Origin: Agriterribacter sp.
GTDB lineage: Bacteria > Bacteroidota > Bacteroidia > Chitinophagales > Chitinophagaceae
Direction: 5' to 3'
Length of the DNA: 64,000 bases
Assembly (NCBI GenBank): GCA_047601545.1
Contig: JASGIZ010000002.1
Location: forward strand, 1,838,656 to 1,902,655
Shown here: positions 1 to 64,000 of the stretch, one piece after another
Numbering within the stretch: position 1 is the stretch's first letter
How the letters are laid out: each line of letters begins with the position of its first letter
Program-made: the position numbers and the translations under genes
Notes under the pieces: model-generated
What the model was told of the DNA's origin: nothing
Databases searched by the model: none
The model's input: the letters and a program-made list of their open reading frames with translations, nothing else

Positions 1-3000
1 CGTTATTACCAAACCCGCAACTTTAATGTATATTTCAGTCAAAATGGTTTAGCGCTCGGAAAATATGCTGCCCAGTTAGCTGAAAAAGAATTGCCACAGC
101 TGGAAGATTTTGTTGAATACGGTTCACAGCGAAGAATAAATATTGTTGTATACAATAACTTCAACGATCTGCAGCAATCCAATATCGGTTTGGGTATTGA
201 CTGGCAAAACACGGGTGGCGTTACCAAATTTGTGAATAATAAAATGATTGTTTACTTCGATGGCAATCATGAAAATCTGCGAAAGCAAATAAGGCAGGGT
301 ATTGCAAGAACGCTTGTTGAAAATTTATTGTTTGGAGATGACCTTGGCGAATTTGCTAGCAACCAGGCCCTGCTCGACTTACCAAAATGGTTAACCGATG
401 GTTATGTGCTGTATGCTGCTGAAAACTGGAGCCCTGAAATGGATGATAAATTAAAGGCAGCACTTCTTTCCGGAGATTATAAATCATTTTATCAGTTTGC
501 TTTTGATAAACCGGAGCTCGCGGGCCACGCTTTCTGGAGATACATAGCAGACAATTACCGCAAGGATAATGTTACTTATTTCCTGTACCTCGCAAGAATA
601 TATAAAAGCCTGAATGCTGCCAGTATGAAGGTTACCAAGAAGAAGTTTAAAGAGGTGCTTGCCGAATTCATGGATAAGGAGTCAGAAAAATATTACCAGG
701 ATATACGCGGCAGAAAAAATACGCCAAAAGGAAATATTGTTGCGCTTGAAGAAACAGATAAAAATCTTGATTACTACCGCTTTCAATTAAATCCTAATGC
801 AAAGAACAACACTTATGCTGTAGTTCGGTTCAGGAAAGGAATCTACAGAATTGAACTGGAAGATTTTGGATATAAGAGAAAGATACTGCTCCGTTCAGGT
901 GTACTTGATAACCAGAACGAAATCAATCCTACTTATCCTCAAATGGCATGGGACCCTAAAGGTTCAAAGCTGGCGGTGATATATATGGAGAAGAAAAGCA
1001 TCCGCATGTTTGTGTACGACCTGGTAAAGCGGTTAAAAACAACCAGGCAGGCATTGCCGGAAGAGTTGGACCAGGTAACAGATGTGAAGTATATGCTTGA
1101 TGATAATACTCTTTTATTAAGTGCGGTTAAAAACGGGCATACTGATATTTTCATTTATAAAATAAAAGAGCAAACGCTGCAGCAAATAACCGATGATGTG
1201 TATGATGATCTTGATCCTACATTTGTAGCCTTTCCCGGTAAAACAGGTATACTGTTTTCATCAAACCGCCCTTATGGTAATGCGCCCAACAGCGATACGG
1301 CGCTGCCTTCTGATAACAGGTACAATATATTTCTTGTAAATAACTGGAACAGCAGCGAGTTCAGGCAGATTACCCGGCTTACTAATGTAAAACGGGGTAA
1401 TGCCCGCTTCCCTATGCCTTATAACGTTAACCATTTTACTTTCGTAAATGATGAAATGGGTATAGCTAACAGGTATGCAGGATTTTTCACCAGTAAAAAA
1501 GCAGGATTAGATACTATATATAAAGTTGGTGATGAATTGCTGCGCAATCCTGATAAACAGGAGCTTGATTCAACATTGCAATTATGGAATAAAAGTGAAC
1601 CCGATTCCATTGGCTATATGACGGTAACTACTGATTCTGCCTATTCCTTTCCCATAACAAATTATCAAAGCGGTTTACAGGAAACGAGGATAGCTGGTGA
1701 TAAAGGCCAGGTTTCTGAAGTAAGGCAGGAAGGGAATTTAAAAATGTTATACAAGCTCAGGGTAAATGAAGATGCGCTTAAGAAAAGAAATGTAAATGTT
1801 AAACCTACAGAATTTATAAAAAGGGCGATAGACCAGGAACGGATAGTTAAAGGTGTTCCTACAATTTATCAACCACAGATTAATACAGATACAACACAAG
1901 CGAAGGGAGATATATTTCAGAGCGAATTTGAGAACGACAAAGATACTTCCGCAGCAGGTAAAGTTGTAGAAATAGAAGAAATGGAGAAGGATGAAACAGT
2001 GCTTTCAGATGCCAAATTATACGATTACCGTTTAAAGTTTTCTACTGAATATTCTGTATCAGGCTTTAATAACTCCGTGTTGATGACGCGCTGGCAGCCC
2101 TATGGGGGAGGTAACGGACCTATTTATATGACTAATGGGAACTCAAACCTGAATGGTATAATCCGTATTGGTGTTTCCGACCTTTTTGAAGATATTAAGT
2201 TCATCGGCGGCTTCAGGCTGGGTTTGAATCTTGCCGATAAAGATGTGCTGTTCAGTTTCCACAATATGCGCAGGAGATTGGATTGGGGCTTAACGTTCTA
2301 CCGTTCAACCGTAAGCCGGTTTCAATTATTTGAGCCTGATGATGACAGGTATCAATATACAGATTTCAATAAATTGTTTACTAATATCTATCAGATTAAT
2401 TTAGGTTATCCCTTGGATAGAGTGAGAAGTATAAGAGCTAACATAGCTTACAGAAGTGACAGGCTTGCCATAAAAAGCATTGACTTCCAATCTGCCAAAT
2501 GGGGCGATTCATTAATGAAATCTCTTCTTACACATATCGAATATGTGCATGATAATACCATTAATCCTGCGTTGAACATATGGAATGGCTTACGCTATAA
2601 AATATATACTGATATTAATACTGATCTTGTTAAACAAAAGCAGGGCAAGCTTACCTATAATTTAGGTGCGGATATAAGATATTATTACCCGATATACCGC
2701 AACTTTATCTGGGCTGGCCGCGGAGCGGTTGATATGTCGTGGGGAGACAGAAAGATTGTTTACTTTTTAGGAGGTACTGATAGCTGGATATCGCCTAAAT
2801 TCAGTGCTTCTCCAAAACCCGACGATGATCAGACTTATGCATATCAATCTTTGGCTGTTAATATGCGTGGCTATCGTCAAAATGCTGCAAATGGCAATAA
2901 TGCTATTGTTTTGAACAGCGAATTCAGGTTGCCGGTGTTTACAACGTTATTAAGCAGGCCAATCAACAATGCGTTTGTAAGAAATTTCCAGGTTATACAG

Positions 3001-3267
3001 TTTGTTGATTTAGGGTCGGCATGGAATGGAAAATATAGTGCGTTAAAACGCCCAACTTCAGTTTATCGTAATGAGGATGTTGATGATGGAGGCGCTGTAA
3101 TTGTACAATTGAAAACACCTGGTGTGGGACCTTTTGCAGGTGGTTATGGTTTTGGAGCAAGAAGTACATTGCTGGGTTACTTTCTCAGGCTTGATGCAGG
3201 TTGGCCAATGACAGGCTTCTTTAAAGGAAAACCAATTTGGTATTTTTCATTAGGATTAGACTTTTAG
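1..3267 (+). CDS. Large outer-membrane protein (5'-partial): peptidase-MA-like N-terminus, TolB/PD40-like propeller region, C-terminal Omp85/BamA-TamA-like beta-barrel
   Basis: Frame is open from base 1 (RYYQTRNFNVYF...), so the true start lies upstream of the window. The C-terminus has alternating barrel strands and ends WYFSLGLDF (terminal Phe). Confidence 0.7.
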   Translation, partial: RYYQTRNFNVYFSQNGLALGKYAAQLAEKELPQLEDFVEYGSQRRINIVVYNNFNDLQQSNIGLGIDWQNTGGVTKFVNNKMIVYFDGNHENLRKQIRQGIARTLVENLLFGDDLGEFASNQALLDLPKWLTDGYVLYAAENWSPEMDDKLKAALLSGDYKSFYQFAFDKPELAGHAFWRYIADNYRKDNVTYFLYLARIYKSLNAASMKVTKKKFKEVLAEFMDKESEKYYQDIRGRKNTPKGNIVALEETDKNLDYYRFQLNPNAKNNTYAVVRFRKGIYRIELEDFGYKRKILLRSGVLDNQNEINPTYPQMAWDPKGSKLAVIYMEKKSIRMFVYDLVKRLKTTRQALPEELDQVTDVKYMLDDNTLLLSAVKNGHTDIFIYKIKEQTLQQITDDVYDDLDPTFVAFPGKTGILFSSNRPYGNAPNSDTALPSDNRYNIFLVNNWNSSEFRQITRLTNVKRGNARFPMPYNVNHFTFVNDEMGIANRYAGFFTSKKAGLDTIYKVGDELLRNPDKQELDSTLQLWNKSEPDSIGYMTVTTDSAYSFPITNYQSGLQETRIAGDKGQVSEVRQEGNLKMLYKLRVNEDALKKRNVNVKPTEFIKRAIDQERIVKGVPTIYQPQINTDTTQAKGDIFQSEFENDKDTSAAGKVVEIEEMEKDETVLSDAKLYDYRLKFSTEYSVSGFNNSVLMTRWQPYGGGNGPIYMTNGNSNLNGIIRIGVSDLFEDIKFIGGFRLGLNLADKDVLFSFHNMRRRLDWGLTFYRSTVSRFQLFEPDDDRYQYTDFNKLFTNIYQINLGYPLDRVRSIRANIAYRSDRLAIKSIDFQSAKWGDSLMKSLLTHIEYVHDNTINPALNIWNGLRYKIYTDINTDLVKQKQGKLTYNLGADIRYYYPIYRNFIWAGRGAVDMSWGDRKIVYFLGGTDSWISPKFSASPKPDDDQTYAYQSLAVNMRGYRQNAANGNNAIVLNSEFRLPVFTTLLSRPINNAFVRNFQVIQFVDLGSAWNGKYSALKRPTSVYRNEDVDDGGAVIVQLKTPGVGPFAGGYGFGARSTLLGYFLRLDAGWPMTGFFKGKPIWYFSLGLDF

Positions 3268-3270
3268 ATG

Positions 3271-3317
3271 AGGTGGAGGATATAGGGTAAAAGGTGTAAG
3301 CCTTCTATCCTCCACCT
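3271..3317. terminator. Inverted repeat between convergent genes, probable bidirectional terminator or short-unit hairpin repeat
   Basis: 12-bp perfect arms AGGTGGAGGATA / TATCCTCCACCT. Confidence 0.5.
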
Positions 3318-3323
3318 TCCACC

Positions 3324-3971
3324 CTACCCCTCCCTCATTGCCTGCTTCAACTGCCTGATAGTATAATAACAGATGATCATTAATGCAGAAAACAAACATG
3401 TTACTCCCCAGGTACGCATATTATCTTTGGGGTTAAGCGCGATATGCTTTACATCCCTGTAAATTTCATGAGGATTGGCAACCACATCCCAACTGTTCCA
3501 ACGCAGGTATCTTCCTGCATATACACCAAATGCACATAACACCAGCGACGTATATACCATAACATTTACCTGCTTTCTGCTGAATTTTGTCAACAGGAAT
3601 TTTTCAATGTTCAGCAATGAAACAAAGCCCAGTATCAACCCGTTCCATGCGGCCCAGAAAATAATAACGAGATCATACCAGAATGGTACAGGAGGTGTAT
3701 GATCAAGATGAACAAAATCTGTAATAATATATGGTGCATTGGGAAAGAAAACCAGCCATGCGGCAAGCAGAAGGTATTGCGCCCATTTGACGCTGTTGTT
3801 TTTTTTCAACAATATTATACTGAATACAAAAGGGATAAACGCAAGGAACATATTCCATACAAGCGACGCAAACCGCCAGTTGCCTGTATATACTATGCGC
3901 ATGGCAATAAGTAATACCGTGCATAAAAGCGATAGGTATAAAATGCTGTTGACGGATGACTTCTTTTTCAT
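3324..3971 (-). CDS. DUF1361 family membrane protein
   Basis: Motifs WNMFLAFIP, FFPNAPYIITD, GRYLRWNSWD; several TM helices. Confidence 0.85.
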   Translation of the reverse strand: MKKKSSVNSILYLSLLCTVLLIAMRIVYTGNWRFASLVWNMFLAFIPFVFSIILLKKNNSVKWAQYLLLAAWLVFFPNAPYIITDFVHLDHTPPVPFWYDLVIIFWAAWNGLILGFVSLLNIEKFLLTKFSRKQVNVMVYTSLVLCAFGVYAGRYLRWNSWDVVANPHEIYRDVKHIALNPKDNMRTWGVTCLFSALMIICYYTIRQLKQAMREG

Positions 3972-3972
3972 A

Positions 3973-4329
3973 TTACTGTAGTTGAATAAAAATTTTGGGC
4001 AAAAAAATAATAAGTCCGATAATCAGGCTAACAACGGCTGACACTAACACTGCTCCTGCGGCAGTGTCTTTTATAATTTTTATGGCAGGATGAAAATTGG
4101 GCTCTACCATATCGCAAAGTTTTTCAATGGATGCGTTGATCATTTCAAGTGATATTACCATTGCAATGCAAAGGAGCACTGCTATCCATTCGGTGTTAGA
4201 AATGTGCAGCGTAAAACCTGTAGCTATGGCAACGGCAGCAAAACATAACTCCAGCTTGCCATTGGTGTCGCTGCTGAAAAAAGTATATACTCCCCGGAAG
4301 GCATATGTAAAAGCTTTAAATAGTTTCAT
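3973..4329 (-). CDS. dgkA: Diacylglycerol/undecaprenol kinase (DgkA family)
   Basis: ISLEMINASIEKLCD...IKDTAAGAVL pattern; three TM helices. Confidence 0.9.
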   Translation of the reverse strand: MKLFKAFTYAFRGVYTFFSSDTNGKLELCFAAVAIATGFTLHISNTEWIAVLLCIAMVISLEMINASIEKLCDMVEPNFHPAIKIIKDTAAGAVLVSAVVSLIIGLIIFLPKIFIQLQ

Positions 4330-4344
4330 AACGTTATTGTTATA

Positions 4345-5775
4345 TCAGGTGAATGCAGGCTGTTCTTTTAATGATGTATTTACCTGTAGCAGGTTATCGT
4401 CAACAGGTTTTTTTTGATAATTCACTTTTGAAAGAACAGTTTCCAGTACCGGTAAAATATTATTCAAACCCTTTGTTTTGATGATGAAATTCCAAACAGG
4501 TTCAAACTTTTTCCAACCGGCTGCATATGCAAAATGTTTGAGCATATGCTTTGGATGTTTATGCTGCATACCTGCCTTGAATATATTACTCCACGAGTAA
4601 AAGGATTTATAAGCATAATCATAGCCTTTCTTTAGTGCATGCTCATTCAACCCCCTTGTTTTGTATACAACATTTCTCGTGTCATACAAATCCCAATTGC
4701 TGTGCAGTATTCTTCCCTGCTGTTGCATTTCTTTATATAAACCCGTGCCGGGATAGGGAGTGAGTATATGAAATGTACAGGTGGTGAGGGCGTTGTTAAC
4801 CGCCCATTCCACCGTCCTGTCAAATACATCTTCATCATCTTCGTCTAACCCAAAAACAAAACTGCCATTAATCATTATACCAAGACTGTGAAGCCGCCTG
4901 ATGGCTTCATTATAATCCCTGCCAAGGTTTTGTTTTTTATTACTCTGCATAAGGTTTTTATTGCTCAGCGTTTCAAACCCGATAAACACACTCCGCATAC
5001 CTGCTTCCGCAGCTTTTTCAATAAGGTTACCACGCAATATGGCGTCAACAGTTGATGCCCCCTGGAATACACGGTTCATTCCTTTCATTCCCTCAAAAAG
5101 GTTCAGTGCAAATTTTTGATTGCCGAATAAGTGATCATCAAGGAAGTATAAATGCCTTCCCGGAAGTCTGTCTATTTCAGCCAAGGCATCATCAGCTTTT
5201 TGTGTGTAAAATGATTTGCCGCCTTCAAAGAAAGCATCCTTATAACAAAAGCTGCAATGGTGCGGGCAACCCCTTGTAACAACTATTGAGTTAGGAACGA
5301 GATAGTAATTCCTCCTGATCAAATCTCTTCTTATTGGAGGAACCTGTTCAATGCTTCTTTCAAATGAAACATACTTTTTGCGCGGTTGTTTATTTCTGAA
5401 ATCATTCAGAAATTTTGGAAAGGTTTCTTCACCGGGGCCAATAAAAATACTATCTGCATGAGGCGCGGCTTCTTCAGGTAATGAAGTTACGTGCAGGCCA
5501 CCCAAACAAACATAGCTTCCTTTCATTCTGTAATGATCAGCCAGCTTGTAGGCCCTGAATGCATTGGTAATATACACCTGTATAATTACAAGGTCGGGTG
5601 AGTCATCTGTATTTAATTCTTCCACATGCTCATCCTGCAGATCAATCTCATCATCGGCACTGCAATATGCAGCCAGTGTTGCAAGCCCTAAAGGGGGAAA
5701 CAACGAATATTTTATCGGTCGCCAGTATGGGCTCTTTGCTTCTGTAAGTGCCGGTAATATCATTTTTATTTTCAT
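4345..5775 (-). CDS. B12-binding-domain radical SAM protein
   Basis: N-terminal PPLGLATLAA...GGLHVT cobalamin-binding region and CxxxCxxC (CPHHCSFC). Confidence 0.9.
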   Translation of the reverse strand: MKIKMILPALTEAKSPYWRPIKYSLFPPLGLATLAAYCSADDEIDLQDEHVEELNTDDSPDLVIIQVYITNAFRAYKLADHYRMKGSYVCLGGLHVTSLPEEAAPHADSIFIGPGEETFPKFLNDFRNKQPRKKYVSFERSIEQVPPIRRDLIRRNYYLVPNSIVVTRGCPHHCSFCYKDAFFEGGKSFYTQKADDALAEIDRLPGRHLYFLDDHLFGNQKFALNLFEGMKGMNRVFQGASTVDAILRGNLIEKAAEAGMRSVFIGFETLSNKNLMQSNKKQNLGRDYNEAIRRLHSLGIMINGSFVFGLDEDDEDVFDRTVEWAVNNALTTCTFHILTPYPGTGLYKEMQQQGRILHSNWDLYDTRNVVYKTRGLNEHALKKGYDYAYKSFYSWSNIFKAGMQHKHPKHMLKHFAYAAGWKKFEPVWNFIIKTKGLNNILPVLETVLSKVNYQKKPVDDNLLQVNTSLKEQPAFT

Positions 5776-5864
5776 GTTGTTTTATTTTTATCCTCACTAT
5801 AACCCCGCTCCAACCAGGGCAGGGTTATAACCACAACTACTGTGAGGATTAATTTTATATACTG

Positions 5865-7223
5865 TTATGATAATGCAATATTTGCTTTTGCCGGGATGAC
5901 ATTCTTACCATACCAGTCAATTTTTCTTGAGTAATACATGATGATGGCAATGAGTATGAACAATCCTATACTTCCGAACAATAATGCGCCATCCTGTAAT
6001 TGTATCAGGATAAATATGAAGCTGTATAACATTGCGAGCAATCCACCGAAGAGTAATGCTATTTTCCATTTGCCAAACAGGCTTTTTGTATATAGCGTTA
6101 TCAATAATACGGTTGCTGTTGTTGCAATAGCATACGCGATATTAAAGCGAACATATTCTGAAATTGATAAGAGTAATGTGTAAAATATGCTCAACGCCAG
6201 TCCTATTAATACATATTGTACAGGGTGAACTGCCGTTTTCTGTAATATTTCCACAAAGAAGTATAACCCGAATGTGAGTGCTATAAACAATATAGCATAT
6301 TTAACCGAGCGCATTGTTTTGGAATAAGAGTCTACAGGTTGTAATAAAGTGATGCCGAAATCAGAAGCAGCAATATCGTATTTTTCGTTTTTCCAGCTTT
6401 GCGGATAGTTCCTGTTCAGGTGTTGGATTTTCCAGTCTGCGGTAAATCCTTTAGCTGTAATAACAGGAGTTGTGAGTGGAAGAAAGCTGCCATCAAACGA
6501 GGGATTTGTCCACGGTGAAGAAAAATGTACTTCTGTGGTCTTGCCAACAGGCGTAAATGATAATCTTTCTGACCCGCGTATACGCAATTGTATGGTAAAG
6601 CTGTTAGTCTTTGCAGCAGCATCTTCATTAAGATTAATGCCTGTATTTACACCATTTGCAATAACAGCATTATCGGGAACACCTGCATTAAAAGTATAAC
6701 TGCTGTCGTTCCACTGAATATTTAATTGCTCTTCAATTCCCCTGAAATCATCAATACCCATGCAGATAAAAGCCCTGTCTGTATGAAGATCAGTTTTGGC
6801 AATATTGAGTTTACCTGTATTCAGTGGCGCAAAATCTCCCTGAATAATAATGTCTGATTTATATACCGCGATATTGAATATGCTTCGATGCCGTATTTCG
6901 GGTTGCAGCTTACCGTTAATAGTTAAATGTTCTGGTAAGAAGTACGCAAATTTTTCAAATACATTTACTTTACCATCTTTATCCTGTACAGATTCACTGT
7001 AGGGAATAACCAGCAGCGGGCCCGTAATGGTTTGAGCGCCTGCCCATTTAGAACTCACCTCTCTTGCAACTTCGCGTTGCCTGTCTGACCTTTCGCTCAC
7101 CAGGTTCATGATGAATGCTGAAGGAATAAGCATAACAAGGATGAGAAAACCTACAATCACCCCTTTTATAGTATACCTGTTCCTGTGTAAAAAATTGTCT
7201 TCCTGAGTTTTGTTTTGCATCAT
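5865..7223 (-). CDS. creD: Cell envelope integrity protein CreD
   Basis: WAGAQTITGP, PSFDGSFLP, VHPVQYVLIGLAL, LLFGSIGLF motifs. Confidence 0.92.
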   Translation of the reverse strand: MMQNKTQEDNFLHRNRYTIKGVIVGFLILVMLIPSAFIMNLVSERSDRQREVAREVSSKWAGAQTITGPLLVIPYSESVQDKDGKVNVFEKFAYFLPEHLTINGKLQPEIRHRSIFNIAVYKSDIIIQGDFAPLNTGKLNIAKTDLHTDRAFICMGIDDFRGIEEQLNIQWNDSSYTFNAGVPDNAVIANGVNTGINLNEDAAAKTNSFTIQLRIRGSERLSFTPVGKTTEVHFSSPWTNPSFDGSFLPLTTPVITAKGFTADWKIQHLNRNYPQSWKNEKYDIAASDFGITLLQPVDSYSKTMRSVKYAILFIALTFGLYFFVEILQKTAVHPVQYVLIGLALSIFYTLLLSISEYVRFNIAYAIATTATVLLITLYTKSLFGKWKIALLFGGLLAMLYSFIFILIQLQDGALLFGSIGLFILIAIIMYYSRKIDWYGKNVIPAKANIALS

Positions 7224-7240
7224 AGTATTTGTTTTAAAAG

Positions 7241-7259
7241 TGCTTTGAATTTCAAAGTA
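7241..7259. promoter_or_regulatory. Palindromic operator upstream of creD
   Basis: TGCTTTGA-ATT-TCAAAGTA; near-identical copy at 8317-8335. Confidence 0.65.
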
Positions 7260-7275
7260 TATAATTAAAAAAATT

Positions 7276-7575
7276 TTACCCTAACGATTTTATCATTGCT
7301 TCCAACCCGTCAAGATGTGATTTAAATGCTTTTTCACCTGCTTTTGTTACGGAGTATGTAGTATTTGTTTTTCTGCCGATAAAACCTTTCTGCACTTTTA
7401 TATAGCCGTTCTCTTCCAGGTTTTTGAGATGGGATGCAAGATTGCCATCCGTTACATCCACAATTTCTTTAAGCTGGTTAAAGTTAAGTTCCTCGTTCAC
7501 CATAAGCGAACTCATAATGCCCAACCTTATCCGGCTGTCGAATACTTTATTTAGATTTTCTATCGGATTCTTCAT
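7276..7575 (-). CDS. Winged-helix (ArsR/MarR-like, HTH_34) transcriptional regulator
   Basis: SRIRLGIMSSL, TDGNLASHLKNLEENGYI, GRKTNTTY. Confidence 0.88.
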   Translation of the reverse strand: MKNPIENLNKVFDSRIRLGIMSSLMVNEELNFNQLKEIVDVTDGNLASHLKNLEENGYIKVQKGFIGRKTNTTYSVTKAGEKAFKSHLDGLEAMIKSLG

Positions 7576-7586
7576 TTGTTTGTTTT

Positions 7587-7668
7587 AGCTGTCGGCTGTC
7601 AGCTGTCAGCTATCAGCAGCATATGTTGTCCATACCTGACCCCTGATAGCTGAAGGCTGACAGCTAAC
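7587..7668. repeat. Hairpin built from tandem 7-mer units (RGCTRTC)n
   Basis: AGCTGTC GGCTGTC AGCTGTC AGCTATC ... CTGATAGC TGAAGGC TGACAGC; arms are mutually inverted. Confidence 0.75.
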
Positions 7669-7669
7669 T

Positions 7670-8311
7670 CTACACCGTTCTTTCATGCTTCCACCACATC
7701 ATTGCGCCGTATACTATATGCAGCACACCAAAACCTATTGTCCAAAAATATAAACCATATCCCAAAAACCAGCAATTGATCAGCCCTAATATTACTTCAC
7801 AGTAGCCCAGGTATCTGACTTCACCCAAAGTATACTTGCCTGCGTTGATCAATGCAATGCCATAAAATATTAAACAGCCCGGTGCTATCATACCAAAATA
7901 ACCCAATTGTATCATGCGCAGTAAAAAAATGCCCCCCGCCATCAAAGGGAAAGCTACATTCCATACTAATCTTTTGGAAGAAGTTCCCCAGATGGGTACG
8001 TTATTTTTTTTGCTTTTTATCCAGGTAAAAATTAATGCCAGTATAAATGCGGCAATCAAAGTAAACAATGCAATGCGGAATAATTTATATCCCATAAATT
8101 GTTTCAATGAAATGATATCAGGATGATAGTTATCATAATCTCTATGTACGCTGCTGTTGCTTATTATGTCAAATGCAAACCAGGCGCCAATTAAAGCGCA
8201 TACGCCTGCCGCAATACCGCTTAAACCACTTAAACTGATAAAACGGCTGCTGCGTTCCATCATCTGTTTAATATCTTTTAGCGTGTCTAAACCCGTATTT
8301 CTGTCTGACAT
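7670..8311 (-). CDS. Conserved Bacteroidota membrane protein (first gene of the creD operon)
   Basis: IKQMMERSSRFISLSGLSGIAAG N-terminus, about six TM helices. Confidence 0.75.
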   Translation of the reverse strand: MSDRNTGLDTLKDIKQMMERSSRFISLSGLSGIAAGVCALIGAWFAFDIISNSSVHRDYDNYHPDIISLKQFMGYKLFRIALFTLIAAFILALIFTWIKSKKNNVPIWGTSSKRLVWNVAFPLMAGGIFLLRMIQLGYFGMIAPGCLIFYGIALINAGKYTLGEVRYLGYCEVILGLINCWFLGYGLYFWTIGFGVLHIVYGAMMWWKHERTV

Positions 8312-8316
8312 AAAAG

Positions 8317-8335
8317 TACTTTGAAAATCAAAGTA
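8317..8335. promoter_or_regulatory. Palindromic operator upstream of the membrane protein gene
   Basis: TACTTTGA-AAA-TCAAAGTA, perfect 8-bp arms, 6 bp before the ATG. Confidence 0.65.
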
Positions 8336-8503
8336 AGTATTAAAATTCTATCTATGCAAGTTTTTTCGATAGATTTTTTTGAAAAATATATATGTAATAA
8401 AACTGAGATAACTTTGAGTTAATTCATTAGCGGTTATTATAAAAACTAAAAATATACAGCTCTTGCAACATCAAAAACTTTCATTCGCCATTGGTCTTCG
8501 GCC

Positions 8504-9397
8504 CTAATTTGCATTCCGGTATTCGTTAGGGGTTACACCAACCTTTTGCCTGAACAAACGGGTAAAATGCTGCGGGTATTTAAAACCCATTTCAAACGCA
8601 ATCTCATTAATGGTTTTACTATTGTCAAAAACCTTGTTTTTAGCAACATCAATAATTTTGTTCTGAATATATTCCTGTGCAGATCTCCCGGTCTCTTTCT
8701 TAATTAAATCCCCGAAATAATTAGCGGATAAGTTCAATGCATCAGCACAATAAGCAACGGAAGGCAACCCGGTCTGCTGAGGTTTGTCAGCAGCGAAATA
8801 ACTGGTCAACAGCTCTTCAAATTTCTCCAATACACCCCTGTTAACGTTTTCGCGGGTAATGAATTGCCTGTCATAAAACCGGGTGCAATAGTTCAATAAC
8901 AGCTCGATGTTGGAAGCAATAAGTGTTTTACTGTGCTTGTCTATAGACTGGGTCAATTCATACGTGATCTTATCAAAGCATTCCAGTATCATTTTCTTCT
9001 CCCGTTCTGACAGGTGGAGCGCTTCATTGGTATAATAAGAAAAATAGCCGAATTCCTTCATCCGTTTTCCAAGTGGTGTATTATGTAGCAGGTCCGGGTG
9101 AAAAGTGAGCGCAATTCCTGTTGGTTGATATACTTCAGGGTTTGTTACGTCTATTACCTGCCCCGGGGCAAAAAATACGAGAGTGCCTTCCTGGTAGTCA
9201 TAATAACTGTTGCCATACCGGATGTCGCCGCATTTTACATGCTTCAGCACAATACAAAAAATATTGAAGGTCATTCTGTGACCTGATCTCGGATCAGCCC
9301 TGGAGATATCTACTATGCTCACCAGGGGATGTAAAGTTGGGTTATTGTTGAATACATTATAGTCATGAACCGTATTGAAAATAATAGCTCTTTCCAT
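8504..9397 (-). CDS. AraC family transcriptional regulator
   Basis: C-terminal double HTH (ANYFGDLIKKETG; GFKYPQHFTRLFRQKVGVTPNEYR). Start chosen at MERAIIF; track starts at 9427. Confidence 0.92.
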   Translation of the reverse strand: MERAIIFNTVHDYNVFNNNPTLHPLVSIVDISRADPRSGHRMTFNIFCIVLKHVKCGDIRYGNSYYDYQEGTLVFFAPGQVIDVTNPEVYQPTGIALTFHPDLLHNTPLGKRMKEFGYFSYYTNEALHLSEREKKMILECFDKITYELTQSIDKHSKTLIASNIELLLNYCTRFYDRQFITRENVNRGVLEKFEELLTSYFAADKPQQTGLPSVAYCADALNLSANYFGDLIKKETGRSAQEYIQNKIIDVAKNKVFDNSKTINEIAFEMGFKYPQHFTRLFRQKVGVTPNEYRNAN

Positions 9398-9551
9398 GTC
9401 CTTGTTTTCTGGTGCAAAATTACACACTCCCGGATAACAGCGGCTTTTCCATGTATTTGATCAGTAATAATGGTAACAAAAACAGTGATCTGTATACCAG
9501 CAGGCTCATTTTCAGATCTGAAATTTGCAGTACCATATCAAAAAGGATAAA

Positions 9552-10373
<822 letters not shown>

Positions 10374-10825
10374 TGGCACAGTGTATTTCTATACAGGGTT
10401 ACCAAAATAAACGTACAAGCCAGGGGATTTCTTTTTTAAAGTAATGTTATACCCAAAAAGATAATGTCATTTAGTTGAACGCTAAGAGAAGTTTTTATAT
10501 TTAAAAGCGTTCGATATTTTGCTTTGGTGCTGAGATTAAAACCAACACACTTCCGCCGTATTTGCGAACCCGCCTGCATGAAGACCTGAGATGAATGAAA
10601 GTAACGGAGGGTAAACCGATTTCTCAAGAATTCAAAAGCAGAGATGACTTCTCCCGACGCCGGTTGGGGTAGCCGGCGGCATTGCCGAAACTCAGGAAAT
10701 GTTAAAACCTGCAACTCATTCTTCTTATCGTTTTTTTGCTTCCACCTTTTTCCATGTCTTTAAAGTAAAAACGAAGGTCATCCGTCAACATAATAAAGCA
10801 TTTGTAAACAATAAAAATTTATACA

Positions 10826-11134
10826 ATGAACAGAAGTATTTTAAAGCCAATAGTGGCAGGCGTATTAATTGGCGCAGCACTGTTTTTTATTCCATTTTTT
10901 GTGCTTAGGGTAGTTGCATTTTTTCTGATAGCAGGATTGATTTTCCGCCTGTTTGCAGGAAGGAGAAGGAGGTTTGGCAGCAATTTCGGCGAACAGCGTT
11001 TTGCATTTGTTGATCGCATCCGCAATATGAGCGATGAAGAATACCAGGCATTTAAAACAAATCCCCGCGGTGCATTTGGCTGCGGTGGTTTTAACAGGAA
11101 ACAAGATTCATCCACCAGTCAAAATCCTCAATAA
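10826..11134 (+). CDS. Small hypothetical membrane protein
   Basis: Two hydrophobic segments then RIRNMSDEEY; AT-rich leader before ATG; coupled to next ORF. Confidence 0.7.
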   Translation: MNRSILKPIVAGVLIGAALFFIPFFVLRVVAFFLIAGLIFRLFAGRRRRFGSNFGEQRFAFVDRIRNMSDEEYQAFKTNPRGAFGCGGFNRKQDSSTSQNPQ

Positions 11135-11319
11135 TGAATTACAGGAACAGATTTTTAACAGGACTGGCTGCCGCAGCCATTACGTTCGCAAGCCTGATGG
11201 CGTTTGTAGGACCGAAACGTTTTGCAGAATATAGAAAACATCATTTTGGTTATGAAAGGCATTGCGGGGAAAAAGAAAAGGCAGGTGAATCTTACCTTCG
11301 CGTCACAACAAATGAATAA
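11134..11319 (+). CDS. Small hypothetical protein with N-terminal hydrophobic segment
   Basis: Overlapping stop/start (TAATG) with upstream ORF and abuts the HAD gene. Confidence 0.6.
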   Translation: MNYRNRFLTGLAAAAITFASLMAFVGPKRFAEYRKHHFGYERHCGEKEKAGESYLRVTTNE

Positions 11320-11322
11320 TTG

Positions 11323-12129
11323 ATGAACCTGTCAGGTGTTAAGCTTATTGCCACAGATATGGATGGTACATTACTCAATTCAAAAAAACAACTCAGCGGA
11401 TCTTTCTATAACATATTTGATAAGCTAAGGGCAAAAGGCATTTTGTTTGCAGCCGCCAGCGGGAGACAGTTGTATAATTTGCAAAGCGAGTTTTTACCTG
11501 TAAAAGATGACATGATATTCATAGGGGAGAACGGAAGCTTTGTAACATATAAAGAGAAGGAATTACAGGTGCAGCCATTGAATAAAGCAATAGTTCCGGA
11601 GCTTATTCGTATTGCAAGAACTATCCCTGATGCATACACGATATTATGCGGCAAAAATCAGGCATATATTGAGGATGTGAATGAAGATTTTATGAAGAAC
11701 GTGGAAATGTATTATGACAGGCGTACTTATGTTGATGATTTATTAAAAGTAACTGATGATGATATGCTGAAAATTGCTATCTGCGATTTTGCCGGTTCTG
11801 AGAAGAACAGCTATACTTTTTATAAACAGTTTGAAGATGAGTTACAGATAAAAGTTTCAGGCAGTATATGGCTTGACATTTCAGATAAGATGGCAAATAA
11901 GGGGCGGGCGATCAAAGCCTTGCAAAAACGATTTAATATCGGCTTTAATGAAACAATGGTATTTGGTGATTATATGAATGATCTTGAAATGATGAAAGAA
12001 GCCTATTTCAGTTACGCCGTAGAGAATGCGCACCCTGAAATAAAAGAAGCGGCACGGTTTATTACAGCATCTAATGATGAGGATGGGGTAATAAAGGTGC
12101 TGGAGCAGTTACTGGAAGAAATAGAATAA
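11323..12129 (+). CDS. Cof-type HAD-IIB family hydrolase
   Basis: DMDGTLL, ASGR, NKG, FGDYMNDLEM motifs. Confidence 0.93.
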   Translation: MNLSGVKLIATDMDGTLLNSKKQLSGSFYNIFDKLRAKGILFAAASGRQLYNLQSEFLPVKDDMIFIGENGSFVTYKEKELQVQPLNKAIVPELIRIARTIPDAYTILCGKNQAYIEDVNEDFMKNVEMYYDRRTYVDDLLKVTDDDMLKIAICDFAGSEKNSYTFYKQFEDELQIKVSGSIWLDISDKMANKGRAIKALQKRFNIGFNETMVFGDYMNDLEMMKEAYFSYAVENAHPEIKEAARFITASNDEDGVIKVLEQLLEEIE

Positions 12130-12240
12130 TGCTATGCTTTCCTATGTACCTTATGCTTCTATGTGGTGAATAAATTACCTGAATTAAAACCGGTTTCAAA
12201 AACTTCCCTTAATTTTCATGCTGGTTTTGAAATTCCCGCA

Positions 12241-13029
12241 ATGAGTAAACAAAACAGCATACGAACAGTAAATGTTACCCGATATGTAACTCCCTTACGT
12301 GAAGGCGGTTCATTGCCCGCTATTGCGGAAGCGGATGATGACTTTTTATATGTGCTCAAATTCAGGGGAGCGGGGCAGGGTCCAAAATCACTGATTGCAG
12401 ATTTAATAGGCGGGGAAATTGCCAGGGCGCTCGGGTTAAAAGTGCCTGAAATTGTTTTTGCAAACCTTGATGAAGCCTTTGGCCGCACAGAACCGGATGA
12501 AGAAATACAGGATTTATTGAAGGCCAGCACAGGATTAAATCTTGCACTGCATTATTTATCCGGTGCTATTACATTTGATCCGGCGGTAAATAAAGTTGAT
12601 TCAACACTTGCATCACAAATCGTTTGGCTTGATGCGCTTTTAACCAATGTAGACAGAACAGCAAGAAATACCAATATGCTGATATGGCATAAAGAATTGT
12701 GGCTGATTGATCACGGTGCATCATTATACTTTCATCACTCATGGCAAAATTGGGAGGAGCAGGCAAAAAAACCATTTGTACAAATTAAAGATCACGTATT
12801 GCTGCGTTGGGCAAATGATATTGATAAGGCAGATGAAACATCCAGGAAAATACTTACGCCGGAGCGCATTAAAGATATTGTATCGTTGGTGCCAGATGAA
12901 TGGCTTGTACATGATAATGAAACAGCCGAAGCGCAACGAAAAGTATATATTGACTTTTTGAATACACGCATTAACTCATCAGATATTTTTGTAAAAGAAG
13001 CACAACATGCAAGACAACAGGTTATTTGA
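12241..13029 (+). CDS. HipA-like kinase (HipA_2 family)
   Basis: YVTPLREGGSLP, YVLKFRGAGQG, NVDRTARNTNML, WLIDHG. Confidence 0.85.
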   Translation: MSKQNSIRTVNVTRYVTPLREGGSLPAIAEADDDFLYVLKFRGAGQGPKSLIADLIGGEIARALGLKVPEIVFANLDEAFGRTEPDEEIQDLLKASTGLNLALHYLSGAITFDPAVNKVDSTLASQIVWLDALLTNVDRTARNTNMLIWHKELWLIDHGASLYFHHSWQNWEEQAKKPFVQIKDHVLLRWANDIDKADETSRKILTPERIKDIVSLVPDEWLVHDNETAEAQRKVYIDFLNTRINSSDIFVKEAQHARQQVI

Positions 13030-13390
13030 ATATGCGGTGATTCGTGTTGTGCCCCGGGTAGACAGGGAGGAATTCCTGAACGTGGGTGTTATTTTGTATT
13101 CAAGAGATTATAAATTTTTACAGGCTAAATATACAATTGATGAGAAAAGGTTAAAAGCTTTTTCGCCTCAGTTCGATATTGCGCTTGTGAAAAATCATAT
13201 ATCTGCCTTTGAAAAAATCTGCTCTTCGGATGTTGATGGCGGGCCAATTGCAACACTTGATATGGCATCAAGATTTCGCTGGCTTACTGCAACAAAAAGT
13301 ACCATAGTGCAAACCTCCAAAGTGCATCCGGGGCTAACCAAAGATCCGCAGCAAACGTTAATTAAACTGCATAATGAGCTGGTGCTCTGA
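13007..13390 (+). CDS. DUF3037 domain protein
   Basis: FEYAVIRVVPRVDREEFLNVGVIL; RFRWLTATKSTIVQTSKVHPG; overlaps kinase stop. Confidence 0.85.
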   Translation: MQDNRLFEYAVIRVVPRVDREEFLNVGVILYSRDYKFLQAKYTIDEKRLKAFSPQFDIALVKNHISAFEKICSSDVDGGPIATLDMASRFRWLTATKSTIVQTSKVHPGLTKDPQQTLIKLHNELVL

Positions 13391-13414
13391 ATTAATAATA
13401 AACAACGATAAGCC

Positions 13415-14350
13415 ATGCTTAACAGACGCGATTTATTGAAGTATACAGGTATTGCTGCCATCGGTACAATTTTGCCAGGATTTTCCCTACATGCTGAAAC
13501 ACATGAAAATGGTGCGGGTCCATTCAGGTATTGCCTTAATACCAGTACTATTATGGGGCAAAAACCCGGCTTACTTAAAATGCTCAACATAGCATCTGCC
13601 GCCGGCTATGATGGAGTGGAGCTTTGGATAACAGATATTAAGGAATACCTTAAAAATAATTCTGTTGACTCACTGGCTAAATATATAAAGGACAAAAATC
13701 TTGCTTTTGAAAATGCCATCAGCTTTACCACCTGGATGGTTGATGATGATGCTAAACGTAAGCTGGGGCTAAAAGAGCTTGAAGAAGAAATGAAGATGCT
13801 TGCTGCATTAGGTTGCAGGCGTGTTGCCGCGCCACCTTCTGGCGTAAATAAAGATGATGTGATTGATTTTCAAAAAGCGGGTAGCTATTACCGTGAGATA
13901 CTGGATTTGGGAAGAAAATATGGCGTAATGCCTCAACTGGAATTTTGGGGGGCTTCAGGCACTTTATATAACCTGGGGCAGGCATTGGCTATTGCCGCCG
14001 CTGCCAATGATCCGGATGCACGTATCTTACCCGATGTATATCATCTTTTCAGGGGAGGGTCAGGCTTTAACGGGCTGAAGCTTGTAAATGGTAATGCAAT
14101 AGAAATTATCCATATCAATGATTATCCTGCTTCCAAACCGGTTAATGAACAAACCGATGCAGACCGTGTATATCCCGGGGATGGCGCTGCCCCGCTCAAA
14201 CAGGTGCTTACTGACCTTAAAGCCATAGGAGGCACTAAAGTGCTGTCGCTTGAATTGTTTAATAGAACATACTGGCAGCAGGATGCGTTACTGGTTGCCA
14301 GGACGGGTTTGGAGAAGGTAAAGAAGGTTGTGGGAGAAGTGTTAGCTTAG
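13415..14350 (+). CDS. Sugar phosphate isomerase/epimerase (xylose-isomerase-like TIM barrel) with Tat-like signal
   Basis: NRRDLLK twin-Arg leader; PQLEFWG, DVYH, IHIND, SLELF metal motifs. Confidence 0.85.
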   Translation: MLNRRDLLKYTGIAAIGTILPGFSLHAETHENGAGPFRYCLNTSTIMGQKPGLLKMLNIASAAGYDGVELWITDIKEYLKNNSVDSLAKYIKDKNLAFENAISFTTWMVDDDAKRKLGLKELEEEMKMLAALGCRRVAAPPSGVNKDDVIDFQKAGSYYREILDLGRKYGVMPQLEFWGASGTLYNLGQALAIAAAANDPDARILPDVYHLFRGGSGFNGLKLVNGNAIEIIHINDYPASKPVNEQTDADRVYPGDGAAPLKQVLTDLKAIGGTKVLSLELFNRTYWQQDALLVARTGLEKVKKVVGEVLA

Positions 14351-14373
14351 CATCAGTTTAAAATTATTTTTTT

Positions 14374-14544
14374 AAATAACCATTGATATATTTCCTGCCA
14401 CGAATTCCGGTGTTCGCATCGGTGGAACAGGGTTTGCTACACAAAGAGCCACAAAGCATACACAAAGTTATACAGCGCGTTTTATTATTCTTTGTGCCTC
14501 TTTGTGTATCCTTCGTGTACCTCTGTGAAATAACCAGGTTGTTA
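14374..14544. repeat. 171-bp dispersed repeat copy 1 (internal CACAAAG/CTTTGTG hairpin array)
   Basis: Ungapped match to 63451-63621 with about 14 mismatches counted by eye. Confidence 0.9.
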
Positions 14545-14667
14545 CCTTGGAATTATTCGTGATAATGAGTGTGATTTGTGGCTAAAACTGTACGCAATCA
14601 TTATATCAAAAAAACCCGCAATTGTTTTTAAACAGCTTCTTAGGAAAGAAATACAGATGTTAGACAG

Positions 14668-14697
14668 GGTTACGAACCTTTAAAAGGTTCTGAACCC
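14668..14697. repeat. Short palindrome at helicase 3' end
   Basis: GGTTACGAACCTTTAAAAGGTTCTGAACC: GAACCTTT/AAAGGTTC arms. Confidence 0.45.
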
Positions 14698-14704
14698 ATT
14701 CACG

Positions 14705-16612
14705 CTAATCTCCCATATACTCCCAGGCACTCTGGTACGCATCGTGCTTCTCTGTATACGCTATAAAATTCGCATAAAAAGGAAACCGGCTGAGTGTAGC
14801 ACCATCACCAATAACAACAAGTTTTTTTCTTGCCCTCGTCATAGCAACATTCATGCGGCGGATATCAGAGAGAAACCCGATTTTACTATCCGCGTTGCTG
14901 CGCGTCATGCTGATATAAATAATATCACGTTCCTGCCCCTGGAAGCTGTCAATGGTATTTACCGTTATCTTATTGGTGTACGCTAAAAGATGAACGGCCT
15001 GCTGCATCTGCTCCTGTAATAAGGCAACCTGTTGCCGGTATGGAGATATGATGCCGATGGTTGGGAAATTTTCCTGCGTATAATATGCTGAAAGTGTATT
15101 TATAAGTTGGGTAAGATGTTTAAAAACAAAGGACGCCTCTTCCGGGTTAGAAACAGCCGTTCCTTCAATCTTTTCCTCAAAGCCGCAGCCGGCAGTATCT
15201 ATAAACCGTAAAGGAGCTATGGCTTCCTGCAATACATGCGCCGCTACAGAGTGGTGGGCTTTCAGCTTACTTTCATAAAACACGCCTGAAGAATAGCCCA
15301 TAATAGTTTCATGCATTCTGTATTGTTCTTCCAGCAGGCATACCGCCCCAGGATGCAGGGCTATACATTTTTCAAGCAGTGTTGTTGATAAGCCGCCTGC
15401 TGCAGCTTCTTCAGATTTTATGGTGGGTGGTAACTGTAAATGATCGCCTGCCAATATAACTTTTGTTGCTTTTAAAATGGGTATCCAGCAGGCCGGCTCC
15501 AACGCCTGCCCGGCTTCGTCTATTACCACTGTATTATATTTCAGGCTACGTATAGCATAATGATTCGCTCCTACCAGTGTGGCTGTAATGACCTGTGATT
15601 TTTCAAGCAGGTCATTCATTATGTATTGTTCGGTTTTTTCAACATCCTTCATTATTTTGTGCGCTTCGTCAAACAATGCTTTACGCTGTTCTCTTTCTGC
15701 TTTGCCGAAGTTGCGTTTATACTTATGCGCCATATTCTTAAACTCACCGGCCTGCTTTTTCATCTTCTTTATTTCCTTCATACTGCTATGCTGCGCCATC
15801 TTACTATCAAGCGTAAGCGACATCAATGCTTCAGATACTCTTGCAGGGTTCCCTATACGCAGCACATTTATATTTTCGGCTGATAATTTTTCACTCAAAA
15901 GATCTACAGCGGCATTGCTCGGCGCCACAACAAGCATCTGTTTATGATCTTTTTGTATCAATGCCTTAATAGCCTGCACCAATGTAGTTGTTTTGCCGGT
16001 GCCGGGTGGACCATGAACGATGGCAAGCTCATTAGCCTGGAGGATTTTGTTTACCGCTGCCTGTTGAGATTGATTTAACCTGCCGCTTTTAAATGGAGTG
16101 CCTGATTCATAAAACGAAGGTTTTCTTTCTCCTGTTAATATTTTAATGAGTGTATTTTCTTTTTCACCCTCCGAAAGTATAACAGCATTTTTAAGCGCAT
16201 ACTGCATTTCATCATAGCTGTTATCATCAAACAGCAGGTCGATGCCTAATTTTCCATCCCTGCTCCAGTCGGGCAGCTCATCTGTGCGCAGTGTTATTTT
16301 TAAACGGTTGCCTGATTGATGGCTTATAATACCTTCTACCCTGCTTTCTTTGGGGGAATGATTGGAGAAAAGTGCCGCTGAAGCTCCAAAACGAAGCTGA
16401 TGTGGAATTTCATGATGTGTCGTTCGTTCAACCTCAACCGTCAGGTAATCACCCTTGCTCATTTCTGTATCCCGTATCGCAACAGGGTACCAGCTTATGC
16501 CATTAGCTCTTCTCTCCAGTATGGACGAGCGCTCAATTAATTCCTTATAAGCGTTTTCATCTTCCTGCCGCTCTGTTTTCAATAAATCCAGCAGCTTTTT
16601 AAAATAATCCAT
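14705..16612 (-). CDS. SF1 helicase, IGHMBP2/DNA2-NAM7 (AAA_11/AAA_12) family
   Basis: HGPPGTGKTTT, APSNAAVD, IDEAGQ, AGDHLQLPPT, QYRMH, TIDSFQGQE, NVAMTRAR. Confidence 0.93.
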   Translation of the reverse strand: MDYFKKLLDLLKTERQEDENAYKELIERSSILERRANGISWYPVAIRDTEMSKGDYLTVEVERTTHHEIPHQLRFGASAALFSNHSPKESRVEGIISHQSGNRLKITLRTDELPDWSRDGKLGIDLLFDDNSYDEMQYALKNAVILSEGEKENTLIKILTGERKPSFYESGTPFKSGRLNQSQQAAVNKILQANELAIVHGPPGTGKTTTLVQAIKALIQKDHKQMLVVAPSNAAVDLLSEKLSAENINVLRIGNPARVSEALMSLTLDSKMAQHSSMKEIKKMKKQAGEFKNMAHKYKRNFGKAEREQRKALFDEAHKIMKDVEKTEQYIMNDLLEKSQVITATLVGANHYAIRSLKYNTVVIDEAGQALEPACWIPILKATKVILAGDHLQLPPTIKSEEAAAGGLSTTLLEKCIALHPGAVCLLEEQYRMHETIMGYSSGVFYESKLKAHHSVAAHVLQEAIAPLRFIDTAGCGFEEKIEGTAVSNPEEASFVFKHLTQLINTLSAYYTQENFPTIGIISPYRQQVALLQEQMQQAVHLLAYTNKITVNTIDSFQGQERDIIYISMTRSNADSKIGFLSDIRRMNVAMTRARKKLVVIGDGATLSRFPFYANFIAYTEKHDAYQSAWEYMGD

Positions 16613-16670
16613 CGGGTAAAGGTAAACAGGAATTCAGGATTAGGGACAAGGTTAATAGCGGTAAAGGTTG

Positions 16671-16895
16671 CTAATCCGGCAGTGGTTCAGCAAAACATCC
16701 GAATTCATTTAATAGTGCGATAATTCGTTCATTTATGATTTGTAGCGTGTGGCTTTCAATCCTCAGGATCCTGTCACAATCATGTAAATCGAAATTAACA
16801 ATATATCCCGGAAAGCGCTGGTGTATGGCCTGTAGCAGGAGTATGGTTTGCCTGCTATCAGCAACATTGGTTTTAAACACTTCAATTGTTTTCAT
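16671..16895 (-). CDS. Small conserved Bacteroidota hypothetical protein (HMA-like fold possible)
   Basis: EVFKTNV...NFDLHDCDRILRIE pattern. Confidence 0.65.
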   Translation of the reverse strand: MKTIEVFKTNVADSRQTILLLQAIHQRFPGYIVNFDLHDCDRILRIESHTLQIINERIIALLNEFGCFAEPLPD

Positions 16896-17046
16896 GCTGA
16901 TGTTTTTACAAACTAAACACTACAGCATGACAACCCTATGGCAGTTCGGAGCCACATAAAAATATTTTCTTCCGGAGTAAAAAATTAAGAGCCGCGAATT
17001 ACCGTGGCTCTGCCTGTATTGTTCTTAAAAAAGTAGAAGACTTATG

Positions 17047-18540
17047 CTACTGTATAATTATTTTTCCTGTTGATACCTGTACATCGTTTGTTGTTACTGA
17101 AACAAGATATATTCCCTTTGCACGCATATTTTCAGTTGAAATTTTTACCGGGTTACCTGCTACGATATTACCAACTGATTGTCTTTTGATAATCCTTCCG
17201 CTCAGATCAGCGATAATTATTTCTGCTTTATTAGCTGTTTTATTTACCGCTATTGAAAAATAATTATTGGTTATCACAGTAGGGTAAATGTTAACCGCCT
17301 GCTGCGATGAAACATTTAAACGTACTGATACAATTTTTGAATAAGTAACCACCCCGGTAAGGTCGGTTATTTTAAGCCGGTAGTAATTTATACCGCTAAC
17401 AGGATGCTTATCAGGATAACTATATGTTGTGGTATTAACAGATCCTGTTATTTGCTGTACTGAAGAGAACGTATTAGCATCTGCGCTTCTTTCCATTTCA
17501 AAAACATCAGGATTGCTTCCATTCGCTATAACCCAGTTTAATTCAACCGTATTATTTTTTTCAATCGCTGTAAAAGCTTCAAGCGAAACCGGTAAAAGCG
17601 ATAATGTTTGAAGTGTAAAGCTCACCCGGTTATCTCCTGAGTTTTCATAATACTCTAATACCATATTATAAGAACCATTGAGTGAAATTGATGCTGAAGT
17701 AGTAGCGTAAGACTGTAAAACCCATCTATCAATCAACCATGTAGCACCACCATCAAGGCTCAGCCTGTACCCGTCATCGCCACCAACAGTAAACATATAA
17801 GTGCCTGCCGCAAAAGTTTTTGTTAATCTATAACGGGCGCTGAAAGTTTCTGTTTGAACCCCGCAGGCGCTTGTTGCATAAGTGGTATTGCTACCACCAA
17901 AACTTTCATCAAAATTGGGGTTGGAGCTTATTCCTTCGGTTACACGACCCATATAGGCATCAAAATTTATCCCGTCATAAATGTACCCATACCATACATT
18001 GCTGGCGCCATATACTGCGGTGTTTTCGGTACCGCTGCAAACTGTGGCTACAGAAAAAGAAATCCTGTTTGCACCACCGTTTTCGTAGAACTCTAATACC
18101 ATATTATAAGTTCCGTTCAAACTTACCGTATAGGTTGTTGTAGCATAGCTCTGGTCAAACCACCTGTCAATAATCCAGCTTGTACCGCCATCAAGGCTTA
18201 ACCTGTATCCATCATCTCCACCAACTACAAAAGTATATGTGCCACTTGTAAAAGTTTTGGTAAGCCTGTAGCGAACACTGAAAGTTTCAGTTTGTACGCT
18301 ACATGAAGTAGTATTGTAGGTTACATTATCACCTCCAAAGCTTTGATCAAAGTTGGGGCTTGAGCTGCTACCTTCATTTACATACCCTCTGTATGTAGTA
18401 AGATTTGAGTTATCATATACATATCCTATCCATACATTATTAGTACCGTAAGTATTCTGATTTCCGGTAGGAGTACACTGGCTCTGTGCTGCCAGCACAA
18501 ACAGTATAATATTAAAAAAGAGAAGTGAGATTTTTTTCAT
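17047..18540 (-). CDS. T9SS-secreted protein with two tandem PA14-like domains
   Basis: Signal peptide; two repeats with FSxRY and GGDDGYRL; LPVSL..F linker; type A CTD (IYPT...GIYLVSV...GKIIIQ). Confidence 0.85.
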   Translation of the reverse strand: MKKISLLFFNIILFVLAAQSQCTPTGNQNTYGTNNVWIGYVYDNSNLTTYRGYVNEGSSSSPNFDQSFGGDNVTYNTTSCSVQTETFSVRYRLTKTFTSGTYTFVVGGDDGYRLSLDGGTSWIIDRWFDQSYATTTYTVSLNGTYNMVLEFYENGGANRISFSVATVCSGTENTAVYGASNVWYGYIYDGINFDAYMGRVTEGISSNPNFDESFGGSNTTYATSACGVQTETFSARYRLTKTFAAGTYMFTVGGDDGYRLSLDGGATWLIDRWVLQSYATTSASISLNGSYNMVLEYYENSGDNRVSFTLQTLSLLPVSLEAFTAIEKNNTVELNWVIANGSNPDVFEMERSADANTFSSVQQITGSVNTTTYSYPDKHPVSGINYYRLKITDLTGVVTYSKIVSVRLNVSSQQAVNIYPTVITNNYFSIAVNKTANKAEIIIADLSGRIIKRQSVGNIVAGNPVKISTENMRAKGIYLVSVTTNDVQVSTGKIIIQ

Positions 18541-18853
18541 AACATTTTGCTTTAAGACCTTCATGCGTACAATCAAACGATAGCCAATAAGTGTTATTGC
18601 TTATTGTTTATTAGGTATATACTTATTTGAATTTAGGGTTTTTATTGTAAAATATTAGGGGTAAATGATATAATTATTTTACAATTTAATGATTATCAGT
18701 AGTATATAGTTTTAACTTTGTATGATATTTGGTTTTTATAATGCAGTAACAGGAAGTCAAATGGAACGTATTTTTCGGCTTGCGGCAAGAAACCGTCGAT
18801 GAAAAAAGTGTTGTTTCCTGTTGATATATGTTAAATGCTGTTTAAATTAAAGT

Positions 18854-19159
18854 ATGGTAGTATATAATATCACCACAAAAGTAACCTGGCAAATCGCCGA
18901 TGAATGGGTAAAGTGGCAGCAGGAGGAACATATACCCGAAATGCTGGCAACATCATTATTTGCTGATTATAAAATATTCAAATTGCTCGAACAGGAAGAT
19001 GATGAAGGACCGACATTTACCATACAATTCTTTTTCAACGCTCCTGAAGAATACGATGCGTATATACAATTGCATTCAGCAGTACTGCGGGAGAAAGCTG
19101 TCAGGCGATGGGGAAATCAAAGCATATCATTTCGCACAGTAATGCAGCTTGTTAACTAA
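18854..19159 (+). CDS. DUF4286 family protein
   Basis: YNITTKV...WVKWQQEEHIPEML...TFTIQF. Confidence 0.85.
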   Translation: MVVYNITTKVTWQIADEWVKWQQEEHIPEMLATSLFADYKIFKLLEQEDDEGPTFTIQFFFNAPEEYDAYIQLHSAVLREKAVRRWGNQSISFRTVMQLVN

Positions 19160-19329
19160 ATGTGGAAAATAGCAGAACCTGGTAAATACTAAAGCGGCAC
19201 ACATTTTTTCCATTTCCGGCAGCAGCAGCTTCAATGATTGCTTTGCTGAAACCCGGTACAGTAGCGGGTTTCAGCAGATGATCATCCAAATGTTAAAAAT
19301 TATCTTTTTTTATGCAACCCTTACAACCC

Positions 19330-19338
19330 TTATCCACA
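19330..19338 (+). promoter_or_regulatory. DnaA box upstream of HU gene
   Basis: Perfect TTATCCACA; a one-mismatch inverted box (TGTGGAAAA) at 19161-19169. Confidence 0.5.
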
Positions 19339-19405
19339 GCGGGTTCGGAAGCATTGATATAATTTACTTAATAGCAGAAAAATTTTGCCAGATATAAAAA
19401 GCATC

Positions 19406-19413
19406 TATATTTG
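19406..19413 (+). promoter_or_regulatory. Bacteroidota -7 promoter element for HU
   Basis: TATATTTG matches TAnnTTTG, 32 bp before the ATG. Confidence 0.6.
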
Positions 19414-19445
19414 CCCACCTAAATACATTTGTAAAACAATATATC

Positions 19446-19715
19446 ATGAACAAAGCAGAATTAATCGCAAAAATTGCTGATGATGCCGGCATCACAAAAA
19501 CCCAGGCTAATGATTCATTGGATTCTTTCATTGAAGCTGTTACCAAAACTTTGAAAGGCGGTGGTAAAGTAACATTAGTGGGTTTCGGAACTTTCTCTGT
19601 TTCTAAACGTGCAGCACGCAATGGCCGTAACCCTCAAACCGGCGCGGTGATTAAAATCAAAGCTAAAAAAGTTGCCCGCTTTAAAGCCGGTAAAGAATTA
19701 TCTGCTAAATTATAA
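19446..19715 (+). CDS. hup: HU family DNA-binding protein
   Basis: MNKAELI...VTLVGFGTF...RNGRNPQTG...FKAGKEL. Confidence 0.97.
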
Positions 19716-19810
19716 CAGCATATTCAGTAACTTATAAGCAGGATGCAGGTCTTGTATCTTGCTTTTTTTATTTTTGCCATACTGTTTTAAACATCGTTCA
19801 ATTTACTATT

Positions 19811-19918
19811 ATGGGTAGAGGAGATAAAAAAACTAAAAAAGGTAAAATTGCACAAGGTTCATTTGGTAAGAGCAGACCTGCCAAACCAAAGAAAGCCGCT
19901 GCAAAAAAATCTGCATAA
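19811..19918 (+). CDS. 30S ribosomal protein bTHX (35 aa, missing from ORF track)
   Basis: Hand translation MGRGDKKTKKGKIAQGSFGKSRPAKPKKAAAKKSA; own TATTTTTG promoter element at 19769-19776. Confidence 0.9.
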   Translation: MGRGDKKTKKGKIAQGSFGKSRPAKPKKAAAKKSA

Positions 19919-19950
19919 CAGTTATTAATACATTGATACTGTTAGGAATG

Positions 19951-19982
19951 ACTGCGAAGTATATGCTTCGCAGTTTTTGTTT
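19951..19982 (+). terminator. Intrinsic terminator after bTHX
   Basis: ACTGCGAAG-TATATG-CTTCGCAGT followed by T-tract. Confidence 0.75.
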
Positions 19983-20081
19983 TACAGAAATTATTTCACG
20001 CGGCGCTCACAGCGGAGCGGCGTTAATAATGCATTCCTTTACGTACTTTGTTTTCTTACAAAACTTCGCGTGAAAATTCTC

Positions 20082-20729
20082 TCACGGCGCTAAACGCTCC
20101 ATTTTCCATTCACTGTTTTCCTGTAGTGTATATTGCAAGCGGTCGTGCAGGCGGCTTGGTCTTCCCTGCCAGAATTCTATAACCACCGGTCTTACAATGT
20201 AGCCGCCCCAATAATCCGGTCGCTCAATTTTTTTGCCGGCAAAAAGAGATGCATTCTTCTCATATAAATTATCAAGCCATTGCCTGTTTTCAATTACATG
20301 GCTTTGCGGTGATGTAAGCGCTCCTATTTGTGATCCTTCGGGCCTGGAATGAAAATAATTATTACTTTCCTCTGCCGGCACCTGCTGCACCAAACCTGTT
20401 ATGCGCACCTGGCGTTCTAATTCTTTCCAAAAAAATACAAGGCATGCTTTGGGGTTATCTGCCAGTTGATGCCCTTTAAAGCTTTCGTAGTTGGTAAAAA
20501 AAGTAAAACCCTTTTCAGAAAAATCTTTTAATAAAACTATTCTTGCAGAAGGTATGCCATCAGCGGAAGCGGTAGCAAGTGTCATCGCATTTGCTTCCAG
20601 TATTTCAGATTCAACAGCTTCTTTCCACCATTTGCCGAATTGCTTTATAGGGTCATGCTCCGCATCTTCTTCAAGCAATTGTTTTTTTGCATAATTAATG
20701 CGTATACCTGCAATAGATTTATCTGCCAT
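20082..20729 (-). CDS. pdxH: Pyridoxamine 5'-phosphate oxidase
   Basis: PSARIVLLK, FFTNYESFKG, LERQVRI, EFWQGRPSRLHDR. Confidence 0.97.
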   Translation of the reverse strand: MADKSIAGIRINYAKKQLLEEDAEHDPIKQFGKWWKEAVESEILEANAMTLATASADGIPSARIVLLKDFSEKGFTFFTNYESFKGHQLADNPKACLVFFWKELERQVRITGLVQQVPAEESNNYFHSRPEGSQIGALTSPQSHVIENRQWLDNLYEKNASLFAGKKIERPDYWGGYIVRPVVIEFWQGRPSRLHDRLQYTLQENSEWKMERLAP

Positions 20730-20812
20730 AGTTGGTTGTTAAAGTAATTGCCATGGATACTGCATTAAAAGTATAGAGACTTCATTCGTGTATTCGTGGC
20801 ATTACCTGTCCG

Positions 20813-20886
20813 CAAAGGTAACCCCAAAAAACTTTCGTTTAAATTTTTATCATACGCATTATATATCCTCAATCCTTTTATTTTTG
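20813..20886. promoter_or_regulatory. Divergent -7 promoter elements for pdxH (minus, 20813-20820) and SNF2 helicase (plus, 20879-20886)
   Basis: TACCTTTG on minus strand and TATTTTTG on plus strand. Confidence 0.55.
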
Positions 20887-20912
20887 TCGCCCTGTGTTAT
20901 AATTTTTGAGTG

Positions 20913-23777
20913 ATGGACAAAAAGGAGCTTATTGTTTTGCAGATTTCTCCCGGCGATTTTTTAAGTGTCTCGCCTGTTATAAACAAATTAAATATTGTTA
21001 AAAAGGGAACAACTATCAATCTTAATACAGAGGTATTGGATTGGTCCCTTGTACGTAAGGTTTTCAGAGACGCACCTAAACCATTCAGAGATGTTTTGAT
21101 GGATTGCTGCGAAGAGGCTATTGTGGAGCAGAAGCAGCATATTAAACATTTGCATAGTGTGCAAAGAACGGATATCAGCTGGGATGCTTTCTTTTCAAAA
21201 AATATAGCGGCTTACTGGCATAAAGCATTCGAAACGCTTAAGCCATACTTTTCACTGGTAAAATGGTATCAAAAAAAGCCGCAGCCCGGTAAAAAGAGTT
21301 TTCTTACCGGGCCCTGCTCATTCAGCACATTCAGACCCGCGCTGCAATTTGAGGTGCATAAAAAAAATAACTTGCTCTCACTGCATTGTAATGTTGTGCT
21401 GAATGGTACACAATATGAACTGCATTCATTTAACAGGTTTGAATTTTTCCTGGAAAGCAAAAGCGAATATTTTATGCTTGCTTACCGTGATTATTTAACC
21501 CTTGAAAAAATAAAATTACTTCCTGTTGCCAGTTATGCTTCTGACCCGCAGGCGTTCGCCAAATATATTCTCGCAGACCTTGAAAAAAATTATCCTGTAA
21601 ACAGGAATAATCACTTCCCGGTTAATGAGGTTGTTATAACACCTGTTAACAGGCTTTTGCTGAGTGAATTGAATAATGCTTTTTTAATGCTTACCCCGCA
21701 ATGGTTATATGATGGGATAGTAGCAGAAGGAGAATGGAAGGATACTTTTGAAGTAGTGAAAGATGGTGAAGCCGTAATTATAAAACGCGATAAAGCAATA
21801 GAAGATGGTTTTGTAAAAACAATTGTAGCGCTTCACCCCAATTTCACCAACCAGCGAAACGGCTATTACTATCTATCCTTTGCTGATGCGCAGAAAAAGC
21901 AATGGTTCATGAAAGTGTATCATCAGCTGCTGCAAATGGATATTGAAATAGTGGGTATGGATATGCTGAAATATTTCCGTTACTCACCGCACGAAGCGCT
22001 TACGGAAATGACGCCTGTTCGGGAAAATGAGCAATGGGTGGTATATGAAATGGATCTTTCATTCGGTAAAGAAAAAGTACCACTGGCTGAGTTGCAGAAA
22101 ATGTTGCTGGCTGGCCAAAAAGCATTGTTACTGAAAGATGGCTCGCTTGGTGTATTGGGTGAGGTGTGGATACGGCAATATGCGTCAATAGTAAAGCATG
22201 GCAAAATCAATAATAATGAAATAGAAGTACTGCGATGGATGGCAGTGGCAACCGAAGAAAGCTCCGGCGATGAGATGCCGTTGAAGCAGGCTGTGCAAAA
22301 AAACTGGTGGAGCAAATGGCAGCAATGGCAACGCGAGGATGGTTTGCAATATTCATTGCCCGATGCATTAAATGCGCTTTTGCGCCCTTATCAGCAAAAG
22401 GGCTATGAGTGGTTATTATTGTTGAATGAAATAGGTGCGGGAGCTTGCCTGGCGGATGATATGGGTTTGGGAAAAACATTGCAGAGCATAGCAGCTATCG
22501 TATCTTATATTGCAAAGAAACCTTCTTCAAAAAACATCATCATCTGCCCGTCTTCGCTTATTTATAACTGGCAAAAAGAGTTTGAGCGGTTTGCGCCTGC
22601 CGTAAAAACAGTGGTATATCACGGCGCCAGCCGCAAGAAAGAAGCGCTCACTGATCTTCAGCATCACGTAATTATAACCACATATAGTACTATGCGCAAT
22701 GATGCAGATGATATAGCGGAACAAGGCTACGGTATGGCTGTAATTGATGAAAGTCATAACATCAAAAATCCTTCCACACAAATAGCGCAGGCAGTAATGA
22801 AAATACGTGCTGATTTTCGTTTAGCTCTTAGCGGTACTCCCGTGGTAAATAATACATTCGATCTCTATTCACAACTCAATTTTGTTGTGCCGGGTTTATT
22901 TGGCAGCAGGGAGTTTTTTAAAAGAGAATATGCTGATCCTATTGACAGCAGGCAGGATGAAGAAAAAGTAGCCGCTTTAAAAAAATTAACCGCACCGTTT
23001 ATTCTGCGCCGTACCAAGGAGCAGGTAGCAAAAGATTTACCCGATAAAACAGAATCTGTATTGTGGTGCGAAATGAACGGCTTGCAGCGTAATGTATATG
23101 AAGATATTTTGCAGCAAACGCGTAACAGTATTTTTCTTGAAGTAAAGAAAAACGGGTTATCTAAAAGTAAGTTTTCTATTCTGCAGGGTATGACAAAGCT
23201 AAGGCAGGTGTGCAGTTCGCCTTTATTGCTTCCTGAAGATGATAAACAGGTACCCTGCCCGGAATCTGTAAAGGTGCAGGTATTGATGGATGAGCTGACG
23301 AATATTTTGCCATCACATAAAGCGCTGGTGTTTTCTCAATTCAGTTCCATGCTGCATTTGCTGGCTGAGGAATGTACAAATCGGGGTTTTTCTTTTTATC
23401 ATTTTGACGGGCAAACGCCTCCGGCCAAAAGAGCTGAAATGGTGAATGCGTTTCAGGAGCCGGGTAATGAAGTGCCTTTGTTCCTGATTAGTCTTAAAGC
23501 GGGTAATACAGGTCTTACGTTAACTGCGGCGGATTATGTATTCCTCTTCGATCCCTGGTGGAATACAGCCATAGAAGATCAGGCGATAGACAGAACACAT
23601 CGTATAGGACAAACAAAGAATGTTTTTGCCTATAAGATGATCTGCAAAGATACCATTGAAGAAAAAATCATCAACCTGCAACAGAAGAAGAAAAAGCTGT
23701 CTGAAGATTTGGTATCGGCAGATGAGGGCTTCGTGAAATCACTGACAGAAGAAGATATAGCGTATTTGTTTGGTTAG
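20913..23777 (+). CDS. SNF2-family (DEAD/DEAH-box) helicase
   Basis: LRPYQ, LADDMGLGKTLQ, IDESHNIKN, LSGTPVVN, LISLKAGNTGLTLT, QAIDRTHRIGQ. Confidence 0.93.
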   Translation: MDKKELIVLQISPGDFLSVSPVINKLNIVKKGTTINLNTEVLDWSLVRKVFRDAPKPFRDVLMDCCEEAIVEQKQHIKHLHSVQRTDISWDAFFSKNIAAYWHKAFETLKPYFSLVKWYQKKPQPGKKSFLTGPCSFSTFRPALQFEVHKKNNLLSLHCNVVLNGTQYELHSFNRFEFFLESKSEYFMLAYRDYLTLEKIKLLPVASYASDPQAFAKYILADLEKNYPVNRNNHFPVNEVVITPVNRLLLSELNNAFLMLTPQWLYDGIVAEGEWKDTFEVVKDGEAVIIKRDKAIEDGFVKTIVALHPNFTNQRNGYYYLSFADAQKKQWFMKVYHQLLQMDIEIVGMDMLKYFRYSPHEALTEMTPVRENEQWVVYEMDLSFGKEKVPLAELQKMLLAGQKALLLKDGSLGVLGEVWIRQYASIVKHGKINNNEIEVLRWMAVATEESSGDEMPLKQAVQKNWWSKWQQWQREDGLQYSLPDALNALLRPYQQKGYEWLLLLNEIGAGACLADDMGLGKTLQSIAAIVSYIAKKPSSKNIIICPSSLIYNWQKEFERFAPAVKTVVYHGASRKKEALTDLQHHVIITTYSTMRNDADDIAEQGYGMAVIDESHNIKNPSTQIAQAVMKIRADFRLALSGTPVVNNTFDLYSQLNFVVPGLFGSREFFKREYADPIDSRQDEEKVAALKKLTAPFILRRTKEQVAKDLPDKTESVLWCEMNGLQRNVYEDILQQTRNSIFLEVKKNGLSKSKFSILQGMTKLRQVCSSPLLLPEDDKQVPCPESVKVQVLMDELTNILPSHKALVFSQFSSMLHLLAEECTNRGFSFYHFDGQTPPAKRAEMVNAFQEPGNEVPLFLISLKAGNTGLTLTAADYVFLFDPWWNTAIEDQAIDRTHRIGQTKNVFAYKMICKDTIEEKIINLQQKKKKLSEDLVSADEGFVKSLTEEDIAYLFG

Positions 23778-23943
23778 GATTGCTGTTGTTTTATTTTTAT
23801 GTTATCAGCTTCTGCATTACTATTGAGCTTTTTTTGGCCCTTGTACTGAAACAATACTATTCGGCTTACCATGAACGCTAAACTGCAAATCGGCAACCGT
23901 TATTTACATGGCGGCCCGTATATGGTATTGCTGCGCCTAAGCA

Positions 23944-23992
23944 TGTCGCCGGAGGCGACAAAAAAATGGTGCGTGGCGAAGACGCCACGCAC
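23944..23992. repeat. Two adjacent GC-rich REP-like palindromes
   Basis: TGTCGCC-GGA-GGCGACA and GTGCGTGGCG-AAGA-CGCCACGCAC. Confidence 0.6.
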
Positions 23993-24112
23993 AGCAGGAT
24001 TAGAATTAGCTGCCCAATTTTTTTACCAACACCCGGCTGTTAATTAACTATGAAAAATGTACCTGCTTAAATATATTACATAAAAACATTTATCTTCGCC
24101 TTTTACGGCACA

Positions 24113-24169
24113 GGAAATGGTGTCTTCCTACTGAACCGCCCCGCTAAAGGCAGGGCTGATGGCGCCTAC
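24113..24169 (+). promoter_or_regulatory. Fluoride riboswitch (crcB motif)
   Basis: GGAAATGGTGTCTTCC...AACCGCC...GCTGATGGCGCCTAC fits the family pattern; directly upstream of a CLC-F gene. Confidence 0.92.
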
Positions 24170-24213
24170 AGATTATAAGCAATGTATTGCTGTATATACT
24201 ATAATTTGTAGGA

Positions 24214-25557
24214 ATGAAAAAGGTAAAAGCTTCTTTTGAACATCTCTTTATTGTTTCTTATCTTTTTAAATGGACTTTATTAACGCTGCCTGTTTCATTG
24301 GTTGCAGGTTCGCTGGTTGCTTTATTTTTATGGCTGCTTGAAAAAGCAATTGATTTCAGGGTTGCCAATCCGTGGTTGTTATTTCTACTGCCCGTTGCCG
24401 GTATTTTCATCTATGTCTTACATAAATATTCAGGCAAAAATGCTGAAGGCGGTAATAATCTCATTATGGATGAAATACATGAACCGGGAGGTGGTATTCC
24501 TTTCAGGATGGCTCCGCTTGTACTGATTACCACGGTCATTACACATTTGTTTGGCGGATCGGCAGGCAGGGAAGGTACTGCTGTGCAGATTGGAGGGAGC
24601 ATCGCTCAATTCTTTGCAAAAAAATTAAAGCTGTCGCAGGAGGATGTAAAAACTCTTTTGATGACAGGTATTGCCGCAGGATTTGGTGCCGTGTTCGGTA
24701 CTCCCGTTACAGGCGCCATTTTTGCACTGGAAGTACTTGCATTAGGCAGAATAAAATATGATGCCCTGATGCCCTGCTTTATTGCCAGTGTGTTTGCAGA
24801 TATAGTCTGCGCTGCATGGGGTATTCATCATACACATTACCACATTAATTTAGCCAGAGAAGCCGTTGTGTTTTTTAACTATTTCCATTTTAATTTTCCA
24901 TTGTTTATTAAAACAATTATAGCCGGGGTGGCTTTCGGACTTGCCGGCTATATGTTTGCTGAATTATCTCATACTATAAAAAATTACAGTAACCGGTGGA
25001 TTAAAGTTAAATGGCTGATCCCGGCAATTGGTGGCGCCGTTATTATCCTGTTCTCTTTTGTATTAGGCACACAGGACTATCTCAGCCTCGGCGTAAGTAA
25101 TCCTGACCCGAAAGCGGTTTCTATTATATCCTGCTTTAATGAAGGAGGAGCTACGTATTTCAGTTGGCTGTGGAAATTATTGTTTACAGCCATCACGCTT
25201 GGCACCGGCTTTAAGGGCGGGGAAGTGACCCCGTTGTTTTTTATCGGCGCTGCATTAGGCAATACCATCGCCACACTTACCGGCGCACCGGTCGACCTTA
25301 TGGCCGGGCTTGGATTTATAGCGGTATTTGCAGGCGCTACCAATACCCCTATTGCCTGTACTATTATGGGTGTAGAGCTGTTTGGAGCAGACAACGTATT
25401 GTATTATGCCATAGCCTGCTTCACAGCTTACTATTTCAGCGGGCACTCCGGTATTTATAATGCACAGCGTATCGGCGTTTCTAAAGTAGATAAGTTAAAT
25501 CATCATACCAATGAAACCTTACGTGAGTTGCGGCAAAAGCGTTTTAAAAACCATTAA
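24214..25557 (+). CDS. eriC: CLC-F type fluoride/proton antiporter (EriC family)
   Basis: CLC-F signature motifs GNNLI, GREGT, GEVTP. Confidence 0.92.
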
Positions 25558-25676
25558 GAAGTTAAGGGTCATTAAGACTTTTTTCTTAATTTTCTTAATG
25601 CCTTAGGGTTAATTATAAGAACTAATAGTGTTCCCGAATAATAAATATCATATGTCATGAAAACCGGAAATCTATA

Positions 25677-26390
25677 TTACGCTGTAACCAGCGTTCCCAC
25701 CTTTTCCCCGTTTACCACTTTAAGCAGGTTGCCGGGCTTGTTCATATCGAAAACAATAATCGGCAATTTGTTTTCCATGCACAATGTAAAAGCCGTCATA
25801 TCCATCACCTTCAGGTTTTTATCAATGCATTCTTTGAAAGTAATGGTTTCATATTTTTTCGCGTCAGGATTTTTTTCAGGATCAGCAGTATATATACCAT
25901 CCACTCTTGTTCCTTTCAATATAACATCTGCCTTAATTTCAATAGCTCTTAAAGAGCCTGCGGTATCAGTAGTAAAATATGGGTTACCCGTGCCTGCGCC
26001 AAAAATCACCACTCTTTGTTTTTCAAGATGACGCATTGCACGCCTGCGGATATAAGGTTCCGCTATCTGTTCCATTTTTATTGCACTTAGCAGGCGTGTA
26101 TATAATCCTTCTTTTTCCATGGCTGCCTGTAACGCCATGCCATTAATTACGGTTGCCAGCATTCCCATATAATCCCCGTGTGCCCGCTCTATACCGGTTT
26201 CAGATTCATTCATTCCCCTGTAAATATTACCACCGCCAATTACTATGGCCACTTCTACCCCAGCATCATGAATAGATTTGATCTCCTGTGCATATTGCTT
26301 TAAAACAACGGGATCTAAGCCAAAGCCACTATTGCCAATTAAGGATTCGCCGGAGAGTTTCAGAAGGATGCGCTTGTACTTTTGTGCCAT
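25677..26390 (-). CDS. pyrH: UMP kinase
   Basis: [35 protein letters not shown]. Confidence 0.97.
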
Positions 26391-26643
26391 AGAGAGGAAA
26401 AATTTGCGCTGCGAAGATAGGGGAAGAAATGGTTACAGGCAATTCTTAAACTTTTGGAATAGGCTATTTACCACAGCGCAATAAAATCTATATGATTTGT
26501 GCTATGTTGTGATAAGGGTAGCCCCTGCGGCGCAAAGCTTTTGGTGTGATTTTTTTCTACAAACAGATAGCCTTCCTGAGGCTTCTTGCAATTGTAACCG
26601 TAAATAAAAATATTTGGATGCAGGAGTAATAGTGATACTATAC

Positions 26644-26862
26644 TTAGTGAACAATTTTTGATATCCTTTCTATTTGTCCGTCTTTAAATTTCTTAATAAC
26701 CCACCCATCCTCAATTGTAACTACAAATCCCATTACATGCATTGCTCTCAACGCCGCACGCCTTCCTGCTGCTCTTGCCTGCCTTACTATTGTACGTTTT
26801 GTAAGATCCACAAATCCATTTGTCCTGCTGCCGGTATTTCTCTTCTTTTGGATCGTTCTCAT
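26644..26862 (-). CDS. Small basic hypothetical protein
   Basis: 72-aa ORF ending GFVVTIEDGWVIKKFKDGQIERISKI; protein-like composition. Confidence 0.55.
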   Translation of the reverse strand: MRTIQKKRNTGSRTNGFVDLTKRTIVRQARAAGRRAALRAMHVMGFVVTIEDGWVIKKFKDGQIERISKIVH

Positions 26863-26896
26863 ATATTAAAGTTACAAAAAGTAAACGAATCAATTG

Positions 26897-27574
26897 TCAC
26901 ACCCAGTTATTCTTATGCGCCAGGCTAATAACCTGCGCTTTGGAATTAACGTGCAGCTTTTCATATATATTGGCGATATGCTTGCGAACAGTAAGTACAC
27001 TAAGGTTTAATGCGGAAGCGATGCGCTTGGCATCCCAGCCGTTTACCATTTGCTGTAATATTTCTTTTTCTCTTTCGGTAATGGCAGCAGGTAAGTTAGT
27101 TTCCGCTTTTGTTTCTGCACTACTACCCGAGCGACTTAACAATTGAAGCGCTTTCCTGGCAATGGCCGGGCTCATGGGCGCGCCCTGGTATTTCAGCACA
27201 TTTACTATGGCATCTTCCAGGGCGGCAGCGCTTTCATGTTTCAGCAGGTATCCTGAGGCGCCGGCTTTAATGGCATCGAATATCTTTTCATCATCGTCAA
27301 ATACGGTCAGCACAATAAAATGGATCTGAGGATATAAGCTCTTTGCGAGCGCTATCGTTTGTATGCCATCTAATTCCGGCATTTCAATATCCATGAAAAT
27401 GATCTGCGGCAGCTTGTTAAAAGGCAGGCCTTTCAGCTCCTCTAAGCATTCGTTGCCATTTTTGGCAATGAATGAAAGCTTGTAATCATGCAGTATATTT
27501 ATTTTCTGCAGAAAAGTATTCCTGTTGATCGCATTGTCTTCTGCAAGCGCTATTATCACCGGCTTATTTTCCAT
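26897..27574 (-). CDS. NarL/LuxR-family response regulator
   Basis: LAEDN, IFMDIEMP, GASGYLLK receiver; ITEREKEIL...TVRKHIANIYEKLHV HTH. Start chosen at MENKPV. Confidence 0.92.
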   Translation of the reverse strand: MENKPVIIALAEDNAINRNTFLQKINILHDYKLSFIAKNGNECLEELKGLPFNKLPQIIFMDIEMPELDGIQTIALAKSLYPQIHFIVLTVFDDDEKIFDAIKAGASGYLLKHESAAALEDAIVNVLKYQGAPMSPAIARKALQLLSRSGSSAETKAETNLPAAITEREKEILQQMVNGWDAKRIASALNLSVLTVRKHIANIYEKLHVNSKAQVISLAHKNNWV

Positions 27575-27615
27575 ATTATGCACAATTTCGTTTTGGCGGA
27601 AATATTTTCCAATAA

Positions 27616-28857
27616 TCAATTTGTAGTAGGTGAAATTATTACGCTTGTCCCCCTGCCTGCTTCGGATAGCCATTCTATATCCCAGCCTGTTTCCTTAGCT
27701 CTTTCTTTCATATTGATCAGCCCGTTACCATCTTTTGATTGCTGCATTATTCCTGCCCCGTTATCTGCAATAGTGATCTTCCAGCCTGCAGCTGTGCTTT
27801 CAGTAATAATATCAACCTTTGTTCCCTTGCTATGCTTCAGCGCGTTGTTGATGGCTTCCTGCACGATGCGGAAAAGATGAAATGCATGAGATGGGCTTAA
27901 TATCATGTCGTTGTCAATTTTTTCCGTAACATTCATTGAGACCGTTGGATAACTGTTTTGGATACGTTGTATAAATATCTTAATACGGTCGCTGATAGCA
28001 GTCAGGGCAAGCGCGTCTTTCTTTAATGCCCATATCGTATCATTCAACTGGGCTACAATTGCCTGTGAATTATTGCGTAATTCCTGAACAGCTATGCTTC
28101 CTGATGAATGCTGTGTTACTGGTTCTATAAAATCAAGATTAGAAACAATGGACGCAGCATAAGCGCCAAGGTTATCGTGCAGATCCGCGGCTATGCGCTT
28201 CCGTTCATTCTCTTCTGCTTTGGCTATGGATTGCAGGGCAATGCTTTTTTCTTTTTCGAGCATTGCGTTCAGCCTGATCTTTTCCCTTTTGCGATAACCT
28301 GTAAACATGATCCACGCGATCACCAAAGCAAAAAAAGCAATGCCAAGCAAAGCATAAAACCGGTTGTTTTTATTGGTGATGTCAAGCTTTTGCTGGATAA
28401 TGGTATTTTCTTTTTTCTGTACTTCATATTGGGTTTGCAATTCAGCAATTGCCTGCGCTGAGTTGTATTTGTAGAGCGAATCTTTGGCTACTATGATCTG
28501 CTCAAGCATTTGCTCATACGCTGCATCATCCTCCACCATTTTATAGCACCTGGCAAGTAACTGGTAATAGTCTAACCTTATAGTAATGGCGTTGGTATAA
28601 CTTTGCTCATCGCCCGGAAGCGGAGCATGTACGTCGCCAACCAGCAGGGCATCTTTACAGAACTGAATAGCCTTTTTAACCTGGTTGGTCTGTACATAAA
28701 ACCCGGCAAGGCTGCTCCGGACGGCCAGCTTCCCGCTGTTTGAAAAAGGAGGAAGTGTTGATTGTAAAGAAAATGCTGCGCTGGTTACACTCAGTATACC
28801 CAAATTTAAGGAAGCAGTTGGCGTTAGCATTACAAACAATGCGAAGCTGGCAGGCAT
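27616..28857 (-). CDS. HisKA_3 sensor histidine kinase, apparently 5'-truncated (native sequence to about 28725)
   Basis: One TPR-like segment, TM helix, ERKRIAADLHDNLG, EAINNALKHS, DNGAG, GNGLINMKERA. The first about 43 codons are the antisense of the neighbouring gene. Confidence 0.8.
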   Translation of the reverse strand: MPASFALFVMLTPTASLNLGILSVTSAAFSLQSTLPPFSNSGKLAVRSSLAGFYVQTNQVKKAIQFCKDALLVGDVHAPLPGDEQSYTNAITIRLDYYQLLARCYKMVEDDAAYEQMLEQIIVAKDSLYKYNSAQAIAELQTQYEVQKKENTIIQQKLDITNKNNRFYALLGIAFFALVIAWIMFTGYRKREKIRLNAMLEKEKSIALQSIAKAEENERKRIAADLHDNLGAYAASIVSNLDFIEPVTQHSSGSIAVQELRNNSQAIVAQLNDTIWALKKDALALTAISDRIKIFIQRIQNSYPTVSMNVTEKIDNDMILSPSHAFHLFRIVQEAINNALKHSKGTKVDIITESTAAGWKITIADNGAGIMQQSKDGNGLINMKERAKETGWDIEWLSEAGRGTSVIISPTTN

Positions 28858-29746
28858 TGATATGAGTGCGCTGGAGTCGTTAACCAGCTTTTACATGACC
28901 GGAGGTTATGAAACGGTGCAGGCGCTCACTTCATTCGACCTTCCGGCGCTGAAAAAATGCGGACAGTTCACTATCATAAATTGCCCGGGCATTACCAACT
29001 TAGATGGTTTTGCCAGCCTTGAAACCGTAAACGGCGATCTGACTATCTCCAATGCCCAGATTCCGGGGGCAAGCATAAAGCTGAAAACGATCAACGGGTT
29101 CAATAAGCTCACCAGTATTACTTACTCGCTGCTTCTTGAACAGGCAGCAAGCTCCGGTGACGGGCTTGTGGGTTATGATGGCCCGCTTACAAGCATTAAA
29201 GGATTTAAGAACCTGAAAACTGTTGGTGCGATGTTCAATATTGGTGGCAAGAACCTTATCGATATTTCAGGATTCGCGAACTTGGAATCAATTGGGCAGG
29301 ATACAAGGATAATCACTACAGGCTTAACCGGGCTGGAAGGACTGGCAAAATTAAAATCAGCAGGTTTAAAAGAAAGCAGGCTCATTTATATCCAGACTAA
29401 TACCAAACTCACTTCTATCAAAGGGCTGGCTGCGCTTGCAGATATTTCAGGTATCTATTTTACACGTAACCCCGAGTTAAAAGACCTGCAGGGGCTGGAA
29501 AAAATAAAATCAATGAAATATGGTATTGTCCTGAGCGTCAATGATAAGCTTGCCAATATTGATGGTTTGGCAAATGTAGAAGGCGCTATTAACGGCATCA
29601 CTATATCGGAGAATAAAATACTGAGCAGTTTGTGTGGCATAACCAAACTCATAAAAGGCGGCGGCAATACCGGTGTTTACCGTGTTTCCTCCAATGCTTA
29701 TAACCCTGCTGTAGATGATATAAAAAGCGGCAAGTGCAGTAATTAG
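28727..29746 (+). pseudogene. Receptor-L-domain/leucine-rich repeat surface protein, 5'-truncated
   Basis: Repeats such as NLDGFASLETVNGDLTIS, LKDLQGLEKI, LANIDGLANV. Frame continues upstream of the track ATG (FPLFEKGGSVDCKENAAL...) to a stop at 28697 with no start or signal peptide. Confidence 0.7.
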
Positions 29747-29763
29747 GTTTTTTTAGTCAACAC

Positions 29764-29826
29764 AATCACGGAGAGTGATTATCAGGTTAGTCAACGACCT
29801 GATGATCCAGCTCTCCGTGATTTTTT
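29764..29826. terminator. Long hairpin between convergent genes
   Basis: AATCACGGAGAG / CTCTCCGTGATT 12-bp arms with inner ATCAGGT/ACCTGAT stem, T-tract after. Confidence 0.65.
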
Positions 29827-29849
29827 AAAAAAGTAGTCTTTTTTATTGT

Positions 29850-31190
29850 TTACACTACACCCTGCGCCAGCATAGAATCTGCAATCTTTACAAACCCGCC
29901 TATATTCGCCCCTTTTTCATAATTAGTATATCCGTCTTTTTCTTTCCCATACTTCAGGCACATTTTATGAATTTCCTTCATAATGCCTTTCAGTTTACTA
30001 TCTACTTCCTCCCTTGTCCATGAATACCGTTGGGAGTTTTGAGACATCTCTAACCCCGAAACGGCAACGCCGCCTGCGTTTGCTGCTTTGCCCGGGGCAT
30101 AAAAGATCTTTGCTTTATGAAAAACAGCTACAGCCTCAGGAGTGCATGGCATGTTAGCGCCTTCAGCCACACAAATGCATCCATTTTTAATTAAGTGCAT
30201 GGCGTCGTCACCATCTAATTCATTTTGTGTTGCATTGGGTAATGCTATGTCACATTTTATTTTCCATGGCCGTTCCCCGGCAAAAAAATCAGCGTTGTAT
30301 TTTTTTGCGTATTCTTTTATTCTTCCTCTTTCCGTTTCTTTTAAGTGCTTAATATATACAAGCTTGTTTTCATCAATGCCATCCGGATCATAAATGAATC
30401 CTTCCGAATCCGACATGGTTACAACAATGGCGCCTCTCTCAATGCATTTTTCTGCGGCAAATTGGGCCACATTACCCGAACCTGAAATCGCCACTTTTTT
30501 ACCAACCATGGAATCGCCGGTTACTTTCATTATTTCTTCAACAAAATATACCAGTCCATATCCCGTGGCCTCCGGGCGGATAAGGCTGCCACCCCATTCA
30601 TATCCCTTTCCGGTTAATACTCCGGTGAACTCCCCGCGTATACGTTTATACTGACCGAATAAATAACCGATTTCCCTTTTTCCAACGCCTATATCACCTG
30701 CCGGAATATCAATATCTGCACCAACATGCCGATACAACTCTGTCATAAAGCTTTGGCAAAACTTCATCACCTCATTATCGGATCTTCCTTTAGGGTCAAA
30801 ATCAGAACCACCTTTGCCCGCACCCATTGGCAAACCGGTAAGGCTATTTTTAAATACCTGTTCAAAAGCGAGGAATTTTAATACACTAAGATTAACTGAG
30901 GGATGAAAACGGAGACCTCCTTTATATGGCCCGATGCTGCTATTCATTTGTACGCGAAAGCCTCTGTTAACTTCAACTTCACCTTTATCATTGAGCCAGG
31001 GCACCCGGAAAATAATCACTCTTTCCGGCTCTACGATTCTCTCTAATATCCTTGCATTTTTATACTGGGGAGTTTCATAAATATATGGGAGTATCGACTC
31101 TGCTACTTCGGTTACGGCTTGTAAAAACTCATTTTCTCCTGCATTCCTGGCTTTAACCCGTTCGAGAAACTGACTGACAATATCTTTCAT
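29850..31190 (-). CDS. gdhA: NADP-specific glutamate dehydrogenase
   Basis: GPYKGGLRFHP, GKGGSDFDP, PAGDIGVG, RPEATGYG, EGANMP, KAANAGGV. Confidence 0.97.
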   Translation of the reverse strand: MKDIVSQFLERVKARNAGENEFLQAVTEVAESILPYIYETPQYKNARILERIVEPERVIIFRVPWLNDKGEVEVNRGFRVQMNSSIGPYKGGLRFHPSVNLSVLKFLAFEQVFKNSLTGLPMGAGKGGSDFDPKGRSDNEVMKFCQSFMTELYRHVGADIDIPAGDIGVGKREIGYLFGQYKRIRGEFTGVLTGKGYEWGGSLIRPEATGYGLVYFVEEIMKVTGDSMVGKKVAISGSGNVAQFAAEKCIERGAIVVTMSDSEGFIYDPDGIDENKLVYIKHLKETERGRIKEYAKKYNADFFAGERPWKIKCDIALPNATQNELDGDDAMHLIKNGCICVAEGANMPCTPEAVAVFHKAKIFYAPGKAANAGGVAVSGLEMSQNSQRYSWTREEVDSKLKGIMKEIHKMCLKYGKEKDGYTNYEKGANIGGFVKIADSMLAQGVV

Positions 31191-31352
31191 ATGCTAAAAG
31201 CAATCTGTTTAAGGCGATTTAATGTAAGCCTGTAAATAATTAAAAAATATTCAATAATTCTGCGAATATATTTATATTATTTCAACAGTCTGCCTTAATA
31301 TTCATCATTTTTTTCTTTTTTTACAATTAGCTTTAAATATTTACGCACCTGG

Positions 31353-31922
31353 TCATGAAAAATACAGGTTAGCTTCCCTTATCCTTCTTTTCAACAGTAT
31401 AGGTCTGCCGCCGGCATTTTTCCACATCTTAAAGGCATCGGTAATTTTTGGGTCGAATGGGTTTTTGTTTACGAGCTTTAAAACCGTGCTGTTTTTAAAT
31501 GCATTTATACCTATGTTATAAGTAAGGCTTACAAGTGCGTTGAACTGATTTTGATTAATATCATTGCGGGTATTGCTCCATACAGCTTTTTCATAAAACC
31601 CCAGTATGTTTAAAAAAAGAGAAAGCGCCCTGTCTTTAGATATCGGGGGATCGCTCATTTTTACCCTCACGCCATTTTCATAATAAGTATTACCATACCC
31701 GATGGTAGGAATTCCAACTGAATCCAAATATGGCTTTAATATACAACCCTCTTCCCTGCCAATAAACTCAAGCCCGCTTTTGCTGAGATGCTGAATTTCG
31801 GATGTTACCGTTATTGCTCTTACACCACTTAAGGTTACATCTGCCTGCTGTTTTTTCATTTTTTTTGCAGTAGTTTGTTTTTTATTACCGCTTATTGGTT
31901 TCTTTGATTTTGCCATAGCCAT
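31353..31922 (-). CDS. GH24 (phage-type) lysozyme with Lys-rich N-terminal extension
   Basis: EEGCILKPYLDSVGIPTIGYG (E/D/T triad), NQNQFNALVSLTYNIG, RRIREANLY. Confidence 0.9.
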   Translation of the reverse strand: MAMAKSKKPISGNKKQTTAKKMKKQQADVTLSGVRAITVTSEIQHLSKSGLEFIGREEGCILKPYLDSVGIPTIGYGNTYYENGVRVKMSDPPISKDRALSLFLNILGFYEKAVWSNTRNDINQNQFNALVSLTYNIGINAFKNSTVLKLVNKNPFDPKITDAFKMWKNAGGRPILLKRRIREANLYFS

Positions 31923-32209
31923 ATTTTTATGTTAATGAAAATATATGCTTTCCTAACAACAGGCAGTATCATCTATATTAAATGATAAAGACCGGTGCAA
32001 AGAGTGCGGAGTAAGAGGTTTTTTATTATTGGAGTAATTTCCCTGGCGGACAGTGCTTATATGCTACATAACCGTAACTAATGTACTAACAAAAAACTTC
32101 AGGTGCAATGCATTTGCACATGAAATTGAAAATAAATATTACTGCACTAATAAAATAATAACTAACAGCTATCCCTGCGGTTTCTGTTCCTGCATCGGTA
32201 ACAGTAGCA

Positions 32210-33508
32210 TCAAAAGTGATTCAATACCTTCTGCATTTGCGCAACAATACCATCGTTGCTTAAATTGCCGATACTGCCTTCATGAGTATGATGTAATCGC
32301 TTTTTATAGTCAAAATTGAATTTGCCCTGCTCAATATCATTGCCCACCTGGCGGTAAGCGTCACGAAATGAAACGCCCTGGTTTACCAGTTCATTCACCG
32401 CTTCTACACTGAACAGGTATTTGTATTTTTCATCATCCAGTATATTATCCTTAATGCTGATGTTGGAGAGCATCAGTTTTGTCATTTGTATGCAGGCTTT
32501 CAACTCTTCAATAGCGGGAAATAAAATTTCTTTGGTCAACTGCATATCGCGGTGATAACCTGAAGGAAGATTATTAATAAGAAGCGTTAATTCATTAGGT
32601 GTAGATTGTATGCGGTTACATTTACCGCGGATCAGCTCAAATACATCCGGGTTTTTTTTGTGTGGCATAATGCTGCTGCCCGTAGTCAGCTCATTAGGAA
32701 AAGATATAAAACCGAAATTCTGGTTAATGTACAGGCAGGCGTCCATCGCCAGCTTGCTTAATGTGGCTGCCACGCTGCTGATGCCAATCGCTACAATTTT
32801 CTCCGTTTTACCTCTGCTCATCTGGGCGTATACGGAATTATAATTCAATGAACCGAAATGCAATAGTTCAGTGGTTAAAGCTCTGTTGAGTGGAAAAGAA
32901 GAGCCATAACCCGCGCCGCTGCCCAACGGGTTTTTGTTGGCCACATGATATGCGGCAGCAAGCAATTCCATATCATCCGTTAAGCTTTCTGCATATGCAC
33001 CAAACCACAATCCGAAAGATGAAGGCATCGCTATCTGTAGATGTGTATAGCCAGGTAATAATTTATCTTTAAATTTTTCGCCCTGGCTGATGAGCAAATC
33101 GAATAATGCCTTCACCTCATCTTTAATGGACAATACTTCTGCACGGAGATATAATTTTAAATCAACTGCTACCTGGTCGTTCCTGCTTCTGCCGCTATGA
33201 ATTTTTTTACCGGCTTCGCCTATACGTTGCGTTAAGAGATATTCCACCTGCGAATGCACATCTTCAATACCTTCTTCAATAGTAAATTTTGAATCCAGTA
33301 TATCATTTAAAATAGCTTCCAATCCTATTACCGCTTCTGCAGCATCTTTCTCATTCATCAGCCCAACTTCCTTCAGCATTTTTACATGTGCTATAGAACC
33401 CTGCACATCATATTGCGCCAGCAACAGGTCAAATTCTTTGTCTCTGCCTACGGTAAATTTTTCAATCAGTTCGTTTATGGAAGAATTGTCTTTTTGCCAG
33501 AGCTTCAT
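32210..33508 (-). CDS. argH: Argininosuccinate lyase
   Basis: EDVHSQVE, HSGRSRNDQ, LPGYTHLQ, TTGSSIMPHKKNPD. Start chosen at MKLWQK. Confidence 0.96.
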   Translation of the reverse strand: MKLWQKDNSSINELIEKFTVGRDKEFDLLLAQYDVQGSIAHVKMLKEVGLMNEKDAAEAVIGLEAILNDILDSKFTIEEGIEDVHSQVEYLLTQRIGEAGKKIHSGRSRNDQVAVDLKLYLRAEVLSIKDEVKALFDLLISQGEKFKDKLLPGYTHLQIAMPSSFGLWFGAYAESLTDDMELLAAAYHVANKNPLGSGAGYGSSFPLNRALTTELLHFGSLNYNSVYAQMSRGKTEKIVAIGISSVAATLSKLAMDACLYINQNFGFISFPNELTTGSSIMPHKKNPDVFELIRGKCNRIQSTPNELTLLINNLPSGYHRDMQLTKEILFPAIEELKACIQMTKLMLSNISIKDNILDDEKYKYLFSVEAVNELVNQGVSFRDAYRQVGNDIEQGKFNFDYKKRLHHTHEGSIGNLSNDGIVAQMQKVLNHF

Positions 33509-33611
33509 CTGCATTATATTTGTGGCTGCAAGATACAAGTTTAGCGGTAACGTGCCATTGTACTGCTTTTTTACCTGTTATTGCTGTCATCAATTACTAT
33601 ATATTATCAAC

Positions 33612-34793
33612 ATGGATTATTCAGCATACCAAAAAGGAACAAAAGCTATTTGGGCAGGTGAAGACCTGTTTTCTGTGAATGGATCAGCCACCACGCCTGT
33701 TGTAAGCAGTGTAGCTTTTTCTTATAATGATCTCGACAAATGGTACGATGTAGCTACCGGTAATGCAGACGGGTTTATTTACAGCCGCAATACCAACCCA
33801 ACCGTAAGTGTGCTGGAGGAAAAGATACGTCAACTGGAAGGCGGCCAGGCAGCTACTTCCTTTGCTACAGGAATGGCTGCCATCAGCAATACTTTATTTA
33901 CGTTTCTTACACCCGGAAAACGGGTAGTATCACTGAAAGATACTTACGGAGGCACCAGCAAAATTTTTCTTGACTTTCTGCCTCAATATAATGTTGACGT
34001 GAAGCTTTGTGATACAACGGATCATGAGCAGATTGAGGCTGAAATAGCCAAAGGGTGTGACTTGCTTTATCTTGAAACACCAACTAACCCAACACTAAAA
34101 GTGGTTGACATTAAAAGGCTGTCTGATGCGGCTAAAAAGGTGGACGCTATAGTGGTGGTAGATAATACTTTTGCCACGCCTGTTAATCAAAACCCTTTAT
34201 TGCTTGGAGCTGACCTTGTTTTGCATAGCGCTACAAAATTTTTATGCGGGCATTCAGATGCGATGGGTGGGGTGCTTACCGGTAAAAAAGAACTGGTGAA
34301 AAAAGTATTTCAATTCAGGGAAATTAATGGCGCGAGCCTGCAGGCTGATCCTGCATATATGATTGCAAGAGGAATGAAAACACTGGAGTTAAGAATTGAG
34401 CGGCAAAACGCATCTGCGCTTACTATTGCCCGTTATCTTAAAGCACATCCGAAAGTTACCGATGTATTTTACCCGGGTCTGGAAACACATCCCGGACATG
34501 AGATAGCCAAAAAGCAAATGAAAGGATTTGGTGGTATTTTAAGCTTTTCTGTTGATGGCGGTTATGATAATGTAAAGAAAGTATTGCCCGGGCTTAAGCT
34601 GGCGCATCTTGCTGCAAGCCTTGGTTCTGTAAGCACACTTGCCGGCCCTCCACGCACAACAAGCCATGTGGAACTAACGGAAGCACAAAGAAAACTATTA
34701 GGTATTCCCGAAGGATTGATACGATATTCGGTTGGTATTGAAAATGTGGATGATTTATTAGGCGATTTGGAGCGGGCGTTGGGGAAGATATAA
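33612..34793 (+). CDS. Cystathionine gamma-synthase family PLP enzyme
   Basis: YSRNTNPT, FATGMAAI, ETPTNP, VDNTFATP, HSATKFLCGHSD. Start MDYSAY; TATATTTG promoter element at 33515-33522. Confidence 0.92.
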   Translation: MDYSAYQKGTKAIWAGEDLFSVNGSATTPVVSSVAFSYNDLDKWYDVATGNADGFIYSRNTNPTVSVLEEKIRQLEGGQAATSFATGMAAISNTLFTFLTPGKRVVSLKDTYGGTSKIFLDFLPQYNVDVKLCDTTDHEQIEAEIAKGCDLLYLETPTNPTLKVVDIKRLSDAAKKVDAIVVVDNTFATPVNQNPLLLGADLVLHSATKFLCGHSDAMGGVLTGKKELVKKVFQFREINGASLQADPAYMIARGMKTLELRIERQNASALTIARYLKAHPKVTDVFYPGLETHPGHEIAKKQMKGFGGILSFSVDGGYDNVKKVLPGLKLAHLAASLGSVSTLAGPPRTTSHVELTEAQRKLLGIPEGLIRYSVGIENVDDLLGDLERALGKI

Positions 34794-34815
34794 TACAGCC
34801 AAAAACTGCTCCTTC

Positions 34816-35008
34816 AGCCTATCCCTCCTCCTCCCCTTTCCAAAGGAAAGGGAGCGGTGCTGTATCTCTTTAATAAACGCTATATCTTCCATTTCAACTA
34901 TAGAAATTCTATTCTGCAACGTTCAACAGGGTTTTGTTTTTCAGCATCTTCGAAAGGCTGGCCGCTGTGCTTAGGTCTCCTTCCCTTTGGGAAGGCCGGG
35001 ATGGGCTT
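34816..35008. repeat. Inverted doublet of REP-like units
   Basis: Left: C-rich tail plus CTCCCCTTTCC-AAA-GGAAAGGGAG hairpin. Right: CCTTCCC-TTT-GGGAAGG hairpin plus G-rich tail GCCGGGATGGGCT. Confidence 0.75.
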
Positions 35009-35905
35009 CTATCGTACTACCTCCTCATACACCAGCCTGCTCACTTCCGCCAATGCCGCAACGGATTTTTCTTCATCTTCTATTCCTCTCGATAATAATA
35101 CGATCACATATTTTCTTCCATCGGGTAAAAACACAATTCCTGAATCATGCCTCACACCTTTGAATGACCCGGTTTTGTTGGCAACTTTTACATCTGCAGG
35201 AAGTTTGCCACCGATCACCCGTTTAAATTGCTGGTGAAATAAAATATCCAGCATATCATCCACGGATTTTTTATCGGCAACCGTTCCTTTTGCTATACTT
35301 TCCATAACCAGCATTAAATCATAAGCAGTAGTAATATTATTCAGCCCCTGTTCAAAAGCTTTATTATCTTCCACGCCACGGAGTACCTGCATCTTTTTTG
35401 TGCCGAGGCTGCGCATGGTAGCGGTTACATTTTTTGCGCCTACCAGCTCAATAATATTATTGGTGGCAAGATTGCTGCTTACCGTTATCATCCTGAAAAC
35501 AATATCTCTTATCGGTAATTTTTTTCCTACTTGCAGGTAAAGGTCGTGTTCACTGTCATCTGTTGAATCAAGGGAGTATGTGCTGCCGTCAACAATACTT
35601 GAAAATGAATTTTTGACCAGCATGGAATCTGTTACGGAAAATTTACCCTGTGCTGCCTGTTTATATACTTCAATCATTACAGGCGTTTTCATGGTGCTGG
35701 CGGCATGAAAAATATCTTCAGCATTCCAAAAAAACGTTGCTGCTGTATTTAAATTTTTAAATGCCACGCCAAATACAGCTTCAGGATATTGCGCAAATAC
35801 TTCGCCTATCCGTTGCCGTAATTTACTGGTATCGCCCCATTGCCCGGCTGCTGTTGTTGCAGAAATGCTGACCATCAGCAGGAGGCAAAAAATTATTTTT
35901 CTCAT
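35009..35905 (-). CDS. Serine hydrolase, class A beta-lactamase-like, secreted
   Basis: Signal peptide; STMK, SSN, KTG motifs. Confidence 0.88.
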   Translation of the reverse strand: MRKIIFCLLLMVSISATTAAGQWGDTSKLRQRIGEVFAQYPEAVFGVAFKNLNTAATFFWNAEDIFHAASTMKTPVMIEVYKQAAQGKFSVTDSMLVKNSFSSIVDGSTYSLDSTDDSEHDLYLQVGKKLPIRDIVFRMITVSSNLATNNIIELVGAKNVTATMRSLGTKKMQVLRGVEDNKAFEQGLNNITTAYDLMLVMESIAKGTVADKKSVDDMLDILFHQQFKRVIGGKLPADVKVANKTGSFKGVRHDSGIVFLPDGRKYVIVLLSRGIEDEEKSVAALAEVSRLVYEEVVR

Positions 35906-35911
35906 AATACT

Positions 35912-37495
35912 TTATTTATTTTTTACTGGAATCAGCCGTAATGCTGAAAAATCTAAATCAGAATCAGGATCAATGAGCTGCAGTTTTACCTGGTCTATAC
36001 TTAAATCAGGATTTAATGCATAACTTAAATATGCATCAGCTTTAAGATCTTTATTGCGGAAATGTGCGATGAAAATATCCCGGTGAAAATGTTCCACATC
36101 AGCGATCAGCTGTGGATTAAAATCGAATTGAAAGACCATTTTGTCACCGTTTTTGGTAACAGTAAAATCTCCGCATAGCTCATCCCGGAAAGTGCCGGTA
36201 TATTTTTCCAATGGCAGTGATAGCCCGGCATTTGAATTTCTTTTTATCATTTCTTTTTGCTGTGTACCTGCAAGCCTGGCAAGAGAAGAATCAAGCGATT
36301 GCTTATAACCGGCTGTCCAGTCGAAGGGTTTGTTGTTCATATAATAATCCAGCACATGGTATATCACCGACCAGTATGCGCCGGTAGTTTCCTGGTTGGT
36401 TAGTACGCAAATGCCGAGGTTCAGCTCCGGCACCATTGTTACCTGTGATACAAAGCCATCAAGCTTTCCGCCGTGAATGACCAGTTTGTATTTTCCATAG
36501 TTCAGCGCACGGAATCCTAATGCGTAACCATAAAAATTTGCCTGTGCCGGCTTAATGCTTTCGTCTGCTTTATAAATGGGCATCGGCCTGACGATCTTCC
36601 ATAATTCATTTGTTGAAGATGGTTTGAATAAAACCTGTTTATCTATCGTTATTCCTGAGTCAAGCTGGGTGATCAGCCACTTGGCCATATCATTGGCATT
36701 AGACAAAACACCACCTGCAGGGTTACCTGCATCGCCCATCATTTGATCATATACACCTGGAATATCTTTTATTACGCCATTTAACCTGAAATGCGCTGCC
36801 GATATATTGGGTTGGGTTTTGAAAGATGAAATTTTAGACATACTACCGGTCATGCCTACCCTGTTAAAAATTTTTGTTTTGATAAAATCTTCCCATTCCA
36901 TGCCTGAAACTGTATGGATTACTTCTCCGGCTACGAGATAAAAAACATTGTCGTAAGCGTATGTGCTCCTGAAACCATTAACAAAAGGAATATACCTGAT
37001 GCGGCGTATAATTTCCTGCCGGGAATAGTTGGAAGGAGGGAACAACATAAGGTCGCCTGCATAAGCGGGAATACCGCTGTGATGCACCAGCAGATCTCTT
37101 ACGGTAAGATTAGCAGTAATATAAGTATCTGAAGTTTTAAACCAGGGCAGGTAATTAATTACGGGATCATCCCATTTCAATTTTCCTTCTTCGGCCAGTA
37201 TTGCCAGGGCGGTAGCGGTAAATGCTTTTGAGTTAGATGCGATAGCAAATAAAGTATTCGCATCTACCGGCGCCTGTTCTCCGATCTTTTTTACGCCATA
37301 GCCTTTGGCAAGTAAAATTTTGCCGTCTTTTACAATGGCAACGCTCATACCCGGCACCTCAAATGTTTTTAAAGCTTTTGCTATATGTGCATCGAGCCCG
37401 GGTGGCAGCGGACTTCGGTTGTTCTGTGCTGTTATGAACTGTACCAAAAGTAGGAGTAGTGGAACTATTGCTATATGTTTAAATGTTTTTATCAT
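35912..37495 (-). CDS. Serine hydrolase, class C beta-lactamase/CubicO-like with C-terminal DUF3471-like domain, secreted
   Basis: Signal peptide; SNSK, YDN, HGG motifs. Confidence 0.88.
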   Translation of the reverse strand: MIKTFKHIAIVPLLLLLVQFITAQNNRSPLPPGLDAHIAKALKTFEVPGMSVAIVKDGKILLAKGYGVKKIGEQAPVDANTLFAIASNSKAFTATALAILAEEGKLKWDDPVINYLPWFKTSDTYITANLTVRDLLVHHSGIPAYAGDLMLFPPSNYSRQEIIRRIRYIPFVNGFRSTYAYDNVFYLVAGEVIHTVSGMEWEDFIKTKIFNRVGMTGSMSKISSFKTQPNISAAHFRLNGVIKDIPGVYDQMMGDAGNPAGGVLSNANDMAKWLITQLDSGITIDKQVLFKPSSTNELWKIVRPMPIYKADESIKPAQANFYGYALGFRALNYGKYKLVIHGGKLDGFVSQVTMVPELNLGICVLTNQETTGAYWSVIYHVLDYYMNNKPFDWTAGYKQSLDSSLARLAGTQQKEMIKRNSNAGLSLPLEKYTGTFRDELCGDFTVTKNGDKMVFQFDFNPQLIADVEHFHRDIFIAHFRNKDLKADAYLSYALNPDLSIDQVKLQLIDPDSDLDFSALRLIPVKNK

Positions 37496-37524
37496 TATTA
37501 AGATTTATGGTGTAATAGATTTTT

Positions 37525-37612
37525 ACCACATAGGAGCATAAGGAGTATAGGAACACATAGATAAATATTCAATCACACTATGCTCATCTATGTTCCTACT
37601 GCCTCTATGCGT
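37525..37612. repeat. Hairpin array of 9-10-nt CATAG/CTATG units (half copy at 12131-12167)
   Basis: CCACATAGGAGCATAAGGAGTATAGGAACACATAG ... CTATGCTCATCTATGTTCCTACTGCCTCTATGCG. Confidence 0.65.
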
Positions 37613-37624
37613 TTAATTCCGGTA

Positions 37625-39733
37625 TCATTTCTTCCCCTCCAGTTTTCTTATCAAAAACTCCGCAGTTGCTTCATCTACCTTCAACTGGTTAGAAAATTTC
37701 ATCCAGTGATGTGTTTCATCGGGTATTACCAGTGTTTCAAAATCAGTGAACTTTTTCTCTTCAAATCTTCTCACCAGGTCAACACTTTGTTTAAACGGAA
37801 CATTGCCATCATCATCGCCGTGAATAATTAATACAGGAGAAGTCCATGAATCAATATATGCCACAGGAGAGGATTTCCAGCTAAGCTTTCTCGACAGCTC
37901 CGCATCCGGCGCCTGTTCCAGCTTTGTGATTTCAGGGGCAAAAACCATCAGGTTATGCTCCCCGTGAATATCTACACCGGCGGCAAATAGTTTTGAATCT
38001 TTAGCCAGTGCCATAGCGGTAAGAAAGCCGCCATACGATCCGCCATATACACCAATGCGCTTTGCATCAACAAAAGGTTGTGATGCCAGCCATTCCCCTG
38101 CCGCTTTAATATCAAGGTATTCCGATGCACCATTATTCCAGGCACTATCAGGATTTTGAAATTCATAACCATACCCTATGCCTAACCGGTAGTTTACAGA
38201 TAATACAACAAAGCCCCTGCTTACCAGGTATTGATTAAGAGCATAGGTATTAGCGTAATAATCGCCATAATGCCAGCCCAGCAGCATTTGACGCTCCGGT
38301 CCGCCGTGTATAAATACTATTGCCGGTTTTTTGCCAGTTTTATTTGCAGGTTCAAATACCTGTCCGTATACTGTTTTACCATCACCGGCTTTAAAAATTA
38401 CCGGGCGGGGCGTAACAAACTGTGCCGAAGGAAAATCTTTTGGTATCAGCGCTTCGCCAATAAGCCTGGAGCTTTTGCCATTAAATGGCATTACCGCCAG
38501 CGTAGCCGGGCGTTGCGCATTTGCACTGAAAAAAGTAATGGTAGCGCCATCGCCTGTAATTGCAGGAAAGGTTTCAATACCCGTACCCGGTGTTATTATT
38601 TCCATAGCGGCTTTATCAACAGGCACACGGGCAATATGCCGCCGTTCATAATCATATGTATCAGGCCCGGCGTTGGTGCTGAAAACAATCCATTTTTTAT
38701 CAGGGCTGAGCCGTACATGCTCTACTATAAAATTACCTGGTGTAAGCAGGGTTGGTTTTCCGCCTGTGGCAGGAATGGAATACAAATGTGGCCAACCATC
38801 TTCATATGAAGCGTATACAATGCGATTATCCGCAGCCCAGTGCAGGTTATACCTGCCATTGGTTGACGGCACAGAGCCGCGCAGCGTTTCAGGGGCTGTC
38901 CATATCCGTGCAGCCTTTCCCGTTACCACGTCCGCAGTATACAACGACCACGGTTCATGTTTGGGAGCAGTTAACGAATCCGACTTTCCCCCGGCGGCAG
39001 GCCTTCTTACAAAAACAATGCTGTTACCATCGGGAGACCATTTGGGCGACTGGTCGCGGGCAAATGCCGGATCTATCCATTGTATGGGAGAAACGGAATC
39101 CCTGAATATGCCGGTAAATGAATGATCGCCGCGAAAAACAGTAAACAATAGTTTCTTTCCGTCAGGCGACCATTGTAATCCTCCCACGTTGCCTTTTGTA
39201 TAAAATAAATTCTGTGGCGCTTTTGATCCGTCGGTGGCGGCTACACGAACCTGGTTGTTTTTTATGTATACAACTGTTTTACTGTCGGGAGATACAGCAA
39301 TATCATCACCTTCATCAAGCAATATTGCTGCACTACCAGACCAGGCAATACTATACAGTTGTATCCTGGGAGCAACCGGGGCAGAGGAGGAGTTGCGCGG
39401 AATGGTTTCATCAAATGCGCCATGGTCACCACCGAGCGTATATAATATCCTGCTGCCATCAGGCGTAAATGTTATACCGGTAATTTCCTGCCCATTATCT
39501 TCAGTATAATGAGTGAGCTGCCGTAATGTAAAATCCGGGCCTTCCGCCACGTAAATATTTCTCAGGCCTTTTTGATTGATCGCTACAGCAATTTTTGAAT
39601 CGTTGGACGCTGCCGTAAGCTCTGAAGGGAAAGGATAGGAGAGCGCGGACTCCAATGAAAATGACTGGGCATTACTGTTGTTTTGAACAAAACAGGAAAC
39701 AGATACAAACAGTGTGATAATAATACGAAGCAT
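37625..39733 (-). CDS. S9 family peptidase (prolyl oligopeptidase / dipeptidyl aminopeptidase) with TolB-like propeller
   Basis: FIHGGP, GGSYGG nucleophile elbow, HGDDDGNVP, DETHH. Confidence 0.92.
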   Translation of the reverse strand: MLRIIITLFVSVSCFVQNNSNAQSFSLESALSYPFPSELTAASNDSKIAVAINQKGLRNIYVAEGPDFTLRQLTHYTEDNGQEITGITFTPDGSRILYTLGGDHGAFDETIPRNSSSAPVAPRIQLYSIAWSGSAAILLDEGDDIAVSPDSKTVVYIKNNQVRVAATDGSKAPQNLFYTKGNVGGLQWSPDGKKLLFTVFRGDHSFTGIFRDSVSPIQWIDPAFARDQSPKWSPDGNSIVFVRRPAAGGKSDSLTAPKHEPWSLYTADVVTGKAARIWTAPETLRGSVPSTNGRYNLHWAADNRIVYASYEDGWPHLYSIPATGGKPTLLTPGNFIVEHVRLSPDKKWIVFSTNAGPDTYDYERRHIARVPVDKAAMEIITPGTGIETFPAITGDGATITFFSANAQRPATLAVMPFNGKSSRLIGEALIPKDFPSAQFVTPRPVIFKAGDGKTVYGQVFEPANKTGKKPAIVFIHGGPERQMLLGWHYGDYYANTYALNQYLVSRGFVVLSVNYRLGIGYGYEFQNPDSAWNNGASEYLDIKAAGEWLASQPFVDAKRIGVYGGSYGGFLTAMALAKDSKLFAAGVDIHGEHNLMVFAPEITKLEQAPDAELSRKLSWKSSPVAYIDSWTSPVLIIHGDDDGNVPFKQSVDLVRRFEEKKFTDFETLVIPDETHHWMKFSNQLKVDEATAEFLIRKLEGKK

Positions 39734-39831
39734 AAGAATATTTTTTTCGTGAGACGTGAGATGATAAACCTGAGTTTTTTTACGTCTGTCGTTTCACTTT
39801 TCACGCTTAACTTACACTACCTGTGCCGTAA

Positions 39832-39863
39832 AAAAAGCAGCCCTTTGCAGGGCTGGCTTTTTG
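39832..39863. terminator. Intrinsic terminator after susD-like gene
   Basis: AAAAAGCAGCCCT-TTGC-AGGGCTGGCTTTTT. Confidence 0.7.
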
Positions 39864-39911
39864 CATAATAAGCTTATATGTTTGATGAATAAAATCACGA
39901 GGTGGTTTCAT

Positions 39912-41312
39912 CTACTGATCCCACCAGAGATGGTCAGTTAACTGAACATCAGGAATATTATCTCCGTTTCTTGATGTCTCGTTATTAGGATAATTCATTC
40001 TCCTGATAAAAGTGCTGAGCATTGCGCCAACGGGCAATGTAAAGTCCGTATACTCATAATCTGTCCTGCGGAGATCGTCCCATGTAACCGGGCTTAAAAA
40101 ACAGGCTATATATTTTTCTTTCATAATCAACTGAAGTGTAATATTATCGGCGCCCACGCTTACAATGGGATCATTAATATATGCATCAGAAGCAGCGACT
40201 CCCATTTTATCCATATTGGCTTTTATTCCGGCAAGGTATGCATTATATGCCTTTAGTTTTTCCCCGCTGCGAAAATAGGCTTCAGCTTCTATAAATTTTG
40301 TCTCCGCATATGTAATAACCAGGAGAGGTGAGTTTTCACTTGAATACCATTTGTTTGAAACAAGGTAACATTCTTCATGATCTATGCCGCTGCCAATGCG
40401 TCCTTTGCCATTTATAGTTCCTCTATAGTCTCCATATTTCGTTTTGTCGGTAATTAAAGGAAGGCGTGGATCAAGAAGACCAAACGTATTGCCATTTGCG
40501 GCGTCCACAAAATGTGTGGATAAAAAGCCATCTAAGTTGAGTCCCTCATTATCAAGCGCTACACTGCACCAGGGATTTCTTACTTCGAAAGCTGTTATTT
40601 GCGCATCATCGCCATTACCTGTATATGATTTGGAAAGCTCATTTAATATATCTGTTGCATTATACCCGGAAGTTTTACTAAGCTGGTTCAGCATACGCGC
40701 TTTTAATGCATGCGCTGTTTTTACCCATGCAGAGGCTGATCCCGCATGAATAAAATCACTTGCTTCATCAAGCTGATCTTCTGCATCAGGAGATTCCAAA
40801 AGTGCAATACCGGTATTCAGCAAATTCAAACAGGTATCCATTAATGCCTCCTGGTTGTCAAGCTTTGGGTAAAGATTATCAACCCCGAGAAACGCTTCTG
40901 AATATGGAATATCTCCCCAAAGATTAGAAGCCATATTAATGTGCAAAGCCATTAATACGTCTGCCACACCTATATATGCAGTCAGCCCTTTTTCCGCAGC
41001 AAACTTCTTCATGTCGAAAAGGTCTGTCATAACATCATAATAACTTTCATACGTGTCGTCTGCATTGAGAAAGTCATAAATATCAGCCGCGCTATTCGCA
41101 TTGGGAGATGCGAGGTACTGAGCATAATAAGAAGTAATATTACTGGTATTGAAAACATTATCGGAGGTACGATACGTTGTATTGGCCAGCAATCCATTTA
41201 TCGGGGGTTCTGAACCTGCATTTGGATTCTGGTTTATATCGAGATACTTTTCGCAACTGAATAGTATGAATGATATCGTAATCGTGATTGAATATAAGAC
41301 TATCTTTTTCAT
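39912..41312 (-). CDS. SusD/RagB family outer-membrane lipoprotein
   Basis: Lipobox FSC, NLWGDIPYSEA, TWDDLRRT, IRRMNYP, LWWDQ. Confidence 0.93.
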   Translation of the reverse strand: MKKIVLYSITITISFILFSCEKYLDINQNPNAGSEPPINGLLANTTYRTSDNVFNTSNITSYYAQYLASPNANSAADIYDFLNADDTYESYYDVMTDLFDMKKFAAEKGLTAYIGVADVLMALHINMASNLWGDIPYSEAFLGVDNLYPKLDNQEALMDTCLNLLNTGIALLESPDAEDQLDEASDFIHAGSASAWVKTAHALKARMLNQLSKTSGYNATDILNELSKSYTGNGDDAQITAFEVRNPWCSVALDNEGLNLDGFLSTHFVDAANGNTFGLLDPRLPLITDKTKYGDYRGTINGKGRIGSGIDHEECYLVSNKWYSSENSPLLVITYAETKFIEAEAYFRSGEKLKAYNAYLAGIKANMDKMGVAASDAYINDPIVSVGADNITLQLIMKEKYIACFLSPVTWDDLRRTDYEYTDFTLPVGAMLSTFIRRMNYPNNETSRNGDNIPDVQLTDHLWWDQ

Positions 41313-41324
41313 AGCATTTTGTAT

Positions 41325-44300
41325 TTATAAGCCAACATTTAATGTGAACATGAAACTGCGGATGGCAGGATAACTAAAGCCTGCAAATCCATTTGCGTTG
41401 CTGCCGGCAGGGGTAGAACTTGATTCAGGATCAAACCCTTTGTATTTAGTAAATAATAAAAGGTTATTGCCGGTAAATGCAAGACTTATATTTTTTATAA
41501 ATGAGTTACTTAATATTTCTCCGGGGATCCGATATGATAATGTTGCCGTGCGAAGCCTTACCCAGGAAGCATCTTCAATAAAGTTTTCGGAAATGCCCCT
41601 GTAAACAGCGCGGTAATAACCGGCAGACCCATAGTTAACGCCATCCGGGCCAACGCCCTGCCCCAGCCAAACAGGCTTTGTATTCTTTGTGCCATCGGCA
41701 AGCACGCCATCAAATACAATGGTTTCCTCACGGTTTGCAGTAATGGCAGATTCTCCGAATGAAGCAAGAAAATTAGTGAACTGGTCATATTTTTGCAGTC
41801 CCTGTCTGAAATCCCAAAGGAAATAAAGGTTCCAGTTTTTGTACGAAAAATTATTGCCAATGCTACCAATCCATTTGGGGTAGGCATTGCCCAGAACACG
41901 CTGTGTAGAGGTAGGCGTTAATACGGGAAACCCATTTGCGCCAATCAGGATAGGAAGGCTTTTATCAGAGTATAAAGGATCCTTATCATCTCCATAACGC
42001 GTCCAGGGTGTTCCATAGATATCTCCTGCTGATTGCCCGGGAACATATTTCATGGTAACAGATGAGTTAGAGTATCCATATTGAGAACCTATAACAATCT
42101 CCGTAAGCCCGGGTGCTAATGATACCACCTTATTTTTGTTTGTTGAATAGTTAATTGTAATATCCCAGTTAAAATCTTTTCTTTTAACCGGAGTGCCTCT
42201 TAAAGTGAGTTCAACACCTTTATTTTCAATTTCGCCTGCATTCAATGTAACGGTTGTAAACCCTGTTGAGGGTGTAACGGATACAGGCAATATCTGATCC
42301 CGGCTATTGGATTTGTACCAGGTGAAATTAGCTCCTAACCTGTCACTGAAAAAAGAAAGATCCGTACCAATTTCAAATGTGGTTGTGCGCTCAGGTTTCA
42401 GGGCGGCGATACCCGCTTTTTCGGATCTTGACCACCCTATCACACTGTTAACAGGTCTGTCGAACGAGGGGGCGTATACAACGCTTGTACTGTATGGAGC
42501 GGCATCTTTACCAATTCCGCCAAAGATGCCCTGAGTTTACCATAATCTATCCAAACGGGAAGCGACCTAATATGTTGCGTGAAAAGGTAACTTAAACTCG
42601 CCGAAGGATAAAAAAATGACCGGTTGTCTTTCTCCAAAGTCGAAGTCCAGTCATTTCTGCCTGTTAAAGAGAGATACAGGAATTTGTCATAGCCCAGGGT
42701 AAGATCTCCGTACAGCCCAACAATTCTATACATCTCTTTATACTGGGCTATGGAAACCTGTTTGGCATTACTTAATGAAAAAAGATTGTATACATCCAAC
42801 TCATCGCCTTCTGCGCTTACCCTGTTTAAACTCCTGTCAAGTAAATCATTACCAACCCTGAGCGTTGTTTGAAATTTATCTCCCCAGGTATGATCAAAGG
42901 TCAACGCAAGGTTAGAGTTTATCTGCCTGTAATTAAGCCTGTATTCATGAACAAATCCCAATTCATTGTCTTCCGCCTGTATTTCATCCGGTACCCCTTT
43001 AAGGCCCGGAGCTGTTGCAGTTCTTGCATCAATATATTGGTCCAGCCCCAGCATATAGGTGGCCGTAAGCCATTTTACCGGGTTGTAATTAAAATTTATA
43101 TTCCCGATTACACGGTTTACATCAGACTTAAATTTATTGGTTGCTGCATAATATACGGGGTTGCCATTGCCATAGGTTTTTTGTGTGCCATCCGGTTTAA
43201 TATAATCTTTAACATCCCACCTGGGCGCCCAATAAATTAATTCTTCATTATAGCGGTCTGCGTCATAAAAGTTACCATATGAATTGGTGTAGTATAATGA
43301 GGTACCCATTCTAAATTTATCACTAAACTTTAATTGCCCGTTTACCTTGGCATTTATGCTTTGATAATAGGTGAATGGGATCGTTCCGTTTTGGCGCATG
43401 TAGGAAAGTGAAGAGGAAAAAACAGCTTTATCATTTCCTCCTGAAAAACTTATGCTGTTTTTGTATTGATGTCCTTTATCATAAGCTCTTTTCCAGTTAT
43501 TCCACAATTGCTTCGGGTGATTAGGGTCAATCTGTCGTGCTTTTTCTACGGTTGGTCCCCAGGCAGGCCAAAAACTTGTAGAATCATAAACAAATGCGGT
43601 TCCCTGGGTATATTTAAGCTGCAGATCCGGGATCTTATTTACTTCATCCACACTGTAAGTAGAAGAAACATTTACGCTCAGCCTGCCTGCCTGCCCGGAT
43701 TTAGTAGTAATAACAACCACGCCATTCGCTCCTCTCAGCCCATACAATGCCGTGGCCGCACCACCACGTAATATATTTACTGATTCGATATCAGCAGGGT
43801 TAATATCAGAAATGCGGTTGGGCATTTGTACACCGCGATTGCCGGTGGTGCCGGTGGTAAATGTACTGTTGTCAACCGGCATCCCGTCAATTACAAAAAG
43901 AGGCTGATTGTCTTTATCGGGATTCAATGAATTAATTCCGCGGATGAGTATGTTTGCTCCCTGCCCTGGTCCACCTCCAACACTTGAAATGGTAACACCC
44001 GCAACTTTACCCTGCAGTGCATTTAACAAATTTGACTGTCTTGACTGGTTGATCTGTTCGGCAGAAACCTGCTGGGAAGCATAACCCAGTGTTTTTGCGG
44101 CTCTTTTTATACCCATGGCTGTCACTACAACTTCATTAAGGGAATTATCTGCCTGCTGCATCTGGAAATTAGCTTCACTCTGCTCGTTGTCTCTGATTAC
44201 AATTTCTGCTGTAGTCGTTTTAAGCCCGATTGCTGAAATCTTCAATGTATATTTTCCCGGCTTTAGGTCGTTAATTATAAACTCCCCATTGCTGTTTGCT

Positions 44301-44884
44301 GAATAGCCTTTTCCGGATCCTACCAATTCGATGGTTGCATTTGGAACAGGCTCCCCGTCAGAAGTAGTGATACGTCCTTTTATTCCCCCGTCTGCCTGTA
44401 TCATATCCTGTTTCTGTATGCCGGGAAGTTCAGCCGCAGGTTTGATTTTCTTTATGAGAATGTTGGAATTTACCACATCGTATTGTAAATCCGTATTATC
44501 AAGGATATCAGACAATACCTTATCAAGTCCTTCCAGCGAAGCGCTGTAGCTGATACGATTGTAGGGACTTACATCACTGGTTTTGTAAGAAAACGATAAA
44601 CGGCTTAAAGATTCGATCTTCCTGATGGCTGTTTTAAGCGATACATTTTTAAGCTCCAGCGAAATTTTGATCTTGCTCAGGTCCTGACCTGATGTATTGC
44701 CGGCGATTAAAACGCCATTGATTGTTAATAGTAAAACAAGGATCATTATTCTCATAAGTATTATTCTCATTTTTATACCCCTCACCGGCTGGAGGCGGAA
44801 ACGAAGTATTGCAATGCATAAGGGTAATATACCATGCATTTTCCAATAAAAACTCATAATTTTGGTTGGTTTAAATAATTTCAA
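41325..44884 (-). pseudogene. SusC/RagA TonB-dependent transporter with N-terminal STN domain, split by a 1-bp frameshift near 42517
   Basis: Track ORFs 42440-44884 and 41325-42443 join as YGKLRASLA[G]IGKDAAPYSTSVVYAPSFDRPVNSVIGWSRS if one G is restored. PLFVIDG and GANGVVVITTK plug motifs; ends NVGL. May be a sequencing error. Confidence 0.85.
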
Positions 44885-44908
44885 AACAAGATTTACTTTA
44901 AACTTCCG

Positions 44909-44943
44909 ACCACGCCAGGTTGCAACTGGTTCGGTCTTTTTTA
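44909..44943 (+). terminator. Hairpin plus T-tract oriented antisense to the FecR-susC mRNA
   Basis: GACC...CCAG-GTTGCAA-CTGG...GGTC then TTTTTT on plus strand. Confidence 0.55.
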
Positions 44944-44984
44944 TATTGCAATGGTGGCGACATAAATGAACACTTCTTTTTTAT

Positions 44985-45986
44985 TTATTTAATATGATAT
45001 ATACCATCTTCACGTAACAGTGTTCTATCCGTGAGCCTGCACAATACTTCTAACGCTTTCTCAATTCCCTGGTCACGTTTAAAAGACGTTGAAACACGCA
45101 ATGTTTCTACCCCGCCAACATCCACTATCACTTTTTCATTATATACCCGTTCAAGATCAAGGAGTATATCTCCTATCATATAATCATCGTATATTAATTT
45201 GCCTTCCTGCCATGCCGATGCTTCAGTTTCCTTTACCTGTGTTTCACTTACCAGTTTTGCTTTTGGGGTAATGCTCACCTGCTGCCCAACGGTTAGCAAA
45301 GCAACCTGTCTCTGCGCATAATTCACTTTTACTTTTCCCCGCTTAACCGATACGGTTATTTTTTCCATATCGGGATAGGCTTTGATGTTAAAAGCCGTGC
45401 CCAACACTTCTGTACTCACTTCACCTGTATGTATTATAAAAGGAATTTTATCCGCATGCTTCACATCAAAAAAAGCTTCACCAACCAGCTTTACTTCCCT
45501 TTTATTATTGCCGAACTTTTCCGGAAATTCCAGCTCGCTTGCTGCATTCAACCAAACCTCTGTGCTATCCGGCAGCATAAGATGCCTGTATTGTGATTTC
45601 TCTGTTGCCTGTTTAATGCCTGATTTTGCTATTTCAACAGGGCGGTTTTCCGGATACCCGTTATTTTTATTCCACAACATAAGCATTACAATAATGGCGC
45701 AACAGGCCGCCGCACTGTACCATATTAAATGCCGGCCGCCGCGTGTATGCCCGTCCGTTAGTTGGGGGTGATTTTGCAAAATCGTTTCTATTTCGCCATT
45801 GCCGTTAACAAATACATTGGCTTTTTCAGCATCATTACGCTCTTTTTCAAATGTTGTATCTAACAGGATACGGATTTCATTATCTGATTCAGCCATTTTA
45901 ATAAACAGGAATACTTCTTCAAATTCCTCTTTTGAGCAGGTATTGTTCAAAAATTTTTTAAATAAGTATTGTATTCTTTCCTGCAT
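44985..45986 (-). CDS. FecR family anti-sigma factor
   Basis: MLPDSTEVWLNAASEL, REVKLVGEAFFDV, VLGTAFN, WQEGKLIY. Confidence 0.93.
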   Translation of the reverse strand: MQERIQYLFKKFLNNTCSKEEFEEVFLFIKMAESDNEIRILLDTTFEKERNDAEKANVFVNGNGEIETILQNHPQLTDGHTRGGRHLIWYSAAACCAIIVMLMLWNKNNGYPENRPVEIAKSGIKQATEKSQYRHLMLPDSTEVWLNAASELEFPEKFGNNKREVKLVGEAFFDVKHADKIPFIIHTGEVSTEVLGTAFNIKAYPDMEKITVSVKRGKVKVNYAQRQVALLTVGQQVSITPKAKLVSETQVKETEASAWQEGKLIYDDYMIGDILLDLERVYNEKVIVDVGGVETLRVSTSFKRDQGIEKALEVLCRLTDRTLLREDGIYHIK

Positions 45987-46086
45987 TGTAAATGGCTTAA
46001 ATATGGGCGTGGCAATCTTATATATAATACATGACGAAGCAACGAGGCGATGTTCCTAATCAGGCTGGAATTTTTTTAATAATATT

Positions 46087-46665
46087 TTAACTGAAAAGAT
46101 AAAACAATAGCAATCCCAAACCCAGGCTGCCTGATACAAATTGTTGGATAGAGCGTAAGGCAAGGGATAAATGATTTTTTACCGTGTGTTTTGATATAGA
46201 CAGTTTATCGGCAATTTGCTGGTAATTCAGCCCTTTATCGCGGTTAAGCGTGTATATTAATTTTCGCTGCGGCGGAAGAAGATTTACCGCCTGGTCAATG
46301 ATGAGCCTGCAATACTTTCCGTCTACCTGTTCTTCTGTATCGGAACTTGCCGGCCGCATGGCTTCCCATAGTTTATGCTTCAGCTTATTATCTGCAGCGG
46401 TTTTACGCAAAAAATCTATTAATTCATTTTTGGTAACCCGGTATAACCATGCTTCTATATTATTGATAGCGGAGAGCCGAGTTCTGTTTTCCCACAGTTT
46501 TAAAAATACATTTTGTACTACATCACCTGCTGTTTGAGGCGACTTTACCACTTTGAGCGCCATCTGGTACAATTCTGCCCGGTATTGATTGCAAATACGA
46601 CCAATAGCTACGCTGTATTGTTCATCAGTTCCCGAAATTGGTATGCAGGGGAAACTTTCTGTCAT
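46087..46665 (-). CDS. ECF RNA polymerase sigma-70 factor
   Basis: DVVQNVFLKLW, LPPQRKLIY, QIADKLSISKHTVKNHL. Confidence 0.93.
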   Translation of the reverse strand: MTESFPCIPISGTDEQYSVAIGRICNQYRAELYQMALKVVKSPQTAGDVVQNVFLKLWENRTRLSAINNIEAWLYRVTKNELIDFLRKTAADNKLKHKLWEAMRPASSDTEEQVDGKYCRLIIDQAVNLLPPQRKLIYTLNRDKGLNYQQIADKLSISKHTVKNHLSLALRSIQQFVSGSLGLGLLLFYLFS

Positions 46666-46800
46666 GTGGAATAAAGCAGTTGTTTATGCCTTAAAATTAG
46701 GAAAAATCAATAACAAATGCACAAATGTTTAAATTTTTATGAATAATCAGGGAGAAATGATAGATATTTTATATCCTGATATATGAGAAACTGTCGGCAT

Positions 46801-46933
46801 CAGAATGTTGAGAATGGAAGAATGGGCAGAATAGTTCATGATCAAAATTCAGTATCAGAATTTTTAGAATGGGAGAATGAGCAGAATAGTTCATGATCAA
46901 AATTCAGTAAATTGTATAATTCAGTAAATTCAG
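46801..46933. repeat. 55-bp tandem duplication with AGAATG and AATTCAG units, upstream of GxxExxY gene
   Basis: Units start at 46801 and 46856, sharing identical GCAGAATAGTTCATGATCAAAATTCAGTA. Confidence 0.8.
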
Positions 46934-47350
46934 ATGCTAACAATGAAAAAAGACGAACTCACCTACAACATCATAGGTTGCGCAATGAAAGTACACAACA
47001 AATTAGGGCCTGGCTTCCAGGAAGTGATTTATCAAAGATGTCTGGCAATTGAATTGGAAAGAATGCATATAGGTTTTGCCAGGGAAGAGGAACAGGTAAT
47101 ATATTATGACGATATTAAAGTTGGAACAAGAAGAGCCGACTTTGTAGTTGAGAATAAAGTAGTGGCGGAGATAAAAGCGGTAGTAAACTTAGAAGATGTT
47201 CACCTGGCACAGGCAAAAAATTATGTTGTTGCCTATGATTTCCCTCTTGGACTGCTTATTAATTTTGGCAGCAAAAGTTTACAGTACAAATTATTATTTA
47301 ACCCCAAATATCATTCAAAACCCAATTCTGAAAATTCCGGAATCCTGTAA
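46934..47350 (+). CDS. GxxExxY protein (PD-(D/E)XK-like nuclease family)
   Basis: GPGFQEVIY motif, RADFVVE, VVAEIK, GLLINFG. Confidence 0.92.
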   Translation: MLTMKKDELTYNIIGCAMKVHNKLGPGFQEVIYQRCLAIELERMHIGFAREEEQVIYYDDIKVGTRRADFVVENKVVAEIKAVVNLEDVHLAQAKNYVVAYDFPLGLLINFGSKSLQYKLLFNPKYHSKPNSENSGIL

Positions 47351-47383
47351 ATTATGATGCAGACAACTGAAAACCGGCTTGGT

Positions 47384-48472
47384 TTATAATACTTTTTTCA
47401 ATAGCTCACAGTATAATTGTATGCCCTGTTCTATTTCCTCCACAAAAATAAATTCATCCGCGGTATGGCTCCTGGCAGAATCGCCGGGGCCTATTTTAAG
47501 AGAAGTAAACGGGATAAGCGCTTTATCGGAAGTGGTTGGTGAGCCGTAATAAGTTCTTCCCAAATCAAGACCGGCTTTTACTATGGGATGATCGGGTGAT
47601 ATGGAAGAAGAACGCATTCTTAAACTCCTCGGTTGCGCATTACAGTTAGTATTGGCGTTAATAACATCAAGTATTTCTTCAAAAGTATATAATTCATTTA
47701 CTCTGATATCAACCACAAAAGAACAATGAGAGGGAACAACATTATGCGCTTTGTTTTCTGTGTTGATAACGGTAACGCTCATTTTAACCGGGCCCAGCAG
47801 GTCAGATACTTTGGGAAATGCAAATGAGCTGAACCACTGAATATCTTTTATGGCTTTATAAATAGCGTTCTCTCCTTCGTTGCGTGCGGCATGTCCGGCT
47901 TTACCGGTTGCGGTGCAATCAAGTACAAGCAATCCTTTTTCCGCAACTGCCATCTGCATTTGCGTGGGCTCGCCTACAATAGCAAAAGCCCAGTTTCTTT
48001 CCGAAGGATTAAACGCCGGTGTTTGAAATAATAATTCAACACCATCTTTTCCTGATATTTCTTCTTCAGCACTCGCTGCAAATACAATGTTATATGCAAG
48101 GTCAGGCTCATCGTAGAAATAAAGAAATGTTGCGGCCAGCGATACAAGACATCCGCCTGCATCATTACTCCCTAATCCGTATAACCTGCCATCTTTTTCA
48201 ATAGGCGTAAAAGGATCAAGCGTATAGCCTTTGTTAGGCTTTACTGTATCGTGGTGAGAGTTGAGTAGAATGGTGGGTTTGCCTTCATCAAAAAATTTAT
48301 TGGAGGCGTATACATTATTGCCAATGCGGAAATGCGGTATACCCTTTTTAGCAAAGAACAGGCACAATACACCCGCTGTTTGATCTTCTTCCTTACTGAA
48401 TGAAGGTATAGCGATCAATGCTTTCAGCAACTCAATGGCATCGGCTGTTAGTATAGCAAGGTCTTTATTCAT
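47384..48472 (-). CDS. argE: M20 family deacylase (ArgE-like; acyl-citrulline/ornithine deacylase)
   Basis: LNSHHDTV, GSNDAGG, AEEEISG, VGEPT, GHAA, RSHTADE; in arg cluster. Confidence 0.85.
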   Translation of the reverse strand: MNKDLAILTADAIELLKALIAIPSFSKEEDQTAGVLCLFFAKKGIPHFRIGNNVYASNKFFDEGKPTILLNSHHDTVKPNKGYTLDPFTPIEKDGRLYGLGSNDAGGCLVSLAATFLYFYDEPDLAYNIVFAASAEEEISGKDGVELLFQTPAFNPSERNWAFAIVGEPTQMQMAVAEKGLLVLDCTATGKAGHAARNEGENAIYKAIKDIQWFSSFAFPKVSDLLGPVKMSVTVINTENKAHNVVPSHCSFVVDIRVNELYTFEEILDVINANTNCNAQPRSLRMRSSSISPDHPIVKAGLDLGRTYYGSPTTSDKALIPFTSLKIGPGDSARSHTADEFIFVEEIEQGIQLYCELLKKVL

Positions 48473-49739
48473 TTACGATAGTTGTGCCGGCAGTGCCATT
48501 CATTAAAGAATATAGCACTTCAGCTTTGCCTATAATTACTTTTTTTACCCCACTGTTTAACGCGGCAAATGCGTTATCAAGTTTCGGTATCATACCGGCA
48601 AAAATTTTTCGTTCATCTTTCAGTTGTGCATAATACGCCGGGTTGATCTTACTGATAACGGTTTCATCATTATCCGCATCAAGCAGTACGCCGCTTTTTT
48701 CAAACGAATAGATCAGTGAAACATCATAATGTTTTGATAATGCTTTCGCGGTTTCCTGCGCAATGGTATCTGCATTGGTATTAAGCAATTGCCCGTTTTT
48801 ATCATGCGTGATGGGCGCTAATACTATGGTTGTTTTTTGTTGCAGTAATTGCTGAAGAAAATCAGCATTCACAGCATCCACATCGCCTGCAAAGCCATAG
48901 TCAATATTGTTTTTGCTGATGCGTTTGTGCGCCAGTATAGCATTACCGTCAGCGCCGCTTAGCCCGATAGCATTGCAGCCATTTGCCTGCAATTGCGCTA
49001 CAATATTTTTATTAATGTACCCGGCATACACCATTGTTACGATCTTTAGTGTCTCTGCGTCTGTAATCCTCCGGCCATCTACCATTTGCTGCTCAACGCC
49101 CATTTTTTCGGCAAGGCGGGTGGCGAGTTTGCCGCCGCCATGTACAAGTACAAATCCTCTATCCCCTGAAGGGGGATTTGTAAGTCCATTATTTTCTGCA
49201 GCAGCAAGTTGGGCAAATGATTGAAGGAAAGCCGATAGTTTTGCTTCGTCATTAATAATATTTCCACCAATCTTTACAACAAAAAGAGCTGGTTTTTCTT
49301 TTTTTGCCTGCTCACTTTTAATAGCGTCTATAGTTTTTGAAATAGTTGCCAATGTGGTTCCTAAATTTTGGATTATGTATTCGTTCTTGAATCTTATTAC
49401 ATGTAGTCCTAAACTTCTTAAATGTTCTTCCCTGATCTTGTCCTTCATTTTTACCTGCTCATCTTCATGTATTCCGCCATCAAGTTCTATAACAAGTTTA
49501 AGTGAATGACAATAGAAATCTGCAATATAGATAGCAATCGGGTGTTGTCTTCTGAATTTTACTTTCCATTCATTGATATGGATGTTTCTCCAAAGTAATT
49601 CTTCAGATGGAGTCATCCTGTTTCTTAATGCTTTTGCTCTTTCAAATATGAGGCTGTTCGCGCCATAAAACATGTTTTGTTTTTCGTTTTCATCAGTTAG
49701 CGGCGAATAAAATTGCTTATTTGCAAATTGTGTATTCAT
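48465..49739 (-). CDS. argB: DUF559 (Vsr-like very-short-patch endonuclease) fused in frame to acetylglutamate kinase
   Basis: Residues about 23-140: AKALRNRMTPSEELLW, KFRRQHPI, IADFYC, LVIELDGGIH, VIRFKNE. Then VVKIGGNII, LVHGGGK, LLNTNADTIA, GMIPKL. Confidence 0.9.
   Translation of the reverse strand: MNTQFANKQFYSPLTDENEKQNMFYGANSLIFERAKALRNRMTPSEELLWRNIHINEWKVKFRRQHPIAIYIADFYCHSLKLVIELDGGIHEDEQVKMKDKIREEHLRSLGLHVIRFKNEYIIQNLGTTLATISKTIDAIKSEQAKKEKPALFVVKIGGNIINDEAKLSAFLQSFAQLAAAENNGLTNPPSGDRGFVLVHGGGKLATRLAEKMGVEQQMVDGRRITDAETLKIVTMVYAGYINKNIVAQLQANGCNAIGLSGADGNAILAHKRISKNNIDYGFAGDVDAVNADFLQQLLQQKTTIVLAPITHDKNGQLLNTNADTIAQETAKALSKHYDVSLIYSFEKSGVLLDADNDETVISKINPAYYAQLKDERKIFAGMIPKLDNAFAALNSGVKKVIIGKAEVLYSLMNGTAGTTIVNE
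49155..49179. repeat. REP-like palindrome inside the argB reading frame
   Basis: CCTCT-ATCCCCTGAAGGGGGATT; encodes NPPSGDRG in an inserted loop. Confidence 0.7.
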
Positions 49740-49782
49740 ATTAGTTATTTTAACTGGTTAGCTAAATGTAAGAAAGGTGTAT

Positions 49783-49808
49783 CCATCCCCCTTCAGGGGT
49801 TAGGGGCT
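49783..49808. repeat. REP-like palindrome overlapping argF' stop
   Basis: CATCCCCCTTCAGGGGTTAGGGGCT. Confidence 0.75.
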
Positions 49809-50768
49809 GAGAATTTCAGAGAGTATAGTTTGTGCAGCCCAAACCCTGTTTGATGCTTGTTGTGTTATAATACTGTTGTTTCCATCAAGTATTTCATCAC
49901 TCAACTCCACATTTCTTCTCACAGGCAGGCAATGCATAACCTTTGCATTATTCGTTAATTTTAGTTTCTCATTCGTCAGCATCCACTCCGGATCGTTGCA
50001 ATATATTTTGCCGTAATCATTATATGTGCTCCAGTTTTTTACGTACACAAAATCCGCGTCTTTCAACGCTTCTTCCTGGTTGTGGGTGATCGTTGCTCCC
50101 CTTGTAAATTGTTCGTCCAGCTCATAATCTTCAGGATGGGTTATTACAAAATCTGCTTCGCCCCAAGCGTTTACCCATTGCGAAAAGCTGTTGGCAACGC
50201 ATTGTGGCAATGCCTTTACATGCGGAGCCCATGTGAGTACGATTTTGGGTTTATGGTTTGTGGTTTGTAGTTTGCGGTTTTGCAGAACTTCAGTTATGGT
50301 AATGATATCTGTAAAGCTTTGTAAAGGATGCAATGTTGCACTTTCAAGACTTACCACCGGTATGCCTGAATATTTAATAAACTGCTTTATATACAGCTCA
50401 CTGTAATCGTCTTCCCGGTTTTGCAAAGAAGGAAAGGTGCGTATACAGAGTATATCAAAATACTTTCCCATAATGGGCGCGGCATCCTTTACATGCTCCA
50501 CTTTATTGCCGCTCATGATGGCTTCTTCCTCAAACTCCAATGCCCAGCCTTCGCTGCCTACATTAAATACTATTGGTTCCATGCCCAGGTTCTGCGCCGC
50601 TATCTGTGTGCTTAAACGGGTGCGCATACTCGGGTTTAGGAATAATAAGCCGATACGTTTATTAGCGCCAAGCGCTTTATCCTTAAACGGATTGGCTTTA
50701 TACTCCAACGCTTTTTTTACAAAAGCATTGATATCGCTAACATCATGGGCCGAAATAAACTGTTTCAA
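49800..50768 (-). CDS. argF: N-acyl-ornithine carbamoyltransferase (ArgF'; succinyl or acetyl)
   Basis: SMRT instead of STRT, HPLQ, TWAPH, YVKNWS, HCLPVRR; TTG start. Confidence 0.9.
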   Translation of the reverse strand: MKQFISAHDVSDINAFVKKALEYKANPFKDKALGANKRIGLLFLNPSMRTRLSTQIAAQNLGMEPIVFNVGSEGWALEFEEEAIMSGNKVEHVKDAAPIMGKYFDILCIRTFPSLQNREDDYSELYIKQFIKYSGIPVVSLESATLHPLQSFTDIITITEVLQNRKLQTTNHKPKIVLTWAPHVKALPQCVANSFSQWVNAWGEADFVITHPEDYELDEQFTRGATITHNQEEALKDADFVYVKNWSTYNDYGKIYCNDPEWMLTNEKLKLTNNAKVMHCLPVRRNVELSDEILDGNNSIITQQASNRVWAAQTILSEILSP

Positions 50769-50782
50769 TGCGCTTTTTTTTA

Positions 50783-50869
50783 AAGGTGTAAGGTTTGGGG
50801 TGTAAGGTGTAGGGTGCAGGGTTTAAGGCCTTATACCCTAAACCTTATACCCTTTACCTTTCACACCTT
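50783..50869. repeat. Hairpin of 7-mer (RGGTGTA-like) units between argD and argF'
   Basis: AAGGTGT AAGGTTT GGGGTGT AAGGTGT AGGGTGC AGGGTTT ... TTATACCC TAAACC TTATACCC TTTACC TTTCACACC. Confidence 0.75.
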
Positions 50870-52030
50870 TTCTTCCAGTACTCCAATCTCTTCTTTCAGT
50901 ACTCCAATCTCTTCTTTCAATGCCTCAATAAAATCTTCAGCATCTCTTCTTTTCAATGCAAGAGAAGGCAGTAACCGGATAACATTCGGTTTCGCTTCCC
51001 CGGTAAATATTTTTTGATTAGTTAACAGGTTTTTCTTGAGATTTTTTAAGTCTTCCGGCACATCAAATCCGATCATCAGGCCTCTTCCTCTTACATTTTG
51101 TATCTGTGGTATTTCGTTCAATGCTCCTTTCAGGTATTTACCAACCATCACCGCATTGCCTAATAATTTTTCTGATTCCAATACTTCCAGTACTGCAATA
51201 GCCGCGGCACACGCAAGATGATTACCCCCGAAGGTAGTACCTAACTGAAAATGCTTTGGTTTGATATACGGCGCTATAATAATTCCTGCCACAGGAAAGC
51301 CGTTGCCCATACCTTTTGCCATCGTATATATATCAGCTTTAACACCCGCAAAATCATGACTGAAAAATTTGCCTGTTCTGCCATAGCCGCACTGCACGCT
51401 GTCTGCTATATATACCGCACCGTATTTATCGCAAAGACTCCTGATCTTTTTCAGGAAATCTTCGCTGGCTACATTAATGCCGCCAACGCCCTGTATGCCT
51501 TCAATAATTACAGAAGAAACCTTGTCACCATTTTTTGCAAAATAATCTTCCAGCGCCTGCTCATCATTAAAAGGGAGAAAAACCACATTATCAGTTTCAT
51601 TAACCGGGGCAATGTAATTTTTGTTGTCTGTGGCAGATACTGCTAAAGATGTTCTGCCATGAAAAGCTTTACTGAACGCAATCACTTTTTTTCTTCCGTT
51701 ATGGAAAGAAGCAAGCTTTAGCGCGTTCTCATTTGCTTCGGCGCCGCTGTTGCATAAAAACAACTGGTAATCTTCTTTGCCTGATAATTTGCCAAGTTTC
51801 CCTGCCAGTTCTTCCTGCAAAGGAATTTTTATGGAATTGCTGTAAAATGCAATTTTCTTTAACTGATCTTCTATCCGCTGCACCCAGTGCGGGTGTGTAT
51901 GGCCGATAGATATTACTGCATGACCACCATACAGGTCAAGATATTGTTCCCCTTTATCATCCCACACATAAGAGCCTTTTGCTTTTACAATGGCGATATT
52001 GTTAATTGGATAAACGTCGAATAAGTTCAT
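50861..52030 (-). CDS. argD: Acetylornithine aminotransferase (class III PLP)
   Basis: YLDLYGGHAV, NSGAEANE, FHGRT, ADSVQCGYGRTG, MAKGMGNG, TTFGGN. Confidence 0.93.
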   Translation of the reverse strand: MNLFDVYPINNIAIVKAKGSYVWDDKGEQYLDLYGGHAVISIGHTHPHWVQRIEDQLKKIAFYSNSIKIPLQEELAGKLGKLSGKEDYQLFLCNSGAEANENALKLASFHNGRKKVIAFSKAFHGRTSLAVSATDNKNYIAPVNETDNVVFLPFNDEQALEDYFAKNGDKVSSVIIEGIQGVGGINVASEDFLKKIRSLCDKYGAVYIADSVQCGYGRTGKFFSHDFAGVKADIYTMAKGMGNGFPVAGIIIAPYIKPKHFQLGTTFGGNHLACAAAIAVLEVLESEKLLGNAVMVGKYLKGALNEIPQIQNVRGRGLMIGFDVPEDLKNLKKNLLTNQKIFTGEAKPNVIRLLPSLALKRRDAEDFIEALKEEIGVLKEEIGVLEEKV

Positions 52031-52035
52031 GTGTG

Positions 52036-52158
52036 AAGCCTCCCTAACCCTCCAAAGCCTGCCTGTCGGCAGACAGGGAGAGAAATTTTAAATTTAAATG
52101 TTTATTGTTATTTCAATCGCTCCATAAGTCTCCCCTTTGGGGAGATTTAGAGGGGCTC
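52036..52158. repeat. Inverted doublet of REP-like units between argC and argD, with nested palindrome CCTGCCTGTCGGCAGACAGG
   Basis: Left AGCCTCCCTAACCCTCC...GGAGAG; right CTCCCC-TTT-GGGGAG plus ATTTAGAGGGGCT. Confidence 0.75.
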
Positions 52159-52163
52159 TTTTT

Positions 52164-53153
52164 TTAAAACCCCGCCGCCTTCAACCTCAACCCTGCTGTT
52201 TCCTCCAATCCAAACATCAGGTTCATATTCTGTACTGCCTGGCCGCTTGCACCTTTCAATAAATTATCAGCTATGGAATGTACTACCAGCTTGCTGCCTA
52301 CTTTTTCTAACTGAATAATTGCTTTGTTGGTATTTACCACCTGCTTTAGAAATATAGGCTGATCGCTTACAAACGTGAAAGCTGCATTTTTATAAAAATC
52401 TTTGTATAACGTGTTAAGCTCTTCGCTGCTCAAATTGCAATGCACGGTAGAGCTGATAAAAATGCCTCTTGTAAAATCACCACGCCAGGGCACAAAATTC
52501 AAATCAATCGTTCCTTTGGGTTGCAATTGCAATAATGATTCGCCTATCTCGCCAAGATGCTGATGCGTTAAAGTTTTATATGCCTGTATATTATTGGCGC
52601 GCCAGCTGAAATGCGAAGTAGCAGAAAGGCTTTGCCCTGCACCGGTGCTGCCTGTAATACCTGTGGTATATATATCTTCCAGCAATCCTGCCTTTGCCAA
52701 AGGCAATAACCCTAATTGTATGGTTGTGGCAAAGCAGCCGGGGTTGGCAATATTGTTTGCTTTTTTTATTTCTTCTTTATTCAATTCAGGTAAGCCGTAT
52801 ACAAACTTACGGTTACCTGTAACCGATTGTTTGCTCAGCCGGAAATCATTGGCAATGTCGATGATCTTTATATTGTCAGCAATGATATTTCCCTCAAGAA
52901 TTTTTTTTGATTCGCCATGACCGAGGCAAAGAAATACAACATCAACGCTACCGCCTAATGCAGAAAGATCGTCAGAGAAAACCAGGTCCGTATCTCCCAG
53001 TAAATCCTGGTGAATAGCCGCAACAGGTTTGCCCGCATTGCTGCGGCTGTTGATAAAAACAATTTCGGCAGAGGGATGATTAATGAGCAGCCTTATCAAT
53101 TCACCGCCCGTATATCCTGCTCCGCCTATTATTCCAACTTTAATTTTTTGCAT
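52164..53153 (-). CDS. argC: N-acetyl-gamma-glutamyl-phosphate reductase
   Basis: GGAGYTGGEL, IANPGCFAT, STGAG, DNLLKGASGQAVQNMN. Confidence 0.96.
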   Translation of the reverse strand: MQKIKVGIIGGAGYTGGELIRLLINHPSAEIVFINSRSNAGKPVAAIHQDLLGDTDLVFSDDLSALGGSVDVVFLCLGHGESKKILEGNIIADNIKIIDIANDFRLSKQSVTGNRKFVYGLPELNKEEIKKANNIANPGCFATTIQLGLLPLAKAGLLEDIYTTGITGSTGAGQSLSATSHFSWRANNIQAYKTLTHQHLGEIGESLLQLQPKGTIDLNFVPWRGDFTRGIFISSTVHCNLSSEELNTLYKDFYKNAAFTFVSDQPIFLKQVVNTNKAIIQLEKVGSKLVVHSIADNLLKGASGQAVQNMNLMFGLEETAGLRLKAAGF

Positions 53154-53154
53154 G

Positions 53155-53505
53155 TCAAATGATATTATACCTGTCGTTGTGAGTAGATGGCTGGGAGCTT
53201 AAAATAAATTCAAGAGGCTCCGCAGCATAATTGCAAACCCGGTGTATAGTGCCGGGTAGAATATGAAATCCTTCTCCTCGTCGGACAGTATATACTTTAT
53301 TATCAGCCTCAAAAGTGGCTGTGCCGCTGAGTATATAAAAAAACTGCTGCGATTTTTTGTGATAATGAAAATCTTCTGAGGCCAAAGGTGGCATTTTTTC
53401 CTGTTTTACAGAAAAGGTTTCTGCATCAACAAGTACCCATCCATCGCATGAATTTCCCCATTGGTAATGAGCAAGCGGATGATATTTACTTACCGTCTGC
53501 ATCAT
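53155..53505 (-). CDS. Cupin domain protein
   Basis: HYHKKSQQFFYILSG and PGTIH cupin motifs. Confidence 0.85.
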   Translation of the reverse strand: MMQTVSKYHPLAHYQWGNSCDGWVLVDAETFSVKQEKMPPLASEDFHYHKKSQQFFYILSGTATFEADNKVYTVRRGEGFHILPGTIHRVCNYAAEPLEFILSSQPSTHNDRYNII

Positions 53506-54685
53506 GCTTTACCAATTGATAGATGGATGTTTGATTGCCGAATATTTTGCTGAAGCCTCTAACATCATCACCGGTAAAGCCGGTATTCATCTCGCCATAT
53601 TTGCCAAACCTGCTGTTCATTAAATCGTATGCAGATTCTATACCGGTTACCTGGAAGCGGTAAGGCTGCAATTGCACAAATACATCGCCGGTTACATTTT
53701 GCTGTGAGTTGCTGAGGTATGCTTCAATATCACGCATTACGGGATCAAGTATTTGGCCTTCATGCAGCCAGTTGCCGTAAAATTGTGCGAGCTGATCTTT
53801 CCAGTTCAGCTGCCATTTGGTAAGCACATGTTTTTCCAAAGCGTGATGTGCTTTAAGAATTACCATCGGCGCGGCGGCTTCAAAACCAACGCGGCCTTTA
53901 ATACCTATAATGGTATCACCCACATGAATATCACGGCCAACACCGTAAGGTCCGGCAATTGATTGCAGATATTGTATAGCTTCTGTAGGGTGACTGAAAG
54001 TTTTGCCATCAACGCCTTTCAGTTCGCCTTTTATAAAACTCAGCTTCACTTCGCGGCTATCCGTAGCTGTTACCTGTGTGGGCCAGGCTTCCTCAGGCAG
54101 CATACCTTTTGAAGATAATGTTTCTTTACCGCCCACACTTGTGCCCCATAAGCCTTTATTGATGGAGTATACCGCTTTCGCAAAATTCATTTGCACACCC
54201 TTACTCTTCAGGTATTCAATTTCCTGTTCGCGGCTCAATTTTAAATCACGAATCGGTGTAATGATCTCAACGCCGGGTATCATAATGTGAAATATCATGT
54301 CAAACCTTACCTGGTCGTTACCTGCACCGGTGCTGCCATGCGCAACTGCATCAGCATTCAGTTTCTTAACATGCTCTGCTATATGCAAGGCCTGGCTTAA
54401 TCTTTCAGCACTTACGCTTAATGGATAGGTATTGTTCTTTAAAACATTTCCATACACAAGGTATTTTATAATGCTGTCGTAATAAGATTTTACGGCATTT
54501 ACGGTAGTATGCGTTTTTACACCTAAAGTATACGCGTGTTCTTCAATCTTCTTTAATTCATCTTCGCTGAAACCGCCGGTATTTACTATAACGGAGTGCA
54601 CTTCATATCCTTTGTCTTCACTCAGGTATTTTACGCAGTAGGAAGTGTCAAGTCCGCCACTAAAGCCAAGAACTATTTTTTTCAT
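53486..54685 (-). CDS. argG: Argininosuccinate synthase
   Basis: FSGGLDTS, HGSTGAGNDQVRF, GIKGRVGFEA. Confidence 0.96.
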   Translation of the reverse strand: MKKIVLGFSGGLDTSYCVKYLSEDKGYEVHSVIVNTGGFSEDELKKIEEHAYTLGVKTHTTVNAVKSYYDSIIKYLVYGNVLKNNTYPLSVSAERLSQALHIAEHVKKLNADAVAHGSTGAGNDQVRFDMIFHIMIPGVEIITPIRDLKLSREQEIEYLKSKGVQMNFAKAVYSINKGLWGTSVGGKETLSSKGMLPEEAWPTQVTATDSREVKLSFIKGELKGVDGKTFSHPTEAIQYLQSIAGPYGVGRDIHVGDTIIGIKGRVGFEAAAPMVILKAHHALEKHVLTKWQLNWKDQLAQFYGNWLHEGQILDPVMRDIEAYLSNSQQNVTGDVFVQLQPYRFQVTGIESAYDLMNSRFGKYGEMNTGFTGDDVRGFSKIFGNQTSIYQLVKHDADGK

Positions 54686-54730
54686 TGTTGTGTAGTTGGT
54701 TTGTATGGTGTAATGGAAAGGTTCGATTCA

Positions 54731-55447
54731 CTACAGGTTAAAAAAGTAATGCAGTACTGCTTTCATATTTTTCCTGGAAGATTTTTCTTCTTTATCCTTT
54801 TTCAGGAAGGGCTGCAACAGCTTCCATTTTTTTATACGCATAAAGCGTTCGTACAACTTGGAGTGTTGTTGAAAATCTTCTTTTGTTTCTTCCGGTTCAT
54901 AATGGTCTTTTGGGTCGTACAACATGGCTGTGCAGAAGCAGTTCTTTCTTTCCTTGCTCATTAAGATGTCGTAGTTAACGCAACTTTTACAGCCGGCCCA
55001 AAAGGCTTCATCCTGTGTAAGCTCTGAGTAGGTTACGGGTTCGTATCCCAATTCTGAGTTTATCTTCATTACAGCAAGCCCTGTGGTAAGCCCGAATATT
55101 TTTGATTCAGGATACAATTTCCTGCTCAGTTCAAATATTTTTCTTTTTATGCCGCGGGCCAGTCCGCCTTTTCTAAAGGCAGGAGCTACAATCAAACCTG
55201 AATTTGCCACATATTCGCCATGTCCCCATGTTTCTATATAGCAAAATCCTGCCCAAATATCATCGTGGCTGAAAGCGATTACCGCTTTGCCTTCCCTCAT
55301 TTTCTGCTGTATATATTCGGGGCTTCTTTTGGCTATACCTGTTCCGCGGGCTTTTGCTGAAGAAGCCATTTCATCACATATAATTTGTGCAAAGTCGAGG
55401 TGACTTTCATTGGCAACGAGAATCTTAAATTGTTCCTGGGTTTTCAT
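54731..55447 (-). CDS. GNAT family N-acetyltransferase heading the arg operon (putative N-acylglutamate synthase)
   Basis: SAKARGTGIAKR, ANSGLIV, KIFGLTTGLAVMKINSELGY, FWAGCKSC; position in arg operon. Confidence 0.8.
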   Translation of the reverse strand: MKTQEQFKILVANESHLDFAQIICDEMASSAKARGTGIAKRSPEYIQQKMREGKAVIAFSHDDIWAGFCYIETWGHGEYVANSGLIVAPAFRKGGLARGIKRKIFELSRKLYPESKIFGLTTGLAVMKINSELGYEPVTYSELTQDEAFWAGCKSCVNYDILMSKERKNCFCTAMLYDPKDHYEPEETKEDFQQHSKLYERFMRIKKWKLLQPFLKKDKEEKSSRKNMKAVLHYFFNL

Positions 55448-55560
55448 TCTTTTAATGCTGATAAACTGAATATGATAGTACGTAAATCGGTTAATTTCCC
55501 GGCAGGCTTAATCAGGTTGCCGGCGTTATCTGTGATAACGATAAAATGTTGTTTCAGGTA

Positions 55561-55689
55561 TCAACGTCGTACCCTGAAGGGGATGGGTGGACAGAAAAAA
55601 ACTGCTCCAGGCAGAACAGGAAAAACCCCACGCAATGTAGCGACATTTTGTGCCGCGTCAGCGATTACTGTGGTGAGATTTTTTTGCAT
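55561..55689 (-). CDS. Putative arg operon leader peptide (42 aa, not in ORF track)
   Basis: Hand translation MQKNLTTVIADAAQNVATLRGVFPVLPGAVFFCPPIPFRVRR*; ends 113 nt before the GNAT ATG. Confidence 0.55.
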   Translation of the reverse strand: MQKNLTTVIADAAQNVATLRGVFPVLPGAVFFCPPIPFRVRR

Positions 55690-55795
55690 TTCAGTATGTC
55701 TATACTTTGATTAAAAATTTTGACGATGCAAAGAAAATACTTTTTTTAGTTGCAGGGGACTTTTTGAGGTAAAATTTTGATAACCAAATGTAAAA

Positions 55796-56554
55796 TTATA
55801 AGCGAACAGGCACGCTGTGAATGGCAGCGCTCATTTCCCGTATCAGTGAAGCGTCTTTTTCGATGGCATTACCTACCACAATAAGGTCGGCGCCGGCTTT
55901 ACAATTACGGTAAGCCTTTTCCGGGTCGCTTATACCACCACCTATAACCAGTGGCACATCTATAACCCCGGCAACCCTGGAAATCATGCTTTCCGTAATG
56001 CTTTTTTGCGCCCCGCTTCCGGCATCCATATAAATCAGCTTCATACCAAGCATTTCGCCTGCCATAGCCGTGCACATGGCTATTTCATTTTTGTTGGAAG
56101 GTATGGGCGTGGCATTGCTGATATAAGATACGGTTGTTGGCGCGCCACCATCAATTACCATATAACCGGTAGAAATAATTTCCAGCCCGCTTTTACGTAC
56201 TGCCGGGGCAGAAATAACGTGCTGCCCGATCAATAATTCGGGGTTTCGCCCCGAAATAAGCGAAAGATATAAAAGCGCATCGGCATGCGGCGTAATTTGA
56301 GAGGAAGTACCCGGGAAAAGTATAACAGGAATATTGCTCTGCTGTTTTATCTGCATTACCACTTCATCCAGGTGGTTGCTGATAACGAGACTACCGCCTA
56401 CCAGTAAATAATCAACTTCCGCCAGGGCGGTAAGCTCCACCAGTTCACTGATTTTCGCATCATCAACCTTATCGGGATCGATGAGTACCGCAAAAGACTT
56501 TTTCCCGGCTTTCTTTTTTTCTGCTATAGATTGATAAATGCGGTTGCTCGTCAT
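55796..56554 (-). CDS. pcrB: Geranylgeranylglyceryl/heptaprenylglyceryl phosphate synthase
   Basis: VLIDPDK, LVGGS, LFPG, LISGRNP, YMDAGSGA, GGGI, VVGN. Confidence 0.92.
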   Translation of the reverse strand: MTSNRIYQSIAEKKKAGKKSFAVLIDPDKVDDAKISELVELTALAEVDYLLVGGSLVISNHLDEVVMQIKQQSNIPVILFPGTSSQITPHADALLYLSLISGRNPELLIGQHVISAPAVRKSGLEIISTGYMVIDGGAPTTVSYISNATPIPSNKNEIAMCTAMAGEMLGMKLIYMDAGSGAQKSITESMISRVAGVIDVPLVIGGGISDPEKAYRNCKAGADLIVVGNAIEKDASLIREMSAAIHSVPVRL

Positions 56555-56679
56555 GCATTCAGGTATTATTCCTTATCTGCAAAAATGCAAAAAAGTTTCA
56601 TAGTCAGCGCTTTTAATTATTTCCCGTATTTATTGTTCTGCAAATATGAATAGGTGTTTGAAATTCAGTTAATCGCTTC

Positions 56680-56968
56680 ACTCCAGCCCTCTCCCTGCCT
56701 ACCGGCAGCTACCCTGTATACATATCTTTACTTATTCAGGCATCTCCCTCACCCCAGGCCCCTCTCCGCGCGGCGGAGAGGGGTGTCCAAATTCAAATCA
56801 GGTTGATAAAATAGAGAGAGGGAGGTTGAAGATCTAAAAGTGAGATGAATATTTAAACGTGCTGTTTGGATATATTTTATAGCTGATGTGGTAGCGATAT
56901 TGTCTGGCTTTGTATTACAGTACCGCTCCCTCGCCATTGCATGGAGAGGGAGAAGGAGGGCGAGGGTT
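56680..56968. repeat. Cluster of REP-like units: truncated unit, then inverted doublet 56745-56968
   Basis: CCCCTCTCCGC-GCG-GCGGAGAGGGG and CTCCCTC...GAGGGAG plus AAGGAGGGCGAGGG. Confidence 0.7.
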
Positions 56969-57108
56969 TAGTAAATACAACAACAAAGTCCCGAAAAACT
57001 ACTAAAGGACTTATACTATTTATAAAAAAACACCCGAAAATCCAAGTTTTTTTATCATCACAATGTGTAAAAAACAGCTAATACAACACTGTATTGCATA
57101 TGCGGCAC

Positions 57109-57117
57109 TTATCCACA
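57109..57117 (+). promoter_or_regulatory. DnaA box upstream of class II RNR
   Basis: Perfect TTATCCACA about 105 bp before the ATG. Confidence 0.5.
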
Positions 57118-57221
57118 GGCTGTTGATATTTACAGGTTTGATAACACAATTAAGCCTGATATTTTCGCTTTCTTATCATTTGATAATACAAGTTTAACCC
57201 ATTAATAATTCCGGCTACATT

Positions 57222-60200
57222 ATGAATAGCGAAAAACAAAGCAAAGGCTTGTGGTATAAACGTTTCTTTACCCGGGAAGGAGTAGACGTATTTGACCAGT
57301 TTGAGTATGACTACCGCACTTCGGTAATTCGTAACCCCAATGGTGAGGTGGTGTTTGAAATGAAGAATGTGGAAGTGCCTAAGCAATGGAGCCAGATAGC
57401 TACAGATATTCTTGCGCAAAAATATTTTCGCAAAGCCGGTGTGCCACAGCCCGATGGTTCGTCAGGGCGTGAAACTTCGGCAAAGCAGGTTGCCCACCGC
57501 ATGGCCAACTGCTGGAAGGTTTGGGGTGAGCGCTACGGTTATTTTGCTTCCCCGGCAGACGCTCAAATATTTTACGAAGAATTGGTATACTGTATACTAA
57601 ACCAGGCTTGTGTTCCCAACAGCCCGCAATGGTTTAATACAGGTTTGCATGAAAGCTATGGTATAAAAGGTAAGCCGCAGGGGCATTATTACGTGGATGC
57701 TGTGGATGGTAAGCTGAAAAAATCTACTTCTGCCTATGAGCGTCCCCAGCCTCACGCATGTTTTATACTGAGTGTGGAAGATGACCTGGTAAATGATGGC
57801 GGTATAATGGATCTGTGGGTTCGCGAAGCACGTATTTTCAAATATGGCAGCGGGGTTGGTACTAACTATTCTAATATTCGTGGCGAAGGGGAAAAGTTAA
57901 GCGGTGGCGGAACATCCTCCGGACTAATGAGCTTTTTAAAAATAGGCGACAGGGCAGCCGGCGCCATAAAAAGCGGCGGCACAACAAGGCGGGCGGCTAA
58001 AATGGTTTGCCTTGATCTTGACCATCCTGAAGTGATGGATTTTATTAACTGGAAGGTAGAGGAGGAAAATAAGGTAGCAGCTTTGATTGCTGCCGGCTAT
58101 GCATCTGATTACGAGGGAGAAGCATATAAAACAGTCAGCGGCCAAAACTCAAATAATTCTATACGGATACCAAACGATTTTTTTGAAAAACTACAGAATA
58201 ACGAGGATTGGGAACTGAAGGCACGTACTGATGGCAGGATTATGAAAAAAATGCCTGCCAAAGAAGTGTGGAACCAGATTGCATATGCAGCCTGGCGTTG
58301 TGCAGACCCGGGTACCCAATACGATACCACCATAAATGAATGGCATACCAGCCCCAAAGGTGGACGTATCCGGGCCTCCAACCCCTGCAGTGAATACATG
58401 TTTTTGGATAATACCGCATGTAATCTCGCTTCCGTTAACCTTCGTAAGTTTTTTAATGAAGCAACCAACCAGTTTGATGTAGTAGGTTTTGAATACACCG
58501 TTCGTTTATGGACAACTGTGCTGGAAATATCTGTGCTGATGGCGCAGTTCCCTTCAAAAGAGGTAGCGCAATTGTCATATGATTACCGTACGCTGGGACT
58601 TGGTTACGCAAACCTCGGATCAATGCTGATGGTAAGCGGTATACCTTATGATAGTGAAGAAGCCCGCGGTATTGCCGGTGCTGTTACCGCTATCATGACG
58701 GGAATAGCTTACAAAACTTCTGCTGAAATAGCTGCTCACCTCGGTGCTTTTGCAAAATATGAAGAGAATAAGGAAGACATGATGCGGGTGATGCGTAACC
58801 ATCGCCTTGCCGCATATGATGCAGATGAGTATGAACAACTCAGCATTAAACCACAGGGAATACATGCAAAATATTGTCCTGATTATTTACTGAAAGCCGC
58901 ATGCAAAGCCTGGGATGATGCGGTTGAGCTTGGTGAAAAATATGGTTACCGCAATGCGCAAACAACGGTTATCGCGCCAACAGGAACTATCGGGCTGGTA
59001 ATGGATTGCGATACTACCGGAGTTGAACCGGATTTCGCGCTGGTGAAGTTCAAAAAACTCAGCGGTGGCGGTTATTTTAAGATCATCAACCAGTCTGTGC
59101 CGCAGGCGCTTAAAAATCTTGGGTATAGTGAAAAGGAAAAAGACGCTATTATTAAATATGCGGTAGGCGCTGCAGGTTTTGCAGGTGCGCCGTTCATCAA
59201 TCCCCAGTCTTTAAGTGAAAAAGGATTTATAGCGGAAGAAATTAAAAAGCTGGATGCGGCGCTCGCTTCAGCATTTGAAATAGGGTTTGTGTTTAACAAG
59301 TTTACTTTAGGTGAACCCTGTCTTGAAAGACTTGGCTTTACGCCCGAAGAATATAACGACTGGAATTTTAACCTGCTGGAAGCGCTTGGTTTTACCGCTG
59401 CAGAAATTGAAGCGGCAAACGATTATATCTGCGGCACCATGACGATTGAAGGTGCTCCATATTTAAAGAAAGAGCATTACGCGGTTTTTGACTGCGCTAA
59501 TAAATGTGGCAAAAAAGGTGAAAGATATATTCATGCACATGGGCATATCCGCATGATGGGCGCGGCGCAACCGTTTATCAGTGGCGCTATTTCCAAAACC
59601 ATCAACCTGCCAAACGAAGCAACTGTTGAAGAAATAGCAGACAGCTATATGCTTAGCTGGAAGCTTGGATTAAAAGCCTGTGCCTTATACCGCGATGGTT
59701 CTAAACTGAGCCAGCCGCTCAGCAATAAAAGCGACAGCAAAAAATCAAAAGAAAAAGCTGAAGCAAAAGAGGAAACAGCTACGCAGGAAAGCCCGTTGAT
59801 TGATATGGGTAAGCTTACGGTGGAAGAATTGCTGGATGAATTGCATAAGCGCATGCAGGCATCTACAGATACCAAGCTGAAGCGCCAGCTTTCAAGAATC
59901 GTGGAAAGAAAAACCCTGCCGCTTAAACGCCGCGGGTTTACACAAAAAGCAAAGATAAACGGGCAGGCGCTGTTTTTACGCACCGGTGAATATGGCGATG
60001 GCACATTAGGCGAAATATTTATTGACCTGGCAAAAGAAGGATCAACGCTCAGAAGCCTGATGAATTGTTTTGCCATATCTGTTTCGGTGGGTTTGCAGTA
60101 TGGTGTGCCGTTGGAGGAGTTTGTAGAGAAATTTGTATTCACAAAATTTGAGCCTTCCGGCATGGTAGATCATCCGAATATCAAGTCTACCACATCCATT

Positions 60201-60542
60201 GTTGACTTTGTATTCCGTTGCCTTGCATATGAATACCTGGGCAGAACAGACCTGGTGCATGTTTTAGATAAACCGGAGATAGGAAACCTGGGCACTGATG
60301 ATTGGGATGATGTGCCAACCGGATTGGAATATGCGCCAAAGCCCGAACTAAGTGATGTAAGAGTAGTTGGCGCTGTGCCGCAGCCCGGTAAAGCACTGCG
60401 TGCTTCTGCAAACGCGGTAAGTGAACATTTGAAAAGCATGCAAAGCGATGCACCTGCCTGTAATACCTGTGGGCATATTACCGTAAGAAGCGGAACCTGT
60501 TATAAATGCCTGAACTGCGGTAACAGCATGGGTTGCAGTTAG
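57222..60542 (+). CDS. nrdJ: Vitamin B12-dependent (class II) ribonucleotide reductase
   Basis: PNSPQWFN, PHACFI, SNPCSEY, ACNL, TVIAPTGTI, ISKTINLP, LYRDGSK; C-terminal TSCPD-like and Zn-ribbon region. Confidence 0.95.
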   Translation: MNSEKQSKGLWYKRFFTREGVDVFDQFEYDYRTSVIRNPNGEVVFEMKNVEVPKQWSQIATDILAQKYFRKAGVPQPDGSSGRETSAKQVAHRMANCWKVWGERYGYFASPADAQIFYEELVYCILNQACVPNSPQWFNTGLHESYGIKGKPQGHYYVDAVDGKLKKSTSAYERPQPHACFILSVEDDLVNDGGIMDLWVREARIFKYGSGVGTNYSNIRGEGEKLSGGGTSSGLMSFLKIGDRAAGAIKSGGTTRRAAKMVCLDLDHPEVMDFINWKVEEENKVAALIAAGYASDYEGEAYKTVSGQNSNNSIRIPNDFFEKLQNNEDWELKARTDGRIMKKMPAKEVWNQIAYAAWRCADPGTQYDTTINEWHTSPKGGRIRASNPCSEYMFLDNTACNLASVNLRKFFNEATNQFDVVGFEYTVRLWTTVLEISVLMAQFPSKEVAQLSYDYRTLGLGYANLGSMLMVSGIPYDSEEARGIAGAVTAIMTGIAYKTSAEIAAHLGAFAKYEENKEDMMRVMRNHRLAAYDADEYEQLSIKPQGIHAKYCPDYLLKAACKAWDDAVELGEKYGYRNAQTTVIAPTGTIGLVMDCDTTGVEPDFALVKFKKLSGGGYFKIINQSVPQALKNLGYSEKEKDAIIKYAVGAAGFAGAPFINPQSLSEKGFIAEEIKKLDAALASAFEIGFVFNKFTLGEPCLERLGFTPEEYNDWNFNLLEALGFTAAEIEAANDYICGTMTIEGAPYLKKEHYAVFDCANKCGKKGERYIHAHGHIRMMGAAQPFISGAISKTINLPNEATVEEIADSYMLSWKLGLKACALYRDGSKLSQPLSNKSDSKKSKEKAEAKEETATQESPLIDMGKLTVEELLDELHKRMQASTDTKLKRQLSRIVERKTLPLKRRGFTQKAKINGQALFLRTGEYGDGTLGEIFIDLAKEGSTLRSLMNCFAISVSVGLQYGVPLEEFVEKFVFTKFEPSGMVDHPNIKSTTSIVDFVFRCLAYEYLGRTDLVHVLDKPEIGNLGTDDWDDVPTGLEYAPKPELSDVRVVGAVPQPGKALRASANAVSEHLKSMQSDAPACNTCGHITVRSGTCYKCLNCGNSMGCS

Positions 60543-60642
60543 GCTCCAACATATTTTTTATTTAGGACGGTTAGGAATTATAAACCTACATAATCCGTCC
60601 CGATTCTTCGGGATGGATTTTTTTTGTTTGATGAGGTGACGG

Positions 60643-60845
60643 ATCTTTACTGCATTGGCAGAGCTCTTTACACGTCAGATTGCTGAAGCCGAAAAAGCAA
60701 AAGGTATTCAGCAGAATACTGTTGCAGGAAAGAAGGGTGGGAAGATAGCTAAAGATGCAAGGCTCGCATTGGAGCAGAAAACAGGAAGGGAAGTTGTCAC
60801 CTCCGAAAACTTTTTACCGCCCGCACCCAAAAATAAAAACTGGAA
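60643..60845 (+). pseudogene. C-terminal fragment of a BRO/antirepressor-like protein
   Basis: IFTALAELFTRQIAE...GKKGGKIAKDARLALEQKTGREVVTSENFLP, with no N-terminus; family assignment from memory. Confidence 0.55.
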
Positions 60846-61115
60846 AAAGATAAAAATAAATAACCCTCTAATTCTACCTTTCCGTGCAAGTTTAATAGTA
60901 TGCCTGGTCTTTGTATAAGAAGCATATTATCTTGTAATCAGTAAACCTGCTGCCTTATTATTCATTCCGAATTTTCACACCATAGCTTCCCTCATCATGG
61001 AGTGGTGAGGATAAACCAATATGAAACGAAATTTGGGATGCACCTGTCATTGTTGATAAATCGCGGAAAGTTTTATAATTTAGGCGTATTCACATTTTCA
61101 TCTGACATCTGCTGA

Positions 61116-61217
61116 AAATCCTGCCAATCATTTTTTCCGGATGTGCAGCCGGGTGTATATTTCGTACGTCTTCAAAACGAAGGGCAGGTAGTTACGAAAA
61201 AGTTTGTGGTTGAGTAG
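61116..61217 (+). pseudogene. Isolated T9SS C-terminal sorting domain remnant
   Basis: PDVQPGVYFVRLQNEGQVVTKKFVVE*; in-frame stop at 61113 just upstream. Confidence 0.55.
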
Positions 61218-61512
61218 GTTGTGAACATTGAAATTCTTAAATGAGGTAAGTTTTGAGTGAAATAAAATGATAATTAACAAGTTGACAGACTAACTTTCCA
61301 ATAATTCACTAATACTTTTCTCGCAAAGTTCGTTACGGAGCAGCGTAGCAACGTTTTTCTGTAGCGGACTTTGCTCCGTTGCGTGAAATATACTGTTTAA
61401 AGCAGGTTACAACACCCAAAACTCCGGGTAAATAAAAATGATAGCAATACGCGTTAATTTGCAGTGTAAATTGTAACACTTCTTTTTAATTTACCAGAAG
61501 CCGCTATAAAAC

Positions 61513-62343
61513 ATGCTGAGTATTATTACTGCCGTTCATAACCAGTTAGCCATGAACAAAATTTTTCTGCAAACTTTAAAAGAATATACGCACAACACGT
61601 TTGAGCTGATTATAATTGATAATAACTCTACTGATGGCAGCAGGGAGTTTTTTGAAGAGAACGGAGCTGTTGTTATAGCAAACGAAGGCAACTATAGTTA
61701 TCCTTATTGCCAGAACCAGGGTATAAAAAAAGCAAACTATAATACTCTTTTGTTTTTTAATAATGATATTATCGTTTCGCCGGATTGGGATATTCATTTA
61801 CTCGAAGTTCTTGGGAAAGATAATTATGATATAGTGAGTTTTGCATCGCCCGATAGATGTGATAATTTGAGAGAAACAAAAAAACAGGGCAGAACATGGA
61901 ACCGCATAAAATATCCTGTACTCCGGCTATTGGGCAGCTCTGAAACTGCATTATGGCTGATGTTTAAATTAAGATACAGGAACTGGAAATCTTTTTGCAA
62001 AAAAATGTTCGAAAAATATGCCTGCAAAATGAGTGCAGGATTTTCCGGTTCCGTAATTGCCATGAACAGAACCGGGCTTGAAAAAGTTGGATACTGGGAT
62101 GAAAGAATGCAGGATGCCGATTTTGACTTGTATATGCGCAGCAGGAAAAGAAATGAGGAGTTTGGCGACCTGAAACCGCTGAGCATTATTTCCGGAGTAT
62201 ATATGCATCATTTTGGAAGGCTTACGTTGAAATCCCGTAAAAAACCGGTGACGTTCTCCGACGCTAAAAATTTAATACCATTTGAACAAAAATGGAAAAT
62301 AACTATGCGTTATGTTGCGCAGCATTTTATTAAACAGGTATAA
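61513..62343 (+). CDS. Glycosyltransferase family 2
   Basis: IIIDNNSTDGS, FFNNDIIV, WDERMQDADFD. Confidence 0.9.
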   Translation: MLSIITAVHNQLAMNKIFLQTLKEYTHNTFELIIIDNNSTDGSREFFEENGAVVIANEGNYSYPYCQNQGIKKANYNTLLFFNNDIIVSPDWDIHLLEVLGKDNYDIVSFASPDRCDNLRETKKQGRTWNRIKYPVLRLLGSSETALWLMFKLRYRNWKSFCKKMFEKYACKMSAGFSGSVIAMNRTGLEKVGYWDERMQDADFDLYMRSRKRNEEFGDLKPLSIISGVYMHHFGRLTLKSRKKPVTFSDAKNLIPFEQKWKITMRYVAQHFIKQV

Positions 62344-62368
62344 TGTATAGTATCGCTTACAATACCGA

Positions 62369-63316
62369 TTATTTTTTAAGCAGGTTGTAATTTTTGAAAG
62401 TAAATATTTGCTCTCCCCCTAATATATTTTCTTCAATAAAAGTAAGGGCCTTGTTTTTCCATTTTTCATGTTTATGAATTACCCTGTTCTTATTATACTT
62501 TGCGTTATCAAGGTTTTCCTGCCAGTTAAACCTGGCAATCATTGATTGCATTACAGCAGGATGTGTTCCCTTAAAAAAAGCCAGCGCATCCAAGTTTCCA
62601 TAATCAAATTCGGGAACTTTATATTTCATGAACAAATGTGCATTTTCTTTCCCTTTATAATCAGAAACAAAAGATGAATATTTTTTTTGCATCAGGGACG
62701 GCGGACGCACCCAGCCGTAATGAAAAACAGGCGCGCCAACATTAGCAACATTTAGCTTGAACGTATTTTCTTTCTGGTCGTAATCCTTATTGTTAAAGTC
62801 GGGTATCGTTCTGAAAGATTGTGCATCTTTCCAGGAATGAATGTCCGGATTGTTACGGATAATCCTGATTTCTTTTGCATACCAGGCATGAGATTTTATA
62901 TAATGTTTGTAATCTCCCCAAAAATGCAGGTAATCAAATATCAACCCATCCACATCTGTATCATTTAGTAAAGATTCGCAACGTTCTTTAATTATCGGCA
63001 GCGAATCCTCATGTATCACTTCGTCGCTTTGAAGATAAAAAAGCCAATCACCACTGCACGCATTTTTAGCAATATCTGTTTGGTGTGCATATTCAGTTCC
63101 GTTGGGATATTCTTTTGTATTCCATTTGGTATGAATTATTTTTATCTTCTCCGACCCGATACTCTCAATTTCCTGCAGTGTAAAATCATCTTCATCACAA
63201 TTGCCCAGGGCTATTACAAACTCATCTACCAAAGGCAGAATAGATTGAACAGATGCTTTAACCGGGTAATAAAGCCTGGTGGCGTTTCTCACCATGCTAA
63301 AGCCACTTATCTTCAT
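62369..63316 (-). CDS. Glycosyltransferase family 2
   Basis: ISGFSMVRNA, FYLQSDEVIHE, VFHYGWVRPP. Confidence 0.88.
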   Translation of the reverse strand: MKISGFSMVRNATRLYYPVKASVQSILPLVDEFVIALGNCDEDDFTLQEIESIGSEKIKIIHTKWNTKEYPNGTEYAHQTDIAKNACSGDWLFYLQSDEVIHEDSLPIIKERCESLLNDTDVDGLIFDYLHFWGDYKHYIKSHAWYAKEIRIIRNNPDIHSWKDAQSFRTIPDFNNKDYDQKENTFKLNVANVGAPVFHYGWVRPPSLMQKKYSSFVSDYKGKENAHLFMKYKVPEFDYGNLDALAFFKGTHPAVMQSMIARFNWQENLDNAKYNKNRVIHKHEKWKNKALTFIEENILGGEQIFTFKNYNLLKK

Positions 63317-63450
63317 TCCGGGATAAATTAATTATTAATAACCCGCAAAATAAGTATTTTAAGTGTAAGGTTGATAACCCCGGGCATAGCCGCTATTAAA
63401 TTAAAGTATCGTACTTAGAAGCTGTGGGTGCATTTAAAATTAGTTTTTTT

Positions 63451-63621
63451 AAATAACCATTAATATATTTCCTGCCACGAATTCCGGTATTCACAGCGGC
63501 GGAACAGGATTTGATACACAAAGAGCCACAAAGCATACACAAAGTTACACAGCTCGGTTTATTATTCTTTGTGGCTCTTTGTGTATTCTTTGTGTACCTC
63601 TGTGAAATAACCAAGTTGTTA
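63451..63621. repeat. 171-bp dispersed repeat copy 2
   Basis: Same orientation as 14374-14544, ungapped alignment. Confidence 0.9.
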
Positions 63622-63802
63622 TGCCAGTGTTAAGTTAATCGTGAAATGTCAGACGATAAACGTGAGAATCTCACGTCTTACGTTTCACTTCTCACGAACA
63701 TCTGCAACATAATAGTCTTAACATAACACTATAATTATATTCGTGGTTAGAAGTGTACGCAATCACTATATCAAAAATCCGCGCAATCGTTTTTAAACAA
63801 GC

Positions 63803-64000
63803 TTAAAACTGCAACGGTATATTCACTTTAAAGCTGAAATTTCTGCCCATATTAAATACGCCCATTCTGCCGGTTGCATTATTTACAGCAGTATACTTTA
63901 ACCTGCTCAAATGATTTTGATAAGCTACATCGGTAAGATTATTTCCTGCAAGAATTACTGTAAAAAGTGTTTTGCTCTTACCAACAATATCAGCGCTTAT
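63803..64000 (-). CDS. C-terminal end of a TonB-dependent receptor (partial)
   Basis: Hand translation ...GNNLTDVAYQNHLSRLKY...NMGRNFSFKVNIPLQF*. Confidence 0.8.
   Translation of the reverse strand: MSADIVGKSKTLFTVILAGNNLTDVAYQNHLSRLKYTAVNNATGRMGVFNMGRNFSFKVNIPLQF

Follow-up and report, generated by a model that had tools for sequence, protein, structure and literature searches.

The argF'/argB junction of this genome (G000) probably holds a resident copy of a site-specific, homing-like DUF559 cassette, read through into ArgB, which has colonised the same junction in Chitinophagaceae. In sequence comparisons, the cassette acts like a homing endonuclease gene: it is always at the same site, in a patchy set of lineages, moves between lineages independently of argB and decays after fixation. 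The original prediction was that a selfish nuclease element had entered a biosynthetic operon without breaking it. The comparative data support that part, but the locus does not represent a local, one-off event; it belongs to a widespread, site-specific family.

A nuclease domain in frame with ArgB

In the window (the whole 64,000-nt stretch of DNA that was analysed), positions 48465-49739 (- strand) form a single stop-free ORF of 424 aa in which an intact DUF559 domain leads into a complete ArgB, in the gene order argC-argD-argF'-argB-argE (Table 1). Pfam analysis of the ORF recovered DUF559 (E 3.8e-29; 101.2 bits against a gathering cutoff of 20.6) and AA_kinase (residues 152-404, E 1.4e-36, profile positions 2-233 of 234), beside two weak nuclease families; the DUF559 domain is also matched by PDB 3HRL (E 4.7e-16). 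The VKIGG and VHGGGK motifs are both kept, as in N-acetylglutamate kinase (PF00696). The continuous ORF noticed in the sequence, with DUF559 followed by ArgB, is confirmed. Because no stop codon separates the two domains, ArgB would carry the nuclease at its N-terminus (a 47-kDa fusion, to judge from the open frame). Pfam detected in the fusion ORF no Hint domain and no transposase domain, HUH Y1 included. With no intron evident at the locus, the cassette appears to be housed in neither an intron nor an intein, and, lacking a stop codon of its own, it is not free-standing.

The residues of the D..ExDG..H core (D74, E85, D87, H91 and FRRQH) are intact here and invariant in 32 fusions. Between G000 and G015, a second cassette-bearing genome of the genus, omega for DUF559 is 0.09; the median omega, 0.13, equals that of ArgB. 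By these ratios (omega about 0.1), DUF559 is under purifying selection; the low values and the invariance of the catalytic residues suggest that the nuclease is kept functional. In the structure model, DUF559 (residues 29-146) and ArgB are both folded, helix 126-146 continues into ArgB beta1, and the insert at residues 181-193 is disordered, with pLDDT <50 at residues 1-24 and at loop residues 185-191.

Inverted-repeat ends and a translated loop

The cassette is bracketed by a 22-nt inverted repeat, the arms of which (TIR-L and TIR-R) are 91% complementary. Its 13-nt core, CCCCTGAAGGGGG, is present in 2 copies in the window, against 0.02 expected, and zero copies were found in the 6.03-Mb genome beyond the two cassette ends. 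The left end consists of a tail, a TAA spacer and the hairpin CCCC-TGAA-GGGG, an architecture common to 24 other cassette loci. The spacer is the argF' stop codon (49800-49802), in agreement with the original observation that one palindrome overlaps this stop, and the final two codons and stop of argF' (SP*) come from the left hairpin end: the protein ends in ...SEILSP* here, versus ...SEILKTK* in the closest relative, G003.

The second, inverted palindrome had been noticed inside ArgB, where it adds a loop before LVHGGGK. It corresponds to TIR-R, which encodes N188-G195 (NPPSGDRG) in the alphaA-beta2 loop, about 37-40 codons into the ArgB part, and which is missing in G003, where the loop reads SFARITLSNQLVLVHGGG and is a net 12 residues shorter. 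The hairpin is likewise absent from all 96 plain ArgB loci. Because G003 is shorter at this position and none of the plain loci carries the hairpin, the loop insert is, by comparison with these relatives, derived and not ancestral, contrary to the view that the loop predates, and is unrelated to, the repeat. As in the Rickettsia palindromic elements (RPEs) to which the original prediction had likened it, the palindrome is translated in frame as a surface insertion in an otherwise intact protein; solo copies of the same subtype are translated in an RHS protein as well. The TIR-R hairpin would be tolerated as a disordered Pro/Gly loop.

The palindromes had been called REPs. They do bracket the ORF in inverted orientation, but they are better described as inverted ends belonging to the cassette itself. 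A REP-like dispersal of the hairpin in its exact form was considered and rejected: the 13-mer is confined to two sites, and a loose pattern gave only 5 genome matches. Comparison of filled with empty sites revealed no direct repeat flanking the inverted repeats. A further hairpin near the N-terminus of the fusion is decayed (Table 1); its intact counterparts in other fusions read FPLGDGGKK or NPPSGDRGN.

Table 1. Features of the cassette and the adjoining arg genes, with positions in the window
Feature	Position	Strand	Basis or remark
argF' (N-succinyl/acetyl-ornithine carbamoyltransferase-type OTCase)	49800..50768	-	Pfam OTCace_N, OTCace
TIR-L, left end; coding strand CCCCTAACCCCTGAAGGGGGAT	49785..49806	-	Inverted repeat, genome-unique core
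AT-rich leader, 45 nt, from TIR-L to ATG of fusion ORF	49740..49784	-	Conserved in G015 and G007
Decayed extra hairpin, residues 13-21 (SPLTDENEK)	49677..49703	-	Alignment of fusions
DUF559 (PF04480, Vsr-like PD-(D/E)XK) nuclease domain, residues 33-137	49329..49643	-	Pfam, PDB 3HRL
Tail helix and linker, residues 138-148 (...DAIKSEQAKKE)	49296..49328	-	Alignment, structure model
argB 5' segment, residues 149-187 (beta1 KIGG, helix alphaA, start of loop insert)	49179..49295	-	Alignment
TIR-R, right end; coding strand ATCCCCCTTCAGGGGATAGAGG	49156..49177	-	Inverted repeat; translated in ArgB
ArgB body, residues 196-424 (FVLVHGGGK to stop), host-type	48465..49155	-	Pfam AA_kinase, identity profile
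argE-type M20 deacylase, 8-nt overlap with argB stop	47384..48472	-	ORF list, Pfam

Patchy occupancy of one site across Chitinophagaceae

At least 120 protein clusters combining DUF559 with AA_kinase, and annotated as acetylglutamate kinase, are present in Chitinophagaceae. Among the 401 family genomes sampled, 17 of the 314 that bear ArgB carry intact fusions (about 5%); these are scattered over at least 16 genera and patchy within genera. An ArgB tree of 126 loci implies at least 18 changes of cassette state. The native ArgB Met is lost in most fusions (GDGG-K...) and kept in a minority (GDGG-M...). Such a distribution is that of a homing gene, with one conserved site occupied patchily in diverse lineages and intact, decayed and empty alleles side by side. 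Four other DUF559 copies were identified in this genome: three are in-frame insertions with hairpin-plus-tail ends, two of them within leuS and the third within metH, and the fourth is intergenic, with perfect inverted hairpins.

The alignment of argB from relatives with and without DUF559, which had been proposed as a check, recovered all three states within the genus. Cassettes are intact in 2 genomes (G000 and G015) and decayed in 5 (G007, G006, G009, G020 and G017), where ArgB is still intact, and the site is empty in about 18. In the six closest empty-site genomes (G003, G013, G018, G012, G010 and G011), the stop codon of argF' and the ATG of argB overlap. In G007, the 5' part of DUF559 is lost and a new ATG lies 16 codons upstream of ArgB. 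We also considered whether the empty site of G019 is an excision footprint (left tail, hairpin and right tail, with an ATG from GGGGATGGGGG), and dropped this candidate because the resemblance is weak, the same spacer being present without hairpin features in G008 and G002.

The cassette and argB have different histories

Between the inverted repeats, G000 is 88-89% identical to G015 and G007. Its argB body, by contrast, is only 76-79% identical to those of the same two genomes but 98.8% identical, at the DNA level, to that of the empty-site genome G003. The identity switch falls within tens of nucleotides of each cassette end. All 51 informative sites in the argB body match the empty-site allele; in the argB 5' segment, 12 match the cassette-bearing alleles and 3 the empty-site allele. 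Over its first 28 nt, the captured argB segment matches G003, so that the inverted-repeat block is itself mosaic. For G000 against G015, DUF559 has a dS of 0.60 and ArgB one of about 3. Across 115 fusions, DUF559 and ArgB identities are uncorrelated (Spearman 0.08, over a range narrowed by the choice of 120 proteins for their similarity to the query), and mean identity among fusions is 75% for DUF559 and 72% for ArgB. Judged from these identities, the history of the cassette is uncoupled from that of ArgB, a discordance characteristic of homing genes.

A simple explanation for the sharp right-end switch could be that recombination tracts halt at non-homology. Similarly, the 100% identity of G000 and G003 up to the right hairpin is weakened as proof of a recent insertion, because mosaicism of the pair is also seen elsewhere (51300-51830 is 100% identical, amid roughly 90% sequence) and non-homology alone can halt a recombination tract.

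Origin of the variant with an end inside argB

The usual form of the fusion begins with the left hairpin end, which provides argF' with its tail and stop, and continues through a short leader, the ATG and DUF559 to the right hairpin end and argB; the right hairpin is read as SPPLGDGGK at the DUF559/ArgB junction, where it adjoins the ArgB start. In this lineage the junction hairpin is absent (residues 138-148 region); its loss, together with pairing of the left end with a hairpin inside argB, is shared with a Lacibacter-like group. Here, the partner of the left end is a right-end hairpin copy in the alphaA-beta2 surface loop, 37 codons after argB begins, and because this partner sits inside argB, the inverted-repeat-bounded block carries the 5' end of that gene. 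A two-step event, one of the routes suggested originally, is supported by the forms that exist: the junction hairpin only (L027), an intermediate with a decayed junction hairpin and a perfect loop hairpin (L026), and the loop hairpin only (L024 and this genus).

Hairpins inside ArgB were found in 11 of 28 fused loci and in 0 of 96 plain loci (Fisher 1.3e-8). They number 0.74 per kb of argB, against 0.07 for argF' and 0.16 for argE, and all 14 hairpins within argB bodies (24 distinct fused loci) are in the right-end orientation. Three substitutions that set this genus apart from the family consensus are found in mirror image at both ends, and private end pairs occur in L111 (23 nt, perfect) and L119 (24 nt); only three lineage-private end pairs are convincing, and the 23-nt match score, 19-22 for nearly all end pairs, hardly discriminates between partners. 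The hairpin-loop base (TAAA/TGAA) does not covary strictly from one end to the other, since the ends of L029, L031 and L109 are mismatched.

We tentatively propose, as a possibility and not as the favoured account, that DUF559 cassettes form a class of 'spliceless' homing elements, in which the hairpin ends would both be active in mobility and serve as Pro/Gly linkers, the right end would re-seed downstream in one orientation, and copying would keep the ends identical. If this is true, the mobile block can grow into host coding sequence, here the first 37 argB codons, and the element would bring its own replacement of the 5' end of its target gene.

Alternative explanations and proposed mechanism

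DUF559 could instead be a passenger, because hairpins and cargo-less doublets exist without the nuclease. The hairpins, similar to REPs or REPINs, would then be mobile through another enzyme or recombination, DUF559 would be cargo with a role in Vsr-like mismatch repair or defence, and the whole would spread between argB alleles by nothing more than homologous recombination in the arg flanks. Solo hairpins are indeed translated as part of an RHS gene that has no DUF559 in its vicinity, a related hairpin-plus-tail family is dispersed in about 40 copies in the genome, a cargo-less doublet lies at 34816-35008, and the mosaicism of G000 and G003 implies frequent homologous exchange. Nevertheless, we regard this explanation as unlikely: at least 16 genera have the cassette at the same site, yet the history of the cassette is uncoupled from that of argB; the nuclease is under strong purifying selection without obvious host benefit as an ArgB appendage, and decays once isolated, as in the five genomes of the genus in which ArgB stays intact; and the enrichment of right-end hairpins is specific to the region downstream of the nuclease gene and to one orientation. 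Less probable again is domestication, that is, co-option of DUF559 as an N-terminal domain of ArgB (for regulation, oligomerisation or a moonlighting role on DNA), inherited vertically with occasional loss, the hairpins being unrelated insertions. The wide occurrence of the fusion, the equal conservation of the two parts in identity and omega, and the loss of the native ArgB start codon in most fusions, which implies that the fusion is obligatory, would fit such a history. It is difficult to reconcile with the patchy presence in about 5% of family genomes, the repeated state changes on the ArgB tree, the uncorrelated DUF559 and ArgB histories, a cassette-free closest relative with a nearly identical argB body, the decay of DUF559 but not ArgB in five relatives and the same cassette type within leuS and metH.

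That the open frame is a sequencing or assembly error, or that ArgB is translated separately from an internal start, is very improbable. An in-frame TTG (L130) and internal ATGs do exist within DUF559. However, no in-frame ATG, GTG or TTG is found in the 18 codons from L130 to the first ArgB residues, and G007 gained its new ATG only after the DUF559 start was lost. Furthermore, the same continuous DUF559-ArgB ORF is present in the independent assembly of G015, and the frame is open in all 115 database fusions examined, with linkers of variable length.

Under the preferred reading, a homing-like cassette at the argF'/argB junction, the Vsr-like nuclease would cut or nick empty alleles or hairpin ends, and repair would then copy the block between both ends. 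To our knowledge, cleavage activity, recognition site and target duplication are known for no DUF559 cassette. If the reading holds, selfish nuclease genes can inhabit essential genes by read-through, without an intron or intein. Hundreds of 'acetylglutamate kinase' annotations conceal an N-terminal nuclease domain, and many Bacteroidota proteins contain repeat-derived Pro/Gly hairpin peptides such as PPLGDGG. The locus is a good test case, offering a defined empty site in a 98.8%-identical relative (G003), intact, decayed and empty alleles in one genus, and selectable arginine prototrophy. Our literature search found no description of DUF559-ArgB or of in-frame DUF559 cassettes; in the 2007 and 2012 surveys, DUF559 appears merely as a fused or grouped domain.

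Comparison with known systems

VSR, DUF559 and DUF2726 have been placed in one clade (Steczkiewicz et al. 2012, PMC3424549). Like the Vsr-like/EDxHD homing genes (I-Bth0305I, PDB 3r3p), the cassette carries a Vsr-like PD-(D/E)XK nuclease at one conserved site in a housekeeping gene and has a patchy, host-uncoupled history, close relatives differing in whether the site is intact, decayed or empty. Unlike them, it is read through without an intron or intein and has hairpin inverted-repeat ends. Classical homing endonuclease genes are without terminal inverted repeats. With inteins that contain homing endonucleases the cassette shares a selfish nuclease translated in frame with an essential host protein; it differs in having no Hint or splicing domain, in that its insert presumably stays in the mature protein, and in being, at argB, an N-terminal appendage and not an internal insert.

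REP/REPIN systems with RAYT (REPtrons) resemble the cassette in that a single nuclease-type gene lies between inverted palindromic copies, relatives of the repeat are dispersed as solo copies and doublets, and the ends co-vary within a lineage. In contrast to REPtrons, DUF559 takes the place of an HUH Y1 transposase, gene and repeats alike are embedded in coding frames, and this hairpin subtype has only two further genome copies (solo, in the RHS gene). The cassette end is comparable to RPEs in being a short in-frame palindrome that the host protein tolerates as a translated surface loop. It belongs to an unrelated repeat family, with no sequence relationship to RPEs, in an unrelated host phylum; unlike an RPE, it also forms an end of a nuclease cassette and is confined to cassette-bearing argB genes.

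Structure of the DUF559-ArgB fusion

The DUF559 nuclease gene between argF' and argB shares a single 424-codon ORF with ArgB. Pfam searches assigned residues 33-137 of this ORF to DUF559 (E 3.8e-29) and residues 152-404 to a full amino-acid-kinase domain (E 1.4e-36). The DUF559 part also matched the solved DUF559 protein 3HRL (E 4.7e-16). In the AlphaFold2 model (alignment A1; mean pLDDT 82.6), DUF559 is folded over residues 29-146 and its last helix continues into ArgB beta1 (151-157), and the ArgB insert between alphaA and beta2 (181-193) is disordered, its pLDDT falling below 50 over 185-191. The 47-kDa fusion probably serves as the working ArgB.

Features of the arg operon and one dispersed hairpin, in window coordinates
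Feature	Position	Strand	Context
argC	52164-53153	minus	arg operon
argD	50861-52030	minus	arg operon
argF'	49800-50768	minus	arg operon
DUF559-ArgB fusion ORF, 424 codons	48465-49739	minus	arg operon
argE	47384-48472	minus	arg operon
CCCCTCTCCGCCGCGCGGAGAGGGGCCTGGGGTGAGGG	56743-56788	minus	copy of the ~40-member hairpin-plus-tail family

The 3' end of argD contains a tandem 21-nt duplication (window 50867-50908) encoding EEIGVLK twice, and the argD-argF' spacer contains a 26-nt inverted repeat of a GGTGTAAGG-type unit (50782-50858; 85% complementary, 21-nt loop). Directly after argE lies a plus-strand PD-(D/E)XK_3 (PF13366) gene (46934-47350), exactly at which synteny with G003, the closest relative, stops; in its place, 23S_rRNA_IVP (PF05635) genes border the arg operons of relatives.

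Inverted-repeat ends of the cassette

The ends, at 49785-49806 and 49156-49177, are the arms of a 22-nt inverted repeat, 91% complementary. The window contains two copies of its 13-nt core, CCCCTGAAGGGGG (0.02 expected), and there is no third copy anywhere in the 6.03-Mb genome. The coding-strand sequence of the left arm is CCCC-TAA-CCCC-TGAA-GGGGGAT, its TAA being the argF' stop, and that of the right arm is ATCCCCC-TTCA-GGGG-ATA-GAGG, translated as (N)PPSGDRG directly ahead of FVLVHGGGK. All elements of the original prediction, which had called the arms REPs, were thus present: the single ORF, both domains, the inverted arms, the overlap with the argF' stop and the translated repeat. The same stretch in G003, SFARITLSNQLVLVHGGG, is net 12 residues shorter, and all 96 plain Bacteroidota ArgB loci compared lack an argB hairpin of the right-arm kind; judging from these comparisons, the ArgB loop insert is derived.

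Both ends of the Agriterribacter cassette carry GCCCCTAACCCCTGAAGGGGGAT, which differs from the family consensus GCCCCCATCCCCTrAAGGGGGGy by 3 substitutions, each mirrored on the opposite end. Among the other arg loci compared, L111 has a private, perfect 23-nt end pair and L119 a private 24-nt pair. This is a clue that the left and right ends may evolve together; covariation of the single loop base between ends is not strict, and match scores separate partners poorly.

Related hairpins and DUF559 copies in the genome

Two solo hairpins of the argB subtype, CCCCTTCAGGGGATGGGGG and ...ACGGGGG (C1:1405836 and C1:1406002), lie outside the window in the gene for an RHS-repeat protein, where they are translated in frame as SPSGDGG and PPLQGTGA. 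Relative to the RHS gene, each is oriented as a right end. The genome also contains ~40 copies of a longer relative of the hairpin unit, CCCCTCTCC-loop-GGAGAGGGG-nn-GGGGGTGAGG. A REPIN/MITE-like inverted doublet of hairpin-plus-tail units without cargo, with ends similar to the metH cassette ends, lies at window 34816-35008.

Four further DUF559 copies, all outside the window, were found by tblastn. Two are separate in-frame cassettes in leuS (C2:2553820-2555295), one ahead of the editing domain and the other ahead of the MPGYAGSSWY motif, and a third splits the metH activation domain (PF02965) in frame (C2:1677763-1678107); leuS and metH cassettes are each bounded by translated hairpin-plus-tail inverted ends. 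The fourth is an intergenic stand-alone gene (C1:1840883-1841167) with perfectly inverted flanking hairpins, CCCCCGCTGGCGGGGG and CCCCCGCCAGCGGGGG.

Distribution across Chitinophagaceae and within the genus

At least 120 clusters with both PF04480 and PF00696 (386-447 aa) were recovered by protein search, mostly annotated 'acetylglutamate kinase' and originating from Chitinophagaceae, e.g. Lacibacter, Flavisolibacter and Puia. In an evenly drawn sample of the family (401 genomes, 151 genera), ArgB was present in 314 genomes, 17 of which, from at least 16 genera, carry an intact full-length fusion; these genera usually also hold congeners without it. The cassette state switches at least 18 times over a maximum-likelihood tree of 126 distinct ArgB bodies (24-30 state changes with shuffled labels).

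Within the genus, the site is empty in ~18 genomes, with ArgB starting M[DK]KVFVVKIGG. The argF' stop and the argB ATG overlap (TAATG) in the six closest to the source genome, G000 (G003, G013, G018, G012, G010 and G011), and are separated by a short spacer in seven others. The cassette is intact in G000 and G015, whose 423-aa fusion is 87% identical. In G007, the 5' two-thirds of DUF559 are missing, both ends are retained and a new ATG lies 16 codons ahead of ArgB; only DUF559 tails and ends remain in G006, G009, G020 and G017. The ArgB frame is open in all of these genomes. Homing endonuclease genes pass through a cycle of invasion, fixation, decay and loss, and by analogy the empty, intact and decayed sites are the pattern that would be expected of such a cycle.

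Evidence for horizontal movement

DNA identity to G000 in and around the cassette
Region	G015	G007	G003
Between the two ends	88%	89%	not applicable (empty site)
argB body (49110-48511)	76%	79%	98.8%
argF' 3' end	79%	81%	91%

At the left end, informative sites turn from empty-like to filled-like, and they revert between 49195 and 49070, past which 51 of 51 are empty-like. One caveat is that the captured argB segment matches empty-site G003 over its first 28 nt. The tracts of 100% identity between G000 and G003 at window 48630-49110 and 51300-51830, in DNA otherwise ~90% identical, indicate recent recombination between two GTDB species, and since this pair is mosaic elsewhere, a tract ending at non-homology does not by itself prove insertion. 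Between G000 and G015, Nei-Gojobori dS is 0.60 for DUF559 (omega 0.09) and ~3, saturated, for ArgB. Pairwise identity in the DUF559 part shows no correlation with that in the ArgB body across 115 fusions (Spearman 0.08), and mean conservation is slightly higher in DUF559 (75% versus 72%). We conclude that the argB cassette is real and mobile over evolutionary time, in support of the original prediction overall, and that its nuclease is under selection. The nuclease may drive this mobility, and the hairpin ends may have a role.

Displacement of the right end into argB

In most fusions, the right hairpin adjoins ArgB (...SPPLGDGGK-xLYVIKIGG), and a minority retain the native Met directly after it (GDGGMEKLY...), which places the original insertion point just ahead of the argB ATG. 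In about 30% of fusions, the alphaA-beta2 loop contains an additional hairpin peptide, with all three reading frames represented (PPSGDGG, PLQGMG, HPFRGRG), and a Lacibacter-like group (L024, L030, L114) and Agriterribacter have the loop hairpin only. The predicted two-step origin is supported by L026, an intermediate in which a decaying junction hairpin accompanies a loop hairpin that is the perfect 23-nt inverse of the L026 left end. In Agriterribacter, junction-type and loop-type alleles share GAAAAACCAxCTCTTTTTGT at the junction, which argues for a single origin.

Right-end hairpins occur in argB at 11 of 28 fused versus 0 of 96 plain loci (Fisher 1.3e-8, inflated by phylogenetic non-independence), and their density per kb, similarly inflated, is 0.74 in argB, 0.07 in argF' and 0.16 in argE. 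The 14 hairpins within argB bodies are all in the right-end orientation (24 distinct fused loci, with the same inflation). These counts are a clue that right-end hairpins may accumulate locally, and the differing sites or frames imply at least 6 independent insertions. At the DUF559/ArgB junction, tandem arrays of 2-5 hairpin peptides (..PLGDGG..) were observed in loci L031 and L124 and proteins P0091, P0098, P0110 and P0112, suggesting local amplification of the right end.

Comparison with known systems

VSR, DUF559 and DUF2726 have been grouped with 1cw0, 3hrl and the intron homing endonuclease 3r3p (Steczkiewicz et al. 2012, PMC3424549), and DUF559 has been described fused to SPOUT methyltransferases (Tkaczuk et al. 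2007). We found no paper on DUF559-ArgB or in-frame DUF559 cassettes, and the DUF559 read-through cassette appears to be undescribed in print as an element type. The Agriterribacter locus adds a displaced right end, a captured host segment and a clean comparative series. The cassette works like a homing endonuclease gene but has no intron, intein or stop codon of its own. It resembles a REPtron without the Y1 transposase, and the translated hairpin behaves as a Rickettsia palindromic element does.

Follow-up and report, generated by a model that had tools for sequence, protein, structure and literature searches.

Control of arginine synthesis by the repressor ArgR is a textbook example, and leader-peptide attenuation is taught for the trp, his, leu, thr, ilv and phe operons. 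The locus investigated here, which lies in a stretch of 64,000 nucleotides from an Agriterribacter genome (hereafter the window), raises the question of how an arginine operon is regulated in a genome that encodes no such repressor. An earlier note on this DNA had remarked that the window contains no argR, and this observation holds and extends to the genome, to the family and to most of the class. No match to ArgR (PF01316, PF02863) was found in this 100%-complete genome, with detection in control genomes, and ArgR was absent from 200 of the 201 Chitinophagaceae genomes sampled as well as from 146 of the 151 Bacteroidia genomes sampled, PF02863 being present in the other five. In two of these five argR-bearing genomes of the class, argR is located directly upstream of the orthologue of the GNAT-like gene that opens the operon under study. 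Repression by ArgR at ARG boxes has the same physiological task and the same locus, but it works through a protein repressor, which is missing here, and a conserved leader with Arg codons occupies the exact position held by argR in the few ArgR-bearing genomes. We also observed that within a single family (f74) one genus carries argR beside the GNAT gene, and another carries a leader ending in two Arg codons and is devoid of ArgR.

All features of the leader locus are on the minus strand. The spacer upstream of the GNAT gene covers 348 nt (55795..55448), with a geranylgeranylglyceryl-phosphate-synthase-like gene (56554..55796, minus strand) as its 5' neighbour, and the GNAT-like gene itself, whose Pfam match falls below the cut-off, spans 54731..55447. 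The operon runs in the order GNAT-argG-cupin gene-argC-argD-argF'-DUF559-argB-argE and ends at 47384, where argF' denotes an N-acetylornithine carbamoyltransferase and argE an ArgE/DapE-type deacylase; it is truly an arginine-biosynthetic operon. The region in front of it is probably its leader, with a product whose role is to be translated and not to act as a protein. Within the operon, ArgB (49739..48465, minus strand) forms one continuous frame of 424 aa, in which DUF559 (endonuclease-like) takes up residues 33-138 and ArgB residues 153-403.

The leader contains an ORF of 42 codons plus TGA (55561..55689, minus strand; translation MQKNLTTVIADAAQNVATLRGVFPVLPGAVFFCPPIPFRVRR*), which the earlier note had singled out for its Arg-rich end. 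Its description was accurate, as the last codons read AGG GTA CGA CGT TGA and three of the last four sense codons are Arg, a single other Arg is present in the ORF (R20, CGT), and the GNAT ATG at 55447 lies 113 nt past the ORF stop. Conservation of this upstream ORF in relatives had been set as a test in advance, and an ORF was present at every related locus examined. The relatives were collected by a search with the GNAT protein, which gave 80 loci in Chitinophagaceae, 76-98% identical at the protein level, from genera such as Agriterribacter, Terrimonas, Niastella, Puia and Flavitalea; 78 of them were analysable and make, together with the window, 79 loci with 77 distinct sequences. An ORF of the same kind was found in 79/79 loci, ending 81-141 nt before the GNAT start, and its frame is open in 77/77 distinct sequences as against 3/77 and 15/77 for the other two frames, which is far beyond chance. 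The ORF lengths of 41-44 or 59-60 codons (126-183 nt) change by whole codons only. Two Puia loci (L074 and L077) carry an in-frame insertion of about 54 nt (16-17 codons), GC-rich and hairpin-forming, between the internal terminator described below and the Arg pair.

With regard to the content of the ORF, the N-terminal half showed no amino-acid conservation among the 77 sequences, and the best-conserved part is made up of the C-terminal 10 residues. The start codon stands in a conserved A-rich context; in Bacteroidota, initiation of translation does not depend on Shine-Dalgarno pairing. The nine-base stretch CGACGTTGA is the same in 79/79 loci, whereas neighbouring synonymous sites vary: GTA occurs 48 times and GTG 28 times, the Pro codon 55 uses CCA, CCT, CCC and CCG, and synonymous variation was noticed at several codons of the C-terminal part (54, 55, 57, 59 and 61). 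Such an invariant stretch amid variable synonymous sites, together with the kept frame, is the pattern expected of a translated leader in which specific codons are the critical content. Several of the seemingly conserved residues are in fact conserved nucleotides: codons 23 and 60 read nGG whatever is encoded (G, R or W, and R, W or V, respectively); much of the apparent peptide conservation is thus at the RNA level, and it is the conservation of the frame that supports translation. The PP motif, which the earlier note had linked to nascent-peptide stalling, turned out not to be conserved, the first-position Pro being present in 13/77 sequences with only P-x-P kept. The peptide has no Pfam match, and where gene callers annotate the ORF it is named 'hypothetical protein'. 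A second leader copy was not detected, as the genome is matched once by the peptide profile and once by the DNA pattern, and a classical His leader, sought in the same genome for comparison of design, yielded a spurious ORF only.

Upstream of the ORF, nearly all of the 77 orthologous regions share a conserved A/T-rich block, TCAAAATTTTACCTCAAAAAG (consensus AAAATTTCACATAAAAAA), at 55760..55780 on the minus strand, about 85 nt before the ATG of the ORF; this block may function as an UP element, or as the operator for an additional regulator acting beside the leader. It is followed by a promoter-like block, AAAAAAAGTATTTTCTTTGCA, at 55727..55747 (minus strand), with columns that are 90-100% conserved. 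Here TTTCTTTG (55736..55729) replaces the canonical Bacteroidetes -7 box, and two relatives have TACATTTG in its place. From this arrangement we infer a transcription start at about 55727.

The tandem codons CGA-CGU (55564..55569, minus strand) are invariant in 79/79 loci. CGA is the rarest Arg codon of the genome, with 4.2% of Arg codons or 1.7 per 1000, and CGU, CGC and CGA share one tRNA-Arg(ACG) gene. The inosine-modified form of this tRNA decodes all three codons, CGA through a weak I:A wobble. Since the pair joins the rarest codon, one tRNA for both positions and a weak wobble, CGA-CGU would respond sensitively to the charging of a single tRNA species, and the shortage of tRNA that the earlier note had offered as one way of sensing fits this choice of codons. 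The leader most likely lets ribosomes report arginine shortage, and we put a probability of roughly 0.7 on the reading that ribosomes stall at CGA-CGU in arginine shortage, thereby raising expression of the operon. As the last two sense codons, CGA-CGU would act as the sensor of charged tRNA-Arg(ICG). Under arginine shortage the ribosome would wait on the pair, and with an ample supply it would reach UGA and leave; whether the ribosome stays or leaves would then set operon expression and take the role that ArgR has elsewhere. We infer translation, stalling, the sign of the regulation and each step of its output from comparative sequence analysis.

The earlier note had drawn a stem, UUCAGGGUA/UACCUGAA, with CGA-CGU-UGA in its loop; this stem occurs in this genome only, with no more than GUR...UAC kept in relatives, and it is absent from the MFE fold. 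The two further stems that it had described, CGTTATC/GATAACG (55540..55524) and CCGGCA/TGCCGG (55523..55499), are present in the MFE fold, and these two spacer hairpins (55499..55540, minus strand) stand at the H1/H2 position of most relatives. Three hairpins, H1-H3, follow the stop codon in most clades, and H1 was 73% paired in relatives in comparison with at most 36% in slid controls. As the mixed spacer alignment combined two classes of H1, RNAalifold predicted no pairs in it, and named helices were counted instead. In no clade was a U-tract found after the spacer hairpins, or an intrinsic terminator between the ORF stop and the GNAT gene. The lack of a U-tract terminator asserted earlier consequently stands for the region downstream of the ORF and fails inside the ORF, where a hairpin (55619..55602) is followed by seven U.

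The first 30 nt after the stop contain 31% C and 10-14% G, and the last third of the ORF 34% C and 21% G. The genome encodes Rho (PF07497, 124.5 bits, in a 554-aa frame). A Rho-dependent output is favoured by the spacer without a U-tract terminator, by this C-rich and G-poor tract, by the encoded Rho and by the covarying hairpin with its U-run inside the ORF, and, given stalling as the sensor, we propose it tentatively. Rho would enter at the C-rich, G-poor stretch around the stop. A ribosome parked on CGA-CGU would mask this stretch and permit read-through, as TnaC does at the tna operon, and a released ribosome would expose it, upon which Rho would terminate transcription in the 113-nt spacer. 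The tract is not an ideal entry site, as it is short and followed by hairpins that make up much of the spacer, and in the variant leaders, with a C/G of about 1.7, it is less pronounced.

The same sensor could instead act through refolding of the RNA, which we consider unlikely, though less so than the other alternatives. The UGA stop (55561..55563, minus strand) and the following UAC are part of a possible 5-bp helix, UGAUAC:GURUC, that competes with H1 in most relatives; a held ribosome would block this helix and let H1 form, and upon release the alternative fold would alter initiation at the GNAT gene or expose an RNase site, in the manner of ermC-type translational attenuation or of stability control. 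The helix is mutually exclusive with H1 and was paired in 76% of cells as against 23-58% in slid controls, and the 'bulge' base of H1 is a purine in 44/49 cases and could pair with the U of UGAUAC. Among other Chitinophagaceae, the leaders of type II display a highly conserved long hairpin, CUGAUAGGACGAGC…GCCCCUAUCAG, which holds the leader stop codon in its 5' arm, and the GNAT genes behind types II and III (L099-L117) apparently start with a weak GTG or TTG. Against this, the 5-bp helix is weak, and no covariation test is possible for it since one of its sides is invariant. The search for a conserved '3:4' partner of the H1 3' arm, by folding without the 5' arm, gave no consistent downstream partner or terminator. 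Pairing of the ORF tail (GUR-CGA-CGU-UGA-UAC) with the GNAT initiation region was no better than that of shuffled sequences (mean -6.1 against -6.4 kcal/mol, with -6.9 for mid-spacer), and in most loci the 40 nt ahead of the GNAT start seem to be free of structure.

Inside the ORF, various RNA elements were recognized. The leader of 281 nt folds better than its shuffles (z = -2.98, MFE). Directly 3' of the start codon lies segment A, AAAAAUCUCAC (55673..55683, minus strand), an A-run plus CUCAC, which can pair with segment B, GUGGGGUUUUU (55621..55631, minus strand), the first internal U-run with its preceding GUGGG, which overlaps the CGU codon 20 (55632..55630). All 53 distinct combinations of A and B allow a duplex of -8 to -16 kcal/mol, and compensating variants occur among them (CCU/AGG, for example); RNAalifold predicted the duplex in the MKKN clade. 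Synonymous sites of segment B are frozen (CGT in 73/77, nGG regardless of the amino acid, KTT TTT), and both internal U-runs of the 77 sequences read KTT-TTT and RTT-TTT and never TTC. The U5 tract of the first run (55625..55621) precedes hairpin C (55619..55602, 7 bp), and U7 (55601..55595) follows it; the whole element (55595..55619, minus strand) was flagged by the terminator scan. Six stem pairs of hairpin C are 91-100% paired among 54 distinct sequences with several compensatory pair types, and further sequence variants were seen in the 31 family genomes that carry the DNA pattern. It resembles the gene-end terminators of its own genome, where hairpin-plus-T5 motifs occur at 0.26 per kb behind long ORFs and at 0.017 per kb inside them. 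This 15-fold rarity inside ORFs marks hairpin C and U7 as a genuine terminator-like or pause element within a reading frame. It was also noticed that strict hairpin-plus-T5 terminators stand behind only about 3% of the long ORFs of the genome (80/2550), so that most genes must end transcription otherwise.

Because this element lies upstream of CGA-CGU, the sensor codons cannot control it. This speaks against the main reading, as does the prospect that a stall at the conserved CGU codon 20 would promote termination there. Together with the proposed stalling at the Arg pair, hairpin C and U7 would serve as a pause or termination checkpoint that only polymerases closely trailed by a translating ribosome pass, which would make the later, ribosome-dependent decision meaningful. 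The checkpoint may alternatively be the only regulated step, with the terminal Arg codons secondary, and this we judge to be quite improbable. In the pyrBI operon of E. coli, a leader ORF of about 44 codons (pyrL) runs through an intrinsic terminator after U-rich pause tracts, read-through needs a close ribosome, and the signal is UTP-dependent pausing of the polymerase. The present layout is alike, with a terminator-like hairpin and U7 inside an ORF of about 43 codons, downstream of a second U-run, the U5 tract; the hairpin covaries strongly, a hairpin with a U-run recurs in all clades and also in other families, and its sequence varies freely, which leaves no room for a third RNA partner and only ribosomes or proteins as possible modulators. 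However, the operon here makes arginine, and slow decoding of the conserved CGU codon 20 would favour termination at U7 and lower expression in arginine shortage, the wrong sign for a biosynthetic operon. Such a mechanism also leaves the most conserved feature, the invariant CGA-CGU by the stop, unexplained at 24 nt beyond the terminator, and two loci tolerate the 54-nt insertion that places the pair 75 nt beyond it.

Just 5' of the Arg pair, a CCC-UUCA-GGG mini-hairpin motif (55572..55581, minus strand) was found, with codon 58 as CCC in 70/77 sequences and codon 60 as nGG for R, W or V. The 15-mer CCCCTTCAGGG had been suspected earlier of resembling a REP; it is not a repeat insertion, as CCC-N4-GGG is kept at this place in orthologous leaders. 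A REP origin was also rejected on searching the genome, where the 348-nt spacer has one full match and other matches are at most 27 nt long with E > 0.1, and within the window no other site matches the 15-mer with fewer than two mismatches.

As to distribution, leaders of the window's type (…VRR*) were found with the DNA pattern in about 31 of the 201 family genomes. Variants were sought in the GNAT upstream regions of 20 family genomes without the pattern, one of which still has a VRR* peptide. All 20 carry an ORF of 21-50 codons, often with a TTG start, that ends 103-150 nt before the GNAT gene, and all 20 harbor a tandem CGA-CGN with 2-7 Arg codons and ends such as PRPRRGC*, RRRPVF* and RPxRRPRI*. 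Beyond the family, 8-9 of 20 other Bacteroidia families (20 genomes) showed ORFs ending in …FFPRR*, …SRRA* or …NRR* at 113-144 nt upstream. In the variants the RR pair stands 1-3 codons from the stop, which may be TAA or TAG, so the common denominator is the codons and not adjacency to the stop. With variants in the family and in other families, the element belongs to a set of Arg-codon leaders that has diversified and is spread over the class. At the locus, the only Rfam match at E <= 10 was a chance snoRNA on the opposite strand (E = 5.1), and 13 variant leaders gave no Rfam match at E <= 1.

These variants bear on two further explanations. The nascent peptide …RPxP[FV]xVRR might sense free arginine in the exit tunnel and arrest the ribosome at UGA when arginine is high, lowering downstream expression like the fungal attenuator peptide. 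The conserved C-terminal end, encoded by several synonymously variable codons, and the Arg pair that abuts an invariant UGA in the window's leader type would suit it, but the displaced RR pairs and alternative stops of the variants and the fixed synonymous positions of CGA-CGT speak for codon identity, and a parked bacterial ribosome usually raises downstream expression, again the wrong sign; we regard it as very improbable. Least probable of all is an incidental ORF, whether in an untranslated structured leader or a small RNA ending at the internal terminator and perhaps bound by protein, or as the gene of a functional small protein, since strong RNA-level constraints, a terminator-like element about 95 nt past the ATG that could release a short RNA, an upstream block that could be an operator and the annotation as 'hypothetical protein' are outweighed by a single frame kept open over 126-183 nt behind an A-rich start, by terminal Arg codons recurring in unrelated leader variants, by the missing Rfam and Pfam matches and, for a protein, by the unconserved N-terminal half.

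The Arg-codon leader shares with trpL, hisL, pheL, leuL, thrL and ilvL of Proteobacteria a short, conserved ORF before an amino-acid operon, with cognate codons near its end and amid conserved hairpins. It differs from these classical attenuators in being specific for arginine and in having no intrinsic terminator after the control codons, so that their defining feature fails; no 1:2/2:3/3:4 set could be demonstrated, the terminator-like hairpin and U-run precede the control codons within the ORF, which at 42-44 codons exceeds the classical leaders in length and has only 2-3 terminal Arg codons. The likeness in layout to TnaC/tna, mgtL, corL and speFL/orf34 (PMC8429421, PMC6386406) consists of a stall site, here a proposed one, at or beside the leader stop, a spacer of about 100-200 nt that has no intrinsic terminator, a C-rich tract by the stop and the presence of Rho. 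Unlike in these tna-type systems, the proposed stall is caused by uncharged tRNA-Arg and not by a small molecule in the exit tunnel, the genes are arginine-biosynthetic, and Rho dependence here is hypothetical.

Sensing by Arg codons has experimental precedent in the leader orf34 of Salmonella speF, which uses consecutive Arg codons (PMC6386406), and in rbfL of S. aureus, a leader peptide shown experimentally to sense arginine limitation via a rare Arg codon and a scarce tRNA (PMC13009471). The latter differs in that it extends over the ribosome-binding site of a biofilm regulator, which it represses on stalling, has no link to arginine synthesis and is unrelated in sequence and layout (PMC13009471). 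For arginine-biosynthesis operons such a precedent was not found, and a full-text literature search, including PMC4833913 and PMC13009471, gave no description of an Arg-codon leader of a bacterial operon of this kind, although absence there is no proof. The fungal arginine attenuator peptide (CPA1/arg-2 uORF) is likewise a conserved uORF before an arginine-pathway gene with a ribosome event at its end, but it is eukaryotic, its peptide senses free arginine and blocks scanning, the codons are not the signal, and the sequences are not similar.

It is possible, and we offer it as a conjecture that is less likely than not, that most Bacteroidia, being without ArgR, control arginine synthesis by ancient and diversified leader peptides of this kind, which could be called 'argL'. 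These would combine pairing of the A-rich start with the U-run, an intrinsic terminator in the ORF as a checkpoint for ribosome-coupled polymerases, and a rare CGA-CGN pair near the stop that decides without a downstream intrinsic terminator, a new attenuation logic that would be the main arginine sensor of the class. If confirmed, the leader would explain the regulation of arginine synthesis in a large class of ecological importance, would bring arginine into the group of amino acids for which ribosome stalling serves as the sensor, and would provide a compact genetic switch that responds to arginine, for use in Bacteroidota. With a terminator inside the ORF, the way in which transcription and translation are coupled in Bacteroidota becomes directly testable.

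Elsewhere in the window, argH (33538..32210, minus strand) lies about 14 kb from the operon and is divergent from a PLP-enzyme gene over a short spacer. No Arg-codon leader was found at argH, so that the control proposed here is not common to all arginine genes, a point that counts against it. Finally, the Rfam scan of the whole window disclosed a fluoride riboswitch (RF01734) at 24104-24175 on the plus strand, with 53.8 bits against a gathering score of 34.
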